A program made the translations under genes and the position numbers. Source: a virus. From it: a stretch of 64,000 nucleotides of DNA. Below the pieces are notes generated by a model. That model saw nothing but the letters and a program-made list of their open reading frames with translations, had not been told where the DNA came from and did not search any database. The DNA is taken from the IMG/VR virus record IMGVR_UViG_3300047557_002560, positions 4,366 to 68,365 of that record. One strand, given 5' to 3'. Position 1 is the first letter of the stretch; every line of letters begins with the position of its first letter. Shown piece by piece: positions 1-64,000 of this stretch.

Positions 1-67
1 AACTTGGATTCGTTTAATGCGAGAAGCAGAAGAGTCAAGAATAAAGAAAAATAAATTCTTCTAATAC

Positions 68-229
68 ATGAAAACAAAAAAGGTTATGACAAGGTTATCT
101 TTGATGGGTAGATTAAAAAATCTAAACCAAAGACTCTATCTTTTGTATAGAAGACTTTTTTCAAAACGCCAGCCAAAACAAAACCTAAACGAACAAGTAA
201 CAGATCATAACTGGTGGGAGTGGGTATAA
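68..229 (+). CDS. hypothetical 53-aa basic protein (not in ORF track)
   Basis: ATG 68, TAA 227-229; ATGA overlap with upstream partial ORF. Confidence 0.5.
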   Translation: MKTKKVMTRLSLMGRLKNLNQRLYLLYRRLFSKRQPKQNLNEQVTDHNWWEWV

Positions 230-379
230 ACTTATAGGTTGATTGGGGAACGATCGATAAAGTAGGTACTTTATCTTTCAGAGGTGAGAGAAGATCTCAA
301 GAAAAGCCAATCGTAAAAGTAGATGTCCACGCACCCATCTTCTACTTTCCTTAACTTAAAAAACAAAAACAAATATAAA

Positions 380-586
380 ATGAAAAAAGTAGCAATCTTA
401 ATCATCTCTAGTTTTATTCTTGCATCTTGTGCAGGAGCAGATCCAGTTTCAGAAGTATCAGACTCTACAGTAGTCGACAGCGTTGCAGTTGAAGAGGTAG
501 TAGCAGATACTAACACAGCACACATTCCAGTATCTGATCCTGTAGGTAGTGGTGGTGCTGCAACTCACAAGCAGCCAATTAAATAA
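380..586 (+). CDS. small lipoprotein
   Basis: MKKVAILIISSFILASC signal peptide II/lipobox; start moved to ATG 380. Confidence 0.75.
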   Translation: MKKVAILIISSFILASCAGADPVSEVSDSTVVDSVAVEEVVADTNTAHIPVSDPVGSGGAATHKQPIK

Positions 587-595
587 GTTATTTAA

Positions 596-756
596 TGTTG
601 AGTGGTGAAAAGGGGTAGCTACCGTGGCAAACACACCCACTCGTCTCGTGGGCGCTGAAAAACGAGATAGGTATTTAGATATGGGTTGACCACAAAGCCG
701 GCTTATTTTGTCAAATACTGAATCGCAGCTTGGAGGTTCGAATCCTCCCTCAACAG
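596..756 (+). tRNA. atypical tRNA-like RNA (GTC/Asp-like anticodon arm, 79-nt variable arm, 24-nt D-loop)
   Basis: acceptor TGTTGAG 596-602/CTCAACA 749-755, G73 at 756; T arm GGAGG-TTCGAAT-CCTCC 732-748; arm CCCAC-TCGTCTC-GTGGG 636-652; D stem GTG/CAC. Confidence 0.7.
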
Positions 757-765
757 CAAAAGAAA

Positions 766-786
766 AAGGTCGGCACAGCCGACCTT
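766..786. terminator. bidirectional intrinsic terminator
   Basis: AAGGTCGGC-ACA-GCCGACCTT hairpin with upstream A-run (U-run on minus) between convergent units. Confidence 0.75.
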
Positions 787-808
787 CCCTTTAACAGTGT
801 TTTGAGTA

Positions 809-970
809 TTACTTCTTCTTAGAAATAACAGACCAAACACCTCCAACAACGGTTAGGATACCACCGATGATTTCTTCAGTTAAACTAGATTCTGCTAAAC
901 CTTTAGCAACAATAATACCACCTACAAAGGTGAGAACGTGTCTGATAAGACCTAAAATTTTGTCATTCAT
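809..970 (-). CDS. 53-aa two-TM holin-like membrane protein (not in ORF track)
   Basis: MNDKILGLIRHVLTFVGGIIVAKGLAESSLTEEIIGGILTVVGGVWSVISKKK; two hydrophobic helices, basic C-tail. Confidence 0.75.
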   Translation of the reverse strand: MNDKILGLIRHVLTFVGGIIVAKGLAESSLTEEIIGGILTVVGGVWSVISKKK

Positions 971-1010
971 AGTAATGAATTTAAGTTAACAATATGCACC
1001 TTAGTGCACT

Positions 1011-1020
1011 AATAAATAGT
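1011..1020 (-). promoter_or_regulatory. candidate late promoter (ACTATTTATT on minus strand)
   Basis: same motif as + strand sites, flipped with the minus-strand gene 809-970. Confidence 0.55.
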
Positions 1021-1089
1021 TTTGAAATTCTGCAAAATGGTTTTGGTAGATTGTAATAAATTTCTTAAGGTTAATTAAAATACATAATA

Positions 1090-1317
1090 ATGGCACAACA
1101 GAATTTAAACATTAACGTTTCCCTAGAACAGACAACTCCCATTGTTTGCGAAGAGTGCGAGTCTGAAACTTTTACACAGGTTGTCTTTTTGAGAAAGGTT
1201 AGTCGCTTTTTTATTGGTACACCACAAGATGGTCTTACTCCGATCCCAAGCTTTGCTTGCAGTAAGTGTGGTCACGTAAATGAAGAATTCCAACCTAAAA
1301 ACCTACAGCAGAATTAG
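1090..1317 (+). CDS. zinc-ribbon protein
   Basis: CEEC...CSKC. Confidence 0.75.
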   Translation: MAQQNLNINVSLEQTTPIVCEECESETFTQVVFLRKVSRFFIGTPQDGLTPIPSFACSKCGHVNEEFQPKNLQQN

Positions 1318-1320
1318 AAT

Positions 1321-1632
1321 ATGAAGTATGTTAAGATAAATAACTTTAATCAAGTTATAGAAGAGATCGAAAGACCTAAGGATGATATTACTTGGGCTGT
1401 TATGAATGATCTTACTTCAAGAGCTAAGAGAGGAGTAGAAAAGTATAACACAACTTTAAACGAAAACAACCATCAGAACATGCTTCAACATGCTTATGAA
1501 GAAGCACTAGACCTTGCTCAGTACTTGAAGAAAGAAGTGACAACTTTAAATACAGTTCAAGATCTAGTTAAGAACAATTCAGATGACACAGAGTTGGGAA
1601 AAAAAATAAGAGAATTATATAGTGGAAGATAA
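1321..1632 (+). CDS. conserved phage protein, possibly MazG-like dNTP pyrophosphatase fold
   Basis: RGVEKYNTTL...LQHAYEEALDLAQYL helical acidic motif. Confidence 0.5.
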   Translation: MKYVKINNFNQVIEEIERPKDDITWAVMNDLTSRAKRGVEKYNTTLNENNHQNMLQHAYEEALDLAQYLKKEVTTLNTVQDLVKNNSDDTELGKKIRELYSGR

Positions 1633-2485
1633 ACACGTTTCGTTTTCGCAGTATTCAATATACAAAACTTGTCCTCATCAATGGTATTTGTCTTATGTGA
1701 AGGGACTTCAAACATACAGACCTTCAGTGCATACTGTATTCGGTACAGCTTTTCACGAGACAGTACAGAACTACCTACAGGTTATGTACGACTCCTCAGC
1801 TACAGAAGCTGACAAGATACATCTAGCTACTTACTTCAAATCTAAATTCATATCTCTTTACGAAGAGAGTTCAAAAGAAGGTCACTTCTCAACACCTGAA
1901 GAACTTACTGAGTTTTTTCAAGATGCTGAAGCCATCCTTGAGTTCTTTAAGAAGAAGAGAAATCTATTCTTTAGTAAGAAGAATACAGAGCTTATTGGTA
2001 TTGAGGTTCCTATACTAGCTCCTGTTGTTGAAGGAGTTAATAATGTTAACTTGAAAGGGTTTATAGATTTAGTAATCTATAACAAAACTGTAGACAAGTA
2101 TACAATATACGACATCAAGACTTCTACAAGAGGCTGGTCAGAATATGAGAAAAAAGATCAAACCAAGATCAACCAGATACTCTTTTACAAGAAGATGTTT
2201 TCTAAACTCAAGAATGTACCAGAAGAAAAGATTGATGTACAATTCTTTATAGTTAGGAGAAAGGTAAATGAAAACTTAGAATATCCTCCAAGCAGAATAC
2301 AAGAGTTCATACCAGCTCATGGTACAAGAAAACTCAACGAAGCTTTTGAGGATTTACAAAACTTTGTTAAGGATGGTTTTACTGCTGATGGCAACTACCA
2401 AGATAAGACATATCCAAAGAATCCAAGCAAGTGTAGATTCTGTCCTTACAATAATAATCCGGACCTCTGCGATAGAAAAGTTTAA
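1622..2485 (+). CDS. PD-(D/E)XK RecB/Cas4-like exonuclease with probable Fe-S cluster
   Basis: FGTAFHE, E-x-(n)-GFIDLV, DIKT; 1+3 Cys (TCP...CRFC...C). Confidence 0.85.
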   Translation: MEDKHVSFSQYSIYKTCPHQWYLSYVKGLQTYRPSVHTVFGTAFHETVQNYLQVMYDSSATEADKIHLATYFKSKFISLYEESSKEGHFSTPEELTEFFQDAEAILEFFKKKRNLFFSKKNTELIGIEVPILAPVVEGVNNVNLKGFIDLVIYNKTVDKYTIYDIKTSTRGWSEYEKKDQTKINQILFYKKMFSKLKNVPEEKIDVQFFIVRRKVNENLEYPPSRIQEFIPAHGTRKLNEAFEDLQNFVKDGFTADGNYQDKTYPKNPSKCRFCPYNNNPDLCDRKV

Positions 2486-2513
2486 AAAATATATACTTCT
2501 GTATATACTTTGT

Positions 2514-2523
2514 GCTATTTATT
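2514..2523 (+). promoter_or_regulatory. candidate late promoter heading the glycosylation island
   Basis: GCTATTTATT, 10 nt before ATG 2534. Confidence 0.5.
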
Positions 2524-2533
2524 ATAAAATAAT

Positions 2534-2746
2534 ATGCACATTGGAAAGAAAGGAGATATTTTAACAACAGTTAGACTCCAAGATAAACTATTTGAAGACT
2601 TCAAAGCTGAAGCTATTAGAAATAAAATAACAATGAGAAATCTATTAGAAAGAGCAATGTATCTCTATATGACAGATGAATCATTTAAGCGCTTGATAAA
2701 TAATCAACTTAACGTAAGTTATACTAGTAGTTCTGAAAACAAATAA
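2534..2746 (+). CDS. ribbon-helix-helix-like small DNA-binding protein
   Basis: TTVRLQDKLFEDFKAEA...MRNLLERAM pattern. Confidence 0.55.
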   Translation: MHIGKKGDILTTVRLQDKLFEDFKAEAIRNKITMRNLLERAMYLYMTDESFKRLINNQLNVSYTSSSENK

Positions 2747-2751
2747 AATAA

Positions 2752-4203
2752 ATGAAAGACGGTTACATTCCTAAAGACAGAAGAAAGAAGATTCTTTTTT
2801 TATGTGATGATATTAGATTTACTTCTGGTATCTCGACTATGGCTAAAGAGATTGTTATAGGAACATCTCACAGATTCAATTGGATTAATTTAGGTGCAGC
2901 AATCAACCACCCAGAGATGGGTAAGAAGTTAGATGTATCCCAAGATACAAATAACATAGCAGGCATAACTGACTCTCATGTGTTCATCTATCCTGTATCA
3001 GGGTATGGATCTCAAGAGCTAGTAAGACAAATTATCTCACTTGAAAAGCCTGACGCCATAATGTTCTTCACTGATCCAAGGTATTGGATTTGGTTATTCC
3101 AAATGGAGAATGAAATTAGAAAGACCATTCCAATGATCTATCTAAACATATGGGACGACTTACCAGCTCCTATCTATAATAAATCATACTACGAGTCATG
3201 TGATACTTTAATGGCTATCTCTAAACAAACTGAGAACATTAACAGGTTGGTACTTGGTGAGAAAGCTAAGGATAAGATTATCAAGTATGTGCCTCATGGT
3301 ATCAACGATAGTATGTTCTATCCAATCACAGAAGACAAGAAGGAAGACTTTACCAAGCTTCAAGATATGAGAAAGAAGTATTTTGGAGATAACCAACCTG
3401 AGTTTGTTATTACTTACAATGCAAGAAACATTAGAAGAAAGTGTACTTCTGATATTATAGCAGCGTATGCTTTGTTCTGTGATAGTATTGGTAAGGAGAA
3501 AGCGAAGAAGTGCGCACTCCTATTACATACTCAAATGGTAGATGAAAACGGAACTGATCTTCCAGCAGTATCTGAACTACTCTGCAACCCTGAGTATCAA
3601 AGAGTAGTATTCTCAGACTACAGATATTCAACACCAGAAATGAATCTAATGTACAACTGTGGTGATGTGATTATTTTAACATCCTCTAATGAGGGATGGG
3701 GATTATCTCTAACAGAAGGTATGATGTGTGGTAAACCTGTTATTGGAAATGTATCAGGTGGTATGCAAGATCAACTGAGATTTGAAGATGAGAACGGAGA
3801 GTGGATTAAGTTCAGTGAGAAGTTTCCTTCCAATCACTTTGGTACTTACAAGAAACATGGTAAGTGGGCATTCCCAATCTATCCTAGCAACATGAGTATT
3901 GTTGGATCTATTCCCACACCTTACATCTGGGATGATAGAGCAGACTTCAGAGACATTGCTAAGCAGATGGAAAAGGTTTACGATATCAAAGTCAACAAAC
4001 CAGAGGAATACAAAGAAATAAGTAAGGCTGCAAGAGAGTGGGTCACTTCAGACGAGTCTATGATGTCAGCAAGAATAATGTGTAACAATGTTATTGATAC
4101 TATCGAAGAGACATTTGAAAAATGGAAACCTAGAAAGAAGTACGAATTTATAAAAATTGAACCTGCTAAAAGAAAATCAATACTGCATCCCATTGTTTAT
4201 TAA
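2752..4203 (+). CDS. GT-B glycosyltransferase (GT4-like)
   Basis: YVPHGI, RNIRRK, SSNEGWGLSLTEGMMCGKPVI. Confidence 0.9.
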   Translation: MKDGYIPKDRRKKILFLCDDIRFTSGISTMAKEIVIGTSHRFNWINLGAAINHPEMGKKLDVSQDTNNIAGITDSHVFIYPVSGYGSQELVRQIISLEKPDAIMFFTDPRYWIWLFQMENEIRKTIPMIYLNIWDDLPAPIYNKSYYESCDTLMAISKQTENINRLVLGEKAKDKIIKYVPHGINDSMFYPITEDKKEDFTKLQDMRKKYFGDNQPEFVITYNARNIRRKCTSDIIAAYALFCDSIGKEKAKKCALLLHTQMVDENGTDLPAVSELLCNPEYQRVVFSDYRYSTPEMNLMYNCGDVIILTSSNEGWGLSLTEGMMCGKPVIGNVSGGMQDQLRFEDENGEWIKFSEKFPSNHFGTYKKHGKWAFPIYPSNMSIVGSIPTPYIWDDRADFRDIAKQMEKVYDIKVNKPEEYKEISKAAREWVTSDESMMSARIMCNNVIDTIEETFEKWKPRKKYEFIKIEPAKRKSILHPIVY

Positions 4204-4225
4204 AAAGAATTAAGTATATTACATT

Positions 4226-5515
4226 ATGAAACAGTTGTGTGTTATAAGTGCTCCTCCAGATACGTTTTCAGGATATGGTGCAAGGTCTAGAGATTTCATT
4301 AAAGCTTTATATGAACTAAAAAAAGATGAATGGGAATTCAAAATCATACCACAGAGATGGGGTGCGACTCCTTGGGGCTTTTTAGAAGAGTATAAACAAG
4401 AGTGGGGATGGATGAAAGAGTTTTTTGTATATGATGGAAGACTTACTCAACAACCTGATATCTGGTTTCAAATTACTATCCCAAATGAATTCCAACCTGT
4501 AGGTAAAGTAAACATTGGAGTTACTGCTGGTATTGAAACCACAGTATGTGATCCTTCTTGGATTGATGGTTGTAATAGAATGGATGTAACTCTTGTATCT
4601 TCTGTACATGCGAAAACTGTTTTACATGCAAGTACCTTTGAAGAGAAACATAAAACCAATAATACAGTAAGACAGATAAAATTAGAAAAGCCTGTAGAAG
4701 TTATATTTGAAGGTGTTGATTTAAATAAGTACTTCTTCATTCCAAAAGAAGAATTACCAAGGATAGAACTTGTCAAGGATCTAGATTCTATTAAAGAGTC
4801 CTTTTGTTTCCTGCATGTAGGCCACTGGCTACAAGGTGAACTTGGGGAAGATAGAAAGAACACAGGATTGATGTTGAAGTTATTTTTAGAAACGTTCAAA
4901 GACAAAAAAAATCCTCCAGCCTTTGTTATTAAGACTTCTCACGCAGGAGCAAGTATTATGGATCGTGATGAAGTGTTAAAGAAGATAGATATAATTAGAA
5001 ATAGTATTGGTTCCAAAAACTTACCTAACATTTATTTAATTCATGGTGACATTGATGATAGTGATGTAAACGTTTTGTATAATCATCCTAAGGTTAAAGC
5101 ATTTGTTTCTTTTACTAAGGGTGAAGGATATGGTAGACCACTTGCTGAGTTCTGTCTTTCAAAAAAACCAGTTATAGCATCAGGATGGTCAGGTCACGTA
5201 GACTTTTTAAATCCTGAGTATTCAATTCTACTTCCTGGTAAGTTGACTCAAGTACATCCTAGCTGTGTAGTACAGAACATAATTCTAAAGGAAGCTTCTT
5301 GGTTCTCAGTAGATCCAGGTGCTGCTAGTAAAGCAATGCAGGACGTTTATGAAAACTATGAGAAGTATGAAGTGATGGGTAAGAGACAAGGTCATAAGAT
5401 CAAAACAGAATTTAGTTATGATAATATGGTATTGTTGTTAGGAACTTACTTAGATAGGTATACTCTTAAGAAAGTTGAAATCAAGTTACCACAACTCAAA
5501 AAGATATCTCAATGA
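4226..5515 (+). CDS. GT-B glycosyltransferase (GT4-like)
   Basis: SGYG, RKN, TKGEGYGRPLAEFCLSKKPVIASGWSGH. Confidence 0.9.
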   Translation: MKQLCVISAPPDTFSGYGARSRDFIKALYELKKDEWEFKIIPQRWGATPWGFLEEYKQEWGWMKEFFVYDGRLTQQPDIWFQITIPNEFQPVGKVNIGVTAGIETTVCDPSWIDGCNRMDVTLVSSVHAKTVLHASTFEEKHKTNNTVRQIKLEKPVEVIFEGVDLNKYFFIPKEELPRIELVKDLDSIKESFCFLHVGHWLQGELGEDRKNTGLMLKLFLETFKDKKNPPAFVIKTSHAGASIMDRDEVLKKIDIIRNSIGSKNLPNIYLIHGDIDDSDVNVLYNHPKVKAFVSFTKGEGYGRPLAEFCLSKKPVIASGWSGHVDFLNPEYSILLPGKLTQVHPSCVVQNIILKEASWFSVDPGAASKAMQDVYENYEKYEVMGKRQGHKIKTEFSYDNMVLLLGTYLDRYTLKKVEIKLPQLKKISQ

Positions 5516-5754
5516 CATCAGAACAGTTTGTAATATGGTTAAAAGGTTTTACAGAAGCTTGTAATGACTTTACTGCTACACCTGAACAATGGGATAGAAT
5601 CAAAGAAGAATTAGGGAATGTGAATGATAATAGATCTGTATCTATTGGAGTAGGTGCAACTGGAGTTTTGAATATTACTGGGAGGACAGACGTTACATCT
5701 TTACCAAAGGGAACAAATATTACTTACACAACTAAACAACAACTCAATGACTGA
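5512..5754 (+). CDS. hypothetical phage protein
   Basis: coupled ATGA overlap; MTSEQFVIWLKGF start. Confidence 0.7.
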   Translation: MTSEQFVIWLKGFTEACNDFTATPEQWDRIKEELGNVNDNRSVSIGVGATGVLNITGRTDVTSLPKGTNITYTTKQQLND

Positions 5755-6187
5755 TAAATTATCTATATGTCCTAAGTGTGGATGCGATGGTTGTTACGTA
5801 ACTCCAATCAACGAAACTAAGAGCAATTACTTTTGTTGGGGATGTGGGTTTCAAACAAATGATCTAATGAAAGAAGGAGAGTTTGACTTTGAAGGTTATG
5901 AAGAAAGTCTACCAGAACTATACAAGGATGTAAAGTACAAAGACGAAGAAGGTAGGATATGGTATCCAATTAGTATAAACATTCAAGAGAAGGGTACTGT
6001 ATTCTTAAATGGTAAGTCTAAAGATGAAGTAGTTTGGTCTGCTATCAAGACATCTCTTTTAACAGAGGAAGAAAAGAAACAACCAAAGTATAAGAATCTT
6101 ACTTACAAATCAGATCCAAAATCAATGAAACATTTTGGTAGTGATTTCATTGAAGCATTAGATTATATTGGTATGTTTGATAAATAA
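5747..6187 (+). CDS. Zn-finger protein
   Basis: CPKCG...CWGCG. Confidence 0.7.
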   Translation: MTDKLSICPKCGCDGCYVTPINETKSNYFCWGCGFQTNDLMKEGEFDFEGYEESLPELYKDVKYKDEEGRIWYPISINIQEKGTVFLNGKSKDEVVWSAIKTSLLTEEEKKQPKYKNLTYKSDPKSMKHFGSDFIEALDYIGMFDK

Positions 6188-6190
6188 GTT

Positions 6191-6814
6191 ATGCTACAAA
6201 TAAGTTTTGCTATTCCCGTATGCAATGAGCATAGAGAGTTAGATAGATTGCTAACTCAATTAGTTACTCACAAAAGAGACAATACAGAGATAGTTGTACA
6301 ATGTGATGAAGGAAATACAACACCTGAAGTCTTTCAAGTACTTGATAAGTTTGTTAATAAAGTTAATGTCATTCAGTTTCCACTTAAAGGAAACTTCGCT
6401 CAGTTTAAAAATAATTTAAAGAAACATTGCAAAGGTGCTTGGATCTTTCAGATAGATGCAGATGAATATCTCCACGAAGACTTTTTAATTAACTTACCAG
6501 TTATCCTTCAAGAGAATCCTCAAGTAGAACTTTTCTTATTACCTAGAATCAATACGGTAGAAGGTCTTACAGAAGAACATATAAAGAGATGGGGATGGAA
6601 TGTAAACGAAAAAGGTTGGGTTAACTTTCCAGACTACCAAACAAGGATCCTTCAAAACTCTCATAAGATTGGTTGGGCAAGTAAAGTGCATGAAGTCATT
6701 ACAGGACATTCAAACTATACATTCTTTCCAGCTGAAGAGTTGTATTGTTTAATACATCCAAAGACAATACATAGACAAGAACAACAAAATACTTTTTATA
6801 ATAATCTACGATGA
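6191..6814 (+). CDS. GT-A glycosyltransferase (GT2-like)
   Basis: ISFAIPVCNE, WIFQIDADE (DxD), VHE. Confidence 0.9.
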   Translation: MLQISFAIPVCNEHRELDRLLTQLVTHKRDNTEIVVQCDEGNTTPEVFQVLDKFVNKVNVIQFPLKGNFAQFKNNLKKHCKGAWIFQIDADEYLHEDFLINLPVILQENPQVELFLLPRINTVEGLTEEHIKRWGWNVNEKGWVNFPDYQTRILQNSHKIGWASKVHEVITGHSNYTFFPAEELYCLIHPKTIHRQEQQNTFYNNLR

Positions 6815-7785
6815 ATAAGGTTGCTTTGATAACTGGTATAAATGGTCAGGATGGATCTTATTTAGCTGAGCATTTATTAAAACTTGGATATGAAGTTCAT
6901 GGAATTTTAAAAAGAAACTCGGTAGCAGAAAATCAAACATCTAGGCTAGAAAAAATATTTGGTTTAGTTAACTTACACTATGCAGACGTGACTGATATGT
7001 CATCTCTATTTAAAGTAATTAATAAAATAAAACCAAACGAAATATACAACCTCGCAGCTCAATCACACGTGCGTATTTCATTTGACCAACCAATCTATAC
7101 AGCTACGACAACTGGACTAGGTGTATTAAATCTCTTGGAAGCAACTAAGGAAATCAATCCTCATATTAAGATTTACCAAGCATCCTCATCGGAAATGTTT
7201 GGAAACTCAATAGACCCAGACGGCTTCCAAAGAGAGACTACACCAATGAATCCAGTATCTCCTTATGGATGTGCTAAGGTATTTGGATATAACATATCAA
7301 GAAACTATAGACACTCTTATGACATGTTTATATCAAATGGTATTCTATTTAATCACGAATCTCCTAGAAGAGGTACTAACTTTGTAACAAACAAAGTATG
7401 TAAACAAGCAGTCAAGATTAAGTACGGCTATTCAGATAACTTAGTACTTGGTAACCTAGAAGCTTCAAGAGATTGGGGTCATGCTAAAGATTATGTAGAA
7501 GCCATGCACATGATACTTCAGTTAGATGAACCTGGAGATTTTGTATGTGCAACAGGAATATCGCACACAGTAAGAGAGCTTTGTAAATATGCATTTAAGG
7601 AAGTTGGATTAAATTATTTGGATCATGTAACTACCCACGAAAAGTTTCTTAGACCTGAGGAATTAGAATTTTTAAAAGGTGATCCAACTAAACTTCAAGA
7701 AGCTACTGGTTGGAAACCTAAATATAGTTTTGAAAGTATGATTACTGAAATGATTGAGTATTGGGACGAAATTTATAGAAGATGA
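6811..7785 (+). CDS. gmd: GDP-mannose 4,6-dehydratase
   Basis: ALITGINGQDGSYLAE, NLAAQSHV, QASSSEMFG, SPYGCAK, LFNHESPRRG, RDWGHAKDY. Confidence 0.97.
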   Translation: MNKVALITGINGQDGSYLAEHLLKLGYEVHGILKRNSVAENQTSRLEKIFGLVNLHYADVTDMSSLFKVINKIKPNEIYNLAAQSHVRISFDQPIYTATTTGLGVLNLLEATKEINPHIKIYQASSSEMFGNSIDPDGFQRETTPMNPVSPYGCAKVFGYNISRNYRHSYDMFISNGILFNHESPRRGTNFVTNKVCKQAVKIKYGYSDNLVLGNLEASRDWGHAKDYVEAMHMILQLDEPGDFVCATGISHTVRELCKYAFKEVGLNYLDHVTTHEKFLRPEELEFLKGDPTKLQEATGWKPKYSFESMITEMIEYWDEIYRR

Positions 7786-8678
7786 AAATAGTAGTAACAG
7801 GAGGAACAGGATTAGTTGGAAGATACCTACAACAGTATGTTGATGCTGTCTACTTAAGTTCTAAAGATTATGATCTAACTAATGACAAAGAAGTGTACCG
7901 GATGTATGCAGAACATAAACCAGATGTAGTAGTACATCTTGCAGCTAGAGTAGGAGGTATCATTGATAACATATCATATCCATTTGAATACTACGAAGAC
8001 AATCTATTAATGAATACGTACTTAATAAAGTACGCTAGAACGTTTAATGTTAAAAAGTTTGTAGGAGTTTTATCTTCGTGTATCTTTCCTGATATCTCAG
8101 ATCACTATCCAATGCTAGAAGAAGATCTACACAACGGTATGCCAACAGCTACAAATTTTGGATACGGTTATGCAAAAAGAGTAATGGGTGTTCACATAGA
8201 CATAGCCAGAAAACAAGGTTTAAATTTTAACTATATTATTCCTTCAAACTTGTATGGAGAGTATGAGCATGGTGATGTAAGTAAAAAACATTTTGTTGGA
8301 GCTTTACTTGAAAAAATATATCATGCTGAAAAAAACGGAGATGGTTATATAACTTTGTTTGGTGATGGTACACCACTTAGACAATTTACTTTTGCAAAAG
8401 ATGTAGCAGAGATTATAGATCTGGTTGTTAAATATGATATAAAAGAGAATCTAAATGTAACAGTTCCAGAGAATCTTTCAATACATCAAATGGCTCAAAT
8501 GGCTTTAGAAGCTACTAACAACACAAACTTGGAAATCAAATATGATACTTCTAAGCCTAATGGACAGATGCAAAAAGATATTAGTCCAGAAAAACTTTTA
8601 AAGATATTTCCTAATTACAAATTTACTTCTTATATTAAAGGTATACAACAAACTTATAATACATTATATGGACAATAA
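7782..8678 (+). CDS. fcl: GDP-L-fucose synthase (epimerase/reductase)
   Basis: TGGTGLVG, HLAARVGGI, SSCIFP, YGYAKR, PSNLYG, GDGTPLRQF. Confidence 0.9.
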   Translation: MKIVVTGGTGLVGRYLQQYVDAVYLSSKDYDLTNDKEVYRMYAEHKPDVVVHLAARVGGIIDNISYPFEYYEDNLLMNTYLIKYARTFNVKKFVGVLSSCIFPDISDHYPMLEEDLHNGMPTATNFGYGYAKRVMGVHIDIARKQGLNFNYIIPSNLYGEYEHGDVSKKHFVGALLEKIYHAEKNGDGYITLFGDGTPLRQFTFAKDVAEIIDLVVKYDIKENLNVTVPENLSIHQMAQMALEATNNTNLEIKYDTSKPNGQMQKDISPEKLLKIFPNYKFTSYIKGIQQTYNTLYGQ

Positions 8679-10011
8679 GAAACAAGCTATTTTAGATTTA
8701 GTATCAGATTACATTAAAGAAAAGAAAAGTAGTAAAACGTGGATAGCAGGTAAAGACTGGGTTCAGTATTCAGGTCCTTGGTTTAACCAAGACGAATTTG
8801 TCAATTGTGTAGATACACTTCTTGACGAATGGTTTATTCTTGGAGGTAAGGGAAGAGAATTTGAACAGAAGTTTGCACCACACCTAGGAAAGAGAGACGG
8901 CATTGTAGTAAACTCAGGGAGCTCGGCTAACTTGTTGATGGTTAGTTTGTTGACAACTAAGAGAGGAGGAGCATTACCAAAAGGTTCTAAGTTCATCACT
9001 CCAGTAGTATGTTTCCCTACTACTATCAATCCTTTACTGCAGAACGGATACAAACCTGTCTTTGTAGATGTTGAGTTACCCAACTTGAATTTAAACTTAG
9101 ATCAAGTCGAAGACTTATTAAAGAAGGATGAGAATAGAGAAATTAAGGGAATTATCTTTGCACACGTATTAGGTAACCCTCCTGATATGGATAGACTGAT
9201 GAGTCTAGTTGAAAAGTATGATTTAATTTATTTAGAAGATACTTGTGATGCTTTAGGAAGTACTTGGGATAATAAACCATTAGGATCTTTTGGTGACATC
9301 TCAACTTGTTCTTTCTTTCCTGCACATCACATGACAATGGGTGAAGGAGGTTTTGTTGCAGTTAACTCAGCAAAGAAGAGAATGGCTTTAGCTTCATTGA
9401 GAGATTGGGGTCGTGCATGTTATTGTAATACAGCTAAGCCAGGAAATGTAATGACAGGTACAGCTTGTGGATGTAGATTTGATTCTTGGTTCAAAGGACA
9501 TGATGATATTATATTTGATCATAGGTATGTGTTTGAAGAGATTGGATATAATCTTAAGCCTACTGAAATGCAGGCTGCTATGGGTTTAGCTCAGTTGGAT
9601 AAACTAGATGAGATGCATGCTAGAAGAAAGCATAACTTTGCTAGATTGTATAACATATTTGCTAAGTATGAAGAGTACTTCTATCTACCATCATGGCATG
9701 ATAAAGCTGATGTTAGTTGGTTTGGTTACTTAGTAACTTTGAAAGATAATCTACCATTTTCTAAATCTAACATGGTTGACTTTATGGAGTCTAAGTTAAT
9801 TCAAACTAGATCTTACTTTACAGGCAACGCCTTGTTCCACCCAGCTTATGAAGAGTTAGCAAACGAATATATTGATCCTCGTAATACATTTCCAATAGCA
9901 ACTAAAACAACTTTGGATACTTTCTTCTTAGGAGTTTATCCTGGTATAACTGATGAGCAGTTAGATTATATTGAAACAGTTGTTGATGAGTTTATAAATA
10001 ATCACAAATGA
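8668..10011 (+). CDS. rfbH: NDP-4-keto-6-deoxyglucose 3-dehydrase (E1/RfbH/DdhC type, PMP and Fe-S dependent)
   Basis: VNSGSSANLL, EDTCDALGS, SFFPAHHMTMGEGG (His in place of Lys), RDWGRACYC...CGCRF Cys cluster, GYNLKPTEMQAAMG. Confidence 0.9.
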   Translation: MDNKKQAILDLVSDYIKEKKSSKTWIAGKDWVQYSGPWFNQDEFVNCVDTLLDEWFILGGKGREFEQKFAPHLGKRDGIVVNSGSSANLLMVSLLTTKRGGALPKGSKFITPVVCFPTTINPLLQNGYKPVFVDVELPNLNLNLDQVEDLLKKDENREIKGIIFAHVLGNPPDMDRLMSLVEKYDLIYLEDTCDALGSTWDNKPLGSFGDISTCSFFPAHHMTMGEGGFVAVNSAKKRMALASLRDWGRACYCNTAKPGNVMTGTACGCRFDSWFKGHDDIIFDHRYVFEEIGYNLKPTEMQAAMGLAQLDKLDEMHARRKHNFARLYNIFAKYEEYFYLPSWHDKADVSWFGYLVTLKDNLPFSKSNMVDFMESKLIQTRSYFTGNALFHPAYEELANEYIDPRNTFPIATKTTLDTFFLGVYPGITDEQLDYIETVVDEFINNHK

Positions 10012-10994
10012 AAATAGCTTTTCTAACTGAAATGGGATTTGAAGGTAAGATACCTTCAGACCATCCTAACATGAGAACTGAGTTTGCTTGGATGTTTGCA
10101 TTGGAAGCAGATCATTATAACATTTGGAACTTTAAAGAAGTAAGAGATTACGATCACGTACTTATTATATTTCCTAAAGGTGAAGTAAGTCTTAATGCTT
10201 TTGCAGTTAAACAAAAGGATATAGTGAATCCAGTAACTCCACTTCTTACTCAAAGCATTCCTACTAAACTAAAAGAACATAACAAAAAGGTTCACTTCGT
10301 ACAAGAAGGTCCTCATTGGTTATGGAATGATTATGAACTAATCGATCAGATTAACTTCTATAACTTTATAGGAGAGTGTGACTCTATACTAGCTCACAAC
10401 GAACATGACTTTGCTTACTACAAAGGTATGTTTCCTACCAAACCAGTAGGAGTTCTTGATACGTTAATGATTGAGAACCTGATCAAAGATATAGAACCAA
10501 GTAAGGAAGATAAAGTTATTGTAGGTGGAAACTTTGCAAGATGGTATGGAGGATTTGAAAGTCACATAGTAGCATCAGAGTTTGATGTGCCAATCTACGG
10601 TCAATCATCTCATGCGAAGAGAGAAGGTGAGGATCAATTAGTCAACATACTTCCAAGGATGTTATGGGTTGATTGGATAAAAAAACTTTCAACTTTCAAG
10701 TATGCTGTTCATCTTATGCCTACTGTAGCTGCCGGTACATTTGCTTTGAACTGTGCTTACTTAGGTATTCCTTGCATTGGTAACAGAGAAGTAACTACTC
10801 AGAAGTTATGCCACCCTAATCTCTCAGTGGATGTTTGGGATGTAAGATATGCAAGAGAGTTAGCACAGAAGCTTGCAAAGGATAAAGATTTCTATAACGA
10901 TTGTAGTATAACTGCAAAACTAAATTACAGATCTCATTATGATATCTCAACTTGGAGAGCTAGATTAAACTTTGCACTCAATGAAGCAAAATAA
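10008..10994 (+). CDS. putative glycosyltransferase (GT-B-like)
   Basis: coupled within the island; C-terminal AGTFALNCAYLGIPCIG. Confidence 0.6.
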   Translation: MKIAFLTEMGFEGKIPSDHPNMRTEFAWMFALEADHYNIWNFKEVRDYDHVLIIFPKGEVSLNAFAVKQKDIVNPVTPLLTQSIPTKLKEHNKKVHFVQEGPHWLWNDYELIDQINFYNFIGECDSILAHNEHDFAYYKGMFPTKPVGVLDTLMIENLIKDIEPSKEDKVIVGGNFARWYGGFESHIVASEFDVPIYGQSSHAKREGEDQLVNILPRMLWVDWIKKLSTFKYAVHLMPTVAAGTFALNCAYLGIPCIGNREVTTQKLCHPNLSVDVWDVRYARELAQKLAKDKDFYNDCSITAKLNYRSHYDISTWRARLNFALNEAK

Positions 10995-13392
10995 ATTCAA
11001 GATAGTAATACCATCCTACAATAATGAGAAATGGTATGAAGCTAACATAGCAAGTATTCTAAATCAAACATATAAGAACTACGATGTTCTTTACATTGAT
11101 GATGCTTCCACTGACAACACTTACCAAGTAGTTAGTAATATAGTTTCAGACTTACCAAACTGGAAAGTTGTATCTAATGAGCAGAACATGCGTAGAGGTT
11201 ATAACCTAAGTCCATACAATCCTCTACTTATAGATTTCATTGAGAGCGATGACGATATACTTGTTTTCATAGATGGTGATGATTGGTTGTATGACGATAA
11301 GGTTTTAGAGTCTCTAAACAATCTATACAATGAAAACGAATACTGGATGACCTATGGAAAGTTTGTATGTTATCCATCAGGTGATCTAGGTAATCCACAG
11401 AATACTCCCTACCCTATTGAAGTTCATGAACAAAATGCTTACAGAAGAGATACATGGAGAGCTTCACATCTGAGAACCTTTAGATGGCATCTATACAAAC
11501 AAATCAAGAAAGAAGATCTGATCTTTAGTAAGACTGGTGAGTTTTATTTTCACGCAGAGGATTTAGCTACAAGTTTTCCTTGTCTTGAAATGTGTCCAAA
11601 GGATAAGATTGGTGTGGTAGATTTTATAACATACGTCTACAATGTTAGTCAAGAAGCAAGAGAAAGAGTGGAAAAGGATCTATCAAGAGAACCAGGAGGA
11701 TACCAATACGAATTACAAATTAGAGAATCAGAAATTAGAAACCGTAAACCTTACAATGTGATAGACAATCAAAAGATAATAATTAGTTCTCTTGGAGGAG
11801 GATTAGGCAATATGTTATTCATGACAGCAGCAGCTACCGGGTTGTCTAAGAAACATAATCACAAACAATTCTTTTATGACAATCATTATGGAATACTTCA
11901 CGGTAAACCAATGTCGTATAAGGATACAGTATTTAGAAACCTACCTTTATTAGAACATAATCTAGCAGAGGTAGTTCCTGTTGGTGAAAGATCCTTTCAC
12001 TATACTCCGATAGAAGCTCCAAATGAGAATGTTATTGTTAATGGATACTTCCAATCACAAAAGTACTTCGAACATTGTAAAGATGAAGTACGAGAGTTAT
12101 TCTCGTGTCCTGATAATATTAGAGAGACTTTGTTATCTAAGTATGATGTAACTGATACAGTATCACTACACATAAGAAGAGGTAACTACGTTCAGTTATC
12201 TTATAACCATTATAACCTATCATTAGGATACTATAGGAATGCAGTAGATTACTTTAAAGGCTATAAGTTCCTAGTGTTTAGTGATGATATTGAATGGTGT
12301 AAGGAAAACTTCAAAGGTGAGGAGTTTACTTTTGCAGAAGGAAAGAATGAAGTTAAAGACTTATACTTAATGAGTCTATGTACTCATAATGTAATAGCAA
12401 ACTCTACTTTTAGTTGGTGGGGTGCTTTCTTAAATAAGAATCCAAACAAGACTGTAATCTATCCGGATAAATGGTTTGGTCCAGGTTATAAGGATTGGAA
12501 GACATCTGATCTATTTCCTGAGGAGTGGATTTGTTTGACTGAAGATGAACCTCAAATTACAGTAAACCTTTTTGATGGAGCATTTGGTCACTTAGTGAAA
12601 CCTAATGGCAGGTATTCATCTGTTCACGATAAGATATCAAGACTTGTTAAGTATACTAAGAACAATCCTAACTTTGATGGTATCACTATTTTTACAGATG
12701 GTGATATAAAGAATCCTGCTGTAGCCAGTGTACAGAGTAAGTATAAGATTGGATGGTTACTGGAAACTAGAGAGTTGCATGGAGGTTTGTATAATGAGTT
12801 TGAGAGCTACAAAGATAACTTTGACTTTGTAATGACACATGACTCTGAACTACTAACTAAGTATCCAGATAAAACTAGACTATGCATCTTTGGTGGTACT
12901 TGGATCAAAAATAAGAACTATTGGATACACAATAAGACTAAGAATGTATCTATGATCTATTCAGGAAAGCAGTACATGACTGGTCATAAGTTAAGACACG
13001 AGGTTGCTAGCAATGTGGAAGGTATTGATTTGTATGGTCACGGTTCTCCAAGACCTATTAGATTTAAAGAAGAAGCTTTATTGGATTATAGGTTCTCTAT
13101 TATTATTGAGAACTCTAAGACAGACAACTACTTTACAGAGAAGCTTGTAGATTGTTTTATGGTTGGTACTGTTCCGATTTATTGGGGTGCACCTAACATA
13201 GACAAGTACTTTGATACTAGAGGAATGATTATTGTTAATTCTTTAGAAGAGATAAAAGAAGTTGTTGGAAAGTTAAATGAAAATGAGTATGTTAGTAAGA
13301 TGGAGTACATTAAGACTAATCTAGAAACTGCTCGTAGTTTTGATGTAACAGAGGATTGGATGTATAATAACATATTAAAAGATCTAAAGTAA
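10981..13392 (+). CDS. tri-domain glycosyltransferase: GT2 + GT11 (alpha-1,2-FucT-like) + GT10 (alpha-1,3-FucT-like)
   Basis: GT2: IVIPSYN, IDDAS, FIDGDDWL; GT11: GGLGNMLF, GYFQS, SLHIRRGNY, VFSDDIEW, IANSTFSWWGA; GT10: YRFSIIIENS..DNYFTEKLVD...GTVPIYWG. Confidence 0.88.
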   Translation: MKQNKFKIVIPSYNNEKWYEANIASILNQTYKNYDVLYIDDASTDNTYQVVSNIVSDLPNWKVVSNEQNMRRGYNLSPYNPLLIDFIESDDDILVFIDGDDWLYDDKVLESLNNLYNENEYWMTYGKFVCYPSGDLGNPQNTPYPIEVHEQNAYRRDTWRASHLRTFRWHLYKQIKKEDLIFSKTGEFYFHAEDLATSFPCLEMCPKDKIGVVDFITYVYNVSQEARERVEKDLSREPGGYQYELQIRESEIRNRKPYNVIDNQKIIISSLGGGLGNMLFMTAAATGLSKKHNHKQFFYDNHYGILHGKPMSYKDTVFRNLPLLEHNLAEVVPVGERSFHYTPIEAPNENVIVNGYFQSQKYFEHCKDEVRELFSCPDNIRETLLSKYDVTDTVSLHIRRGNYVQLSYNHYNLSLGYYRNAVDYFKGYKFLVFSDDIEWCKENFKGEEFTFAEGKNEVKDLYLMSLCTHNVIANSTFSWWGAFLNKNPNKTVIYPDKWFGPGYKDWKTSDLFPEEWICLTEDEPQITVNLFDGAFGHLVKPNGRYSSVHDKISRLVKYTKNNPNFDGITIFTDGDIKNPAVASVQSKYKIGWLLETRELHGGLYNEFESYKDNFDFVMTHDSELLTKYPDKTRLCIFGGTWIKNKNYWIHNKTKNVSMIYSGKQYMTGHKLRHEVASNVEGIDLYGHGSPRPIRFKEEALLDYRFSIIIENSKTDNYFTEKLVDCFMVGTVPIYWGAPNIDKYFDTRGMIIVNSLEEIKEVVGKLNENEYVSKMEYIKTNLETARSFDVTEDWMYNNILKDLK

Positions 13393-14006
13393 TGGATTAC
13401 GTTTCTTTTAATCAGAATGAATTTAACAGGTGGATTCAAGATAGAGGTGATATGACCTTACGTCTCACTTATCCTCTTAATGAAAGTTCAGTTGTTATTG
13501 ATGCAGGAGGGTATAAAGGTGATTGGGCAGAAAATATCTTTATTGGATACGAATGTTTTGTTTATGTATTAGAACCTCTAAAGTCATTTCACGATAGTAT
13601 AGCTTACAAGTTTCAAGGCAATAATAAAATTGTTCCTTTAAACATAGCATTATCAAATAAGAACGAAGAAGCAAAGATCTCTACTGCAGGTGATTCATCT
13701 TCTATGTTTGCTGGAGGTGACAAAGTAGAAACTATTAAATGTATTGATGTAAAGGATTTCTTTATTACCAACAAGATAGATGAAGTTGATCTAATGAAGA
13801 TTAACATTGAAGGATCTGAGTACGATCTACTAGAAAGAATTATAGAATTAGATCTACACAAAAAAATTAAAAACTTCCAAATTCAGTTTCATAGGTTTAT
13901 TGAGAACTGTGATGTAAGAAGAAAAGCAATACAAGAAGCTTTATCAGAAACTCACAACTGTACTTGGAACTATGATTGGATTTGGGAAAACTGGCAAATA
14001 AAGTAA
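13392..14006 (+). CDS. FkbM-family methyltransferase
   Basis: VIDAGGYKG, VLEP, DLMKINIEGSEY, QIQFH. Confidence 0.9.
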   Translation: MDYVSFNQNEFNRWIQDRGDMTLRLTYPLNESSVVIDAGGYKGDWAENIFIGYECFVYVLEPLKSFHDSIAYKFQGNNKIVPLNIALSNKNEEAKISTAGDSSSMFAGGDKVETIKCIDVKDFFITNKIDEVDLMKINIEGSEYDLLERIIELDLHKKIKNFQIQFHRFIENCDVRRKAIQEALSETHNCTWNYDWIWENWQIK

Positions 14007-14007
14007 T

Positions 14008-14967
14008 ATGAAAGTTGTATATGTTACAGGTTGTTTAGGATTGATAGGATCACATATAACTAGACTTTGCTTGGAGAAAGGATGGTATGTTATAGGAGTT
14101 GATAAGAAAACCTATGCAGCAAACCTAGACTTCCTTCAGGAATTTGAAATGGAACACAACTTCAAGTTCATTGAAAGTGATATAAATGATCTACAATTTC
14201 TATACGAATGTGATTACATTATCAACACTGCAGCAGAGACTCATGTTGGAAATAGTATAGCTAACAGTGATCAGTTTATAGATTCGAATATAACTGGTGT
14301 ACACCATTTACTAGAGTTGATTAGAAACTATAGAGGAGAATCTAAAGTACCAACTCTATTACATTTCAGTACAGATGAAGTATATGGAGATATTGTAGAA
14401 GGTGCCCACAAAGAAACTGACTTACTTAAACCTTCCAATCCTTACTCAGCTACTAAAGCAGCAGCCGATATGTTGATACTAGCTTGGGGTAGAACCTACA
14501 ACTTACCTTACATTATAGTCAGACCTACAAACAATTATGGTATTGGTCAGTATGCAGAAAAATTAATACCAAAGGCATGTAAGTGTTTAGAACTAAATAA
14601 GAAGATTCCTTTGCACGACTTAGGTAAACCAATTAGGAATTGGTTACATGCAGGTGATACTGCTAGAGCTGTAATAACAATAATTGAAAGTGGTACGTGT
14701 AATGAAATCTATAACATAGCTGGAGGCTACGAACAAAGTAACTATGAAACTGTAAGAAAGGTTGTTTATGAGTTCTTTAGTATGAACGAAGAAAAGTTTA
14801 CTGGTATAGATGATTACTTAGATTTGACCTATTCTAGAAAAGGACAAGATGTAAGATATGCATTAGAGGATTCTAAGTTAAGAGCTTTAGGATGGGAACC
14901 GAAAGCAGTATTTGATGAAGAACTAAAAGAGATAGTTAGATATTATAAACTAAATTTTATTTGGTAA
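14008..14967 (+). CDS. rfbB: dTDP-glucose 4,6-dehydratase-like
   Basis: TGCLGLIG, AAETHV, STDEVYG, PYSATKAA, RPTNNYG, RNWLH. Confidence 0.88.
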   Translation: MKVVYVTGCLGLIGSHITRLCLEKGWYVIGVDKKTYAANLDFLQEFEMEHNFKFIESDINDLQFLYECDYIINTAAETHVGNSIANSDQFIDSNITGVHHLLELIRNYRGESKVPTLLHFSTDEVYGDIVEGAHKETDLLKPSNPYSATKAAADMLILAWGRTYNLPYIIVRPTNNYGIGQYAEKLIPKACKCLELNKKIPLHDLGKPIRNWLHAGDTARAVITIIESGTCNEIYNIAGGYEQSNYETVRKVVYEFFSMNEEKFTGIDDYLDLTYSRKGQDVRYALEDSKLRALGWEPKAVFDEELKEIVRYYKLNFIW

Positions 14968-15665
14968 TGGGATTATTTAGAATTCAACACACAGACTTTG
15001 AACAGAAGTTCAACATGAATGACTTTGATACTGAGCATTCAAACGAATGGGAAGATGCAGGTAGATTACAAGAAGATGCTTGGCAAAGAAGATATGAGTA
15101 TGAAGCTAATCTAGTTAAGCTTGTTGTTGATTCTTATCCAAGCATTAATACTGTACTTGAGATTGGAAGTGGACCTGGCATACTGTCTCAAAAAGTATTA
15201 GAAAAGAAGCCAGATCTTGAATACGATTTAGTAGACAAACCATTTGCTGAAAAGTATTTTAAAGAGCATAACTTCAAAGGAAGATTCTTTGTCAAAGACT
15301 TATCTAATAGCTTTGATGTAAATGGTTTAAGAAACAAATACGATTTAGTTATTGCTAATGATTTCTTAGAGCATGTATACAATCCTCACATCATCCTAAA
15401 AACAATTTATAAACGTACACATAAAGATTCTGTATTGTTTGTAAGTAATCCTAACTGGAGAATGTCACATCAATATGTTTATAGAGGGTTGTTTGACTTT
15501 GATAATTTCGTATATTTGTTATACACACATAACTTTGCTCTCCAAGGCTTTTACGGATCTGAATTGAAAACTCCTAACTATCCTAGGATAAGTTCTGAGA
15601 GTCTACTACCAGAAGAGAACCTAACAGATTGGAATCATTATATGATCTTTCAACATAGAGTATGA
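14967..15665 (+). CDS. class I SAM-dependent methyltransferase
   Basis: VLEIGSGPG, YDLVIANDFLEHV, PN; TAATG coupling. Confidence 0.85.
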   Translation: MGLFRIQHTDFEQKFNMNDFDTEHSNEWEDAGRLQEDAWQRRYEYEANLVKLVVDSYPSINTVLEIGSGPGILSQKVLEKKPDLEYDLVDKPFAEKYFKEHNFKGRFFVKDLSNSFDVNGLRNKYDLVIANDFLEHVYNPHIILKTIYKRTHKDSVLFVSNPNWRMSHQYVYRGLFDFDNFVYLLYTHNFALQGFYGSELKTPNYPRISSESLLPEENLTDWNHYMIFQHRV

Positions 15666-16282
15666 ATTTAAAAAAGAGAATAGCAGAGATAGCTTTTAAA
15701 CATAAGCTAGGTCACTTAGGTAGTTACTTTTCTACTGTAGGTATTATAGATAAGATCTATAGTAAGATGAAAGAAGATGATATCTTCATCTTATCATCAG
15801 GGCATGCTTCATTAGCTTTGTATGTTTGTTTAGAAAAATATAAAGGCTTTGATGCAGATGTATTATTTCAGAAGTATGGAGGCCATCCTCACAGAGATGA
15901 GGCTCACGGAATTTATTGTTCTACTGGTAGCCTTGGTATGGGATTACCAATTGCTTTAGGCAGAGCTGTTGCTAATCCGAATAGAAAAGTTTATGTTCTC
16001 GTTAGTGATGGTGAGTGTGCAGAAGGAAGTATATGGGAAGCTCTTCAGACTATATGGGAACAAGGTATTCTTAATATAGAAGTTCACGTTAATGTAAATG
16101 GGTATGCAGCCTATAAGAAAGTAGACAAGGACAATCTAATAGATAGGCTTATCGCTTTCCTACCTGATATCAGAATACACCATACTAACGTAGAGCAGTA
16201 TAGTTTCCTAAAAGGCCTCAATGCTCACTACCATGTTATGAATGAAGAAAACTATCAAGAGGTTTTAAATACAGAAGAATGA
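15662..16282 (+). CDS. transketolase-like N-terminal (TPP-binding) subunit
   Basis: GHLGS, FILSSGHA, STGSLGMGLPIALG, SDGECAEGSIWEA, NVN. Confidence 0.92.
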   Translation: MNLKKRIAEIAFKHKLGHLGSYFSTVGIIDKIYSKMKEDDIFILSSGHASLALYVCLEKYKGFDADVLFQKYGGHPHRDEAHGIYCSTGSLGMGLPIALGRAVANPNRKVYVLVSDGECAEGSIWEALQTIWEQGILNIEVHVNVNGYAAYKKVDKDNLIDRLIAFLPDIRIHHTNVEQYSFLKGLNAHYHVMNEENYQEVLNTEE

Positions 16283-16755
16283 GAAAGCAGTTTGCTAAGT
16301 TACTATTTGATGAGATGGCTAAGAATGAAGACATCTATCTTATAACTGGAGACCTAGGTTATGGTTTGTGGGACTCAATCAGAGATACCTACCCAGATAG
16401 ATTCTTTAATGTAGGCTCAGCAGAGATGGCTATGATGGGTATGGGAATTGGATTAGCTATGGAAGGAAAGATTCCGTATGTTTATTCTATAACTCCTTTT
16501 GCAATATACAGACCTTTTGAAATGATACGTAACTACATAGATCATGAAAAGATTCCTGTTAACATAATTGGAGGTGGAAGAGATCAAGACTACGGATACT
16601 TAGGCTTTTCACATTGGTCACACGATGATATGAGAGTTATGACTTCTTTTAGTGACATAGCATTATATAAACCTAACAACGATCTAGATCTTCAGCAAGC
16701 ATTTGACTTTAGCTTAACAAAAACTAAAGGTTGTTATATAAATTTAAAAAGATGA
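16279..16755 (+). CDS. transketolase-like pyrimidine-binding subunit (no C-terminal domain)
   Basis: TGDLGY, RFFNVGSAE, GLAMEG, RPFEMIR, GFSHWS. Confidence 0.9.
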   Translation: MRKQFAKLLFDEMAKNEDIYLITGDLGYGLWDSIRDTYPDRFFNVGSAEMAMMGMGIGLAMEGKIPYVYSITPFAIYRPFEMIRNYIDHEKIPVNIIGGGRDQDYGYLGFSHWSHDDMRVMTSFSDIALYKPNNDLDLQQAFDFSLTKTKGCYINLKR

Positions 16756-17582
16756 AAATACTACTAACAGGAGCAAATGGTTACATTGGAAGATCGTTGA
16801 ATGAAGCTTTAAAGGATAAACATGAGGTAACAAGGCTAACTAGAGAGGAGTGTGACCTAACATCTCTCCACAGAGTAGCTTTATACTTTTGGAAACTGTA
16901 CGATGCTAAAGAAAGGTTTGATGTGGTAATTCATTGTGCAGCCGTTGGTGGTAATAGATTAGTTGAAGACAACGCAAAGGATGTACTTGATACTAACCTT
17001 CAAATGTTCTATCATCTAGCTCAACATCACAAATCATTCTTTGATAAGTTTATATGTTTTGGATCAGGTGCTGAGATTTACAGTAGTGATAAGCCTTACG
17101 GACTGAGCAAAAAAATCATAGCTGATTCAATAAACGAGAGAGAAGGATTCTACAATCTTAGAATCTTTGGAGTGTTTGATGAGAATGAACTAGACAGAAG
17201 GTTTATCAAGGCTAGCATTCTAAGATATCTAAGAGGTGAAAGTTTAGAGATTCACGACAACAGATACTTTGATTTCTTTTATATGCAAGACCTAGTTAAG
17301 TTAGTAGAGTATTACTTAGCAGAAGAGAATCCTCCAAAGGTTACTGAATGTAGATATGATTCAACTAAGAACTTAAGTGGCATAGCCAATTTAATCAATG
17401 AGTTAGATGAACACAAAGTAGATATCTCTATATCGAATCCTTATGGTGGTGCTTACGTTGGAACTTTACTTCCTCCGTCTTTAGACTATGTAGGACTTGA
17501 ACAAGGAATCAAAAACGTGTATTCGTCTCTATTTATAATAAACGAAAAGAATGGCAGTAGTGTATCAACACAGAAGAAATGA
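16752..17582 (+). CDS. NAD-dependent epimerase/reductase (extended SDR)
   Basis: [27 protein letters not shown]. Confidence 0.85.
17528..17537 (+). promoter_or_regulatory. candidate late promoter of homing endonuclease
   Basis: TCTATTTATA, 13 nt before ATG 17551. Confidence 0.5.
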
Positions 17583-18186
17583 TAATAATGAGATTTTTTA
17601 TATAGGCATTGGTAAAACTAAAGCAAGAGCTTATAGTAAAACTAACAGAAATAAATATTGGTATAACATTGTTAATAGTGTAGGGTATTCTGTTGAAATT
17701 CTAGAATATAATCTTTCTTGGGAAGATGCATGTACGAAAGAAAAAAATTTCATAGAAGAATTTGGAAGGAAAGATTTGAATACCGGAATCTTAGTTAATA
17801 TGACTAATGGAGGTGATGGAGTGGTAGGAAGAAATGTCACTGATCAATGGAAAAACAAAATATCTAAAAGCAGCAAAGGAAGGTTTATATCAGAAGAAAC
17901 TAGACGTAAGATGTCGGAAGCTAGGATAGGTAAGACAACAAGTGATGAAACTAAAAGAAAACAATCAGAAGTTAAAAAGGGAAAGAAACATACCGAAGAA
18001 ACTAAAAGAAAGGTATCTTTGGCTAGAAAAGGTAAGCCAGCGTGGAACAAAGGCAAAAAAATGTCAGATGAGTTTAAAGCTAAGATATCAGAACTACAAA
18101 AAGGTAAACCTGGTACCAAGCATACCGAGGATACTAAGCGTAGGATATCTGAAACACTAAAAAATAGAAAATTAAAAAATAAGTGA
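17551..18186 (+). mobile_element. free-standing GIY-YIG homing endonuclease with NUMOD3 repeats
   Basis: VYQH...[16 protein letters not shown]; repeats [32 protein letters not shown]. Confidence 0.9.
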
Positions 18187-19460
18187 AACAAATAAGTTTT
18201 GTAATCAATACATCAGTTAATACAAGAGACCACGTAGAACTCCTGCTAAAGTCTCTTAAACATAATCTAGTAGGAAAGGAACATGAGATACTCATCTTTG
18301 TAGATTCAGACAATGAAGGAACAACTGAGTACTTAAGAGATCAGAAGAAAGAGTTTAATGATTTAAAGATTATAACTCATAAGCTCAAGCCTTGTGTGGG
18401 ATATAGTAGAAACAATAACCTACTAGTAGAGTTAGCTAAGTATGACATAGTTAGTTATCTACAATCTGATATGGTGATTGGTCCTAACTATGACCAATAT
18501 GTATTAGATGAGTTGGAAGATAACTGCATACTCAGTGCAACTAGAATAGAACCACCACTCCATGGATTGTCAGATAAGACTATCACTTATGACTTTGGAA
18601 CTGATCCAACACAGTTTAACTTAGAAAGTTTCAATAGTTTCTCTTTGCAAGTTAGACAAAAGAAAGATGTAGAATTCTTCTTTGCTCCTTACACATTCTA
18701 TAAAAAGGTATGGTTGGATGTAGGAGGATATGATACTTTGTTTAGAAGATCAAGAGAAGACTCAGATCTACTTCAAAGGTTTATTCAGAAAGGGATAAAG
18801 ATAAAACAATCCTTCAATGCTAATGTGTACCACTTTAGTTGTGTGAGTTCAAGAGGTAAGAAGTGGTTTGATACTCAGAACTTAGATGCACAATCAAGAG
18901 TGCAGCTACAAAACTTTGCAGATAACATAGAGTTAAAGAGATTTATTAGAAAGTGGGGTAGGTTTAATCACGGAGAAGAAAAGTTGAGAAGACTTGATAT
19001 GGATTTAGTTCTTATTTCTAATCCTGAAGACAGACTTTCCTTACTTGGTCAACTCGAACCTTACTTTACAAGAGTTTGGGTTGACAGCGAAGCAGAGAAG
19101 GAAAGATTGTTAAGTTTCTATAAAAGAGAACACAATGCTGCAAATGAACTATTGAAGTTTACAGAAGAGGATTGGGAATATGCTAAACAGTTCTACAATC
19201 AAACAGATTATGAATCCAAGATCTGTGTTGGTGATCCTGTTGATTACAATATGAAAGTTGTAATTGATATAAGTAAGCCTGATCCCAACTACTTCTTCTC
19301 TAACATAAATCATCTATCAGATATAATTCAAGATCCTGATCCTGGAGTATATGAATTAGGGATAGCTACAATAGAAGTAGTTAATGTAGTTAACTTAGCT
19401 GATAATCAGATAGTTATAAACAATCCACCTTTCGACTACAATCTACTTTCTGTAGAATAA
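18183..19460 (+). CDS. GT2-like glycosyltransferase
   Basis: ISFVI, FVDSD, LQSDM, GGYDTLF, EDSD, VYHF; GTG start. Confidence 0.85.
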
Positions 19461-19469
19461 CTATTTATA
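19460..19469 (+). promoter_or_regulatory. candidate late promoter
   Basis: ACTATTTATA just before ATG 19473. Confidence 0.5.
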
Positions 19470-19472
19470 TAC

Positions 19473-20237
19473 ATGCGAAGTATAAAAGAATTATTATTAG
19501 AAGAGGACATAGTACCTGATGATAGGTTCAAAAGAAAGCTAGAAAAGGCTGTGAAGTATCTTAATACTAAGAATAAAGTATTGTTACTAACTACTTCAAA
19601 CAGATCTAAACACTCTTCAAAGGATGGTCAGGATGTACCAAAGTCTACCAGGATTGCTCAAGTAATTCAAAGAAGCTTAGGTGAGAGTAAGTGTACTCTT
19701 GTAGATGTTTCTAAACTTCTTATCTATGAATGTGAAGGTAATGTATCTAGTAAAGACGGAAACAACTGTGGTGTGAGAGGTTCTAAGTTAGAAGATGAAG
19801 AAAAGAATCCAACAGGCTATCATAGGTGCTGGGCTTCGATAAATAATCCAGATGATGAATTATGGAAAGTATCTCTACCCTTATTCGAATCAGATGTTGT
19901 AGTATTTCTAGGTTCAATAAGATGGGGACAGACTAATGCTATCTATCAAAGACTAATTGAAAGATTGGATTGGATTGAGAATAGATGGACTACGTTAGGT
20001 GAGAGGAATGTAGTAGAAGGAATGGAGTCTGGATTTATATTCATTGGACAGAATTGGAACGGATCAGATGTAGTTAAAGTTCAAAAGCAAGTACATGAGT
20101 TCTACGGATTTAAAACTCCAAGTGAATTATATTTTAACTGGCAGTACACTGATGACATTAATGACGAATCTAAAGAAAGTTATAAGAAGGCTGTTCATGC
20201 TTTAGATAACATAATAGACATTAGAACTTTAATATGA
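19473..20237 (+). CDS. flavodoxin-fold NAD(P)H-dependent FMN reductase / iron-sulfur flavoprotein-like
   Basis: TTSNR, CEGNVS..C..RCWAS, DDE, SDVVVFLGSIRWG. Confidence 0.75.
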   Translation: MRSIKELLLEEDIVPDDRFKRKLEKAVKYLNTKNKVLLLTTSNRSKHSSKDGQDVPKSTRIAQVIQRSLGESKCTLVDVSKLLIYECEGNVSSKDGNNCGVRGSKLEDEEKNPTGYHRCWASINNPDDELWKVSLPLFESDVVVFLGSIRWGQTNAIYQRLIERLDWIENRWTTLGERNVVEGMESGFIFIGQNWNGSDVVKVQKQVHEFYGFKTPSELYFNWQYTDDINDESKESYKKAVHALDNIIDIRTLI

Positions 20238-20836
20238 CTTTAAAACCTTGGAAGATATATCCTGATCTAGTACCTCATGATAGCTTTCATAAAGGCTATT
20301 GGTTAAATATTGATGGACCTGACTCTTGGTATTATTTTTTTCCAACAAACAGACCCTACAAGATACCAGCAAACAATAACTTCTATGATACCTTAGATAG
20401 TGATTTACTTAAAATTGTAAAACTTTTGCATTCTAATAATATACCAACAACTCCTTCATGCAGTGGTCATTTTGATTCAGAAGATCACTACGTTAAGATA
20501 TTTGAAAGATTATTAAACAATGCAAGTAAGATCAATACAAGTGGAGTTATTTTAAATAACCCTGAAACAGGTAAAAGATATCTTTATAAAAATAGAAACT
20601 ATAAGTTACCTTGGAACCTTGAAACGTTTGTAGACATGAGTATGGATTACCAAACTAAAGGTGTGCTTGGGTTCATAGATCCAAATGGTATGTATTACAA
20701 CTTGGTAAATAATGACTTCGATTGTAAACATGATAACGAAATCACTTTGATATTTGAAAACTCAGCTTCAAAACAAGATAAAAGTTCGAAATGGAACAAA
20801 CTGTATGAAGTTATGGCTAACTATTTATTAGTATGA
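20234..20836 (+). CDS. hypothetical protein
   Basis: 200-aa coupled ORF; TTPSCSGH motif. Confidence 0.7.
   Translation: MTLKPWKIYPDLVPHDSFHKGYWLNIDGPDSWYYFFPTNRPYKIPANNNFYDTLDSDLLKIVKLLHSNNIPTTPSCSGHFDSEDHYVKIFERLLNNASKINTSGVILNNPETGKRYLYKNRNYKLPWNLETFVDMSMDYQTKGVLGFIDPNGMYYNLVNNDFDCKHDNEITLIFENSASKQDKSSKWNKLYEVMANYLLV
20820..20829 (+). promoter_or_regulatory. candidate late promoter
   Basis: ACTATTTATT before ATG 20833. Confidence 0.45.
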
Positions 20837-21297
20837 AAAATAGAATAAAAGAAGCAATGCAGCCTTTGGTACCAGAGTTTCCTGTAAACATAGCAGGACA
20901 CAAGCTTACATTGAGGTTTGATGTAAATATAAATAAAACAAAAAAGGGTGTTAAACTACAATTTGTCCTTCCTCAGGTACCAGAAGATCCTAGAAAGTTA
21001 CAAGATCTTGCTAATGAAATAGGTTCAGAACTACAGGAGAAGTTTGGTCAACACAATTTGCAAATTGTATACGACTTAGAGAATCCATATAGAAATGTGA
21101 TTGGCTTTTTAGTTCCACTACCATCTCTAGCTGACTTTATGATTAATACTGTACTAAAAGGAAGTAGTGAGGAAGTAGAAGTTGATCAAGAAGAAGAGGA
21201 AGTAGTAGAGCCAGAAGAAGAATTACCACCAGCAGAGCAAGAACCTCAAGAAGAACCTGTAAAGGAAATCTTTATGAGAAGAGCTGGATTGAAATAA
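20833..21297 (+). CDS. hypothetical protein, possible head-associated (acidic tail)
   Basis: RIKE N-terminus, Glu/Pro-rich tail, C-terminal MRRAGLK. Confidence 0.65.
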   Translation: MKNRIKEAMQPLVPEFPVNIAGHKLTLRFDVNINKTKKGVKLQFVLPQVPEDPRKLQDLANEIGSELQEKFGQHNLQIVYDLENPYRNVIGFLVPLPSLADFMINTVLKGSSEEVEVDQEEEEVVEPEEELPPAEQEPQEEPVKEIFMRRAGLK

Positions 21298-21311
21298 ATA
21301 AAACTTTAGTT

Positions 21312-21701
21312 ATGTCCAAAAGAAGAATACCAAAGGCTATCTTTGAGCCAATGGAGAATTTTCAAGCATCCGATTTATTAGATAATGAAGCCTTAATTGG
21401 TATGGTAAAGAGGGAAGCACCTTTAGCCATTGAGGATGCTCTTAAGAATAAAAAAACCTTTGCATCTATCTTTGAAATTAGTAGCAGTGGCTACTATGTA
21501 GACATTCCGAAATCTTATTGGGTAACAGCTTTAGAAAAGTGTATTAGCTATAAGCTAGAAGAAGAAAACTTTGAAGACTGTATTAGTCTCAAGAAACTTA
21601 TTGACGACATTAACAAAGCTCAGAAAACAATATCCACGAAACAACCAAAAAAGAAGAAAGATGGAGCAAGAATTGACGGAGATTCAATTAGCGATCAATG
21701 A
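21312..21701 (+). CDS. hypothetical protein with UVR (UvrB/C)-like helical motif
   Basis: LEEENFEDCISLKKLI. Confidence 0.55.
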   Translation: MSKRRIPKAIFEPMENFQASDLLDNEALIGMVKREAPLAIEDALKNKKTFASIFEISSSGYYVDIPKSYWVTALEKCISYKLEEENFEDCISLKKLIDDINKAQKTISTKQPKKKKDGARIDGDSISDQ

Positions 21702-22068
21702 GATCCTAAACATTAAAAGTCTACTCAGGAAGAAAAGAAAGTCTCAAACAGACAAAAAGAGAGAGCTTTTCATATCAGTAATAAACTCAATCGAAAGACT
21801 TATTACGAGGCAGAACCTAATGTATTCAGATTTTCAATTAGATTTTGCAAACTACGACGATCCCTTCCTAGATACAATAGATGCACTTATTGTATTACAC
21901 TTTGGTAAGGAGGGTGCAGAGATTATTGTGTACTATCTTTGGGATAGACTGAACGACGACGGTACTGTAAATCCATTAATGGACGAAGGTGGTAATGAAA
22001 TCTTTTTAAACAATGCTGGTGAACTTTGGGACTTATTAGTTAAAATTAATCCAAAGTATGGGGACTAG
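21661..22068 (+). CDS. hypothetical protein
   Basis: ORF; start moved to ATG 21661. Confidence 0.7.
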   Translation: MEQELTEIQLAINEILNIKSLLRKKRKSQTDKKRELFISVINSIERLITRQNLMYSDFQLDFANYDDPFLDTIDALIVLHFGKEGAEIIVYYLWDRLNDDGTVNPLMDEGGNEIFLNNAGELWDLLVKINPKYGD

Positions 22069-22717
22069 GAAAGCAGGTAGACCACCTAGGAGTTTGAGTG
22101 AAAGTGTAATTAGAAATGCTATGAAGCATACTCAATCTAACTTTCAAGCAGCTAGGTATCTAAACCTAACTATTGAAACATATAGGAAGTATGCTAAGAT
22201 GTATGTGGATCAAGACACAGGAAAGACTCTCTACGATCTACACAAAAATAACTCAGGTAAAGGTATTAAGAAGTTAGTTTGGAGACAGGATATCTCTATT
22301 GATAAGATCAATCAGATAATGGAGAGTGATAGTTACAGAGCTGTTAACCTACAGAAGTTAAAGAATAGGTTGATCTACGAAGGTATACTTAAGATGTATT
22401 GCTATAACTGTAATCATTGTGAGAAGAGAGTTGTAGATTACAAGCAACCATTAATACTAAACTTCATAGATGGTAACAAACACAACTGGAAGATTGAGAA
22501 TCTTAGAATGTTGTGTTACAACTGCTACTTCCTATACGTTGGTAATTTGTTTTCAGAGAAACAAATACTAAGAATGGAAGACGCTACAGCTCCTCTTCTA
22601 AAAAAGGGAGAAGTGGATTGGGATGTAGATGAAAACTTCCTAGCACACTTCCAAGAGCTTGGTCTCGAACCGAAGGAAGACTACGAAGAAGGTGATGAAT
22701 TCATTGCTAGAATATAA
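22058..22717 (+). CDS. HTH + HNH-like zinc-finger protein (apparently lacking catalytic His)
   Basis: CYNC..C; LILNFIDGNKHNWKIENLRMLCYNC. Confidence 0.7.
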   Translation: MGTRKAGRPPRSLSESVIRNAMKHTQSNFQAARYLNLTIETYRKYAKMYVDQDTGKTLYDLHKNNSGKGIKKLVWRQDISIDKINQIMESDSYRAVNLQKLKNRLIYEGILKMYCYNCNHCEKRVVDYKQPLILNFIDGNKHNWKIENLRMLCYNCYFLYVGNLFSEKQILRMEDATAPLLKKGEVDWDVDENFLAHFQELGLEPKEDYEEGDEFIARI

Positions 22718-22726
22718 AATATAAAA

Positions 22727-22906
22727 ATGGAAAAACAAACAAGCTATCAGGAAGAAATGGAATCCATTGGTAAGTTATTGGATATAGCTTTAGAGTATGG
22801 TTTAGAAGTAGAAACAATATACTATGCTTTAGAAAAAATGAAAGAAAATCCTAATTTATCTCCACTAGAAGCGTTTTCTTTAGGTGTTACAGAGTTTGTT
22901 AAGTAA
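22727..22906 (+). CDS. hypothetical 59-aa protein (not in ORF track)
   Basis: ATG 22727 after A-rich leader, TAA 22904-22906. Confidence 0.6.
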   Translation: MEKQTSYQEEMESIGKLLDIALEYGLEVETIYYALEKMKENPNLSPLEAFSLGVTEFVK

Positions 22907-22930
22907 GTATATAACCTATTTATCATTAGT

Positions 22931-23152
22931 ATGATTAAGTCAACTATCTACGATGCCTTGACCGATCTTTCTGAGAAGTACATTCCAGAAGGAAAACATC
23001 CTCTTTTACACATAAACTCAAGAGAGAAATGGAAGCAGTTGATGAGTGATTTAATTGAAAGGAATTCAATTCCTAAAAAGGTTTCTTTTCTTACAAAATG
23101 TGCCATCAATTGGGAAGCACTACTTTCTCAACGTCAAAGCATTTTAAACTAG
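22931..23152 (+). CDS. hypothetical protein
   Basis: ORF preceded by CCTATTTATC 22915-22924. Confidence 0.6.
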   Translation: MIKSTIYDALTDLSEKYIPEGKHPLLHINSREKWKQLMSDLIERNSIPKKVSFLTKCAINWEALLSQRQSILN

Positions 23153-23153
23153 A

Positions 23154-23339
23154 ATGAAAGAAACTACAGCAGAAATCGCCACAGCAGGGGTTTGGGGATT
23201 ACATATTAGCAGTTACCTTATGGCAAGCTTACCCTACCTACAAGCAATATCACTAGTGTTAGCTATAACTGTATCTGTAATAACTTTATGGAAGTTAGTA
23301 AAAGGATCCTCTAAAAAGGATGAAGAAGGGATCATATAA
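23154..23339 (+). CDS. small membrane protein, holin-like
   Basis: hydrophobic segments, basic C-terminus. Confidence 0.55.
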   Translation: MKETTAEIATAGVWGLHISSYLMASLPYLQAISLVLAITVSVITLWKLVKGSSKKDEEGII

Positions 23340-23610
23340 CTTAGAAAGCTTATCAGATAAACTCTTAGAAAGAGATAGCTACTTTCAGAAGCTAAAGAAT
23401 CTCTCTACTCAAAAAAACTATACATACAAACTCACAAAGATTAAAGAAAGGTTATTAGAAGAATTACAACTTTGGGAAAGAAAAAATCCATCTGCTAAGT
23501 TGCTAGATTTGCAAAAAGATCTTAACTTCCTTAATACACAAACAGATGAAAAGAATTTAGATAAATATAGAATAGACATTCTATCTCAAAAGTATTCAAT
23601 CTATGGTTAA
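23320..23610 (+). CDS. hypothetical protein
   Basis: coupled ORF. Confidence 0.6.
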   Translation: MKKGSYNLESLSDKLLERDSYFQKLKNLSTQKNYTYKLTKIKERLLEELQLWERKNPSAKLLDLQKDLNFLNTQTDEKNLDKYRIDILSQKYSIYG

Positions 23611-23779
23611 GCCTCAAGAAGAAGGAAAAAAATTTGTTGTTGAGTATAAAGAAAATGGGAAAGTTATATCTAAATGGCATTACGATTATGAGAAGTTTAA
23701 GCACGGTCCTATTCTAGTAGAAGAGTTTGATCTTCCACCAAAGCCAAGAAAAAGTAAATCCAAACCAAAAAAACTATAG
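23603..23779 (+). CDS. hypothetical 58-aa protein (not in ORF track)
   Basis: ATG 23603, TAG 23777-23779; fills the gap exactly. Confidence 0.55.
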   Translation: MVKPQEEGKKFVVEYKENGKVISKWHYDYEKFKHGPILVEEFDLPPKPRKSKSKPKKL

Positions 23780-23781
23780 TT

Positions 23782-23988
23782 ATGAAATTGTGTAAAGTTT
23801 GCCAAAAGGAAATTCCTTCCAAGAGAGTTGCTTTAGGTTATCACGACACGTGTGTAGATCATTCATCCACTTTTAAGTATGTAGGATTTGTAGCAAGTAG
23901 TGGTAAGACAGACTACGATATCTCAATAGTCAAAGATAGAGATACAGCTACACACATGGAAGATCTAAGAACAAGAAGAACAAAATGA
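23782..23988 (+). CDS. small Zn-finger protein
   Basis: CKVC...HDTCVDHS. Confidence 0.65.
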   Translation: MKLCKVCQKEIPSKRVALGYHDTCVDHSSTFKYVGFVASSGKTDYDISIVKDRDTATHMEDLRTRRTK

Positions 23989-24545
23989 ATAAGTATGAAA
24001 AGCTTACCATACCCAATCAATCTTCTTGGAGTAAGAGAAGCTGGAAATACTATGCACCAGTTTGGTTAATAAAGATTGTAGAAGGTTTAAGAAATCTAAT
24101 AGACTGGTTTCCTATCATCTGGCAAGATAGACATTGGGATGATTATTACATTACCAAAATACTACAAAGAAAGATAGAATTACAAAGAGAACATCTAATA
24201 ACTCATAATAGGCATGTTGATATAGATAGAGACAACTTCTGGATGACTGTAGTTCTTAATTTATTAGAAAAAGAACACGAAGGGTTTTATGAGATGGAGT
24301 ATACAGACTATTGTAAAGATAGGTTCAAGTTCTTTGAAAGAGAACTAAAGATTGAACACGTTTGGGAAAACTTGGATGCTTACCTAGAAATGTATCCATC
24401 GTCAGTGAGAGCTGTTAAGAAAGCTAGACCAAACTTAACAGACAAGTATCAACTTAGCCTTTTGGTAGCTAGTCACAGACAAAAGAAGTGTAGGAACTTA
24501 TTATTTGAAATACTAAAACAAAAGTCGAATCATTGGTGGGATTAA
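23985..24545 (+). CDS. conserved hypothetical phage protein
   Basis: WFPIIWQDRHWD...WWD. Confidence 0.75.
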   Translation: MNKYEKLTIPNQSSWSKRSWKYYAPVWLIKIVEGLRNLIDWFPIIWQDRHWDDYYITKILQRKIELQREHLITHNRHVDIDRDNFWMTVVLNLLEKEHEGFYEMEYTDYCKDRFKFFERELKIEHVWENLDAYLEMYPSSVRAVKKARPNLTDKYQLSLLVASHRQKKCRNLLFEILKQKSNHWWD

Positions 24546-24555
24546 GTTAGTTTCA

Positions 24556-24565
24556 ACTATTTATA
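24556..24565 (+). promoter_or_regulatory. candidate late promoter
   Basis: ACTATTTATA before ATG 24579. Confidence 0.55.
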
Positions 24566-24578
24566 AAAAACGTATTAG

Positions 24579-25958
24579 ATGGAATATATAGATCACTCAG
24601 ATTACAAAAAAGCTTTGGATGCCTTTAAGAAAGGTTCAAACAAAAAGAAGCTAAATGAATCTGTAGAAGAAGGTAATGCTTTTACCAAGGCTCTTGCAAA
24701 GACTCCAAAGGGTGGTAAATTTAAAGTTGGCTCAAAGTCTTTTAAGGATAAGAGTGGATACGATGACCCGAACGTACAAGAATATCAATATACAGATAAC
24801 TATCCAGGTTCTTGGGGATATAGGGAAGGTAAACTTAAGGAGGATGATTATTCGATAGAATCAGATAATGACAATAGTGGTGATACTGATACTGACAATA
24901 TAGCAGAAGATGGTTTGGATATTACATCTAATCCTATGACAAAAGCTGGCAGGGGTAAGATTAACCCTGAAGTGATTAGGCATGTTAAAGGTAATACCTA
25001 TCTTATTAAGAATCCAAATGGAGAAGAAGTTGAAGTAGAATTTAATGAACATGAAGTTGAAGAAGAGATAGACTATTATAGTGCTATAGGAAGTGCATAC
25101 GGAGATGATGGTCAATATGGATATATAGTAGATGCTAACTTTAGTAGAGAAGGAGATTGGGTTTTAGAGGACTTAGATTTTGATACATTAGTAGCAACTT
25201 CTTTATATGAAGGATTGAACCCAGCTCCAATGCAAGCAACAGGTCAAACAATAAGCACTGCAGAAGAGAAAGAAGATCTAAGTTATATTACAGATCCACA
25301 CAAAACTAATTATAGTGTAAAGCCATTTAAGCTACCAAAGAGAGTAGATACTAGAGACTTAGATTATGATCCACAAGATGTTTCTAGGTTCAAACCAGAC
25401 TATATGGATATGGATGATCCTGAAGATGATGATGAGATTGATGACGATTTTTTAGACTTAGATGATGATGATATGTATACAAAACTACCTAAGAACTTTC
25501 AAAAATATGTTTCTAAGGATAAAGAAAAGTACTCTCTAAGAGAGAATCAAGCACCATTTGGTTTAAGTGTTCTATCTGTATCTGAGAGAGAGCAACTTAA
25601 AGAATATGTTAAGTCTGTCAAGACTATTCAACAGGAAATCAAGAAGTTAGTAAACAAAGCTAATGAGGCAAGGATGGGTGGTGACCGTACAGGTTTAGTA
25701 ATGAATGTCAGCGAAGAAGAAAAAGAAAAGGAAGAACCAAAAATACAATCAGTACCACAACAAGATGCACCAAGCTATGAAGAGATAGAAGCAAAGCTGG
25801 ATCCAGAACTTCATGATAAGACTATAAATGTTTTAAGTGCTTTGAGAAGAAAGTTAGAAAGTGAAGGAGAGTTAACTCCTTTAGAAATTGAAATGTTTAT
25901 CAAACACGAAATTAGAAAGATAGCTAGAAAAGCAATAATGAGCCAACACGACCATTAA
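24579..25958 (+). CDS. putative head-internal/core polyprotein with many (L/I/V)-x-E sites
   Basis: LNE, VEE, VQE, LKE, IAE, LYE, LRE, ANE; acidic; contains IAEDGLDITSNPM. Confidence 0.55.
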   Translation: MEYIDHSDYKKALDAFKKGSNKKKLNESVEEGNAFTKALAKTPKGGKFKVGSKSFKDKSGYDDPNVQEYQYTDNYPGSWGYREGKLKEDDYSIESDNDNSGDTDTDNIAEDGLDITSNPMTKAGRGKINPEVIRHVKGNTYLIKNPNGEEVEVEFNEHEVEEEIDYYSAIGSAYGDDGQYGYIVDANFSREGDWVLEDLDFDTLVATSLYEGLNPAPMQATGQTISTAEEKEDLSYITDPHKTNYSVKPFKLPKRVDTRDLDYDPQDVSRFKPDYMDMDDPEDDDEIDDDFLDLDDDDMYTKLPKNFQKYVSKDKEKYSLRENQAPFGLSVLSVSEREQLKEYVKSVKTIQQEIKKLVNKANEARMGGDRTGLVMNVSEEEKEKEEPKIQSVPQQDAPSYEEIEAKLDPELHDKTINVLSALRRKLESEGELTPLEIEMFIKHEIRKIARKAIMSQHDH

Positions 25959-25966
25959 TCTAATAT

Positions 25967-26443
25967 ATGATTGAGCTTAAGGTTAAAGAGCTGAAACCAG
26001 GAGAGTTGGATAAAATTATCCTGGATGCCTTTAACTGGTTGGTTGAGTCTTTTGGTGATAGAAGTATAGAGTTAAACAAATTAAATTACAAGAAGAAATA
26101 CTCTACACTTAAACCTTATTTGTTTAAACATCCTCTATCCGTTTCTTGGTCGAAGAATCCTGAAAGTTTAGATTGGACCTACTACGGTCAGTTTGCTGAG
26201 TACAATGCTGTAGATAATACTATCTACATACTGTGTAAAAAGAATTATACATTAGAATTTGTATTGGATTCGTTATTTCATGAATACAAGCATTCACAGC
26301 AAAACATGACTAAGTATAGCTATCAAACAAATATTTTGCACACACCTTACGATAAAAATCCACTAGAATTGGAAGCTGTAGAGTTTGCTAAAGATTGTTT
26401 ACAAAAATTTATTAAAATTTATCCACAAAAAGTTGCTGGGTAA
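25967..26443 (+). CDS. zincin-like metallopeptidase domain protein
   Basis: LFHEYKH (HExxH) ... NPLELEA. Confidence 0.7.
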   Translation: MIELKVKELKPGELDKIILDAFNWLVESFGDRSIELNKLNYKKKYSTLKPYLFKHPLSVSWSKNPESLDWTYYGQFAEYNAVDNTIYILCKKNYTLEFVLDSLFHEYKHSQQNMTKYSYQTNILHTPYDKNPLELEAVEFAKDCLQKFIKIYPQKVAG

Positions 26444-26463
26444 TACAACCAGTCGGAAGTTCG
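26433..26463 (+). promoter_or_regulatory. -33/-7-type promoter variant
   Basis: TTG-N20-GAAGTTCG. Confidence 0.35.
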
Positions 26464-26482
26464 CCTTCCAATCAACTAAGTT

Positions 26483-26821
26483 ATGCAGCACGAAATCCTT
26501 TATCTCAATGAGAATCGTGTGTACGTTAGAGTAGGCGACACATGGTATGACACGAACAAAGAGTTTGATCCCAAAGTAGGAGCACCTTTTCTACTAGGAA
26601 AGATAGCAGAAGTACTTACATTTAGCGATTACATTTCTCTTTATCCAGGCTCGACAAAAGAAATATTCCAAACCGTTAATGACTCAGTTAACGTGGACGG
26701 AGCTATTAGAGCTGCAATAAACAAAAGAGTTTCTAGGTTCTCTTGGGTTAAAATGGTTAAGTATGGTATAACTAAACAACCAAGAAAGGATATAAATAGT
26801 AATGATTCAAGCCAAGAATAG
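26483..26821 (+). CDS. hypothetical protein
   Basis: AAGTT-ATG leader. Confidence 0.65.
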   Translation: MQHEILYLNENRVYVRVGDTWYDTNKEFDPKVGAPFLLGKIAEVLTFSDYISLYPGSTKEIFQTVNDSVNVDGAIRAAINKRVSRFSWVKMVKYGITKQPRKDINSNDSSQE

Positions 26822-26836
26822 AACTATTTATATTGG

Positions 26837-27157
26837 ATGAATAAGAAGGAAATTATTAGAAAGCTCATAGAAAACATCAAAAAAGAGATCGAGCTTAAAA
26901 GTTCTAACCACTATCCAAGCGATGCAGATTGGCACATTGGTTTCAGGTTTGGTGACGACAACTTAACTGCTAATGAATCCGAATACGATCCAAAGACAGG
27001 TAAAATTATCAACAACACTAAGGTAGGAAGTAGAGCTACTTATCTGCAGCAGTGGGATACTGAACCTGAAGGTTATTTTGAGAACAAAGATGTAAAAAGA
27101 GATAATGGTATAGGTTTGGTCTCTTTAGTTATGCAACAATTAAATCCAATAAAATAA
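26837..27157 (+). CDS. hypothetical protein
   Basis: ACTATTTATA 26823-26832 upstream. Confidence 0.65.
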   Translation: MNKKEIIRKLIENIKKEIELKSSNHYPSDADWHIGFRFGDDNLTANESEYDPKTGKIINNTKVGSRATYLQQWDTEPEGYFENKDVKRDNGIGLVSLVMQQLNPIK

Positions 27158-27843
27158 TGACAACAAAAATTCTAAAGCAAGTAGCAATCTTAGTAGTATC
27201 AGTTCTACTTCTATACTTTACTGTAGACCTTAATGGATGTAACCCTACAGATCTAAAAGAAGAGATTACTGTTTTACATTCTCACAATGATTCTTTAGAA
27301 CATATGATCAACATGAAAGATCAAAACATTATAGAGCTAAATGCTAAGGATTACGAACTAACAGAACAATTACAAGAAGCTAGAGAAAATGTAAAAGTAG
27401 TTAAGGTAAAAGTTGAAAAGAAAGTTGAAGTAATAAAAAAGTACGATAGTTTAGAGATAGCTAAGTTCTATCTACAAAGATATCCTAACGAATTTAACAG
27501 TGTAGATACTTTGGTACCTCTCAACAAACTAGTCTTAGTAACAGTAGCTTCTGACTTAGTACAATATGATGGAGCAAAGCAGATCATAGAGTTTCAAGAT
27601 AGCTCTATATCAATTCAGGATAGTAAGATAAAGATTAAAGATAGTATCATCTCTGTAATGAATGGTAAAGAACTCAACTATAAAGGAATCATAACAAATA
27701 AGAATACTGAAATAGTTGTTCTTGATCAAGTAAATAAGAATCTTGAAAGAGATAATAAAAAGCTCAAGAACAAAGTTAAAGTGGTAAAAGTAGTAGGAAC
27801 AGTAGTGTTGGGCGGATTAATTTATTCAATCTTAGCAAAATAA
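27157..27843 (+). CDS. membrane-anchored coiled-coil protein, spanin-like
   Basis: N-terminal TM, long coiled coil, C-terminal hydrophobic helix. Confidence 0.55.
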   Translation: MTTKILKQVAILVVSVLLLYFTVDLNGCNPTDLKEEITVLHSHNDSLEHMINMKDQNIIELNAKDYELTEQLQEARENVKVVKVKVEKKVEVIKKYDSLEIAKFYLQRYPNEFNSVDTLVPLNKLVLVTVASDLVQYDGAKQIIEFQDSSISIQDSKIKIKDSIISVMNGKELNYKGIITNKNTEIVVLDQVNKNLERDNKKLKNKVKVVKVVGTVVLGGLIYSILAK

Positions 27844-27847
27844 ACTG

Positions 27848-27878
27848 TTGTTTATCTGAAATTAGTTACGTAAGTTCA
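27848..27878 (+). promoter_or_regulatory. -33/-7-type promoter
   Basis: TTG-N20-TAAGTTCA. Confidence 0.45.
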
Positions 27879-27893
27879 TAGAAATCAGTTACA

Positions 27894-28298
27894 ATGTCCG
27901 ATATCCAAAGTAGTTACATTAAGAATCCTAAAGTCATGTATAAGTTTGGCTATACAGACATGGGAGATGCGAATCAAAGATTTTCAGAAGCAACAGCTAG
28001 AATAAGAAACTTCAGAGGAGTTCCTCTTGGTAGAGATTACGATGCAAGAACTAGATGGTCTATTTGGGTTAAGACCAAAGAAGATGCTTTAGCTTTTGAG
28101 GAAATGTTCAAAAGCTTACTACCTCCAAAAAACATATGGACAGAAGAAACCTACAACGGTATAACTGAATGTAGAGCTTTAGAAAGTAAGCAAGCTGAAG
28201 CTCTCATTACTGAACTCAAAGAGAAGTATAAGAAATCTGAGTATAGCTATAGTCCAGGATACTATAAAGTTTACTTTGTAATGTTTGTAAAGAAATGA
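27894..28298 (+). CDS. hypothetical, weakly GIY-YIG/T5orf172-like
   Basis: MYKFGYT..A.QRF. Confidence 0.5.
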   Translation: MSDIQSSYIKNPKVMYKFGYTDMGDANQRFSEATARIRNFRGVPLGRDYDARTRWSIWVKTKEDALAFEEMFKSLLPPKNIWTEETYNGITECRALESKQAEALITELKEKYKKSEYSYSPGYYKVYFVMFVKK

Positions 28299-28546
28299 CA
28301 AGAGATGAATTTTTAGAAAAGTATGGAGATCACATTGGAGATGAAGAGATTATGTTTGCTGACGGATTTGATGATGCTCTAGTGGGATTAGATATAGTAG
28401 ATCATAGAGTAATATACGACTCAGGAAAGATGGCAGAGATCCTAGTAAAGGATGAAGGTATGGAATTGATAGATGCTATTGAATATTTAGAGTACAATGT
28501 ATACAATGCATACGTAGGAGAAAAGACACCAATTTATATTATTTAG
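28295..28546 (+). CDS. conserved hypothetical phage protein
   Basis: ADGFDDALVG...AIEYLEYNV..AYVGEKTP. Confidence 0.75.
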   Translation: MTRDEFLEKYGDHIGDEEIMFADGFDDALVGLDIVDHRVIYDSGKMAEILVKDEGMELIDAIEYLEYNVYNAYVGEKTPIYII

Positions 28547-28564
28547 TAACTTAACAATTAAAAT

Positions 28565-28756
28565 ATGGCAAAAGAAACAGTAGTCGTAAGTGAAGTAAAG
28601 ACATTCACAACATACGCAGTAGTAGTATTTCCAGACCTAGCTCAGGTTGTAGCAGAAGTTAATGCATTACTTGCTAGAGGATGGCAACCAGTTGGTGGCA
28701 TCCAAATTAGTGCACAAGGTAGTAATGTTTATCACTACCAAGCTATGGCAAAGTAA
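28565..28756 (+). CDS. DUF1737-like small protein
   Basis: VNALLARGWQPVGGI...YQAM. Confidence 0.65.
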   Translation: MAKETVVVSEVKTFTTYAVVVFPDLAQVVAEVNALLARGWQPVGGIQISAQGSNVYHYQAMAK

Positions 28757-28784
28757 AATTTTCTGTAAATTTTCATGTAAAAAG

Positions 28785-28815
28785 TTGGGTCCGATCAGAA
28801 ATGGTCGGACTTTTA
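28785..28815 (+). promoter_or_regulatory. promoter/hairpin cassette element
   Basis: TTG-N20-GACTTTTA; dyad GTCCGATC/GGTCGGAC. Confidence 0.55.
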
Positions 28816-28834
28816 CTTTTTAAAACATATAAAC

Positions 28835-29215
28835 ATGAAAGTAATTTGTGTAGAAAGTAGTTTTCTTATTGAAGACGAGAAGGTTCAGACTGCAGTTAAG
28901 GGTTCTATTTACACAGTGATTGATGCTGTAAAGGATCCCAAACCAGTTGTTACAAAAGAAGGTGGTATTAGAACGTTTGCTCAAGGATGGTGGTTCAGAT
29001 TTGAAGAGACAGGAGATTTATGGCATCACCAGTTTAAGTTCAAGAAAGTTGAAGAGATGGTTAAAGAAAAGATTCCAACTAGCATAGGTCCAAAGCCTGG
29101 TGCAGTTAGGATCATATTACCTAAGAAAGAACTCATGAAACAAAAAAGTGAAGAATCTGTAAAAAAGATTTCTTCAAAAGTAAAGAATGTTGGTAAAATG
29201 TCAAAACTTAAGTAG
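28835..29215 (+). CDS. hypothetical protein
   Basis: ORF after cassette element. Confidence 0.7.
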   Translation: MKVICVESSFLIEDEKVQTAVKGSIYTVIDAVKDPKPVVTKEGGIRTFAQGWWFRFEETGDLWHHQFKFKKVEEMVKEKIPTSIGPKPGAVRIILPKKELMKQKSEESVKKISSKVKNVGKMSKLK

Positions 29216-29224
29216 CTTTAGTTC

Positions 29225-29407
29225 ATGAAGATTCAGATGAAAGATTTATTCGACAAGTACATACAAAAGTCTCTAAACTTCGAAAATATAAAGTCTGAGG
29301 CTATTTGGATCAAATGTAGAAATTGTGGCAAGTTGTTTACTCAGACAGTCTACAAAGGCAAGAAGAGTGTACCAATATGTCCTTATTGTAAAACTATAAA
29401 CAAATAA
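29225..29407 (+). CDS. zinc-ribbon protein
   Basis: CRNC...CPYC. Confidence 0.65.
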   Translation: MKIQMKDLFDKYIQKSLNFENIKSEAIWIKCRNCGKLFTQTVYKGKKSVPICPYCKTINK

Positions 29408-29409
29408 AC

Positions 29410-29736
29410 ATGAAGAGGATTTTGATTTCGATTTCGCTCATTGCTTTGATTGCTGGGTGCAAAGTATTTGCTGTAGCAAAGAAACCAAAGATAGATCATT
29501 TTACTGTAGAAGGTAAGATGGTTCTAATGGATAGCAAGCCTTTTGCAGAGTTACAAGCTATTACTTATTCACTAGATGGAGGTGAGTTGGTTAGAGAGAT
29601 GAACTTTAAGTTATTTAGGAATGGTAATCAAGAAGAGGTTGAAGCTTTGATTTACTTCCTTCATGAAAGAAACAAAGATGAAGAGATTGAAGTTGAATTT
29701 GATATTAACGACGGTAGTGAACTAATAAAATTGTAA
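29410..29736 (+). CDS. lipoprotein
   Basis: MKRILISISLIALIAGC lipobox. Confidence 0.7.
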   Translation: MKRILISISLIALIAGCKVFAVAKKPKIDHFTVEGKMVLMDSKPFAELQAITYSLDGGELVREMNFKLFRNGNQEEVEALIYFLHERNKDEEIEVEFDINDGSELIKL

Positions 29737-29740
29737 GAAC

Positions 29741-30061
29741 ATGAATGAAAGAGTAATGCAAGTTGAAGAGATTATTGCAGAGGAGTTTAGTGTTGAATTA
29801 AACTTTAAAGAGAATAAGAGTAGAACAAGTAGAATTATATTTCCTAAAAAGTTGCTTTGTAGTATTCTATACCATAAAGAGGGACTTAACTTGGAGGCAG
29901 TTGGATCCTATATGGGCTTCAAAGATCATTCTAACGTTATACATCATCTAAAAACTGGTGAAGGTTTGTATGCTTGTGATGAAGCTTACAGATACAAAGC
30001 TGATAAGGTATATAACAAAGTATCTAATATCTATACAATTAAAACCAATACAAATGAATAA
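29741..30061 (+). CDS. stand-alone DnaA domain IV-like HTH protein
   Basis: LNLEAVGSYMGFKDHSNVIHH resembles DnaA signature IG..FG.RDHTTV.H. Confidence 0.7.
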   Translation: MNERVMQVEEIIAEEFSVELNFKENKSRTSRIIFPKKLLCSILYHKEGLNLEAVGSYMGFKDHSNVIHHLKTGEGLYACDEAYRYKADKVYNKVSNIYTIKTNTNE

Positions 30062-30161
30062 GAATTACTATCCAGCAGCAGCGTTTGGACTCATAGTAGC
30101 ACTAAGCCTCTTTGTTTGGTTCTTTGTAGTAAAGGGAATGATTTGTTATCTCAATCACTAA
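30054..30161 (+). CDS. 35-aa membrane peptide
   Basis: single TM; start ATG 30054. Confidence 0.45.
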   Translation: MNKNYYPAAAFGLIVALSLFVWFFVVKGMICYLNH

Positions 30162-30164
30162 TAC

Positions 30165-30446
30165 ATGACAAGGCAAGAACAAAAAGCAGACAAAGATAGA
30201 TTACTTCTCAAAGAGCTAATTGACAAGATGTTTGAGCTTGCAGGTCATAATCTAAAGTTTGAAGATGTAGAAGGAAGAAAAGATAACTGGTTTCAAGAGT
30301 ATACAATGACCGAGGAACAGAATAAGGAATGGAGAGAGTGGGGAACTAAGTTGATTGCTAAAAAGAAGAGGCATTTGAAGAAGATAGCTGATCGCGAGAT
30401 GGCTTGGATAGATCTATATTGCGGACTTAAAATTGAAAATAAATAA
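30165..30446 (+). CDS. hypothetical protein
   Basis: tightly packed ORF. Confidence 0.7.
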   Translation: MTRQEQKADKDRLLLKELIDKMFELAGHNLKFEDVEGRKDNWFQEYTMTEEQNKEWREWGTKLIAKKKRHLKKIADREMAWIDLYCGLKIENK

Positions 30447-30449
30447 ACT

Positions 30450-30728
30450 ATGATCGAATACAAAATCATAAAGAATCAATATATAAACGAAAGAGGTAAA
30501 GAACTCTCTCCTTACTACACGATTAGATACAAGGTGAGATTTCTATGGTTTTGGTGGAGATGGAAATATGTTAGTCATAGTTCATGTGATCGGTATGGCT
30601 GTAGTAGTCTTGTAACAGACTTTCCAACATTAGAGGACGCACAGCGATTTGCAGAAAAGTTTATATGTGGTGGAAGAGTATACGATGGATTTGAGAAAAG
30701 AGTAGTTGATTATAAAATTTGTAAGTAA
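30450..30728 (+). CDS. hypothetical protein
   Basis: tightly packed ORF. Confidence 0.7.
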   Translation: MIEYKIIKNQYINERGKELSPYYTIRYKVRFLWFWWRWKYVSHSSCDRYGCSSLVTDFPTLEDAQRFAEKFICGGRVYDGFEKRVVDYKICK

Positions 30729-30731
30729 GTT

Positions 30732-30968
30732 ATGACAGCACAAGAAATAGAACAACTAGCCGAAACGCAATGGGAACAGATAGGTGGGTGGAATGATGAC
30801 TATAAGAAAGTATTCATAGCCGGATTCCAACAAGGTTATTTGAGTGGTAGGATAGAGGGTATAGATAATCAAATAGAAAAAAACCGTAATAGGATAGCAG
30901 ACCTATTAATTAATGGTTTGGACTGTCATTATAGTGACTTACCTTCACCCAAAGCGTATGATAAATGA
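30732..30968 (+). CDS. hypothetical protein
   Basis: tightly packed ORF. Confidence 0.65.
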   Translation: MTAQEIEQLAETQWEQIGGWNDDYKKVFIAGFQQGYLSGRIEGIDNQIEKNRNRIADLLINGLDCHYSDLPSPKAYDK

Positions 30969-31231
30969 AACAACAAACTGCAGCTAATTGGATTTTAATA
31001 GAATTACAAAATAAGTTTCCTAAAGAAATAGGTAATGCGTATGAGTCTAATCAGTTTTTGTTTGAGTATTTATTTGAAAAAGCAAAAGCAATGGAGAGGG
31101 AGCAGCTGAGGAAATGTTACGAACACGCTATGTTAGCATTATTAGATACTGGTCATGGTGATATCTTTGAAGATTATTATAATAAAACATTTAAAAATAA
31201 AATATGGCACAACAAACAGACAACCCAGTAG
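30965..31231 (+). CDS. QQTAxxW family small protein, paralog 1
   Basis: MKQQTAANW...AKAMEREQL...EDYYNKTFK. Confidence 0.75.
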   Translation: MKQQTAANWILIELQNKFPKEIGNAYESNQFLFEYLFEKAKAMEREQLRKCYEHAMLALLDTGHGDIFEDYYNKTFKNKIWHNKQTTQ

Positions 31232-31485
31232 ACGAAAACGGCTATCCTGTGTATGGTACATTTAGACAACCAACAAAACAACAAACGGCAGTAGAGTGGT
31301 TATGGAGATGGCAAATGGATAACGAATTTGCATCTTTTAGCGAAGCCAAAAATGCTTATAAACAAGCAAAAGAAATGGAAAAACAACAAATATCCGAAGG
31401 GTATAGACAGGGTGTTGAGGAAGATGTGTATAATAACCCATTGAAAACGGGTGATGAATACTATAATGAAACCTATAACAAATGA
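31204..31485 (+). CDS. QQTAxxW family small protein, paralog 2
   Basis: KQQTAVEW...AKEMEKQQI...DEYYNETYNK. Confidence 0.75.
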   Translation: MAQQTDNPVDENGYPVYGTFRQPTKQQTAVEWLWRWQMDNEFASFSEAKNAYKQAKEMEKQQISEGYRQGVEEDVYNNPLKTGDEYYNETYNK

Positions 31486-31709
31486 ACAGATATCATTTAG
31501 ATTTAATAGTTGGTGGTCCGTTAGGTATAATAACAAACCTCATAACAGTTGAAGCCGATGGGATTGGTTGGGGTACTAGCAGTGGTGTATATGATTTTTG
31601 GAAGATAATAGGTGAAGATGAGGACGGAATTAAACATAGAGAAACAGTAGCCATGTACCCCATTGTTAGAACGGTGATTAGGAAAATTGAGAAAGATATA
31701 AACAAATAA
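31482..31709 (+). CDS. hypothetical protein
   Basis: coupled ORF. Confidence 0.65.
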   Translation: MNRYHLDLIVGGPLGIITNLITVEADGIGWGTSSGVYDFWKIIGEDEDGIKHRETVAMYPIVRTVIRKIEKDINK

Positions 31710-31712
31710 ACT

Positions 31713-31922
31713 ATGTCACAACAAACAGCAGTTGAGATGTTACTTAGATATGTAAAGCAACACGGCCTTGATTTAGAATATGAAATGGAAATGTCGTTTC
31801 TAGATCATGAGAAGGAGCAAATAATTAAGGCTTGGTGGAGTGGTGAGAATGATTCAAGCATTGATCCTAAATTAATAAAAGATATGGCAGAACAATACTA
31901 CAACGAAACATATGGAAAATAA
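31713..31922 (+). CDS. QQTAxxW family small protein, paralog 3
   Basis: MSQQTAVEM...EKEQII...EQYYNETYGK. Confidence 0.75.
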   Translation: MSQQTAVEMLLRYVKQHGLDLEYEMEMSFLDHEKEQIIKAWWSGENDSSIDPKLIKDMAEQYYNETYGK

Positions 31923-32331
31923 GAAACCAAAAAGATATAGCTACTCAACAGTTGGGTATGGTGTAATGACTTTATTTGGCGAGAAGTACAGAATGGGTAG
32001 GATTGAGATATTTGATAATCAAAGTGGTTCAAGTTATCAAATAGAAGAAGGATCCTACTCAGTACCTCATGAAATATCAGAAAAATTTGAAGACTTTATT
32101 GAATCGCTAGAAACAGACTTACCAATCAATATAGAGATAGGAAGTCATGAATGGTGTGAAGATGAGTGTGCAAAAGCACTTGGGTTCAAAGACCAAGAAG
32201 AAATGAGAGATCCGGTAAAGGTCAGTGAGTATAGGAGAAAGCAGAATGACCAGTATGCTGTAACAAGAGGATATAAGGATTGGGATGACTTAAAGGCTAA
32301 CAGTGAATTTGGATACAAAGATGAGAAGTAA
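31912..32331 (+). CDS. hypothetical protein
   Basis: coupled ORF. Confidence 0.7.
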   Translation: MENKKPKRYSYSTVGYGVMTLFGEKYRMGRIEIFDNQSGSSYQIEEGSYSVPHEISEKFEDFIESLETDLPINIEIGSHEWCEDECAKALGFKDQEEMRDPVKVSEYRRKQNDQYAVTRGYKDWDDLKANSEFGYKDEK

Positions 32332-32848
32332 GTATATCTTTATTGACATAGACGGACCTCTTGCTTGGGGTACTTGGGGTGGAGGTAAAGTAGTCATTCA
32401 TGAGAATGAACACAACGAATTCACAATACCATATCCTTGGAACCAAGAAGATGCTACTGCACTTCTAAGAATATTAGAACAAACCAATGCTAAGTTAGTT
32501 CTAAGTTCCGATTGGAGAGAACACTATTCGTTTAGACAAATGACTTATATCTTTGCACACTACGGTATACATTGGTCTCTTGTTGATATAACTACTCACC
32601 AACCACTTTGGAATAAACTTAGTGGAGGTAGTGCAGATCACATTAGAGCCTTACAAATACTAAAGTGGGTGAAGGATAATAAAGTAAAAAATTGGATAGC
32701 GATTGATGACTTAGACTTGGGATCATGTTTCAAGTTTATGAAACCAAGAGTACCAAAGTGGAGACACGTACAAGTGGATGGCGATCACGGAGAAGGAGGA
32801 AGACTAAGAGACAAGATAGAAGAGTGTGTAGAGAAGTTAAACAGATAG
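32321..32848 (+). CDS. HAD-superfamily protein (Swiss-army-knife RNA-repair-like)
   Basis: YIFIDIDGPL, LVLSSDWR, WIAIDD. Confidence 0.8.
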   Translation: MRSKYIFIDIDGPLAWGTWGGGKVVIHENEHNEFTIPYPWNQEDATALLRILEQTNAKLVLSSDWREHYSFRQMTYIFAHYGIHWSLVDITTHQPLWNKLSGGSADHIRALQILKWVKDNKVKNWIAIDDLDLGSCFKFMKPRVPKWRHVQVDGDHGEGGRLRDKIEECVEKLNR

Positions 32849-32891
32849 GTGGTGTCACGACCTATAGTATATATCTTCAAACAGTTAAATT

Positions 32892-33263
32892 ATGTTCACG
32901 ATGACAAATGCAAAGATTGAATTTCAAAGGATGATTGAAAGTGAAGCAACCAAGGTGAAGTGTGTATGGATCATAACAGAGAATAGAGGAAGAGTATGGT
33001 CCGAAGAAGGTTCATGGGGTTGGAGTGAAGAAGACACTGCGCCCAGTGCTATAATATTAAAAGAAGGATACACAGAAGAAGAGTATAACGACTTCTTAAG
33101 CCAACTGGATTTTGAATACGACTCCGGATACGGAATGCAAGTACTTGACGGAACGATTTGGATGCAAGACGGAACTTGGATTGACAGAGGAGAGTACGAC
33201 GGATCCGAGTGGTGGGTAAAAAGAGAATGCCCCCCTATCCCACAAAATCTCAAAAGGTCGTAG
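32892..33263 (+). CDS. hypothetical phage protein
   Basis: LDFEYDSGYGMQVLDGTIW..DGTWIDRGEYDGSEWW. Confidence 0.75.
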   Translation: MFTMTNAKIEFQRMIESEATKVKCVWIITENRGRVWSEEGSWGWSEEDTAPSAIILKEGYTEEEYNDFLSQLDFEYDSGYGMQVLDGTIWMQDGTWIDRGEYDGSEWWVKRECPPIPQNLKRS

Positions 33264-33678
33264 CCAAGACACAAGTACAACCCCCAGCAAAATAAAAAGA
33301 ATAAGAAAGAATATAAGGGGGAGAAATAATAACCCAGCTAATACTATAAGCCCCCTAGGGATAACTAAATCTACCCCGGGAGAAAGGCTATACCACCCCC
33401 TAGGTGCAATTCGATTCCACCTTATAAAGTCTAAGACAAATTCTAAAGTCTAATTATTATTATATTCTAGTCTAAAGAAAATTGCTAGGGGGGGAAAGAG
33501 ACTGAGAAAGAGTAAGGGGAGGACACTCGCTCGTTCCCAACCTCTCTTTTTCTCTCCCCCTCTCAATTATATACCGTATAGATGTATAGCTATGGGGGAT
33601 AGATACTATTTATAGGGGTAGGCTAGGTGTAGGGTGCAATTGGATTCCACCCTATTAATGCTAGGCTAAGTTGGAAAT
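33264..33678. other. 415-nt non-coding element with C/G homopolymer runs, nested inverted repeats and two copies of a hairpin
   Basis: GGTGCAATT(C/G)GATTCCACC at 33403-33421 and 33633-33651; nested complementary blocks (see findings). Confidence 0.65.
33605..33614 (+). promoter_or_regulatory. candidate late promoter
   Basis: ACTATTTATA. Confidence 0.45.
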
Positions 33679-34023
33679 ATGAAAAATATTCTGGAAACAA
33701 AAGGAAAGAAGTATTCAGTATACGAGATCACGAATGTGAAGGAGAGATCTAAAAACTACGGAAGGAAGATCTACATTGCGTCAAGTTACATGAAGGAGGA
33801 GGATATCCTCTCTCGCATCAGAAGCATCCAAGATAGCAAGACAGGAAGGGGAGGAACAAAAGACCTAGCTCAGGATATCAGGAGCGCGGGGAAGGATTAT
33901 AAAGATAGTTTTAAAGTAAAGTTAATCAAGTCAGGCCTCTCCCGAGAAAGGGCAGAAGAGGTTAAAGCTAATTTTATTGATAGGGCCGGAAAGGTGTACA
34001 ACCAGGAGATGGAAGTCACCTAG
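33679..34023 (+). CDS. degenerate GIY-YIG-like protein
   Basis: VYEITN...IYIASS...R...F...VYN. Confidence 0.6.
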   Translation: MKNILETKGKKYSVYEITNVKERSKNYGRKIYIASSYMKEEDILSRIRSIQDSKTGRGGTKDLAQDIRSAGKDYKDSFKVKLIKSGLSRERAEEVKANFIDRAGKVYNQEMEVT

Positions 34024-34099
34024 GGACATTCCGAAAAAAATTTCTCTGGGGACGGATCCCAACTGCAGAAAATCTAATTTTAAGAAAACTTTAAGGATT

Positions 34100-34170
34100 T
34101 CACCTAGGCACAGCGTACCTCTGATCTCTCCTGTACTCCCTCGTGAGGTAACAGCCCGTCTTAATTGACA
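34100..34170 (-). ncRNA. putative small RNA, copy 1 of a three-copy family
   Basis: own promoter 34174-34204; motif GGAGAGATCAGAGGTACGCTGTGCC (34107-34131); no ORF. Confidence 0.65.
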
Positions 34171-34173
34171 ACC

Positions 34174-34204
34174 TAAAGGTACGAACAAAAGAGGCCCCAA
34201 GCAA
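34174..34204 (-). promoter_or_regulatory. Bacteroidota-type -33/-7 promoter with dyad
   Basis: TTG-N20-TACCTTTA; GGCCCCAA/TTGGGGCC 34193-34215. Confidence 0.8.
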
Positions 34205-34222
34205 CAGTTGGGGCCATTTTTT

Positions 34223-34429
34223 TTAGTAGTCGAAATATCCCTCTTCCGTATTAATTTCTCTACCTACCAGGTTCTGAAGATTAGAACTATCAAAGTCTGA
34301 AAACTGATGATAGAAAGTCTCTGCGTAGACCAGGGCTGTGGTATTGTCCTCAAAGGTTAATTTGTAGACGGACCCTACAGCTGGGTGGTAAGGTAAGTTT
34401 GTTAGTGTGATGGCTTTGATTTTTTTCAT
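34223..34429 (-). CDS. early hypothetical protein
   Basis: own promoter and AAAATCAAAGTT-ATG leader on minus strand. Confidence 0.8.
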   Translation of the reverse strand: MKKIKAITLTNLPYHPAVGSVYKLTFEDNTTALVYAETFYHQFSDFDSSNLQNLVGREINTEEGYFDY

Positions 34430-34454
34430 AACTTTGATTTTGATTGTGATAGCC

Positions 34455-34485
34455 TAAAGGTACGAACAAAAATTCGTATTGGCAA
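34455..34485 (-). promoter_or_regulatory. -33/-7 promoter (divergent pair, left)
   Basis: TTG-N20-TACCTTTA. Confidence 0.8.
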
Positions 34486-34531
34486 CACTTGGTGCCATTT
34501 TTTTTTTATTTTATTTTTTTTCTATAAACTG

Positions 34532-34562
34532 TTGCCTAGAATGTTAATAGTTGGTATCTTTA
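34532..34562 (+). promoter_or_regulatory. -33/-7 promoter (divergent pair, right)
   Basis: TTG-CCTAGAATGTTAATAGTTGG-TATCTTTA. Confidence 0.8.
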
Positions 34563-34586
34563 GGTTCTAAACCAAAAATCAAAATT

Positions 34587-34790
34587 ATGACAGGTTATCA
34601 ACAACAGCTATTTAGAGATTTAGTTAATTTGAATTGGGAAATTGACCATGGTAATTATCCATCAGTAGTTGAATTTGCACTTGTGGAGCAGTATTGGAAG
34701 GTGAAGCAGGAATTAATAGATGATATGGGTAAGGAAGAGTATGAGCAATTTATAGCTGCAGGCAGGGAGATGTTTGCTCCTGCCAAATAA
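34587..34790 (+). CDS. early hypothetical protein
   Basis: AAAAATCAAAATT-ATG leader. Confidence 0.75.
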   Translation: MTGYQQQLFRDLVNLNWEIDHGNYPSVVEFALVEQYWKVKQELIDDMGKEEYEQFIAAGREMFAPAK

Positions 34791-34797
34791 AAAAAAG

Positions 34798-34828
34798 TTG
34801 GTCCCAATGTAAAAAGTTGGGACCTTCA
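34798..34828 (+). promoter_or_regulatory. promoter/hairpin cassette element
   Basis: TTG-N20-GACCTTCA; GGTCCCAA-N9-TTGGGACC. Confidence 0.7.
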
Positions 34829-34843
34829 TTTAAAATTAAAGTT

Positions 34844-35179
34844 ATGGAAATTATAAACGCTAGTTCTGAAATGCAGATGACACTTTTGTTTGAAGCCTAC
34901 TATCAGCAATGCCCTGATAGAAAGATTGCTTACACTACTTCAGAAGTAAGAGATGGATACCTTCAGTCCTGGATCTGTATGAACGGAATTGAAATGTCCT
35001 ATATGATGTATCAGGGGGAGTATCAAATTATCTTTATGTGTTCAAGGTATTGTGATGAAATGGGAGGTGATGCAAACTACTTGAATACTTTCTACTTCAA
35101 AACTTATGAGGAATGCCTCAAAGTTTGGGAAATGAATGAAAGTGAACTTTACGAACACTTTAAGATTCTTGAATGTTAA
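34844..35179 (+). CDS. early hypothetical protein
   Basis: AAAGTT-ATG leader. Confidence 0.7.
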   Translation: MEIINASSEMQMTLLFEAYYQQCPDRKIAYTTSEVRDGYLQSWICMNGIEMSYMMYQGEYQIIFMCSRYCDEMGGDANYLNTFYFKTYEECLKVWEMNESELYEHFKILEC

Positions 35180-35209
35180 TAATTGGTATCTTTAGTTTAT
35201 CAAAAAATT

Positions 35210-35316
35210 GTTTAAATATCCAATAAGGAGCATATCGTCCCTTTTATCACCCACACTGCTGGCGGTGATACGTGGCAGGGTTATCACTAGCTAGAGGCAG
35301 ATGAGGATATTTAAAC
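35210..35316 (+). ncRNA. candidate structured RNA/leader
   Basis: 12-bp GTTTAAATATCC/GGATATTTAAAC closing stem, internal TATCACC/GGTGATA stem; downstream of TATCTTTA 35187-35194. Confidence 0.45.
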
Positions 35317-35337
35317 TAAATTAAAAAAATCAAAGTT

Positions 35338-35622
35338 ATGCTTAAAGAACACTTGAAAGAAATTAAAGGAGAACTTGTAAGGCACTATGCAGAAAGTTGT
35401 TTGGATATAAGTAAGAATTCTAAAGGGGAAGTTGATTATGAAGCCTACTATGAAGATTTAGAACTTTACTTGGGTGATATCTTTAAAATCGATAGCCTAG
35501 ATGATTTAGATAAATTTATCTATGACACAGGCTTAGATGAAAGAGGATTTGGATTAGATTATTTTGTTGGGGCATATAGTGAAAAGTTGGTACCTTCACG
35601 TAAAGGTGAAATGCAAATTTAA
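35338..35622 (+). CDS. early hypothetical acidic protein
   Basis: AAAAAATCAAAGTT-ATG leader. Confidence 0.75.
   Translation: MLKEHLKEIKGELVRHYAESCLDISKNSKGEVDYEAYYEDLELYLGDIFKIDSLDDLDKFIYDTGLDERGFGLDYFVGAYSEKLVPSRKGEMQI
35567..35598 (+). promoter_or_regulatory. promoter embedded in the 3' end of a CDS
   Basis: TTG-N21-TACCTTCA. Confidence 0.45.
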
Positions 35623-35625
35623 AAA

Positions 35626-35853
35626 ATGAAATCAAGAGAGGAGTATTTGAAAAGGAGGAAGGAGCTTGGGAGATTATCTGTTGAAAAGCTCGAAGCCTTA
35701 TTGGGGAAGCTATACGATAAACGATATGTGGATCAAGACATTGGCTATGAAAGTGAATATCGTTTAGCTTCCTCAGTCTATAGGCAAAAGGTGAAGAAGG
35801 GGGGTAGTCTAATCTTCCATATGAAAAATTTTATCTTATCGGTTGTCGTTTGA
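35626..35853 (+). CDS. early hypothetical protein
   Basis: ORF. Confidence 0.6.
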   Translation: MKSREEYLKRRKELGRLSVEKLEALLGKLYDKRYVDQDIGYESEYRLASSVYRQKVKKGGSLIFHMKNFILSVVV

Positions 35854-35901
35854 AATTTTGTTCGTATGGTTATTATATAACTGTAAACAAATTCAATAAA
35901 T

Positions 35902-36090
35902 ATGACAACAGCTCAAAAACTTAGCACCTTCCGTAGGGCTAGAAGAAATGGCGACATCAGCACACTTGCTGAGCGCACTGGCTATTCTGCAGCCATGGTA
36001 AGCATGACACTTAATGGTCAAAGGAACAACGAAACAATTGTTGATACTGCATACCGCTTGGTACGTAGACGTAAGCAGGCTTTGGCTTAA
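35902..36090 (+). CDS. Cro/XRE-like HTH protein
   Basis: ISTLAERTGYSAAMVSMTLNGQR. Confidence 0.75.
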   Translation: MTTAQKLSTFRRARRNGDISTLAERTGYSAAMVSMTLNGQRNNETIVDTAYRLVRRRKQALA

Positions 36091-36126
36091 ATGCTTTTTT
36101 GATTTTGATTTTTAAATTTAGTCTAC

Positions 36127-36155
36127 GGCCCCTGTTTCTACGGGGGCCTCTTTAT
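36127..36155 (+). terminator. intrinsic terminator
   Basis: GGCCCCTG-TTTCTA-CGGGGGCC then TCTTTATTT. Confidence 0.75.
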
Positions 36156-36193
36156 TTAGAACATATGCCAAAAACAAATATGTGTTGGAACCG

Positions 36194-36224
36194 TTGCCAG
36201 CAATGTTTATAGTTGGTATCTTTA
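36194..36224 (+). promoter_or_regulatory. -33/-7 promoter
   Basis: TTG-N20-TATCTTTA. Confidence 0.8.
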
Positions 36225-36247
36225 GGCCATAATCAAAAATCAAAGTT

Positions 36248-36472
36248 ATGTCAAACATTTATGAAACGCTTTACGAACAAAACGAGCGAAAACTAACTGA
36301 AGCTGTAAAACAGCTTGGCTCTTATGATGCATTGCTTTATTATGCTGTGCAAGCTTTAGAAGGAAGAACAGCTAACTCTCCTGGTGAGGTTGCTTTGATT
36401 CTTCGTAAAAGAAATGAAGAACTTAGAAATGACCAAGACACTTTAATCTTTAACCGTAACCAAAAAGTTTAA
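36248..36472 (+). CDS. early hypothetical protein
   Basis: AAAAATCAAAGTT-ATG leader. Confidence 0.75.
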   Translation: MSNIYETLYEQNERKLTEAVKQLGSYDALLYYAVQALEGRTANSPGEVALILRKRNEELRNDQDTLIFNRNQKV

Positions 36473-36474
36473 TC

Positions 36475-36666
36475 ATGGAAACAAGACACATTTATTCAGC
36501 CCCTGAAAGAGAACTTACACTGCAGGAGTGGTGTGAGGAATTTAGAGTAGGAACTAACCTTCCCACTCCTATTTGCGACAATGCAAAGGATATGATGAAG
36601 ACTTGGACTGTAGTTGAGGAGAAACCAAAATTCAATTTATTAAACTTCTTTTTTAATTTTTTATGA
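36475..36666 (+). CDS. hypothetical protein
   Basis: packed ORF. Confidence 0.65.
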   Translation: METRHIYSAPERELTLQEWCEEFRVGTNLPTPICDNAKDMMKTWTVVEEKPKFNLLNFFFNFL

Positions 36667-36863
36667 AATACACAATCGATAACAAAGCAGAGTATGTAAC
36701 AAAGATATTCACAATCTTAGATGAAAACGAAAATGAATACTTTGTAAGGTTTATGGAAGACTTATCTTATACAGCTGTAGAAGTAGAATCTGATGAAGAT
36801 GGTTTGTTAGGAGAAGACGACCCAAGGTATAAAGAGCTTGTAACTCTTTGTGAAGAAAAATAA
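36663..36863 (+). CDS. hypothetical acidic protein
   Basis: coupled ORF. Confidence 0.65.
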   Translation: MKYTIDNKAEYVTKIFTILDENENEYFVRFMEDLSYTAVEVESDEDGLLGEDDPRYKELVTLCEEK

Positions 36864-36880
36864 AAAAATGGTCCCAACTG

Positions 36881-36911
36881 TTGCTTGGGACCAATTTTGT
36901 TCGTACCTTTA
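36881..36911 (+). promoter_or_regulatory. -33/-7 promoter with dyad
   Basis: TTG-N20-TACCTTTA; GGTCCCAA-CTGTTGC-TTGGGACC 36870-36892. Confidence 0.8.
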
Positions 36912-36935
36912 GGCCATAACAAAAAAATCAAAGTT

Positions 36936-37238
36936 ATGAAAATCACAAGACAAGAAGCTAAGTCAATGATTGACAAGCTAGACAACGGTACTATCTATTC
37001 AGTTACTTTCGTTAAGAAGGACGGAAGTGTTAGGTTAATGAATTCAATTAAAGGAACAAGAAGAGGAGTAAAAGGAGTAGGATTAAAGTTTGATGCTGAA
37101 GAGAGAGGTCTTATTCCTGTGTATGACATTCAGCTAGCTAAGAAGGACCCTCAGAATCCTGACAAGGCTTGGAGAATGGTGAATGTGAATACTTTAACTG
37201 AGGTGTGTGTGAATAAAGAAAGATTTGAAGTAATTTAA
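36936..37238 (+). CDS. WYL-like/SH3-fold small phage protein
   Basis: IYSVTFVKKDGSVRLMN...VYD...WRMVN. Confidence 0.65.
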   Translation: MKITRQEAKSMIDKLDNGTIYSVTFVKKDGSVRLMNSIKGTRRGVKGVGLKFDAEERGLIPVYDIQLAKKDPQNPDKAWRMVNVNTLTEVCVNKERFEVI

Positions 37239-37245
37239 AAAAAAG

Positions 37246-37276
37246 TTGGTCCCAATGTAAAAAGTTGGGACCTTTA
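37246..37276 (+). promoter_or_regulatory. promoter/hairpin cassette element
   Basis: TTG-N20-GACCTTTA; GGTCCCAA/TTGGGACC. Confidence 0.7.
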
Positions 37277-37298
37277 CTAAAATTTAAAAATCAAAGTT

Positions 37299-37439
37299 AT
37301 GAAACGTTTAATAGTATTATTAGTACTTGTATTATTTGTAAGTAGCTGTTATACAGTAACACGTGTCGGTAATTGTAAATATTATACACCTAAAAATTTA
37401 AGTAGTAGGGGTAAACCAAATGCTCCAATAGCGTTTTAA
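37299..37439 (+). CDS. 46-aa early lipoprotein (not in ORF track)
   Basis: MKRLIVLLVLVLFVSSC lipobox; AAAAATCAAAGTT-ATG leader. Confidence 0.75.
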   Translation: MKRLIVLLVLVLFVSSCYTVTRVGNCKYYTPKNLSSRGKPNAPIAF

Positions 37440-37480
37440 GGACATTTTCTTATTTTTAATCTAAACCAAAAATCAAAGTT

Positions 37481-37783
37481 ATGCCAAACAATCTAACAAA
37501 AGCTTTTAAAGCATTACGCAAGGAAGGTTATTTCGCTCGTCAGAATTTTATGTGTTGTCAGAGTTGCGGATGGTCAGCAGTACCGGACGGAAAGGATGAA
37601 AAGGTAGTTTTCTATCACAGCCAAGACGCATCACGAATGAGAGCAGGTGATGATTTTCATTTAGCCTGGTCAGGTGACGGTAATGAGATTTGCAGAATCT
37701 TGAATGAGAACGGAGTGGATACAATGTGGGATGGTTCTAACTCTACAAGAATTACTGTAACGTCTTGGGAAAAATATTTGTAA
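37481..37783 (+). CDS. DUF6891-like hypothetical protein
   Basis: LTKAFKALRKEGYFARQNFMCCQSCG. Confidence 0.65.
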   Translation: MPNNLTKAFKALRKEGYFARQNFMCCQSCGWSAVPDGKDEKVVFYHSQDASRMRAGDDFHLAWSGDGNEICRILNENGVDTMWDGSNSTRITVTSWEKYL

Positions 37784-37789
37784 TAAAAG

Positions 37790-37820
37790 TTGGTACTAAT
37801 GTAAAAAGTTGGTACCTTTA
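37790..37820 (+). promoter_or_regulatory. promoter/hairpin cassette element
   Basis: TTG-N20-TACCTTTA; GGTACTAA/TTGGTACC. Confidence 0.75.
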
Positions 37821-37843
37821 CTTTCTAAACAAAAATAAAAGTT

Positions 37844-38116
37844 ATGCACGAAGAAAAAAACACTCCAGAGTACATTGAGTACTTAGAAAAGAATGCTTAT
37901 CAGAGAGCGGCACTAATGGCACTTCTAGTTAAGCTTATGACTGAGCAGGATGATACTTACACTCTCCGCAATGTCAAAATTTGTATTACTAATTTCTTTA
38001 GTAAGCTTATTGACGAACAGAATTTAGTTTACGACTTAATTGAAAAACATGCTTTTGGAGAGGTAATAACTTTTGCAGAGCAAGAGCACCTCTTAGAAAT
38101 GTTTAAAGAAATTTAG
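37844..38116 (+). CDS. early hypothetical protein
   Basis: AAAAGTT-ATG leader. Confidence 0.7.
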   Translation: MHEEKNTPEYIEYLEKNAYQRAALMALLVKLMTEQDDTYTLRNVKICITNFFSKLIDEQNLVYDLIEKHAFGEVITFAEQEHLLEMFKEI

Positions 38117-38125
38117 AAAAAAAAG

Positions 38126-38156
38126 TTGGTCCCAATGTAAAAAGTTGGGACCTTTA
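38126..38156 (+). promoter_or_regulatory. promoter/hairpin cassette element
   Basis: TTG-N20-GACCTTTA; GGTCCCAA/TTGGGACC. Confidence 0.7.
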
Positions 38157-38194
38157 CAAAGTCAATTATTTTTTAACCATAAAACCTAAAGGTT

Positions 38195-38596
38195 ATGTCT
38201 AGATCAACACAAGCAGAGCAAACAATGTTAAATGCTCTAACAGCTCTTAAGCAAACTTACACCACCACTGCATTCAGAGATTGGAATGCAAGAGAGTTTG
38301 TAACTAAAATGAAAATTGGTGGTCAGCTTCCAACAGTACTCAAAAGAATGAAACTAATTGAGACTGTACCAGGAAGAATAAGGTTAAACGAAAGTATCAT
38401 GACAGTCAGACCAAGAACAGTTCTGAATGCTATGAACAAGTATGCTATTGACCTTAAAACGTCTAGAACCAAAGTTCAAGCACCTACAGTAACTGCTGTA
38501 AAGCAAGAACAAGAAAGTTTTGATGAGATTGTAATTATGCTAGAAAAGAAAATAAAAGAGAAGGTTCTGAGAGAACTTCTAGCTAAACTGAGTTGA
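38195..38596 (+). CDS. early hypothetical protein (possible winged helix + coiled coil)
   Basis: ORF with conserved leader. Confidence 0.7.
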   Translation: MSRSTQAEQTMLNALTALKQTYTTTAFRDWNAREFVTKMKIGGQLPTVLKRMKLIETVPGRIRLNESIMTVRPRTVLNAMNKYAIDLKTSRTKVQAPTVTAVKQEQESFDEIVIMLEKKIKEKVLRELLAKLS

Positions 38597-38617
38597 TTTT
38601 GTGCTTAACTATGGTTT

Positions 38618-38648
38618 ACCCTGAGATTAATTTCTCAGGGTTTTTTTT
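38618..38648 (+). terminator. intrinsic terminator
   Basis: ACCCTGAGA-TTAATT-TCTCAGGGT + T run. Confidence 0.85.
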
Positions 38649-38658
38649 ATGTTAAAAG

Positions 38659-38689
38659 TTGGGTACTATGTATTTTGTTTGTACCTTTA
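38659..38689 (+). promoter_or_regulatory. -33/-7 promoter of sRNA copy 2
   Basis: TTG-N20-TACCTTTA. Confidence 0.8.
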
Positions 38690-38690
38690 G

Positions 38691-38765
38691 GCTGTCATCA
38701 GGACAGGCGCCCGAAGGAAAGGGTGGAGGGATCGGAGGTAGGCTGTTCCGTCCGTCATATACTAG
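38691..38765 (+). ncRNA. putative small RNA, copy 2
   Basis: motif GGAGGGATCGGAGGTAGGCTGTTCC (38725-38749); lies between a terminator and the next promoter; no ORF. Confidence 0.7.
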
Positions 38766-38797
38766 AAAAAAATATATAAAAATTTTGTTTGGTACTG

Positions 38798-38828
38798 TTG
38801 CCTAGAATGTTAAAGGTTAGTATCTTTA
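38798..38828 (+). promoter_or_regulatory. -33/-7 promoter
   Basis: TTG-N20-TATCTTTA. Confidence 0.8.
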
Positions 38829-38852
38829 GGCCATAACAAAAAAATCAAAGTT

Positions 38853-39665
38853 ATGACAAACAACAACACTCTCGAGATGGTAACTCTAACAGAAGAGCAA
38901 ATCCGTCAAGCAGCTCCTCAGGTATATGCTGCTACACCAAAGCCTGGAGTTTCTCAGAAGTACACGTTCTTGCCTACAAGCCGTATCATTGAGGATATGG
39001 ATAAGCTTGGATGGAAGGTAACTCAAGCTAAGGCTAACCGTTACAGGAATGCTGACAATGCTGAGTTCGGTAACCACATTGTTCGTTTCTATCACCCAGA
39101 CATTTTCCTTAAGAACTCTGAAGGTGGTATCGAAGCTTACATCAATGTAGTTGTAATGAACAACCACACCGGTCGTGGAAGCTTTAGATTCGAGATTGGT
39201 ATCTTCCGTTTAGTTTGTAGCAATGGACTTGTGATAAAGGATAAGGACTTTGGTAGCTTCCAACTTCGTCACTCTGGCTACTCTTTCGAAGAGTTGCAGG
39301 GAACTATGCAGACTGCAGTTGACCGCTTACCTGACCTTGTAGGTAGAATCAACATTCTCTCTCAGAAGATTATGACAAAGGAAGAGCAGTTCGATTTCGC
39401 TCAGAAGGCTTTTCAGTTGAGGTCTGCACCTGAGAGATTACTTTCACAAGAGGACTTACAGGATATGTTGACTCCAAGAAGGAAGGAAGACGAAGGCGAT
39501 TCTCTTTGGACAGTGTTCAATAGAATCCAAGAGGGAGTAATGAGAGGAGGCTTCATGGCAGTAGGTAGCAAGGGAAAGCTAAGGAAGGTGAAAGGGATTA
39601 GAAACATTCAGAAGGATATTCAATTGAACCAGTCGATGTGGGAAATGGCTATGTCGTACGCATAG
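38853..39665 (+). CDS. DUF932-family protein
   Basis: SQKYTFLPT, MNNHTGRGSFRFEIGIFRLVCSNGLV, SLWTVFNRIQE. Confidence 0.85.
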   Translation: MTNNNTLEMVTLTEEQIRQAAPQVYAATPKPGVSQKYTFLPTSRIIEDMDKLGWKVTQAKANRYRNADNAEFGNHIVRFYHPDIFLKNSEGGIEAYINVVVMNNHTGRGSFRFEIGIFRLVCSNGLVIKDKDFGSFQLRHSGYSFEELQGTMQTAVDRLPDLVGRINILSQKIMTKEEQFDFAQKAFQLRSAPERLLSQEDLQDMLTPRRKEDEGDSLWTVFNRIQEGVMRGGFMAVGSKGKLRKVKGIRNIQKDIQLNQSMWEMAMSYA

Positions 39666-39686
39666 CTTTGATTGGTTACTAAGTAC

Positions 39687-39715
39687 GAAGGCTTCCGAGA
39701 GGAGGCCTTCCCTTT
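39687..39715 (+). terminator. intrinsic terminator (GNRA loop)
   Basis: GAAGGCTTCC-GAGA-GGAGGCCTTC. Confidence 0.7.
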
Positions 39716-39721
39716 GTGTAC

Positions 39722-39795
39722 ACCTCTAATAAGATAGGAACAACGTACCTCTGATCCCTCCGGTGTCTGTGCCCGCCCTTTCCATAATTGGATAG
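39722..39795 (-). ncRNA. putative small RNA, copy 3
   Basis: own promoter 39798-39828; motif GGAGGGATCAGAGGTACGTTGTTCC (39737-39761). Confidence 0.7.
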
Positions 39796-39797
39796 CC

Positions 39798-39828
39798 TAA
39801 AGGTACGAACTAATTTCCGAAATGGCAA
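39798..39828 (-). promoter_or_regulatory. -33/-7 promoter of sRNA copy 3
   Basis: TTG-N20-TACCTTTA. Confidence 0.8.
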
Positions 39829-39872
39829 CAGTTGGGTCCGGAAAAATAAAAAAAATATTTTTTGTTAAACCG

Positions 39873-39903
39873 TTGCCTGGAATGTTAAAAGTTGGTATCT
39901 TTA
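39873..39903 (+). promoter_or_regulatory. -33/-7 promoter (divergent from sRNA 3)
   Basis: TTG-N20-TATCTTTA. Confidence 0.8.
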
Positions 39904-39941
39904 GGCTGTTAACAAATTAATCGAAACCAAAAATCAAAGTT

Positions 39942-40280
39942 ATGACAAAGCAAGAATTAATCGCACAGTTGGAAGGACCAGCTACAGTAGAATTTACTTT
40001 CATGCCTGTATCGAAAGTAATCGAATTATTGAATGAGCTAGAGGAGACTTCTTCAGTTCCTTCTTTAAGCGATGAAGACATTAGAGACTTAGCTTCAGCA
40101 ATTACTGAAAGTCTAGAAAGTGAAGGATTGGATTTAATTTCAGATTATGATTTGAGTATGAGTTACAGAGAGGTTGAACTTGATAGTGTTACTTTAGATT
40201 CAAATCAAATTGAGAAAGAAGTGAAGAATGCTTTAAAAGACTTCTTTACTTCTAAGGCTGAAGAATCTCTAACAATGTAA
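39942..40280 (+). CDS. early hypothetical acidic protein
   Basis: AAAAATCAAAGTT-ATG leader. Confidence 0.75.
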   Translation: MTKQELIAQLEGPATVEFTFMPVSKVIELLNELEETSSVPSLSDEDIRDLASAITESLESEGLDLISDYDLSMSYREVELDSVTLDSNQIEKEVKNALKDFFTSKAEESLTM

Positions 40281-40287
40281 AAAAAAG

Positions 40288-40318
40288 TTGGTCCCAGTCT
40301 AAAAAGCTGGGACCTTCA
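40288..40318 (+). promoter_or_regulatory. promoter/hairpin cassette element
   Basis: TTG-N20-GACCTTCA; GGTCCCAG/CTGGGACC. Confidence 0.7.
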
Positions 40319-40331
40319 CTAAACTTAATTT

Positions 40332-40610
40332 ATGGAAGCGAATAAAACAATAGGATGGGAAGTATGCTTCAGTGGATACTCAACATTCAAGGTACAAGAG
40401 TATAGTGACTATATCCTTGTAGAGGTAACAAGGAGTTGGGATGATATGATGTTTGATGAGGAGCACTTCGATGTGGTAGTAGAGTTCGAGTATGGAAAGG
40501 AGAAGGACCCTCTAGTGTATGTACACGAAGCCCAAGCAGTCCTCAAGCCTGAAGAGACAGATATGATTAATATGTTCATAAGAGACTATCTAAACAAGAG
40601 TGTGTTGTAA
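40332..40610 (+). CDS. hypothetical acidic protein
   Basis: ORF after cassette element. Confidence 0.7.
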   Translation: MEANKTIGWEVCFSGYSTFKVQEYSDYILVEVTRSWDDMMFDEEHFDVVVEFEYGKEKDPLVYVHEAQAVLKPEETDMINMFIRDYLNKSVL

Positions 40611-40636
40611 TATAGGTTTAGTCTGTTAATTAAAAC

Positions 40637-40665
40637 GGAGAGTCTTTCTAGGCTCTCCTCTTTTA
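40637..40665 (+). terminator. intrinsic terminator
   Basis: GGAGAGTC-TTTCTA-GGCTCTCC + TCTTTT. Confidence 0.7.
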
Positions 40666-40700
40666 AATTTAGTATCTTTAAAACCTAAACAATATAAGTT

Positions 40701-41111
40701 ATGAAGAAAGTACACAAAGCAATGGCTGAAGCAATGGTGGAGGCCTTTCAAGTAAACCTAGAAGAAGCTTGGAGAGCTGTAGAGAGCTTCCCTGTAGACC
40801 TGGAGAGAGACGAACAGGTGGTCCCTCACTTCAAGCAACTATGTGAGACTCAAGAACCATTCCTCGGTCACAGAATCAAACAAGTCATCACAGCACCCAA
40901 GAAGCTTACAAGATGGAAGCTACAAGGAGAGAAGAGGGAACGCAAGATGAGAATCAAGACATTCCTAAAAGAATACCCACAAGGCACATTCTTTATAGTA
41001 GTACGCAGCCATGCACTCACTATATCAGACTCAAGAGTGTGGGACCCTAGTCCTAAAGGCATAACAGAGAAGTATGTAGTCAAGTACGCTCTCCTATTAG
41101 AAAAACTATGA
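40701..41111 (+). CDS. hypothetical protein
   Basis: AAGTT-ATG leader. Confidence 0.7.
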   Translation: MKKVHKAMAEAMVEAFQVNLEEAWRAVESFPVDLERDEQVVPHFKQLCETQEPFLGHRIKQVITAPKKLTRWKLQGEKRERKMRIKTFLKEYPQGTFFIVVRSHALTISDSRVWDPSPKGITEKYVVKYALLLEKL

Positions 41112-41120
41112 CACACACAG

Positions 41121-41243
41121 CACCAAGCAGCATCACCGCGACCTCACTTGAGAGCAGCATGGTCTCACATGAGCGCACTATAACCCCAACGTGGTTTCAG
41201 ATGATACCGCACTGATCCCGGGAATGCGGAACGCTGTTTGGTG
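41121..41243 (+). ncRNA. candidate structured RNA (three-way junction)
   Basis: 11-bp closing stem 41121-41131/41233-41243, stems 41135-41140/41190-41195 and 41207-41211/41225-41229; GC-rich. Confidence 0.5.
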
Positions 41244-41319
41244 TTTAATTCTCAGGTCAAATTTCACCCAACCCTAAAATATATACCAAACAATCGTTTA
41301 ATCAAATAAAAGTTATATT

Positions 41320-41508
41320 ATGTTAGTTTATGTATTCTTTCTAAGTTTTTTTATTCGTCTCACTACCAATGGTTTTGCAAAGAGTTTGTTTGGAGATAGT
41401 TATAGAAAGCACATGGCTTGTATAGTGGGTCTTGTTTTGGTAGGTATGTTTTCGGAGCTCTATCATCAAATCGTGATCAGCCCCGCGGGAAAAATTTTGC
41501 TATTCTAA
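41320..41508 (+). CDS. small membrane protein
   Basis: two hydrophobic segments. Confidence 0.45.
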   Translation: MLVYVFFLSFFIRLTTNGFAKSLFGDSYRKHMACIVGLVLVGMFSELYHQIVISPAGKILLF

Positions 41509-41523
41509 AAAAGTATATACCTT

Positions 41524-42039
41524 ATGCCAGACTTAAAGAGAATCAGTGTAGAGGAGTCTCAGTTTTATATTCCTCTCCAGCATGGTGATATGGATATATG
41601 TAAGAAGGCTGTTGCCTTTACTTTAACCTCTTGTGAAGATCCAGGTTGGGAGGGTTGGGAGAATGTAGACTACTTCGGTGAAAGTATTTTTGATGCTTCA
41701 GGATCCGTTAGGAAACCAGAGTGGGTCTATGTGTTGGTTAATAGAAGTATGCCGGGCATTTGCAAGGTCGGAATGACTACTACCAGTGTTAGAGAGAGGG
41801 TGGCTGAAATAAATTCCGCGACGGGGGTGATTACTCCTTGGTTTCCGGTTTACTCCTACAAGTGTGTTAATGCTTACATCTTGGAACAAGAAGTGCACTC
41901 AGAACTAGAACAAAGCGGACACAGAGTGAATCCGCGGAGAGAAGGTTTTGAAGTAACTACAAATGAAGTAATCGCTCTTATTGAAAAACTCGGTTGGAAG
42001 TACCAAGCTCCGACCACAAACACAAACGACAATGAATAA
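41524..42039 (+). CDS. T5orf172-domain (GIY-YIG superfamily) protein
   Basis: WVYVLVNRSMPGICKVGMTT..V.ERVAEINSATGV...EQEVH...RREGF. Confidence 0.85.
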   Translation: MPDLKRISVEESQFYIPLQHGDMDICKKAVAFTLTSCEDPGWEGWENVDYFGESIFDASGSVRKPEWVYVLVNRSMPGICKVGMTTTSVRERVAEINSATGVITPWFPVYSYKCVNAYILEQEVHSELEQSGHRVNPRREGFEVTTNEVIALIEKLGWKYQAPTTNTNDNE

Positions 42040-42325
42040 AGTAGAATATGATGTACACCAATTTATTTGGTCAAAGGAGAATAACAGTTTCTATGCGGAT
42101 GGATGGGACTTACACACATATGGTCATCACCAGTCTTTCCCAAATGACAAGGAGCAGTTCTTCATACACAACCCCAATACAAATAACTCCAGGAGGTTCA
42201 GATTCTCCAAGCAAACTGATTCTCACTATTTATTTCTGAGTGAAGATGGCATACGTTGTGTTATCTGTATAGATCCTGATTACTATGAAAAAGAAATCCC
42301 TCAGTACCCTCAAGGAAGCTGGTGA
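42032..42325 (+). CDS. hypothetical protein
   Basis: coupled ORF. Confidence 0.6.
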   Translation: MNKVEYDVHQFIWSKENNSFYADGWDLHTYGHHQSFPNDKEQFFIHNPNTNNSRRFRFSKQTDSHYLFLSEDGIRCVICIDPDYYEKEIPQYPQGSW

Positions 42326-42326
42326 T

Positions 42327-42563
42327 ATGATTATTCAACAGCCCTATCTCCCGGATAGGAGACCTGACTTTGTTGAGCTTATAATACGCGAACTGGCTTT
42401 AATGATGAAAAAAGGTGCTTTATCACCTAAGCACTACTCCTATGCAACTGATCTAGCACATAGAATGAAAGGAATACTAAACGGTATATACGCGGGTAAA
42501 GCACACGGGCTCCGATCTGCTGTAGCTGTTGTATTAGATATGACGCGTAGAAACCTAAAGTAA
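42327..42563 (+). CDS. hypothetical protein
   Basis: coupled ORF. Confidence 0.55.
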   Translation: MIIQQPYLPDRRPDFVELIIRELALMMKKGALSPKHYSYATDLAHRMKGILNGIYAGKAHGLRSAVAVVLDMTRRNLK

Positions 42564-42572
42564 CTATTTATT
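42563..42572 (+). promoter_or_regulatory. candidate late promoter
   Basis: ACTATTTATT before ATG 42588. Confidence 0.55.
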
Positions 42573-42587
42573 AGTATCCCTTTTTCT

Positions 42588-43211
42588 ATGATTAAGATAA
42601 GAAGTTTATTAAAAGAAGATGAGTTGGATTTAGATTACAATCCACTTGCTGTATCTATACCTCAAGGTAAGTACATATTTTACTTATACACTGATTCTGG
42701 TAGAGATTTTGGATCTCATGGTAACGCAGATATTGAACTTAGAAGTGGAGATCCTAAAGTGGATGCTATTGATGTTCTAAAACGTTATGTATTAGATTTC
42801 TTAATTGATAAGATTGATTATTATGATCTGGATGATGTAGATGAAAAAGAGTTAAAAAGAGAGTTAATTGATGAAGAATATTGGTTTTCGGCAGTATACT
42901 GCGATAAGGGATTTTGGGAAGTTACTGGTGTAGAAGAGTCATTAGGACAGTTTCACGGATCTAAAAGTGAGTTTGCAGGTTTGTTCTATAAGATACTCAA
43001 AACGGAATCGCCAACAGGTGATCAAGTAGATTTGTCTGGAGACAACTTAGAAACTTATGCAGACGACATAATGATGATAGATGCATATAATTTCAATACT
43101 GTTATAGAAATATCAATAAGAGATGGGGGATTCGGAGAGTTTGTTGATTATGTTTTAGATGGAGGTGATCCTGAGAGATTTGATGTAGGTACGATCTTAA
43201 CTGAAGGTTAA
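42588..43211 (+). CDS. putative head-internal protein (DL-x-x-NP motif family)
   Basis: MIKIRSLLKE-DELDLDYNPL. Confidence 0.6.
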   Translation: MIKIRSLLKEDELDLDYNPLAVSIPQGKYIFYLYTDSGRDFGSHGNADIELRSGDPKVDAIDVLKRYVLDFLIDKIDYYDLDDVDEKELKRELIDEEYWFSAVYCDKGFWEVTGVEESLGQFHGSKSEFAGLFYKILKTESPTGDQVDLSGDNLETYADDIMMIDAYNFNTVIEISIRDGGFGEFVDYVLDGGDPERFDVGTILTEG

Positions 43212-43215
43212 TACG

Positions 43216-43809
43216 ATGATTAGCATAAGAAGTTTACTTAAAGAAGACGAATTTGATTTATCTGATAATCCATTTTCAACTAAGAAAAGGTGGACAGGTA
43301 TCAAGCGTAATCAATGTATTATGTATAACCCTGATCGAGATAATATAGACGGCTCAACTGAAGCTTTGAGAGTAGTTAATGGTTCTGCAGAGGAGGTTGC
43401 AGGTAGATATTTTGATCAAGGAGTACAAGAACAGTTAGATAAAATTAAGGATAACTATCTAAAAGATCCTTATGATTTTAATGAAGAGGACTTTTTAATT
43501 AGTTCTGAGGCTTTTGATATTACAAAACTAGATGCAGATACTTATTCTACTCGATTAATAGACATAAAAGATTCTGACCATATTAGATTATTTTTTATAG
43601 GATATAATAGTTCCTTTTTTGAAGAGATGCGTGAGAATACTCAAATGATTGATGGGGTTTTAGAATTTATGAATGAAGATCATTTTGAAGATAGTTTGCA
43701 TTGGAGACTTTATAATAGGAATAACAGGTCTAGAGAAGTAAAAACTCTACCAGACGACTTCTTTAATGAGTATTTTTTAGAGCTAAAAGATAAACTAGCT
43801 AATGGTTAA
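43216..43809 (+). CDS. putative head-internal protein (motif family)
   Basis: MISIRSLLKE-DEFDLSDNPF. Confidence 0.6.
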   Translation: MISIRSLLKEDEFDLSDNPFSTKKRWTGIKRNQCIMYNPDRDNIDGSTEALRVVNGSAEEVAGRYFDQGVQEQLDKIKDNYLKDPYDFNEEDFLISSEAFDITKLDADTYSTRLIDIKDSDHIRLFFIGYNSSFFEEMRENTQMIDGVLEFMNEDHFEDSLHWRLYNRNNRSREVKTLPDDFFNEYFLELKDKLANG

Positions 43810-44398
43810 AAGACTTCAATATCTAGCAGGCCTGATAAAAGAAGATCTCGATCTTTCTTATAACCCTATGTCAAATGAAGAAAGGAGAATTGATAGGGGG
43901 ATTTTACAAGAAGAGTTCGATTTAAGTGATAACCCTTTTAGTAGTCTGCTATATGATCCTGGTACAGGTTATAAAGAAGAAAAATTAAGAGATTTTTTTA
44001 AATCGTTAGATTCTAAACCTTTTTCATTTAACCGTTATTTGAAAATTGATAATCGGTGGAGTAGTGTTTACAACAATGGATTTGGTGGGGTGTTTGTTGC
44101 TGAGGCACCTATGAATCTATTTTTCGTTTTTCAAGTAATGGTAAAACCTACTAAAAAAGGTGAGCAAGTTATATGCTACTATATTAAACTGGCAAATCAC
44201 AAAGACCTCTTTGATATATTACGAATACCAGTAATAAAGAAAGAATGTGAAACTTTAACAACTTCTTTGACATCGAAAGTACTTAAACAAAGTATTAAAA
44301 CTAAAATGGACAGTTACTATAGAACAGCCGTTAATAGTATAAAAAACAAAAATAGTTATGTGATGGGTTTAATTGATGATTTAAACAAAACTAAATGA
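43802..44398 (+). CDS. putative head-internal protein (two motif copies)
   Basis: RLQYLAGLIKE-DLDLSYNPM; LQE-EFDLSDNPF. Confidence 0.6.
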   Translation: MVKRLQYLAGLIKEDLDLSYNPMSNEERRIDRGILQEEFDLSDNPFSSLLYDPGTGYKEEKLRDFFKSLDSKPFSFNRYLKIDNRWSSVYNNGFGGVFVAEAPMNLFFVFQVMVKPTKKGEQVICYYIKLANHKDLFDILRIPVIKKECETLTTSLTSKVLKQSIKTKMDSYYRTAVNSIKNKNSYVMGLIDDLNKTK

Positions 44399-44796
44399 TA
44401 AAGATCTCTGAGCTGCAAGCTATAAATAAACAACCAAGCGAAGAAGTTAAAATGAAGAACTATTTATATAGAGGTTCTCGAGATCAAATTAATTTACATC
44501 CAAACGATTACACTGTGGTAGGTAGTAGTAAAGGTACAATAGAAGGTAAGGGTCCTTTAACCCCTTCCGACCGTCCTGAGAATAGGTATAGGTCATCTGG
44601 TCATAATGCTGGCTATCCTTGGGACTTGCAGGATCCAAATATTTTTGAAAATGATGAGTTTGAGGATATTCACAAAGCCTTACTTGGTCGTGAATTCCAA
44701 ACATTAGAAGATATTAGTAAAATGGCTTCTAGAATGAGACAGACTGGATTTGAGCAAAGTCAAATAGAAGAATTTGTATTAAATTATTTAAGATGA
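44395..44796 (+). CDS. hypothetical protein
   Basis: MIKISEL start similar to neighbours. Confidence 0.65.
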   Translation: MIKISELQAINKQPSEEVKMKNYLYRGSRDQINLHPNDYTVVGSSKGTIEGKGPLTPSDRPENRYRSSGHNAGYPWDLQDPNIFENDEFEDIHKALLGREFQTLEDISKMASRMRQTGFEQSQIEEFVLNYLR

Positions 44797-45821
44797 ACAC
44801 ATTTAACATGAAGCAGTGGTTGACTGCTAACAAGGTTGGTCCTTATGCTAAGACAGTTCTTAGCGAAGAACGTGAAGCTAAAAAAGAATGGATTGAAAAA
44901 TTTAAGAAGAAGGTCAAAGAATTAGAAAAAGATAGATTTATCCAAGATCAAATCTTTATGCAACCTTCAGACTCTATAATTTCTTTTTATAAGATTACTA
45001 CTCCTCCTGAACAAGCTGCTAAAGAAGCTGTGAGAACTTTTAAACATTCTGCAAGAGAGGGTAGAGAAATGAATGAAAGGGCTAAAGAGGTGTATAGAAA
45101 TGACTCATTCGAATTTGAGTTAAACGGAAAGTATTATCTAGCTGATGTAGAACTATCATTAGATGGTAATGATCTAGTTGTTAAGGTATTAGATTTGTAT
45201 GGTACTAAGGGAGAAGAATACGAAAAGATAACAGATCCACAAGAATATAGAAACGTTACTTCCTACCTACAAACTGACGATAAGATTCAGGATAAAATGA
45301 TGAAATACTCACCTTTCCGTTCTGCTGGTTTAGGTTTGTTTGAAGATGATTTTGATCTTTCTAACAATCCACTTACAAAACGTTTTAAGAAAACTAAGAA
45401 TCAAGATCTAGAACAATCCTTTGATAATTTCGAGTATCACTTGGACGGTGAAAAATACATAGCTGATTTTAATGTTTACTATAACTACTACCACGATCGT
45501 AACGGTGAGATTTATATTAGTGATGTGGAAATAGAATTACTTGATTTAGATAAGTTAGTTGATGGTGAATATAGAACAGTAGTGGACGATAATGAAAAAG
45601 CAAAAGTCCACTCAGCAATGCTTACTCCAATGAGACTAAGCCAAATTGAATATTATTTAGAATTACCCTCTACTGCTAGAGATGAGGATCCGTATGATTG
45701 GGACGACTACTACGATGATGACAGACCAGACGAAAGTAAAACTAACGAACAAATGGGTGTGGGTTATGTAATGAAAACCAAACCTTCTGATCCTTTAGAT
45801 AGGGAACCGTTGGAAATGTGA
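44793..45821 (+). CDS. putative head-internal polyprotein with internal duplication
   Basis: two similar modules (FEFELNGKYYLADV / FEYHLDGEKYIADF) separated by LFE-DDFDLSNNPL. Confidence 0.6.
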   Translation: MNTFNMKQWLTANKVGPYAKTVLSEEREAKKEWIEKFKKKVKELEKDRFIQDQIFMQPSDSIISFYKITTPPEQAAKEAVRTFKHSAREGREMNERAKEVYRNDSFEFELNGKYYLADVELSLDGNDLVVKVLDLYGTKGEEYEKITDPQEYRNVTSYLQTDDKIQDKMMKYSPFRSAGLGLFEDDFDLSNNPLTKRFKKTKNQDLEQSFDNFEYHLDGEKYIADFNVYYNYYHDRNGEIYISDVEIELLDLDKLVDGEYRTVVDDNEKAKVHSAMLTPMRLSQIEYYLELPSTARDEDPYDWDDYYDDDRPDESKTNEQMGVGYVMKTKPSDPLDREPLEM

Positions 45822-45840
45822 AAAAAAAGTCGTATCTTCT
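45810..45840 (+). promoter_or_regulatory. -33/-7-type promoter
   Basis: AACCG-TTG-N20-TATCTTCT. Confidence 0.5.
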
Positions 45841-45915
45841 CTTAAAATATTAAGATTGTCTTTCTTAAGTCGCAGAAAGAATCGAAAAAGAAAAAGAAAG
45901 AAAAAAAGAAAAGTA

Positions 45916-46236
45916 ATGAAAAGAGTAAGTTTTTTGGGGCTACCTTCGTGTAGTTGGTGCAAAGCTTTAAAAAAGGAGCTGGATGATGTAGGAGTGTCTT
46001 ATGAGTTTGTAGATGTAAGTGGTGAGTCTAAGCTTGCTGACTTCGTAGAAGATTTATTAGAAGTTGAAAACTATCCTATAGTTATAGTACAAGACGACAA
46101 TCAAACTTACTACATCTATAGAGCTGAGCATGTGTACGAAGTTGGAGAAAAGGAATTGAAAGATGGAACTAGGAAGTACGGAACTTTAACCCTTGCTGGA
46201 TTAGTTGAAGGAATACAAAATTATATAAATAAGTAA
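45916..46236 (+). CDS. glutaredoxin/thioredoxin-like protein
   Basis: CSWC, YEFVDV, YPIV. Confidence 0.8.
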   Translation: MKRVSFLGLPSCSWCKALKKELDDVGVSYEFVDVSGESKLADFVEDLLEVENYPIVIVQDDNQTYYIYRAEHVYEVGEKELKDGTRKYGTLTLAGLVEGIQNYINK

Positions 46237-46237
46237 T

Positions 46238-46417
46238 ATGCGTTATAAATCGTTAGTTTTAAAAAAACTTGAAGCTGTTGAAAATAATATAAACGGTCTA
46301 CATTCTCTTCTCTCTCGTCCTGATCTTACTCGTGAACAAATCGAACAGTGGTTCTTGTCTGTTAAAGAAAAGCTAAATGAAATAGAGACTTTAGTTAATA
46401 CTGAAGCTGAGTCCTAA
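46238..46417 (+). CDS. hypothetical 59-aa coiled-coil protein (not in ORF track)
   Basis: ATG 46238, TAA 46415-46417. Confidence 0.65.
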   Translation: MRYKSLVLKKLEAVENNINGLHSLLSRPDLTREQIEQWFLSVKEKLNEIETLVNTEAES

Positions 46418-46423
46418 ATAAAG

Positions 46424-46454
46424 TTGCTTCCTATTTGTTTTGTTAGTATATTAT
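46424..46454 (+). promoter_or_regulatory. -33/-7-type promoter variant
   Basis: TTG-N20-TATATTAT. Confidence 0.4.
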
Positions 46455-46469
46455 TAGTAAACTAATTTT

Positions 46470-47246
46470 ATGCTATCAGCTGAACAAATTCAATCTAATC
46501 TAGAACGCTTCTATGAAATCATAGAAAATAATATTGCTGAGCCTCGTAAATCTCAGCTTCTACAACTTTACAAAAGCCAAGAAGAGATCTTGGTATTAGC
46601 TCCAGCTTCTTCAAAAGCATCTTTCCATAATTCATTTCCAGGAGGTTATGTTGATCATGTTATTAGAGTAACAGAAGCAGCAATCAATATTAGTAAAGTA
46701 TGGAATAAAATGGGTGCAGATACAGAAACCTACACATTCGAAGAGTTGGTATTTTCAGCCATTAACCACGACTTAGGTAAGTTAGGCTTAGGTGGCAAAC
46801 CTCGTTATATCCCCAATGACTCAGAGTGGCACGTAAAGAATCAAGGTACTAATTACAAGCCTAACGCAGAACTTCCTTTTCTGCCAGTTCAGGATAACTC
46901 ACTATTTATTTTACAGTCAGCTGGTATACAGGTAAGTATGAATGAATACATTGCTATTAAGATTCACGACGGTTTGTATGACGAAGCAAATAGAGCTTAC
47001 TTGATATCAGGACAAAATGAATCTAAATTGAGAACAAGCCTACCTCTTATACTTCACCAAGCAGATCTTATGGCTTCCCGTATTGAATGGGAAAAAGAAT
47101 GGTTAGATAAGGTAGGTGTTGCAAAAGCAAAAGAAGTGAAGCCTGCTACTGCATCACAATTCAAATTACAAGCTGATGCAAAGAAACTTCAATCAATAGG
47201 CAGTAAGAGCAATGCTAGCTTACTAAACGCACTTAAAACTTTATAA
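46470..47246 (+). CDS. HD-domain phosphohydrolase
   Basis: HNSFPGGYVDH, NHDLGK, IHDG, LHQAD. Confidence 0.85.
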   Translation: MLSAEQIQSNLERFYEIIENNIAEPRKSQLLQLYKSQEEILVLAPASSKASFHNSFPGGYVDHVIRVTEAAINISKVWNKMGADTETYTFEELVFSAINHDLGKLGLGGKPRYIPNDSEWHVKNQGTNYKPNAELPFLPVQDNSLFILQSAGIQVSMNEYIAIKIHDGLYDEANRAYLISGQNESKLRTSLPLILHQADLMASRIEWEKEWLDKVGVAKAKEVKPATASQFKLQADAKKLQSIGSKSNASLLNALKTL

Positions 47247-47247
47247 T

Positions 47248-47520
47248 ATGACATTTGGATTAATTATGCTTGCTGTTTGGGCAGCAACAGTAGTTGGTTG
47301 GGTAATATTCAACCTCTATAGAAAAAACGAAAAATTAGAAAACACGGTTATTAATCAAGCAAATTTTATTTCAGGTATACAAGCCTTAATTGGCGAATCA
47401 GATAGAGCTCTTAAGGATTTAGATGATAAAATATGGCTTGAGAGTGATAAGGAGCTTCAAACAGTTTTTCAAAACTTGAAACAAATTCAAAGTGCTTTAA
47501 ACCAATTTAACAGAGGGTAA
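47248..47520 (+). CDS. membrane-anchored coiled-coil protein
   Basis: N-terminal TM. Confidence 0.65.
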   Translation: MTFGLIMLAVWAATVVGWVIFNLYRKNEKLENTVINQANFISGIQALIGESDRALKDLDDKIWLESDKELQTVFQNLKQIQSALNQFNRG

Positions 47521-48293
47521 TGGTGGATGATATCTTTAAGCCTGAGGAGACGGAACCTAAATTTACAAAAGACGGGAAAGTAAGAAAAAGAAGACCTAAG
47601 AAATCTATAGACTACTTCACTCTAGGAACTCAAGATGCTATTCTTAGATACAGAAAGGAGACAAGTATGGCTAAGCGTAATAAGATCTTCAATGAAGAGA
47701 TCTACCACGCTTTCTATAAACTTGCTGAGAATATAATTCACACTTTTAAGTTCTACTATACAGAAGTAGATAATATAAACGAACTAAAGCATGAAGTAAT
47801 AGCCTTCTTACTTGAAAAGCTTCATTTATACGACGAATCAAAAGGTAAGGCATATTCCTACTTCGGAACAATTGCTAAGCGATATTTGATAGTCTATAAC
47901 AATAATAACTACAAGAGATTAAAAGGTAAAGCTGCTGTAGAGGAAGTAGACGAAGATAAAACTATAACAGGGAGATTAGTAGCACAGCAATCAGACTTTG
48001 CAGACGTAACAACTTTCTTTGACATTTTTGTAGCTTACGTTGACGATAACTTACTTGAGATCTTTCCAAAACCTCAAGAAGCTAGAGTTGGAGATGCCAT
48101 AGTAGCTTTATTTAAGAGAAAAGAACATATAGATATTTTCAATAAGAAAGCACTCTTTATCTATATTAAGGAGATCACTGACGCTCCTACACCAACTATT
48201 ACAAAGGTTATCAAACACCTAAAACAGATATATAAGGAAATGTTGAATAAATATCTGGAGGAAGGACCAAAATTTGACATTTTCGCTCAATAG
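47520..48293 (+). CDS. phage sigma factor, T4 gp55-like (late)
   Basis: region-2-like ELKHEVIAFLLEKLHLYDESKGKAYSYFGTIAKRY. Confidence 0.75.
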   Translation: MVDDIFKPEETEPKFTKDGKVRKRRPKKSIDYFTLGTQDAILRYRKETSMAKRNKIFNEEIYHAFYKLAENIIHTFKFYYTEVDNINELKHEVIAFLLEKLHLYDESKGKAYSYFGTIAKRYLIVYNNNNYKRLKGKAAVEEVDEDKTITGRLVAQQSDFADVTTFFDIFVAYVDDNLLEIFPKPQEARVGDAIVALFKRKEHIDIFNKKALFIYIKEITDAPTPTITKVIKHLKQIYKEMLNKYLEEGPKFDIFAQ

Positions 48294-48302
48294 CTATTTA
48301 TT
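48293..48302 (+). promoter_or_regulatory. candidate late promoter heading the structural module
   Basis: GCTATTTATT before ATG 48315. Confidence 0.55.
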
Positions 48303-48314
48303 TAAAAGGGTATT

Positions 48315-48656
48315 ATGGAGAATGATTCTGATCTGCTGAAAGATATTGTAAAAAATCATAAAAATAAACAATCTCAGATCAAAGTCCTAGTTGAACAGCT
48401 GACTGATATGGTAAGTGAGCCTGGTGATGCCGTTATGTTAGTACCTCTTATTAAAGGATACTTGGATTCAGATATTAAAAATGACGAGGCTTTAGTTAAG
48501 TTAGCTCAGATAGCACAGAAGGCAGCTTCACCAAGTAGTGCAGATGGTATGGGATTAAATGATAAAGATTTAGAAATGTTATTCAACGATATTCAAAAAA
48601 GTACAACTCCACTTCCTGAAAAGGAAGAAGTAAAGCAATTACCTGATGGCAACTAA
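48315..48656 (+). CDS. conserved hypothetical helical protein
   Basis: PLIKGYLDSDIKNDEALVKLAQI. Confidence 0.65.
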   Translation: MENDSDLLKDIVKNHKNKQSQIKVLVEQLTDMVSEPGDAVMLVPLIKGYLDSDIKNDEALVKLAQIAQKAASPSSADGMGLNDKDLEMLFNDIQKSTTPLPEKEEVKQLPDGN

Positions 48657-49641
48657 TAATTTCGCTTTTCAGACGTTCGCAGAACAAATAACACAAGGTG
48701 TAAACAATGCACCTAAGGAACAAGTAATAAAAAATTTAGCTAGAGTTATACACGTAGTATATGGTCCAACCATTCCTGGTACAAATATTGCAGATCAATA
48801 TTATAAAGGACCTATGTCTTTGGGGACTATAACATTTCAGTTATTTGGAGCTGCACAAGATAGAACAGCTCAAAGTGCAGGTAATCCACCCGCAACTCCT
48901 CTCTTTGGTTCAATGAAAAAGTTACCAGTCAAAGGTGAAATAGTACAAATTGTAGTAGGTGTAGGTGATATGAATGATGATAAAGAGAATCCTGCATATT
49001 ACTATACACAACCGATAGCATTATGGAAATCAGCTCATCACAATGCATTTCCTGATATGGGTGATTACGGTGAATATGTAAACAATGAAATTCAAACATA
49101 TCAACAAAGTCAACTCTCAAGAACACCTGACAATCCAGATCCAAAAGCACCAGTTAACTTTCCTTTAGGACCAGGATTTCCTGAAAAACCTAACATAAAA
49201 ACACTAAGACAATTTCCAGGTGATGTTATATTAGAGGGTAGATGGGGTAATTCTGTAAGATTAGGCTCAACTACTGCTATATTACAAGATCAAAATACTT
49301 GGTCAAATGATTCGGTACCTGGTAACCCAATAACAATAATAAGAAACGGTCAAGGTAGACAACTAGAGGAAGAAGGGTTTATTCCAACTGTAGAAAATAT
49401 TAATAGAGATCCAAGCTCTATTTACTTAACTAATGGACAAAAGATTATTATAGATGACATTCAAAATAACTTTTCTTTGGCTAGTTTAGGAGTAAATCTT
49501 CAAACAAGTATAACTTTGTCAATTCCTGTTCAACAATCACTGCAGAGTTTTGAAACAATATCGCCTTTTGAACAAGATCAAAGAGTGGCAGAAGTTACAA
49601 ATACTCAAGGTACTCCTGAAAGGACTGATTCGTTATCTTAG
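48646..49641 (+). CDS. baseplate hub/spike N-terminal (gp5 OB-fold-like) protein
   Basis: LPVKGEIV, PGDVILEGRWGNSVRLGST, PITIIRNGQ; position. Confidence 0.6.
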   Translation: MATNNFAFQTFAEQITQGVNNAPKEQVIKNLARVIHVVYGPTIPGTNIADQYYKGPMSLGTITFQLFGAAQDRTAQSAGNPPATPLFGSMKKLPVKGEIVQIVVGVGDMNDDKENPAYYYTQPIALWKSAHHNAFPDMGDYGEYVNNEIQTYQQSQLSRTPDNPDPKAPVNFPLGPGFPEKPNIKTLRQFPGDVILEGRWGNSVRLGSTTAILQDQNTWSNDSVPGNPITIIRNGQGRQLEEEGFIPTVENINRDPSSIYLTNGQKIIIDDIQNNFSLASLGVNLQTSITLSIPVQQSLQSFETISPFEQDQRVAEVTNTQGTPERTDSLS

Positions 49642-49656
49642 GTACAACTTTAAAAA

Positions 49657-50076
49657 ATGGCAACACCACAATTTCCATATTTAGGCAATCAAGCAATAGT
49701 AAGCTCAGGTAGAGTGGTTATACATTCCTATGATGACTATATTTTCCATTTTGGTAAAAAAGGAGTCTCTATATCAACACCTGGTACATTTACTATGGAT
49801 GTTGGAGAAAAAACAGTGGTAGCCTCTAATAGGATTGAATTAGGTTTCAATGCAGTAGAACCTGTTTTATTAGGTAGATCTACTACGCTAAATTTAAGTT
49901 TTCTTTTAGATAACCTTAGTGAATTGTGTGATGGATTATCTAAATTAAATGCTAAGAATCTAGAAGCTGCCCTACCTAAAGTAGTTCAACAAGCTATTAT
50001 ATTGAAAGAAGTTAGTTTATCTGTTAAGAATAGGTTATCGACTGATTGTTTATCTAAAAATACATTTACCAAGTAA
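49657..50076 (+). CDS. baseplate spike C-terminal-like protein
   Basis: QAIVSSGRVV...EPVLLG; position. Confidence 0.55.
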   Translation: MATPQFPYLGNQAIVSSGRVVIHSYDDYIFHFGKKGVSISTPGTFTMDVGEKTVVASNRIELGFNAVEPVLLGRSTTLNLSFLLDNLSELCDGLSKLNAKNLEAALPKVVQQAIILKEVSLSVKNRLSTDCLSKNTFTK

Positions 50077-52022
50077 TGCCTTTAGGTGAAGCATTAGAAA
50101 AGATAGTACTGAGAGCTGCTCAATTTGTAGGCACATTACAAGTGGGTGTGAATAAGATATTATGGGGTACTAACAGAGAAGTGAGAACACCTACAGCAGT
50201 ATACAATACAGAAAGTAATCAAGTAGAGACAAAAGGATTCGTTGGTAGACAAGTACAAGAGATAAAACGTTTTGCCGAATCTGGTTTATTCAATGCACTG
50301 GACGTATTAGCTTCTGTTGATTTGTGTAACGTACTAATGTACATATTTGATAACATCAATATTAAAAAACAGAAGAGACCTGAGAGACCTTGGACAGAAG
50401 CACAGACAGGTTTATTTAAAATACAAGACGGAGCATTGTTAATACAAACAGCAATAGACAAGTATTTAGCATATCCCAACTTATTTATTGGATCCTATTT
50501 AGGTACGGGTCCAAATCCAATTACACAACAGGAAGCCATAGATCAATCAGGTACACCACTTGATTCAGATAACATATCTGGTATTGCAGTAGAGAAGTAT
50601 AATGTTTATAATTTAACAAAGTCTATACAAGACATAATTAGAACAATTGTTCCACAAGGAGATTCAGGTTTTACTAATGAAGACAGAGAGATACTTAGTC
50701 AAGTACCTGCATTGGCTGGTAACTTAAATATACTTGAAGACATTACTAAATTCTTTTCTAAGTATACTGATTACAGAAACATAACAAACGAAGACCTTGT
50801 AAAGCTTCAAAATAAGATTCAAACATTACGTGCTGTATGTGTTACAATTCAAAATCTTAACTTCCAAAGTGCATTAGCACTGGCTGGGAACTTTTTAGGT
50901 AATGACGTTCGTAGCGAAGTACAAAAGATAAGTCAGTTGATGGATCCTAAAAAGATTCTAAGAATACTTAAACAAATAAGTAACTCAGTTCAATCTTTCA
51001 TTAGAATAGCTAGAAAGATACAAGGAATTATTCAGCAAGCTCAGTTTATTATAAAAATATGTATTCTCTTAGTTAAAGTATTTAAGTTTGTAAGAGCATT
51101 TTTCAAAGGCAATCCCCTTGGGAGTTTATTTACCACAGCTGGTATACAAACTGCTCTATCTGAAGCAAACCAAGCTGCTAGAGAAGCATCTGAAGATCTA
51201 ATTAAATTGTTAAAAAGTATCAATTCTTTATTACAAGTAGTTACATCCTTTGTAAGATACTTACTTGCTAATGCAAATGAACTACTTGTTAGATTGAATG
51301 CTATTATTTTACAACTAGAAGCATGCGATGCTGTAAAAGATTCCGATGTAGTAGCTGAGTTAATAAAAACAAGAGATGATTTACAGGCTCTAAGAGATGA
51401 ACTTAATCAATACATAATTAATGTAGACAGTAGAACAAATACAGATCAAACAGAATTTGGTCAGTATTCTATAAGAATTGTAAGAGAGGAATTAACTGAT
51501 AATGCAATAAGGAATCCTAGAAGAAGAGGTATTGCACTAGATCAAAACGGATACATAGCAGTATCATCAGACTTAACTTTTGCAACAAACAACTCGGTTA
51601 TAATAGAAGAAGTTAAAATTAAACTTATTTCTGCAGGTTTAGTTTTACCAACCTTAGCAACACTAGATGGAGCAGATTTAGCTATTGTAAGTGAATCTAT
51701 TGACTTTTTAGACAACAACGATATATTGCAGAATAACCTAAACATAGATAGTTTCGAAGGTTTAGATAATCCAGATAACCAAGACGAAAATCAAGGACTT
51801 GGACTAAATGCTTTTATAAATAATCTACCTGGTGGTAAGAGATTGAGAAAGAGGATGAGAACTGCTTTATCGAATGCATCTAGTAATTTGAAAACTAAAA
51901 TAGACAACGAAAAACAAGAATCAAACTCAACATTAGGAGTCAACACAAATACAGCCAATGCACAAACAAGGACTAATCAAAATCAAGCACAAGTTGTTAG
52001 AAACCCTAGAAGTTCAGGTTAA
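50076..52022 (+). CDS. large helical virion protein
   Basis: 648 aa in the structural operon. Confidence 0.55.
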   Translation: MPLGEALEKIVLRAAQFVGTLQVGVNKILWGTNREVRTPTAVYNTESNQVETKGFVGRQVQEIKRFAESGLFNALDVLASVDLCNVLMYIFDNINIKKQKRPERPWTEAQTGLFKIQDGALLIQTAIDKYLAYPNLFIGSYLGTGPNPITQQEAIDQSGTPLDSDNISGIAVEKYNVYNLTKSIQDIIRTIVPQGDSGFTNEDREILSQVPALAGNLNILEDITKFFSKYTDYRNITNEDLVKLQNKIQTLRAVCVTIQNLNFQSALALAGNFLGNDVRSEVQKISQLMDPKKILRILKQISNSVQSFIRIARKIQGIIQQAQFIIKICILLVKVFKFVRAFFKGNPLGSLFTTAGIQTALSEANQAAREASEDLIKLLKSINSLLQVVTSFVRYLLANANELLVRLNAIILQLEACDAVKDSDVVAELIKTRDDLQALRDELNQYIINVDSRTNTDQTEFGQYSIRIVREELTDNAIRNPRRRGIALDQNGYIAVSSDLTFATNNSVIIEEVKIKLISAGLVLPTLATLDGADLAIVSESIDFLDNNDILQNNLNIDSFEGLDNPDNQDENQGLGLNAFINNLPGGKRLRKRMRTALSNASSNLKTKIDNEKQESNSTLGVNTNTANAQTRTNQNQAQVVRNPRSSG

Positions 52023-52070
52023 TGATATATAACTAAATTAAGAAACATTTAATCACCATATTTATTAGAT

Positions 52071-52508
52071 ATGAGCAAATTAGATTCATTAAGACGATTA
52101 ATTAGAGAGGAGGTAAGAGCTGTGTTCCAAGAAGAATTGGCTGGTATATTGAAGGAAGCAATAATGGTTCCAAAAGGCACTTCATCTATTGTAGAATCTG
52201 TAAAACCACCAAAACCAAGTATACCTGGCACTCTTAATAGAGCTAAACCTACCCCATTTGTAGCACCTAATTTAGGAGTAGGTAATCCACTCAACAACCT
52301 GCTTGCTGAAACAGCGATATCCATGACCTCTCAAGATATTGGAGCTTTTGGCGGACAAGAATTTTCTAGAGAACCACAAGTAGTGGAATCAGTTGATGGT
52401 ATGTTTGCAACTGCTAGAAAAAGCTCAAATTTTGATGCTATAGAAATAACTGACGTACCTGATTTTACTGGATTGATGAACAAAATGAAAACTAACGGAG
52501 AAATCTAA
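52071..52508 (+). CDS. virion-associated hypothetical protein
   Basis: CATATTTATT 52057-52066 upstream; LRRLIREEV, LKE. Confidence 0.6.
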   Translation: MSKLDSLRRLIREEVRAVFQEELAGILKEAIMVPKGTSSIVESVKPPKPSIPGTLNRAKPTPFVAPNLGVGNPLNNLLAETAISMTSQDIGAFGGQEFSREPQVVESVDGMFATARKSSNFDAIEITDVPDFTGLMNKMKTNGEI

Positions 52509-52918
52509 TGGCATACAACATAAAAACTAGAAATGTCTTAGATCTTAAACCTTCAATAGGAATTGGAGTTTCATTACCTTTTGATAATCCAGCAGTTTTT
52601 GAAACAGTTTACACCACTGCAGAACAGTTAAAATACAACATAATAAACTTTCTTTTAACTGATAGAAGAGAGAGGATTTTTAATCCTAACTTTGGTGCTA
52701 ATATAAGAGCACAGTTATTTGAACAGATAAATGTTGACACTTACGATAGTTTAGAGCAACAGATAAGAAGTGGGATAGAAAACTACTTTCCTAACGTAGT
52801 TATAGTAGAATTAAATGTAACAGGTCAACCAGATAGGAATTTAATTCAAATAAGGTTTTCGTATTCAATAGCAAGCACAGGAGATTCAGATACTATAATA
52901 CTAGATTTAAATGGCTAA
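52508..52918 (+). CDS. baseplate wedge gp25-like protein
   Basis: IGVSLPF, NIINFLLT.RRERIFNPNFG, YFPNV. Confidence 0.85.
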   Translation: MAYNIKTRNVLDLKPSIGIGVSLPFDNPAVFETVYTTAEQLKYNIINFLLTDRRERIFNPNFGANIRAQLFEQINVDTYDSLEQQIRSGIENYFPNVVIVELNVTGQPDRNLIQIRFSYSIASTGDSDTIILDLNG

Positions 52919-54770
52919 TAAAGACATAAGATATTTAAATAAAGATTTTACAACGTTAAAGAATGCGTTGATTGAGTATGCAAAAGCATACTATCCTAAC
53001 TCATATAACGACTTCTCAACGTCATCACCTGGTACTATGTTTATTGATATGGCTGCCTATGTTGGTGATGTCTTATCTTTTTATTTAGATAATCAAGTAC
53101 AAGAAACCTTTTTAGAATATGCTAAGCAGACAAATAATCTATATGCATTAGCTTATATGTTAGGTTATAGACCAAAAGTAACTTCTGCTGCTATAACAAC
53201 GTTGGATGTTTATCAACAGTTACCTGCTTCTGGAGCGCTTTATGAACCGGATTTTAAATACGCTCTAACTGTTAGTGAAGGAATGCAAGTTAGATCGAAT
53301 GTAAACACTACACAGTTTTATTATGTTCCTAACAAAATTATTTTTAACTTATCAAGTTCAATAGATCCAACAGAAATATCAGTTTATACAACGGTAGGTG
53401 GTAATCCAAATACTTACTTATTAAAGAAAAATACTCAAGCTATTTCCGGACAAATTAAAACAACTACTTTTACTTTTGGCGCAGCAGAGCGTTTTCCCAT
53501 CAGATCCATAGTCGATTCAGATATCATTGAGATTATAAGTGTTACAGATAATAATGGAAATAGGTGGTATGAAGTACCATATTTAGCACAAGACTACATA
53601 TTACAACCTGTACAAAATACAGCACTAAACTATCCTCAACTTTATCAAGAAGCTAATCAAGTACCTTATATTTTAGAAAGACTAAATGTGCCAAGAAGGT
53701 TTGTTTCAAGATTCAAAAGTCCATCAATCCTCGAGTTTGAATTCGGAGCGGGTGTTATAGAAGCATCCGGTTCAATACCAAATCCATTTAATGTAGGAAT
53801 AGGCACAGTAAACGGTATAGATCTTTTAACTACTGCTTACGATCCTACAAACTTTGTATCTAATAACTCTTATGGTTTAGCACCTACAAACTTAACACTT
53901 ACAGTAACCTATTTAGCTGGTGGTGGAGCAAGTGCTAATGTTCAGGTAAATGAATTAACTAACATTGTAAGTGTGAATTCAAACTTCACACAAACAGTAA
54001 ATCCAGCAATAGGTAATACTATACAAGCTACATTAGCTGTTAATAATAGTGTTAGAGGTATAGGAGGTGGAGATGGGGATAGTGATGAAGATTTGAGATT
54101 AAACACATTAGCTACCTTTCCTTCTCAAATGAGAGCTGTAACACAGCAAGATTATCTTGGGTTTGTATTAGGGATGCCTCCTAGGTTTGGACAAGTAGCC
54201 AAAGCATACGTAACAAAAGACAGTGCAACTTTTGCTCAATATTTGTTGAATCAACCAGGTGAAAGAGATCCACTTGCTACTTCAATCTATATTTTATCGT
54301 TTAACGAATTAGGACAGTTTAACCAACCTGGTCCTGCATTATTAAGAAACATACAAACCTACTTAGGTCAGTATAGAATGTTGACTGATACTATAATACT
54401 AAAACCAGGTTACGTAGTAAATATTCAAGTATCTTTTGATGTTATTATAAGACCTAATTACGCTTCAAGAGAGGTTATAGGATTTTGTTTAGAAGCTTTA
54501 AAAGTATACTTCAACAGATCAAGATGGCAAATGAACCAGCCCATCATTTTATCTGAAATCTTTACTTTGTTAGATCAAATAGCTGGTGTACAAACTGTAC
54601 AAAAAATCGACATAACAAACATAAGTGGAACTAATGCAGGTTACTCACAATATAGTTATGATATACCAGGTGCAACTCTTAATGGTGTAATTTATCCATC
54701 ATTAGATCCTTGCATCTTTGAAGTAAAGTATCCAGACATCGATATTCAAGGACGTGTAGTAACAATATAA
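52911..54770 (+). CDS. baseplate wedge gp6/J-like protein
   Basis: YLNKDF, MAAYVGDVLSFYLD, YLAGGGASAN, RAVTQQDY. Confidence 0.88.
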   Translation: MANKDIRYLNKDFTTLKNALIEYAKAYYPNSYNDFSTSSPGTMFIDMAAYVGDVLSFYLDNQVQETFLEYAKQTNNLYALAYMLGYRPKVTSAAITTLDVYQQLPASGALYEPDFKYALTVSEGMQVRSNVNTTQFYYVPNKIIFNLSSSIDPTEISVYTTVGGNPNTYLLKKNTQAISGQIKTTTFTFGAAERFPIRSIVDSDIIEIISVTDNNGNRWYEVPYLAQDYILQPVQNTALNYPQLYQEANQVPYILERLNVPRRFVSRFKSPSILEFEFGAGVIEASGSIPNPFNVGIGTVNGIDLLTTAYDPTNFVSNNSYGLAPTNLTLTVTYLAGGGASANVQVNELTNIVSVNSNFTQTVNPAIGNTIQATLAVNNSVRGIGGGDGDSDEDLRLNTLATFPSQMRAVTQQDYLGFVLGMPPRFGQVAKAYVTKDSATFAQYLLNQPGERDPLATSIYILSFNELGQFNQPGPALLRNIQTYLGQYRMLTDTIILKPGYVVNIQVSFDVIIRPNYASREVIGFCLEALKVYFNRSRWQMNQPIILSEIFTLLDQIAGVQTVQKIDITNISGTNAGYSQYSYDIPGATLNGVIYPSLDPCIFEVKYPDIDIQGRVVTI

Positions 54771-54772
54771 AA

Positions 54773-56020
54773 ATGGCAGTTTATCTAATATTCCCACAGG
54801 CAGATGCTACTCTATATTCTAGGTATCCACTTAAGAATACAGGTAGAGACCCTATCTTAGAAGTATCAGTTGATAACTCACAAGACGGATTGAGATTTTT
54901 AAATCGTGTTGGATTAACTCAGAATCCATATTATACTTACGATCTAGCTGCTAATAGTAATTTCTCAACTTCAGACGCTTACTTTCCTACTCAGTCCATA
55001 AAGAGATCTGTACTACAATTTTCAGCAGCTGATATTAACAAACTTAAGACCTACGCTTCACAATCAGTAAGTGGTGCTTGGTCAGCTAGTCTGAATATGT
55101 ATCTTGCTTCTGCACAAAATTTAAATACTACTTATTCATTAGAATTTTATCCAGTATCACAATCATGGATAATGGGTACAGGACAATATGCTCAAGTACC
55201 TGAATCTAGAAATGGAGTAAGTTGGACTTATACTGGAGAGGCATATAATTCTCCTTCATGGGTAACAGGAGGTGGTACGTGGAATGCTAACTTTCAAAGC
55301 ACTCAAAGCTTTGATTATATGTCAAACAAAGACATCAATGTAGGTATAAGCAATATTGTAAATCAATGGTTTAGTGGATCAATAAGCAACTATGGAATCA
55401 TAGTAAAACATCCAGCTGCAATTGAACAGAACACAGCATCCTTTATGGATCTTAAATTCTTTTCAGTTGATACTCATACCATTTATCCTCCATCAATACA
55501 ATTTAAGTGGGATGATTCTTACTACTATCCTCAAGGAACAAATTACGTTCTAAGTAATGAAATATCCGTAGTATTAGCAAACAATCCGGGCATATTTAGA
55601 CAGAATGAAGTTTATAAAATGAGAACAGGGGTAAGAAATACTTACCCTGCTAGACAATTTACAACATCTTCTGTTTATCTTAATCAACTATATTTTTCTG
55701 AAAATACTTACTGGGCATTACAGGATGTAAAGACAGATGAAATGGTAGTAGACTTTGACACTAGGTTTACGAAAATGTCTGCTGATAGTGTTAGTAATTA
55801 TTTTACTTTGTATACTAGTGGATTGGAAATAAACAGGTATTATAGAATCTTAATTAAGACAAACATATATTCTACAACCTACGGTCCTCTATCTGTATAC
55901 AATAACGAACAATCAATCTATAATGCTTTGTCGTTATACGGAGCAGAACAATTACAGCTACTTCCAGCTGAAGAAGTAATTTTTACTAACCAAAATTTAG
56001 TTTTTAAAATTGTAGGATAA
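54773..56020 (+). CDS. baseplate-associated protein
   Basis: DATLYS...NTGRDPILE; position after gp6. Confidence 0.65.
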   Translation: MAVYLIFPQADATLYSRYPLKNTGRDPILEVSVDNSQDGLRFLNRVGLTQNPYYTYDLAANSNFSTSDAYFPTQSIKRSVLQFSAADINKLKTYASQSVSGAWSASLNMYLASAQNLNTTYSLEFYPVSQSWIMGTGQYAQVPESRNGVSWTYTGEAYNSPSWVTGGGTWNANFQSTQSFDYMSNKDINVGISNIVNQWFSGSISNYGIIVKHPAAIEQNTASFMDLKFFSVDTHTIYPPSIQFKWDDSYYYPQGTNYVLSNEISVVLANNPGIFRQNEVYKMRTGVRNTYPARQFTTSSVYLNQLYFSENTYWALQDVKTDEMVVDFDTRFTKMSADSVSNYFTLYTSGLEINRYYRILIKTNIYSTTYGPLSVYNNEQSIYNALSLYGAEQLQLLPAEEVIFTNQNLVFKIVG

Positions 56021-56364
56021 TGGAGAAAGAGGTAAAATTAGTTAAAGAGGTTTATGGAAGAAATACCTATACAAAGGTTGTAGACACCTCATTTAGCGAA
56101 CTTTATGTACCTGTAACTGGATCAGCAGAAACAGAGCAAACAACTGTAGAGCAATTTTTTGATTTGTATAATCAACTTTTCTTTGAAATACCTGCTACAG
56201 GACCAGTTAACTCACACGAATACTTAGTAGTAAGAAGTACAGAATATTTAGGTGGAGGTGTGTTAACTGACAATGAAAGAGCGTATATTGAAGAGATTAA
56301 TAATTTAAGACAACAACTTTTAGAGGCAAATCAAAACTACCTTAATCTTAGTAGAATAGTATAA
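56020..56364 (+). CDS. virion structural protein
   Basis: coupled; coiled-coil C-terminus. Confidence 0.6.
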   Translation: MEKEVKLVKEVYGRNTYTKVVDTSFSELYVPVTGSAETEQTTVEQFFDLYNQLFFEIPATGPVNSHEYLVVRSTEYLGGGVLTDNERAYIEEINNLRQQLLEANQNYLNLSRIV

Positions 56365-59300
56365 TGGAAAATATTGAAGTAAGATATCTCGGAACAGGTG
56401 ATCAGTATCAAAACTATACTAACTCAGATTTAACTCTGATCAACAGATCTCTTATTACTCCAAACTTTGGACAACCAGGAGATTACATAGAGTATTTTAT
56501 TTACGATTTAGATGGCAGTCTTTTAGATGCTAACTACTTTGATAGTAATTATACAATAGGTTCAGTAGTAGATCCTGTAACAGGTACAACTACTAGAGTA
56601 TATGTAGATCCGGTTAGAGATGCAAGTAATTTAGGTTATGATAGAGGTCAAGTTAACATAGTATACAATTTTCTAAGACCTTACCTCTTGTCAAGTCCAA
56701 TTCCAAATCAACAATTTTGGATTAAGGAAATTTCTACCTCAAGAACTGAAATAAAGGTTGCTAGACAAGATTTATCAAACGAACAATTACTAACATCTTA
56801 CACTACATTTAATGCAGTTCTAGCATCCGATCCATATTATCCTGATTTCTATCTTAACTTTGGAGATAACCAACTTATAATAGCTGTAAATGCAGTTTAT
56901 ATAGAGGAAGATGGTAATAGTTACATTATCTTCAAGCTCTATGAACCTTTACCAGAAACCTTTCAATTAAAATCTACTTTTTGGGTTGTAACAGAGGTAG
57001 CTGAACCAGCAGAATACAGTGTATCTGTTAATATAGCACCACTTACAGTAGCTGACAGGTTTCAAATAAGAGGTCCAAATTACAAAGTAAAAATTAATGA
57101 CACTGTAAACCAAACTACACCTTTTTATAATTATACGAGTCTATTTACAACTTCAGTTACTTCATCCTTTCAGCAATTAAAAAGTTTAATGGATGAAAAA
57201 GGAATAGAAATAAACGTAGACTATAGTAATTTTAATAACTTTGTTCATTTCTCATCTGCAACAGAAAGACTCTATAATTTTGTTTACAAGTTACAATTAA
57301 TAGAAACTGCATCAGCAGGATTAGTAGCAACAAATACATCGACAGCCAAAGTTCAACTACAATCACAGATTGATAATCTTATTAAAAACTTTGATGGATA
57401 CGAATATTACCTTTATTTTGAATCACAATCTTTTGCATGGCCTAAGCGTACAAAAGTACAACCTTTCCAATTATATTCTGTTACTTCTTCACAAGCAGTA
57501 AGTTGGTTAGGAGGTGTTGAAACAGTACCAACTACCAATGCCCCTAGTTTATACTTTTCCGCTTCCTTGTACGATAATACAAACTCTAATTTATTAGAAT
57601 ACACTAGTCCTCAATATATTAGAGATGATATAAGTAATGAACCTTATCTTGTTTTCCTTAACATGATAGGTCAACATTTTGATAACATATGGATTTATTT
57701 AAAGGATGTAACAAATAGATATTCTGCTGAAAACAATCCGTTCGTTGGTATATCAATGGATCAAGTAGCAAATGCTCTTAGATCTATGGGTGTACAACTA
57801 TACACAAACACAAGTATTTCGGACAACATTTATTATTCGTTACTAGGCATTAATGCAGATGGTAGTTTATTACCTCCAACAGGTTCAGAACTTATTACAA
57901 ATTATGTTACATCTAGTATAGCAACATTACCAGGTGATCAAATAACTGGAGAAATATATAAAAGATTATATCACAACTTAGCATATCTTTACAAAACTAG
58001 AGGTACTGAAAGAGGTGTTAGAGCTCTAATAACTACTTTTGGAATACCAGATAGTATTCTAACAACACACGAGTATGGTGGATACAATATCAACCAATAT
58101 CCAGGTATACAAGAAATAGATAATGTTAAAATAGTAACAGGAAGTGTATTACAGATATCAAGTAGTCTCCTATCCCCTTATGCAACTTTACAGTATTATG
58201 ATAACAACATAATGCGAAGTTCTATATCTGTTCAATCTGCTTTCTCACCTGCAGATTCAATTAATGCTAGTATAACATCAAGTGGTTATATAACAGCTTC
58301 TAACCAACCTGGATACTTTAATATTATGCAGTACATTGGAGCTCCAAATCTCCAATACTCTAGCTCTTACACTCCTTTAGATACTCTTGCAACAACCTAT
58401 TTTAATGCAGAATATACAACAGGTTATAATGTATGGGACTTTATAAGAATAATTAAATACTACAACAACTCTTTGTTTAAAATGCTTAGAGATTGGTATC
58501 CTGCAAGAGCCAGTGCTGACACAGGTATCGTAGTAAAGTCTCACATGCTTGAAAGGAATAAATATCCAAGGCATGAACCTATAATGACCACAAGCTCATA
58601 CGACAGCATAATTGACTTAGTGGACGTAAGTGGATCTGATGGAGGTGCTGTGATAGGTAATACAAACTATATAGAACTCGTACCAATTCAATACGGACCT
58701 AATTCTTTTCCTCTTACACAATCTTTTGGAGCAGTTTATATTTCATCATCTGATGATGTACAAAAATATACTGGAGAGTTTAGTGGTAGTACAATCTTTA
58801 CAGATGCTAATTATTTTCCACAAATAGAGCAGTCAAGTTACATATATCCTTGGACTTCCTCAGTAGCAGCTCCAAGAGTTGAAATGTTCTTGACGTACTC
58901 AATAAGTCCAACTTTTCAAAATGTAACAGGTTCAGTTATTTCACAAAGAGTGTTAGATCTAGACTTTAATAGTACTCAATTTGCACCTGTTAATTACGGA
59001 TTAGTTACAGCTTCGTTAAACAAAGCATTGCAAATTGGATTTGTATCACAAAGCACAGAACCTTATAGTCAGTTTGCTCAATTCCAAGATTATCTACATA
59101 TTTTCAGACCTACTATGATTCCTAGGTATAGTGGATCATACTTATCTGGCTTATTCTATAACACTCATAGTTTAGGAGATATTTCGTATGGTAATGATCC
59201 TGTTATCAATTATAATTCAGATAAATTAGGTTTTTTTAACCAAGTCGAAACTAGTTCATTTTTACCAGGTAAAGTAAATGTTTCATTAGCTTACTTAGCT

Positions 59301-61007
59301 GATGTATCAGGTGGTTTGTTTGAGCTAAACCAAAACAACAAGAATTGGTCAGACGTTCAAAGAATTTTTAAAGCTGGAGGAACAGCTACAATCAAACAAT
59401 TTGATAATAAAAAGTTTGGAAATCAAGTTAGTACTGACGGTATAAAAACATTATATAGTAGTGGATATAATTTTACACCTCAACTATACTTTATATCAGG
59501 AGTAGATAATAGGTTGTATTTTCAATACGCCGGTGTTGAACCAGAGCAAGAAATATTTCAAGGGTATAACTCGGGAACACCAAATGCATTCATTAGTGGT
59601 GCTTCATCACCAAGATATGCTGTAACATTAACTAATAATGTATTAAGAGCAGGTAACATCTTTCAAGCCTTTGATGCGGAGACACCAGCAAGTTATCCCT
59701 ATTTTGGTGTTGGAACGTCTACAACTTTCGCAAACTATACAGCTTCGTTTATTGGTCAAAGGACTTTTACAATAGACTTTGGAGTTAATTTTCAGTTTCA
59801 AGATCCTGAATTTTTTCCAATAGCAAGTGGATCCTATTCGATAGGAGCTTATTTAAATGATACAAGTCTTATTGGTAATATTCAAACCGTTAACTTTACC
59901 TCAAGTATCACACCAGGGGGATTTACTACAGGTTCTTTTACTACAGCAAATCCAAGTCCAACAGTAACAGGAACACCATCTTATATTACTGAAATTGGTA
60001 GATTTAATGGTCCGTTCAATTGGACAGTTCAAGGTGGTGCTACAACAACTATAGGTAGTGAAACTTCTCAATTAACTGCAAGTTTATACACTTACATACA
60101 AGGTGGAATAAGTAAGACAGGAATAATGGTTACAAGTAAAACTATAGATTTGAATCCTTATTTAGTAAACTTTAATGGATCCTCAACTCCAAGTTTAATT
60201 ATTGGATCTATAGTAGGTGGAGGTGTACCAACAGTAGCAAGTAAAACCTTTACCGCCACACGTACCTTCAACTACACCACACCAGCAATCAATATGAGTG
60301 TAGATGATACAGTTGTATTTAGGTTTAGACAAGAGGGTATGTCCACGTCTAATTTTACATCTTCATTATCTACTGGAATACCTAATAGTAGAATTACAGC
60401 TAATTTAGTATCCATTGGACAAGGTGGTTATCCTTACGCTACTTCTTCTTTGGTAGAAGGTAATTTTATATATGATATCGAGGATACATCTGATTTACAG
60501 AGTACTGTTATAATGAGTGAAGATTTATCAAACTTTACAAATTATGAGTTTGTTCCTTTCTTCCAATCAGCCTCTGTAGCTTATTCTAGCTCACTTTACT
60601 TTGCATACGGAGATGTAAATTATCAATTCAATCCACAACAAGGTGATAAAATAATATTTTCTGATTTTAGTGGGATAACTCAAGAATTAGATGTATATTC
60701 TTCTAGTCTAGATGCAAACGATAGATTAAATATTATTGTAACACCTAGAGTTTTAGATAACTGGCTTCTTAACTCTAATCTAATTTTAAGATGTTTAATC
60801 TTAAAAAGATACGATGATGAACAAAACGTAATACTAACCTTTAAGAAAACACCAGGATTAACGTCTTACGGATTTTTGATTCCTAACACCATTAGTAACC
60901 AAGTGACAGACAACATTAACACACTACAAGCAGCGGTACAATCTCAGATATTAACTAATCAATCTGTACCTCCTATAGATACTATTAGTGGTGGAAGTTT
61001 TGGGTAA
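56364..61007 (+). CDS. large baseplate wedge protein (gp7-like)
   Basis: MIGQHFDNIW, YLYKTRGTERGVRALITTFGI wedge motif; Ser/Thr/Gly-rich C-half. Confidence 0.75.
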   Translation: MENIEVRYLGTGDQYQNYTNSDLTLINRSLITPNFGQPGDYIEYFIYDLDGSLLDANYFDSNYTIGSVVDPVTGTTTRVYVDPVRDASNLGYDRGQVNIVYNFLRPYLLSSPIPNQQFWIKEISTSRTEIKVARQDLSNEQLLTSYTTFNAVLASDPYYPDFYLNFGDNQLIIAVNAVYIEEDGNSYIIFKLYEPLPETFQLKSTFWVVTEVAEPAEYSVSVNIAPLTVADRFQIRGPNYKVKINDTVNQTTPFYNYTSLFTTSVTSSFQQLKSLMDEKGIEINVDYSNFNNFVHFSSATERLYNFVYKLQLIETASAGLVATNTSTAKVQLQSQIDNLIKNFDGYEYYLYFESQSFAWPKRTKVQPFQLYSVTSSQAVSWLGGVETVPTTNAPSLYFSASLYDNTNSNLLEYTSPQYIRDDISNEPYLVFLNMIGQHFDNIWIYLKDVTNRYSAENNPFVGISMDQVANALRSMGVQLYTNTSISDNIYYSLLGINADGSLLPPTGSELITNYVTSSIATLPGDQITGEIYKRLYHNLAYLYKTRGTERGVRALITTFGIPDSILTTHEYGGYNINQYPGIQEIDNVKIVTGSVLQISSSLLSPYATLQYYDNNIMRSSISVQSAFSPADSINASITSSGYITASNQPGYFNIMQYIGAPNLQYSSSYTPLDTLATTYFNAEYTTGYNVWDFIRIIKYYNNSLFKMLRDWYPARASADTGIVVKSHMLERNKYPRHEPIMTTSSYDSIIDLVDVSGSDGGAVIGNTNYIELVPIQYGPNSFPLTQSFGAVYISSSDDVQKYTGEFSGSTIFTDANYFPQIEQSSYIYPWTSSVAAPRVEMFLTYSISPTFQNVTGSVISQRVLDLDFNSTQFAPVNYGLVTASLNKALQIGFVSQSTEPYSQFAQFQDYLHIFRPTMIPRYSGSYLSGLFYNTHSLGDISYGNDPVINYNSDKLGFFNQVETSSFLPGKVNVSLAYLADVSGGLFELNQNNKNWSDVQRIFKAGGTATIKQFDNKKFGNQVSTDGIKTLYSSGYNFTPQLYFISGVDNRLYFQYAGVEPEQEIFQGYNSGTPNAFISGASSPRYAVTLTNNVLRAGNIFQAFDAETPASYPYFGVGTSTTFANYTASFIGQRTFTIDFGVNFQFQDPEFFPIASGSYSIGAYLNDTSLIGNIQTVNFTSSITPGGFTTGSFTTANPSPTVTGTPSYITEIGRFNGPFNWTVQGGATTTIGSETSQLTASLYTYIQGGISKTGIMVTSKTIDLNPYLVNFNGSSTPSLIIGSIVGGGVPTVASKTFTATRTFNYTTPAINMSVDDTVVFRFRQEGMSTSNFTSSLSTGIPNSRITANLVSIGQGGYPYATSSLVEGNFIYDIEDTSDLQSTVIMSEDLSNFTNYEFVPFFQSASVAYSSSLYFAYGDVNYQFNPQQGDKIIFSDFSGITQELDVYSSSLDANDRLNIIVTPRVLDNWLLNSNLILRCLILKRYDDEQNVILTFKKTPGLTSYGFLIPNTISNQVTDNINTLQAAVQSQILTNQSVPPIDTISGGSFG

Positions 61008-61011
61008 ATGA

Positions 61012-61021
61012 TATATTTATT
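61012..61021 (+). promoter_or_regulatory. candidate late promoter
   Basis: TATATTTATT before ATG 61041. Confidence 0.45.
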
Positions 61022-61040
61022 AAAAGAAAACAAGTAAAAT

Positions 61041-61706
61041 ATGGCATATTTAAGTAACACGTCGGTAGTAGTAGATGCAATTTTGACTGACAAAGGTAGG
61101 CAGTTGCTAGCTCAAAACGATGGATCTTTCCAAATAACACAATTTTCACTTTCAGATGATGAAGTGGATTACACTTTATACAATCCAAACCACCCCTCAG
61201 GATCAGCGTTTTATGGTGAAGCGATTGAGAATATGCCTATTATCCAAGCTTTTCCTGAAGCGCAGGAAATTATGAGATATAAACTAATTACTCTACCAAG
61301 AGGTACTGCTAAGTTACCTGTGATTAGTGTAGGCCAAACTTCAATAGTTCTTCCGCAAGGAGGCTCTACTACTATTCGACCACAAACTTTAAATTATTTA
61401 GGTGCTACTTCAACATTTGAACAATCAGGATATGTAGCAACTATCGGAGATGTTAGAACAACCTCAGCATTTAACGGTGTTGGTATCAACACTCCTCAGG
61501 CTACTGCACTAAATACAACAGGTACACAAACTGTAGGTACTAACGTATCTAAGACAGTAATTGGTACATCAATTAATATTACTGCAACAACAGTTAATAC
61601 CTTATTTGGAACCAATACTACTTTGTATACAACTCTCGAAATAGTAGGTCGTGATTCAGGTGCAAGATTGTTCATTCCAGTTCAAATAACTCAAGTAATA
61701 CAATAA
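61041..61706 (+). CDS. baseplate/tail-fibre attachment protein
   Basis: DAILTDKGRQLLA...ITQFSLSDDEVDY. Confidence 0.65.
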   Translation: MAYLSNTSVVVDAILTDKGRQLLAQNDGSFQITQFSLSDDEVDYTLYNPNHPSGSAFYGEAIENMPIIQAFPEAQEIMRYKLITLPRGTAKLPVISVGQTSIVLPQGGSTTIRPQTLNYLGATSTFEQSGYVATIGDVRTTSAFNGVGINTPQATALNTTGTQTVGTNVSKTVIGTSINITATTVNTLFGTNTTLYTTLEIVGRDSGARLFIPVQITQVIQ

Positions 61707-61710
61707 AAAT

Positions 61711-62796
61711 ATGTCATTTACTAGATTAGCCCCAACAGATTTTGTGATTAGCTCGGACTCTATTACAGCTCCCGCTTGGAGTTCAAATCAGCCAACATTA
61801 TCTACATTTTTTACAGCATCATCTATACCTAGTGCTGGCATAACACAAGGTGCATTTTATTTGAATACGTACCAAACTCAAAGCACAGCAACAGGTGCAG
61901 CAGTTCAATTTTCAATAGCTTATGGCAACATAGTAGGGTCAGGATCTCAGTGGTATAATCCACTTGTACCAGGTGTATCTCCTTCTCTTACTACATATAG
62001 ACAATATGAGACTCTGATTTATGGAGCTTTATTATCTAGCTCTGTTCAAGGATTTAACTTTGGAGGTGCCGCAACAAGTGCACCAGATATCTTTGCTATT
62101 AATGTAGATAGGAATAGATACAAAGAAAATCTTTTTCCTGGAACTTTTAATTTAAAAATTTCAGGTTCTAATGGTGAAATTCAATTAACAGATAACAGTA
62201 ATGATGTAACTACTGTAACTTACTTGGACTGTGGTCGAGTTTTCAATGTTGTATCTGGATCAAACGGATATGCAGCAATAACTTCTAATACAGGACAGAT
62301 CGCTAACGGTTACACACCATCAGGATCTTATGGTCTTTTCTTACCAGATATTGGTATTATAATTTTAAACACTAGCGCACTTGCTTTAACATCTGGATTT
62401 GGAGGTATAGGATTAACTTTAGATAGACAAAACTATGGTTCACCTAGCTATACACTAGCTGCATCTGCATCATATACTTCAACAAGTAACACCTTTTTGT
62501 ATCAAGCAATTTCTAGGAGTGCAAACTTTCAGTTAAACTCCCAAGAGACAATATCTTCTGATTACATTTTTGTACGTATTCCAAACGCAGACTACAATTA
62601 CTCAATGAACCCTACATTTGTATCAGGTTCAGGTAATGTATTGTATTCTACTATGATCTACAATCCACAAACTTACATTACAACTATTGGACTTTACAAC
62701 GACAATAGTGAATTGTTGGCAGTAGCAAAAATGTCAAGAGCTCTTGTTAAAGACTTTACAAAAGAAGCATTGATAAGAGTCAAACTAGATTGGTAA
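61711..62796 (+). CDS. baseplate/tail-fibre attachment protein
   Basis: YITTIGLYNDNSELLAVAK...RVKLDW C-terminus. Confidence 0.65.
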   Translation: MSFTRLAPTDFVISSDSITAPAWSSNQPTLSTFFTASSIPSAGITQGAFYLNTYQTQSTATGAAVQFSIAYGNIVGSGSQWYNPLVPGVSPSLTTYRQYETLIYGALLSSSVQGFNFGGAATSAPDIFAINVDRNRYKENLFPGTFNLKISGSNGEIQLTDNSNDVTTVTYLDCGRVFNVVSGSNGYAAITSNTGQIANGYTPSGSYGLFLPDIGIIILNTSALALTSGFGGIGLTLDRQNYGSPSYTLAASASYTSTSNTFLYQAISRSANFQLNSQETISSDYIFVRIPNADYNYSMNPTFVSGSGNVLYSTMIYNPQTYITTIGLYNDNSELLAVAKMSRALVKDFTKEALIRVKLDW

Positions 62797-62806
62797 TATA
62801 AATTAA

Positions 62807-63868
62807 ATGAGTAGATCTCAAAATAGTTTAAGAGGAAACGACGTTGTTACTACTCCAATCAAACTTAAATACACTGCTTCTTACGATTGTAGTACATTAG
62901 AAGCATACGGTATAACTGTTTTGACTGGAATTAACGGACCTGTCACTATAACTGGATCTGTACCTCAAGAAACACTCAATTACCTTTCAGTTAGACATTT
63001 ATACTATTCTAATTTTCTTACTGGTAGTTATCCAACAACAGCTTCTGCATTTGTAAATTATCTTCAATCAACAGCAGCATCTGGAACTTTAGATGCAGAT
63101 GTAAGGTTATTTCCAACTGAATCAGGTGCTACAATTAAAATAATTTCAATACCTAGAGGTGTATTTGGTCAACAACTTTCTAGAAGATCGTTTATAATGT
63201 CTTCTTCTGCTTATTATTTAGTTGATGATGGTAATGGTAACATTATAGATCAAGCTGCCTCAAACGTACACGTAGGAAATATAATCTACCCACAGGGAAT
63301 GGTTATATTTACAAACTCAGATTATTTAGATATTGTTGATTGTCCTCCTGTAGGATGTGATTTAGTAGGTACTTGTGACGCCATAGCACCAACTACAACA
63401 ACTACTTCCACTAGTACAAGTACATCAACTACAAGTACTAGCACTACAACAAGTACAACAACCATACCACCAACAACTACTAGTACAACTACTAGTACAA
63501 CAACTGTACCACCAACAACTACAACAACAACAACAATACCACCAACTACAACAAGTACGACTACTAGTACAACAACAATACCACCGACAACTACTAGTAC
63601 AACAACAACTACAACAACACCAACAACAACTACAACCACTACAACTAGTACAACAACCACTACAACTACAGTAATACCAACATGTTCAGTTTATACAATA
63701 GAAACTCAAGGTACGGGTACGTCTTGGACTGGTAATTTGTGTGAAGATAATACTCCAACAGGTGGTAGTGTCGGTACATTTAGTTCTGTAAATACACCAT
63801 GTGTAAGAGATAGCACTTTCTCTTATGGTCCTGGTCCTGGAATTTCAGTATCGTCTGTACCATGTTAA
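62807..63868 (+). CDS. virion protein with Thr-rich mucin-like linker and Cys-containing C-domain
   Basis: about 95-aa T/S/P tract 63389-63672. Confidence 0.75.
   Translation: MSRSQNSLRGNDVVTTPIKLKYTASYDCSTLEAYGITVLTGINGPVTITGSVPQETLNYLSVRHLYYSNFLTGSYPTTASAFVNYLQSTAASGTLDADVRLFPTESGATIKIISIPRGVFGQQLSRRSFIMSSSAYYLVDDGNGNIIDQAASNVHVGNIIYPQGMVIFTNSDYLDIVDCPPVGCDLVGTCDAIAPTTTTTSTSTSTSTTSTSTTTSTTTIPPTTTSTTTSTTTVPPTTTTTTTIPPTTTSTTTSTTTIPPTTTSTTTTTTTPTTTTTTTTSTTTTTTTVIPTCSVYTIETQGTGTSWTGNLCEDNTPTGGSVGTFSSVNTPCVRDSTFSYGPGPGISVSSVPC
63389..63672 (+). repeat. coding tandem repeat (I/V)PPTTTSTTTSTTT
   Basis: ACA/ACT/AGT codon runs; four PPTTT units. Confidence 0.9.
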
Positions 63869-63897
63869 AATTAACTCATATAGAAAACTAGTAATAA

Positions 63898-64000
63898 ATG
63901 GCAAAAGGAGCATTAATAACATTAACAACAGCAGGGATCAATACAGGTCCTTTCAATCTGCTTACGGATGTAGACTCCTATGTAACACCTTTTGAGACTA
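63898..64000 (+). CDS. partial virion protein
   Basis: MAKGALITLTTAGINTGPFNL; runs off the window. Confidence 0.6.
   Translation, partial: MAKGALITLTTAGINTGPFNLLTDVDSYVTPFET

Follow-up and report, generated by a model that had tools for sequence, protein, structure and literature searches.

A previously undescribed family of separately promoted small RNAs in phages of Bacteroidota

What is made from a strong promoter that leads into no gene? This question is raised by three loci in the window, the 64,000-nt stretch of DNA from an uncultured freshwater phage analysed here, each of which carries a promoter of the host type followed by a short segment. Bacteroidota have unusual promoters and translation starts and are not known to possess Hfq, ProQ or CsrA. 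Phage-encoded small RNAs with a defined family and fold are few, and almost none is known from phages of Bacteroidota. Between 34.1 and 39.9 kb, we observe nine near-identical promoters of the Bacteroidota type (TTGC..N..GTAYCTTTAGG), six of which are followed by a AAAATCAAAGTT-ATG leader and then by an ORF. The remaining three share their consensus with these six, in agreement with the preliminary description, which had called them strong and host-type, and they lack both the leader and the ORF, as it had also claimed; the small ORFs that overlap the three segments start 5' of the -7 box and have no leader.

The 25-nt motif said to be common to the three segments occurs exactly three times in the window, at 34107-34131 (minus strand), 38725-38749 (plus strand) and 39737-39761 (minus strand), and none of 100 shuffled sequences contained a match, even at 3 mismatches. 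The tRNA/tmRNA search of the window with ARAGORN returned no genes. Rfam 15 gave no match in the whole window at the gathering score, and the eight weak matches obtained for positions 33800-40000 at E values up to 10 overlap none of the three loci, whose features are listed in Table 1.

Table 1. Positions of the promoters, RNA cores, helices and hairpins at the three loci (window coordinates).
Feature	Position	Strand	Remarks
Copy 1 promoter	34172..34204	-	-33 TTG, -7 TACCTTTAGG; consensus as in the six leader-plus-ORF promoters
Copy 1 RNA core	34106..34171	-	Covariance-model match 36.1 bits, E 4.5e-8
Copy 1 P1	34171-34167 with 34160-34156	-	G34155 unpaired
Copy 1 P2 (long)	34154-34151 with 34134-34131	-	Additional inner CCU/AGG stem
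Copy 1 invariant 16-mer	34131-34116	-	
Copy 1 candidate P3	34119-34116 with 34112-34109	-	
Weak terminator-like hairpin and T-run	34046..34062	-	3' of copy 1; consensus scan only
Copy 2 promoter	38659..38691	+	
Copy 2 RNA core	38692..38750	+	Covariance-model match 73.1 bits, E 6.6e-19
Copy 2 P1	38692-38696 with 38702-38706	+	G38707 unpaired
Copy 2 P2	38708-38712 with 38721-38725	+	
Copy 2 invariant 16-mer	38725-38740	+	
Copy 2 candidate P3	38737-38740 with 38744-38747	+	
Copy 3 promoter	39796..39828	-	
Copy 3 RNA core	39736..39793	-	Covariance-model match 25.5 bits, E 6e-5
Copy 3 P1	39792-39789 with 39784-39781	-	Linker AAGGG; read by eye, as the covariance model misplaces P1 here
Copy 3 P2 (short)	39775-39773 with 39763-39761	-	
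Copy 3 invariant 16-mer	39761-39746	-	
Copy 3 candidate P3	39749-39746 with 39742-39739	-	
GC hairpin	39687..39710		Separates the DUF932 stop codon from copy 3; terminator of the plus-strand gene

Covariance model R1 gathers 64 distinct sequences, of which 62 are credible, L107 and L159, both GC-rich, being discounted as false members. The credible sequences occur in phage and metagenome contigs, mostly from freshwater, and together with the lack of an Rfam match these distinct homologues with covarying stems uphold the earlier proposal of an unrecognised, separately promoted RNA. The three copies are members of one previously undescribed phage small-RNA family, each separately promoted and non-coding. 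The subtype of copy 1 has orthologs at L025:696-764 and L105:946-1013, and that of copy 3 is also present in L013, L025:8995, L119, L157 and L160. The family is confined to phages of Bacteroidota, and bacterial genomes carry no copy: none of the 48 motif matches in 185,579 species genomes is a true family member, and the covariance model found no match in 61 Bacteroidota genomes. GenBank phages also contain no match. The carrier phage contigs range from about 4 to 174 kb, including genomes of 155-174 kb, and come from lakes and some marine samples, with three gene copies here, five in G005, two in G001 and one in a complete 170-kb genome. A full -33/-7 promoter lies directly upstream in 44 of 55 members, versus 6 in the downstream control, and a -7-like box in all 55. 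In 43 of the 44 promoter-bearing members, 37-56 nt separate the end of the promoter from the GAUC core downstream of it, the distance being 26 nt in the other one.

The conserved core of about 60-65 nt consists of a first hairpin (P1), a spacer of one or a few unpaired bases, the last of which is G, a second hairpin (P2), and the linker G-R-A-G-R-GAUC-R-GAGGUA. P1 and P2 covary strongly, which establishes the fold of both: they are 95% paired, versus 39-48% when the partners are slid, in counts taken from the model-fitted alignment and thus biased towards the model's structure. Compensatory double changes occur in 98 cells, the observed score was attained in none of 500 shuffles, and RNAalifold recovers P1 and P2 from the same model-fitted alignment. 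G-U pairs are abundant and therefore fix the transcribed strand. The hairpin loops are not conserved across the family, and single-sequence folding energies are no better than those of shuffled sequences (mean z -0.3); for copy 2, the minimum free energy (MFE) structure includes both hairpins (z -2.6). The last four linker bases may form a third, weak helix of 4 bp (P3), which is only compatible with the data and is present in 3 of 62 MFE structures.

This fold revises part of the structure initially proposed. The ACAG and YTGT tetramers lie at the positions given for them in all three copies, and a helix between them, closing a purine-rich loop, is possible there, yet it is not the conserved structure, because in the family fold the ACAG of copy 2 forms the 3' strand of P1, that of copy 1 forms the 3' strand of P2 and that of copy 3 falls within the P2 loop, and YUGU is the 3' strand of candidate P3. 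Similarly, the CGCCC/GGGTG hairpin of copy 2 exists, but it is not an extra element of this copy, as had been thought; it is P2, found in every member.

The most constrained part of the RNA is the linker, 13 of whose 16 positions are unchanging in 59 aligned members, the other three being A or G only. We tentatively favor the reading that these are stand-alone early small RNAs and that their unchanging purine strand is the binding site of a conserved partner, which is probably a protein of the host. Host RNA polymerase would initiate a few bases 3' of the Bacteroidota -33/-7 promoter, so that P1, formed by the first bases of the transcript, would give it a paired 5' end, and P2 would follow after the unpaired bases ending in G, with a closing C-G pair that uses the first G of the motif. 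The two variable, covarying hairpins would then display the purine-rich strand (G)RAGRGAUCRGAGGUA, whose last four bases may close P3, as a putative sequence-specific binding site. The partner, most likely a protein or ribonucleoprotein of the host, would be conserved in many different pairings of Bacteroidota phage and host. Made early, from a gene that is present one to at least five times, the RNA would titrate or redirect this partner. The promoters point to early expression at a high dose, and we infer from the sequence transcription itself, protein binding and a role as a decoy or sponge, the last being our leading inference. The compact core (60 nt, 13 invariant letters), the confinement to phages and the presence of up to at least five copies suggest a dosage-dependent job early in infection, dosage seeming to matter because there are several gene copies per genome. 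The narrower version, in which this phage RNA is a decoy or effector whose invariant 16-nt purine strand captures a Bacteroidota-wide factor (for example a nuclease or sensor involved in defence, or part of the unusual transcription or translation apparatus of the phylum), is possible but on the unlikely side; if true, it would be the first RNA-based tool for host takeover or counter-defence described for phages of Bacteroidota. If the partner is a protein of host defence or of the core machinery, the RNA would offer a means to probe that machinery as well as being a new counter-measure. Counting against the favored reading, the neighbor proteins common to relatives, an acidic 'MTKQ' family and KRGRP-repeat proteins (the latter absent from the window), do not look like a universal RNA partner.

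Known sponges and decoys offer partial parallels. CsrB/RsmZ sponges, RNA anti-CRISPRs and pseudo-ToxI likewise are high-dose non-coding RNAs with a conserved exposed motif. Nevertheless, CsrB and RsmZ carry many GGA loops, whereas each RNA here has a single site, and we rejected a sponge of this type given the single linker motif per RNA, the unconserved loops and the absence of GGA in GAAGAGAUC variants. ToxI and pseudo-ToxI consist of tandem direct repeats of about 36 nt that are processed into units; an antitoxin RNA of this kind was also rejected, there being no tandem array at or near the loci, whose copies lie 1-4.6 kb apart under their own promoters. RNA anti-CRISPRs mimic the CRISPR repeat of the host's system; the small RNA has no known resemblance to Cas13b, Cas12a or Cas9 II-C repeats, which we take as a lead only.

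It is unlikely that the RNA acts instead by base pairing, with the purine linker as a seed for a short, pyrimidine-rich stretch of a host mRNA or of the host 16S 3' tail. A conserved single-stranded stretch between hairpins is the usual architecture of trans-acting small RNAs, the changes at the three variable linker positions would be tolerable to a target U, and for two Bacteroidota 16S rRNAs a duplex of -17.5 kcal/mol is possible between GGAGGGAUC and the GAUCACCUCC tail. Nevertheless, four A positions never become G, though a U partner would permit the change, and in 401 Bacteroidota genomes the matches found at a tolerance of 1 mismatch are scattered and genome-specific, with no conserved complement. 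The Shine-Dalgarno/16S-tail target proposed in the preliminary description fails because GGAGG is variable and the rRNA duplexes lie within the shuffled range. About 40% of members have GAAGA or GAAGG in place of GGAGG (A occupies position 2 in about 40% and position 5 in about 60%), only GAGGU is invariant within the Shine-Dalgarno-like core, partly inside candidate P3, and the most stable duplexes formed with two rrn operons from Bacteroidota reach -15 to -18 kcal/mol versus -12 to -19 kcal/mol for shuffled seeds. Within the window, only the antisense strands of the RNA genes themselves match, and no other duplex with the small RNAs is better than those of shuffles; five phage records contain no match of at least 14 of 16 positions outside the RNA genes. 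Complements of 9 nt are not enriched (48 observed, 78 expected). An extended complementary target or mimic is thus absent from the searched phages and Bacteroidota genomes; pairing of a 6-8 nt seed to host mRNAs may be an alternative, which we count against the decoy reading. The c4 antisense RNA of P1/P7 and the CI RNA of P4 (RF01695) are also small, stable phage regulatory RNAs with exposed conserved seeds, and their paralogous or complementary sites repeated within the genome add to the likeness, but an antisense immunity RNA of this type was rejected, with no Rfam match and no complementary target sites outside the RNA genes themselves.

The orientation of the copies raises another possibility, which we regard as rather improbable, that the promoters fire against the flow of neighboring genes and that polymerase collision or double-stranded RNA blocks or cuts read-through or opposing transcripts. 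The genes of the window are nearly all on the plus strand, with copies 1 and 3 oppositely oriented, and most copies in relatives are likewise opposed to their flanking genes. The DUF932 gene is bracketed by copies 2 and 3 both in the window and in L130, and the arrangement in L025 resembles this. An opposing promoter is present in 14 of 65 members, its -7 box ending 44-47 nt past the motif, and such convergence at a fixed distance is a hint of antisense function, at least for some members. Nevertheless, such interference leaves unexplained the 16 fixed letters across very different phages and the covariation of the stems, copy 2 is sense-oriented, none of the window copies faces an intact opposing promoter, and many members stop at a shared two-way terminator, without overlap.

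Among the closest known parallels is the put RNA of phage HK022, about 60-70 nt with two stem-loops just 3' of an early promoter, which precedes an operon, overrides the terminators there and binds the zinc-binding domain of the polymerase β' subunit (PMC9378689). Like putL and putR, the RNAs here measure about 60-70 nt, have two stem-loops right after early promoters and are encoded more than once in a phage genome, with copies oppositely oriented (PMC9378689). A put-like RNA, binding RNA polymerase through P1 and P2 and altering pausing or termination in cis or in trans, would be consistent with hairpins that begin at the predicted transcript start, and with copies in both orientations. However, copies 1 and 3 have no credible minus-strand genes downstream, and so nothing to antiterminate, and copy 2 is followed by a fresh promoter (38798-38830) that drives the DUF932 gene. 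The stems here are only about 5 bp versus the long stems of put, the defining conserved part is an invariant purine-rich 3' linker that put lacks, and no sequence relation was found, making this reading very unlikely.

Also very unlikely is a replication primer or R-loop origin, as in T4 oriF/oriG or ColE1 RNA II, where a promoter-driven purine-rich transcript hybridizes stably to its template strand and primes DNA synthesis. The predicted transcript is indeed purine-rich and directly 3' of a strong promoter, with copies in both orientations, but the conserved tract is only 16 nt, the covarying hairpins point to a folded-RNA function, and the copy number varies from 1 to at least 5. The GC skew does not switch at 34-40 kb, which is weak evidence because skew is dominated by one-strand coding. 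The PeSLs (promoter-early stem-loops) of T4-type phages also combine a host-type early promoter with a stem-loop, repeated between small early genes; they precede ORFs, whereas the units here are a 60-nt covarying fold and an invariant linker with no ORF after them. Least probable of all is a PeSL-like mobile cassette that works at the DNA level, or an operator for a protein, with any RNA being incidental to recombination or regulator binding, since the compensatory changes and many G-U pairs on one strand only and the fixed position of the motif relative to the transcript start speak against it, even though the region is an array of promoter-hairpin cassettes before small early genes, the DUF932 gene is flanked by inverted copies, and the tail of DUF932 is joined to the head of DUF932 in one metatranscriptome contig of a relative.

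Returning to the stand-alone small RNA, its covariance model and alignment provide a handle for detecting it in metatranscriptomes and for pull-downs. In the RNA libraries touching this region, coverage falls on the DUF932 gene only. The full transcript is probably 70-130 nt long, with a predicted 3' end; that of copy 1 would be about 130 nt if the terminator-like hairpin 3' of it is used. The GC hairpin next to copy 3, called on the plus strand only and with no T-run following it on the minus strand, may be a two-way stop that also serves copy 3. The copy 3 promoter is divergent from the plus-strand promoter at 39873-39905, which serves an acidic 112-aa gene, and the copy 1 promoter overlaps the terminator hairpin of the upstream 68-aa gene.

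The 25-nt motif of the preliminary description was recovered at exactly the coordinates assigned to it, with three occurrences within the 64-kb window and none in 100 shuffles when three mismatches were tolerated. With the pattern TTG-N17-21-TAnnTTTA(G/C)(G/A), the interval from 34.1 to 39.9 kb was found to contain nine promoters of almost identical sequence. A AAAATCAAAGTT-ATG leader and an ORF follow six of them within ~20 nt, whereas the remaining three, as had been described, lead into a motif-bearing segment and have neither. The ORFs that overlap the three segments have their starts upstream of the -7 box and are without a AAAATCAAAGTT-ATG leader. Promoters with a -33 TTG and a -7 TAnnTTTG, together with leaders free of Shine-Dalgarno sites, are of the established Bacteroidota type. 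The source of the window is a 68.7-kb IMG/VR virus record with a CheckV completeness of 40%, and freshwater and lake metagenomes contain near-identical DNA. Nearly all window genes lie on the plus strand, so that copies 1 and 3 of the small RNA oppose the gene flow. We count 15 terminator-like sites where 4.3 would be expected. Between the small early genes, terminator-promoter cassettes recur in which a GC hairpin is fused to the -33 element of the promoter that follows.

In IMG/VR, 47 loci were found to contain the 16-nt core, and about 20 share one layout, namely promoter, hairpin, GGCG, second hairpin, and core. The covariance model R1, built from six loci of this layout, recovers all three window copies, matches all six phage records tried, and finds extra copies in relatives (five in contig L025 and two in L002). 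Among the matches listed, it also adds at least about 50 members from JGI metagenome contigs, and a second IMG/VR scan contributed nine more contigs. The pooled alignment A8 holds 64 distinct sequences, from which the GC-rich L107 and L159 were discounted as false, leaving at least 62 members. The shortest member contig has ~4 kb and the longest 174 kb; a complete 170-kb genome among them carries a single copy. Copy numbers are lower bounds, since the covariance-model search, with E up to 0.01, overlooked one more RNA of the copy 1 subtype in contig L150 (~3687-3710, minus strand). Each window copy represents a structural subtype of its own, and all three subtypes have orthologues in other phages, so that the paralogues are old.

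Two hairpins, P1 and P2, are common to the family. P1 is a 5-bp stem whose two outer pairs are usually U-G, and P2 has 5 bp or more, its closing C-G pair taking the first G of the motif; the junction between them is a single G in most members and AAGGG in the copy 3 subtype. Together they are 95% paired, compared to 39-48% when the pairing partners are offset by one to three columns, and RNAalifold on A8 returns both. Because A8 is a model-fitted alignment, these counts lean towards P1 and P2. Compensatory double changes occur in 98 cells, and no shuffle attains the observed score; typical swaps are U-A to C-G (13 cells), C-G to A-U, U-A or G-C (15 cells), and, in P2, CCC/GGG to GGU/ACC. These swaps are also plain in the raw sequences. 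The many G-U pairs, which would be A-C on the opposite strand, indicate that the folded strand is the one transcribed from the promoter. The overall folding energy of members is no better than that of shuffled sequences, so that the case for structure rests on covariation.

The purine-rich linker, G-R-A-G-R-G-A-U-C-R-G-A-G-G-U-A, is invariant at positions 1, 3, 4, 6-9, and 11-16 in a gap-free alignment of 59 members, and positions 2, 5, and 10 are only A or G. Its terminal GGUA can pair with U-R-Y-Y over a 3-nt loop (83-97% per pair), forming a third hairpin, P3, which we propose tentatively; its 5' side being invariant, double changes are impossible, and it appears in 3 of 62 single-sequence minimum free energy folds. 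With P3 set in an alternative register, pairing fell to 47%, and that register was rejected. Two candidate longer stems beneath P3 are each paired in ~40-50% of members at the distinguishing positions, so neither is universal, and they apparently belong to different subgroups. The ACAG/YUGU helix proposed earlier is not conserved. It draws on P1 (3' strand) in copy 2, on P2 (3' strand) in copy 1, and on the loop of P2 in copy 3, and it competes with P3. A small ORF downstream of GAGGU was discarded, its starts and frames being unconserved and its changes non-synonymous by eye.

No Rfam match was obtained at the three loci, at either gathering or lax thresholds, and ARAGORN found no tRNA or tmRNA there. 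With at least 62 credible members and covarying P1 and P2 in related contigs, the suspicion of an unrecognised family was borne out: the family is new to Rfam and is very probably a real, new structured RNA family. GenBank phages gave no match by blastn, with the region or with a member RNA, or by tblastn with a 648-aa structural protein, and the near relatives are all uncultured. A full-text search of PMC and bioRxiv turned up no mention of the core sequence. A strict motif scan of 185,579 species genomes gave 48 matches, about the number estimated for chance; all of them have coding or GC-rich surroundings, show neither a promoter nor P1 or P2, and were rejected as members. The covariance model gave no match in 61 Bacteroidota genomes. 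Nor do the three loci form a tandem array. Phage-encoded early small RNAs are a known kind of thing; what is new here is how the RNA folds, its invariant linker, and its confinement to phages of Bacteroidota.

Any proposed function has to explain the letter-for-letter conservation of the purine strand across very different phages while the stems covary freely, as well as the gene dosage behind strong early promoters. Pairing through a short seed in the strand is an unlikely explanation. Copies or complements of the core with up to one mismatch in 401 Bacteroidota genomes were scattered and non-recurrent, no extended target was found in the window or in five phage records, and the member loci (343 kb) contain 48 9-mer complements, compared to 78 expected. 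Two Bacteroidota 16S tails end in GGAUCACCUCCUUU, and the 16S tail had been put forward as a target of Shine-Dalgarno-like sites in the strand. This proposal fails, since GGAGG is often GAAGA or GAAGG and hence not a conserved Shine-Dalgarno mimic, and duplexes with the whole rrn operon (16S/23S) reach -15 to -18 kcal/mol, the same as shuffled seeds. As no complement was found, the best fit is a conserved protein or ribonucleoprotein that recognises the strand, and we tentatively favour such a partner, which is more likely to be a host factor given how greatly the phages differ.

The full -33/-7 promoter is present in 44 of the 55 members with enough upstream sequence (6 in the downstream control), and a -7-like box in all 55. 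It stands directly before P1, its end lying 37-56 nt from the GAUC core in 43 of the 44 and 26 nt in the other. Downstream, a U-rich run within 10-25 nt is often found, or a hairpin with runs of A and U on its flanks, which would also terminate the convergent gene. The small RNA is probably a discrete, stand-alone transcript. It was not found as RNA in any RNA library; three metatranscriptome contigs, from relatives, reach only the 5' region of the DUF932 gene, and one of them begins at 38841, 11 nt past the -7 box of the promoter at 38798-38830, a contig end not being equivalent to a transcript start. In one such contig, 39714 runs on into 38841, a junction that points to DUF932 copies in tandem, or to a circular cassette, in the relative concerned.

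In 14 of 65 members (including L003, L009, L010, L025:600-700, L105, L116, and L131), an opposite-strand promoter of Bacteroidota type has its -7 box ending 44-47 nt past the motif. The distance is fixed, and the leader of the neighbouring operon would be antisense to the small RNA in those phages. We rate a cis-antisense or interference role, which would hold at least for members with facing promoters, as improbable. The window copies have no intact facing promoter; by eye, an apparent degenerate remnant lies at ~34050-34085 beside copy 1. A put-like action on RNA polymerase is suggested by a similar layout (PMC9378689) but is very unlikely, there being nothing downstream to antiterminate. 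We give little credence to an R-loop primer; GC skew, which one-strand coding dominates here, shows no sign of a replication origin at the loci. A cassette acting as DNA is the least probable, with the G-U pairs placing the fold on the transcribed strand.

For a protein or ribonucleoprotein partner, we considered the neighbouring genes (see table), and neither DUF932, 'MTKQ' nor KRGRP-repeat proteins have a known RNA-binding domain. Copies 2 and 3 bracket the DUF932 gene, an arrangement that L130 shares and that L025 shows with extra genes. Of the 15 'MTKQ' family members found (104-174 aa), 11 are placed divergently upstream of the RNA, in phages that are distant from one another; the acidity of the family led us to reject it as partner, and it could be a DNA-mimic-like early protein. 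At 32 of 56 loci, basic KRGRP-repeat proteins are encoded no more than 3 kb from the RNA; they were set aside because the window group lacks them and they contain no known domain. Ribosomal protein bS21 was rejected, being encoded in only two of five related records and absent from the window's record and two near-complete relatives. Homologues of the 114-aa ORF convergent with copy 1 adjoin the RNA in L001 and L002.

Coordinates of the small RNA copies and associated features (window positions unless a contig or phage record is named)
Feature	Position	Strand	Remark
Copy 1, RNA core	34106-34171	-	
Copy 2, RNA core	38692-38750	+	
Copy 3, RNA core	39736-39793	-	
Weak terminator-like site	34062-34046	-	after copy 1
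GC hairpins fused to -33 element	34193-34215, 34800-34824, 36869-36893, 37792-37816		
Metatranscriptome contig coverage	38841-39161 and 39680-39714		
HAD domain, 'Swiss Army Knife' RNA-repair type (PF18143)	32321-32848	+	flanks early region
114-aa ORF	33679-34023		convergent with copy 1; GIY-YIG-like YSVYEITN start, no Pfam match
'MTKQ' protein, 112 aa	39942-40280	+	acidic, early; no Pfam or PHROG match
T5orf172 (GIY-YIG-like) domain protein	41524-42039	+	flanks early region
KRGRP...NSARQ repeat proteins	L003:258-509; L027:2955-3200 and 3271-3915		AT-hook-like; absent from window
bS21 (PF01165)	G001:C1:14586-14744; G002:C1:19052-19210		above cut-off
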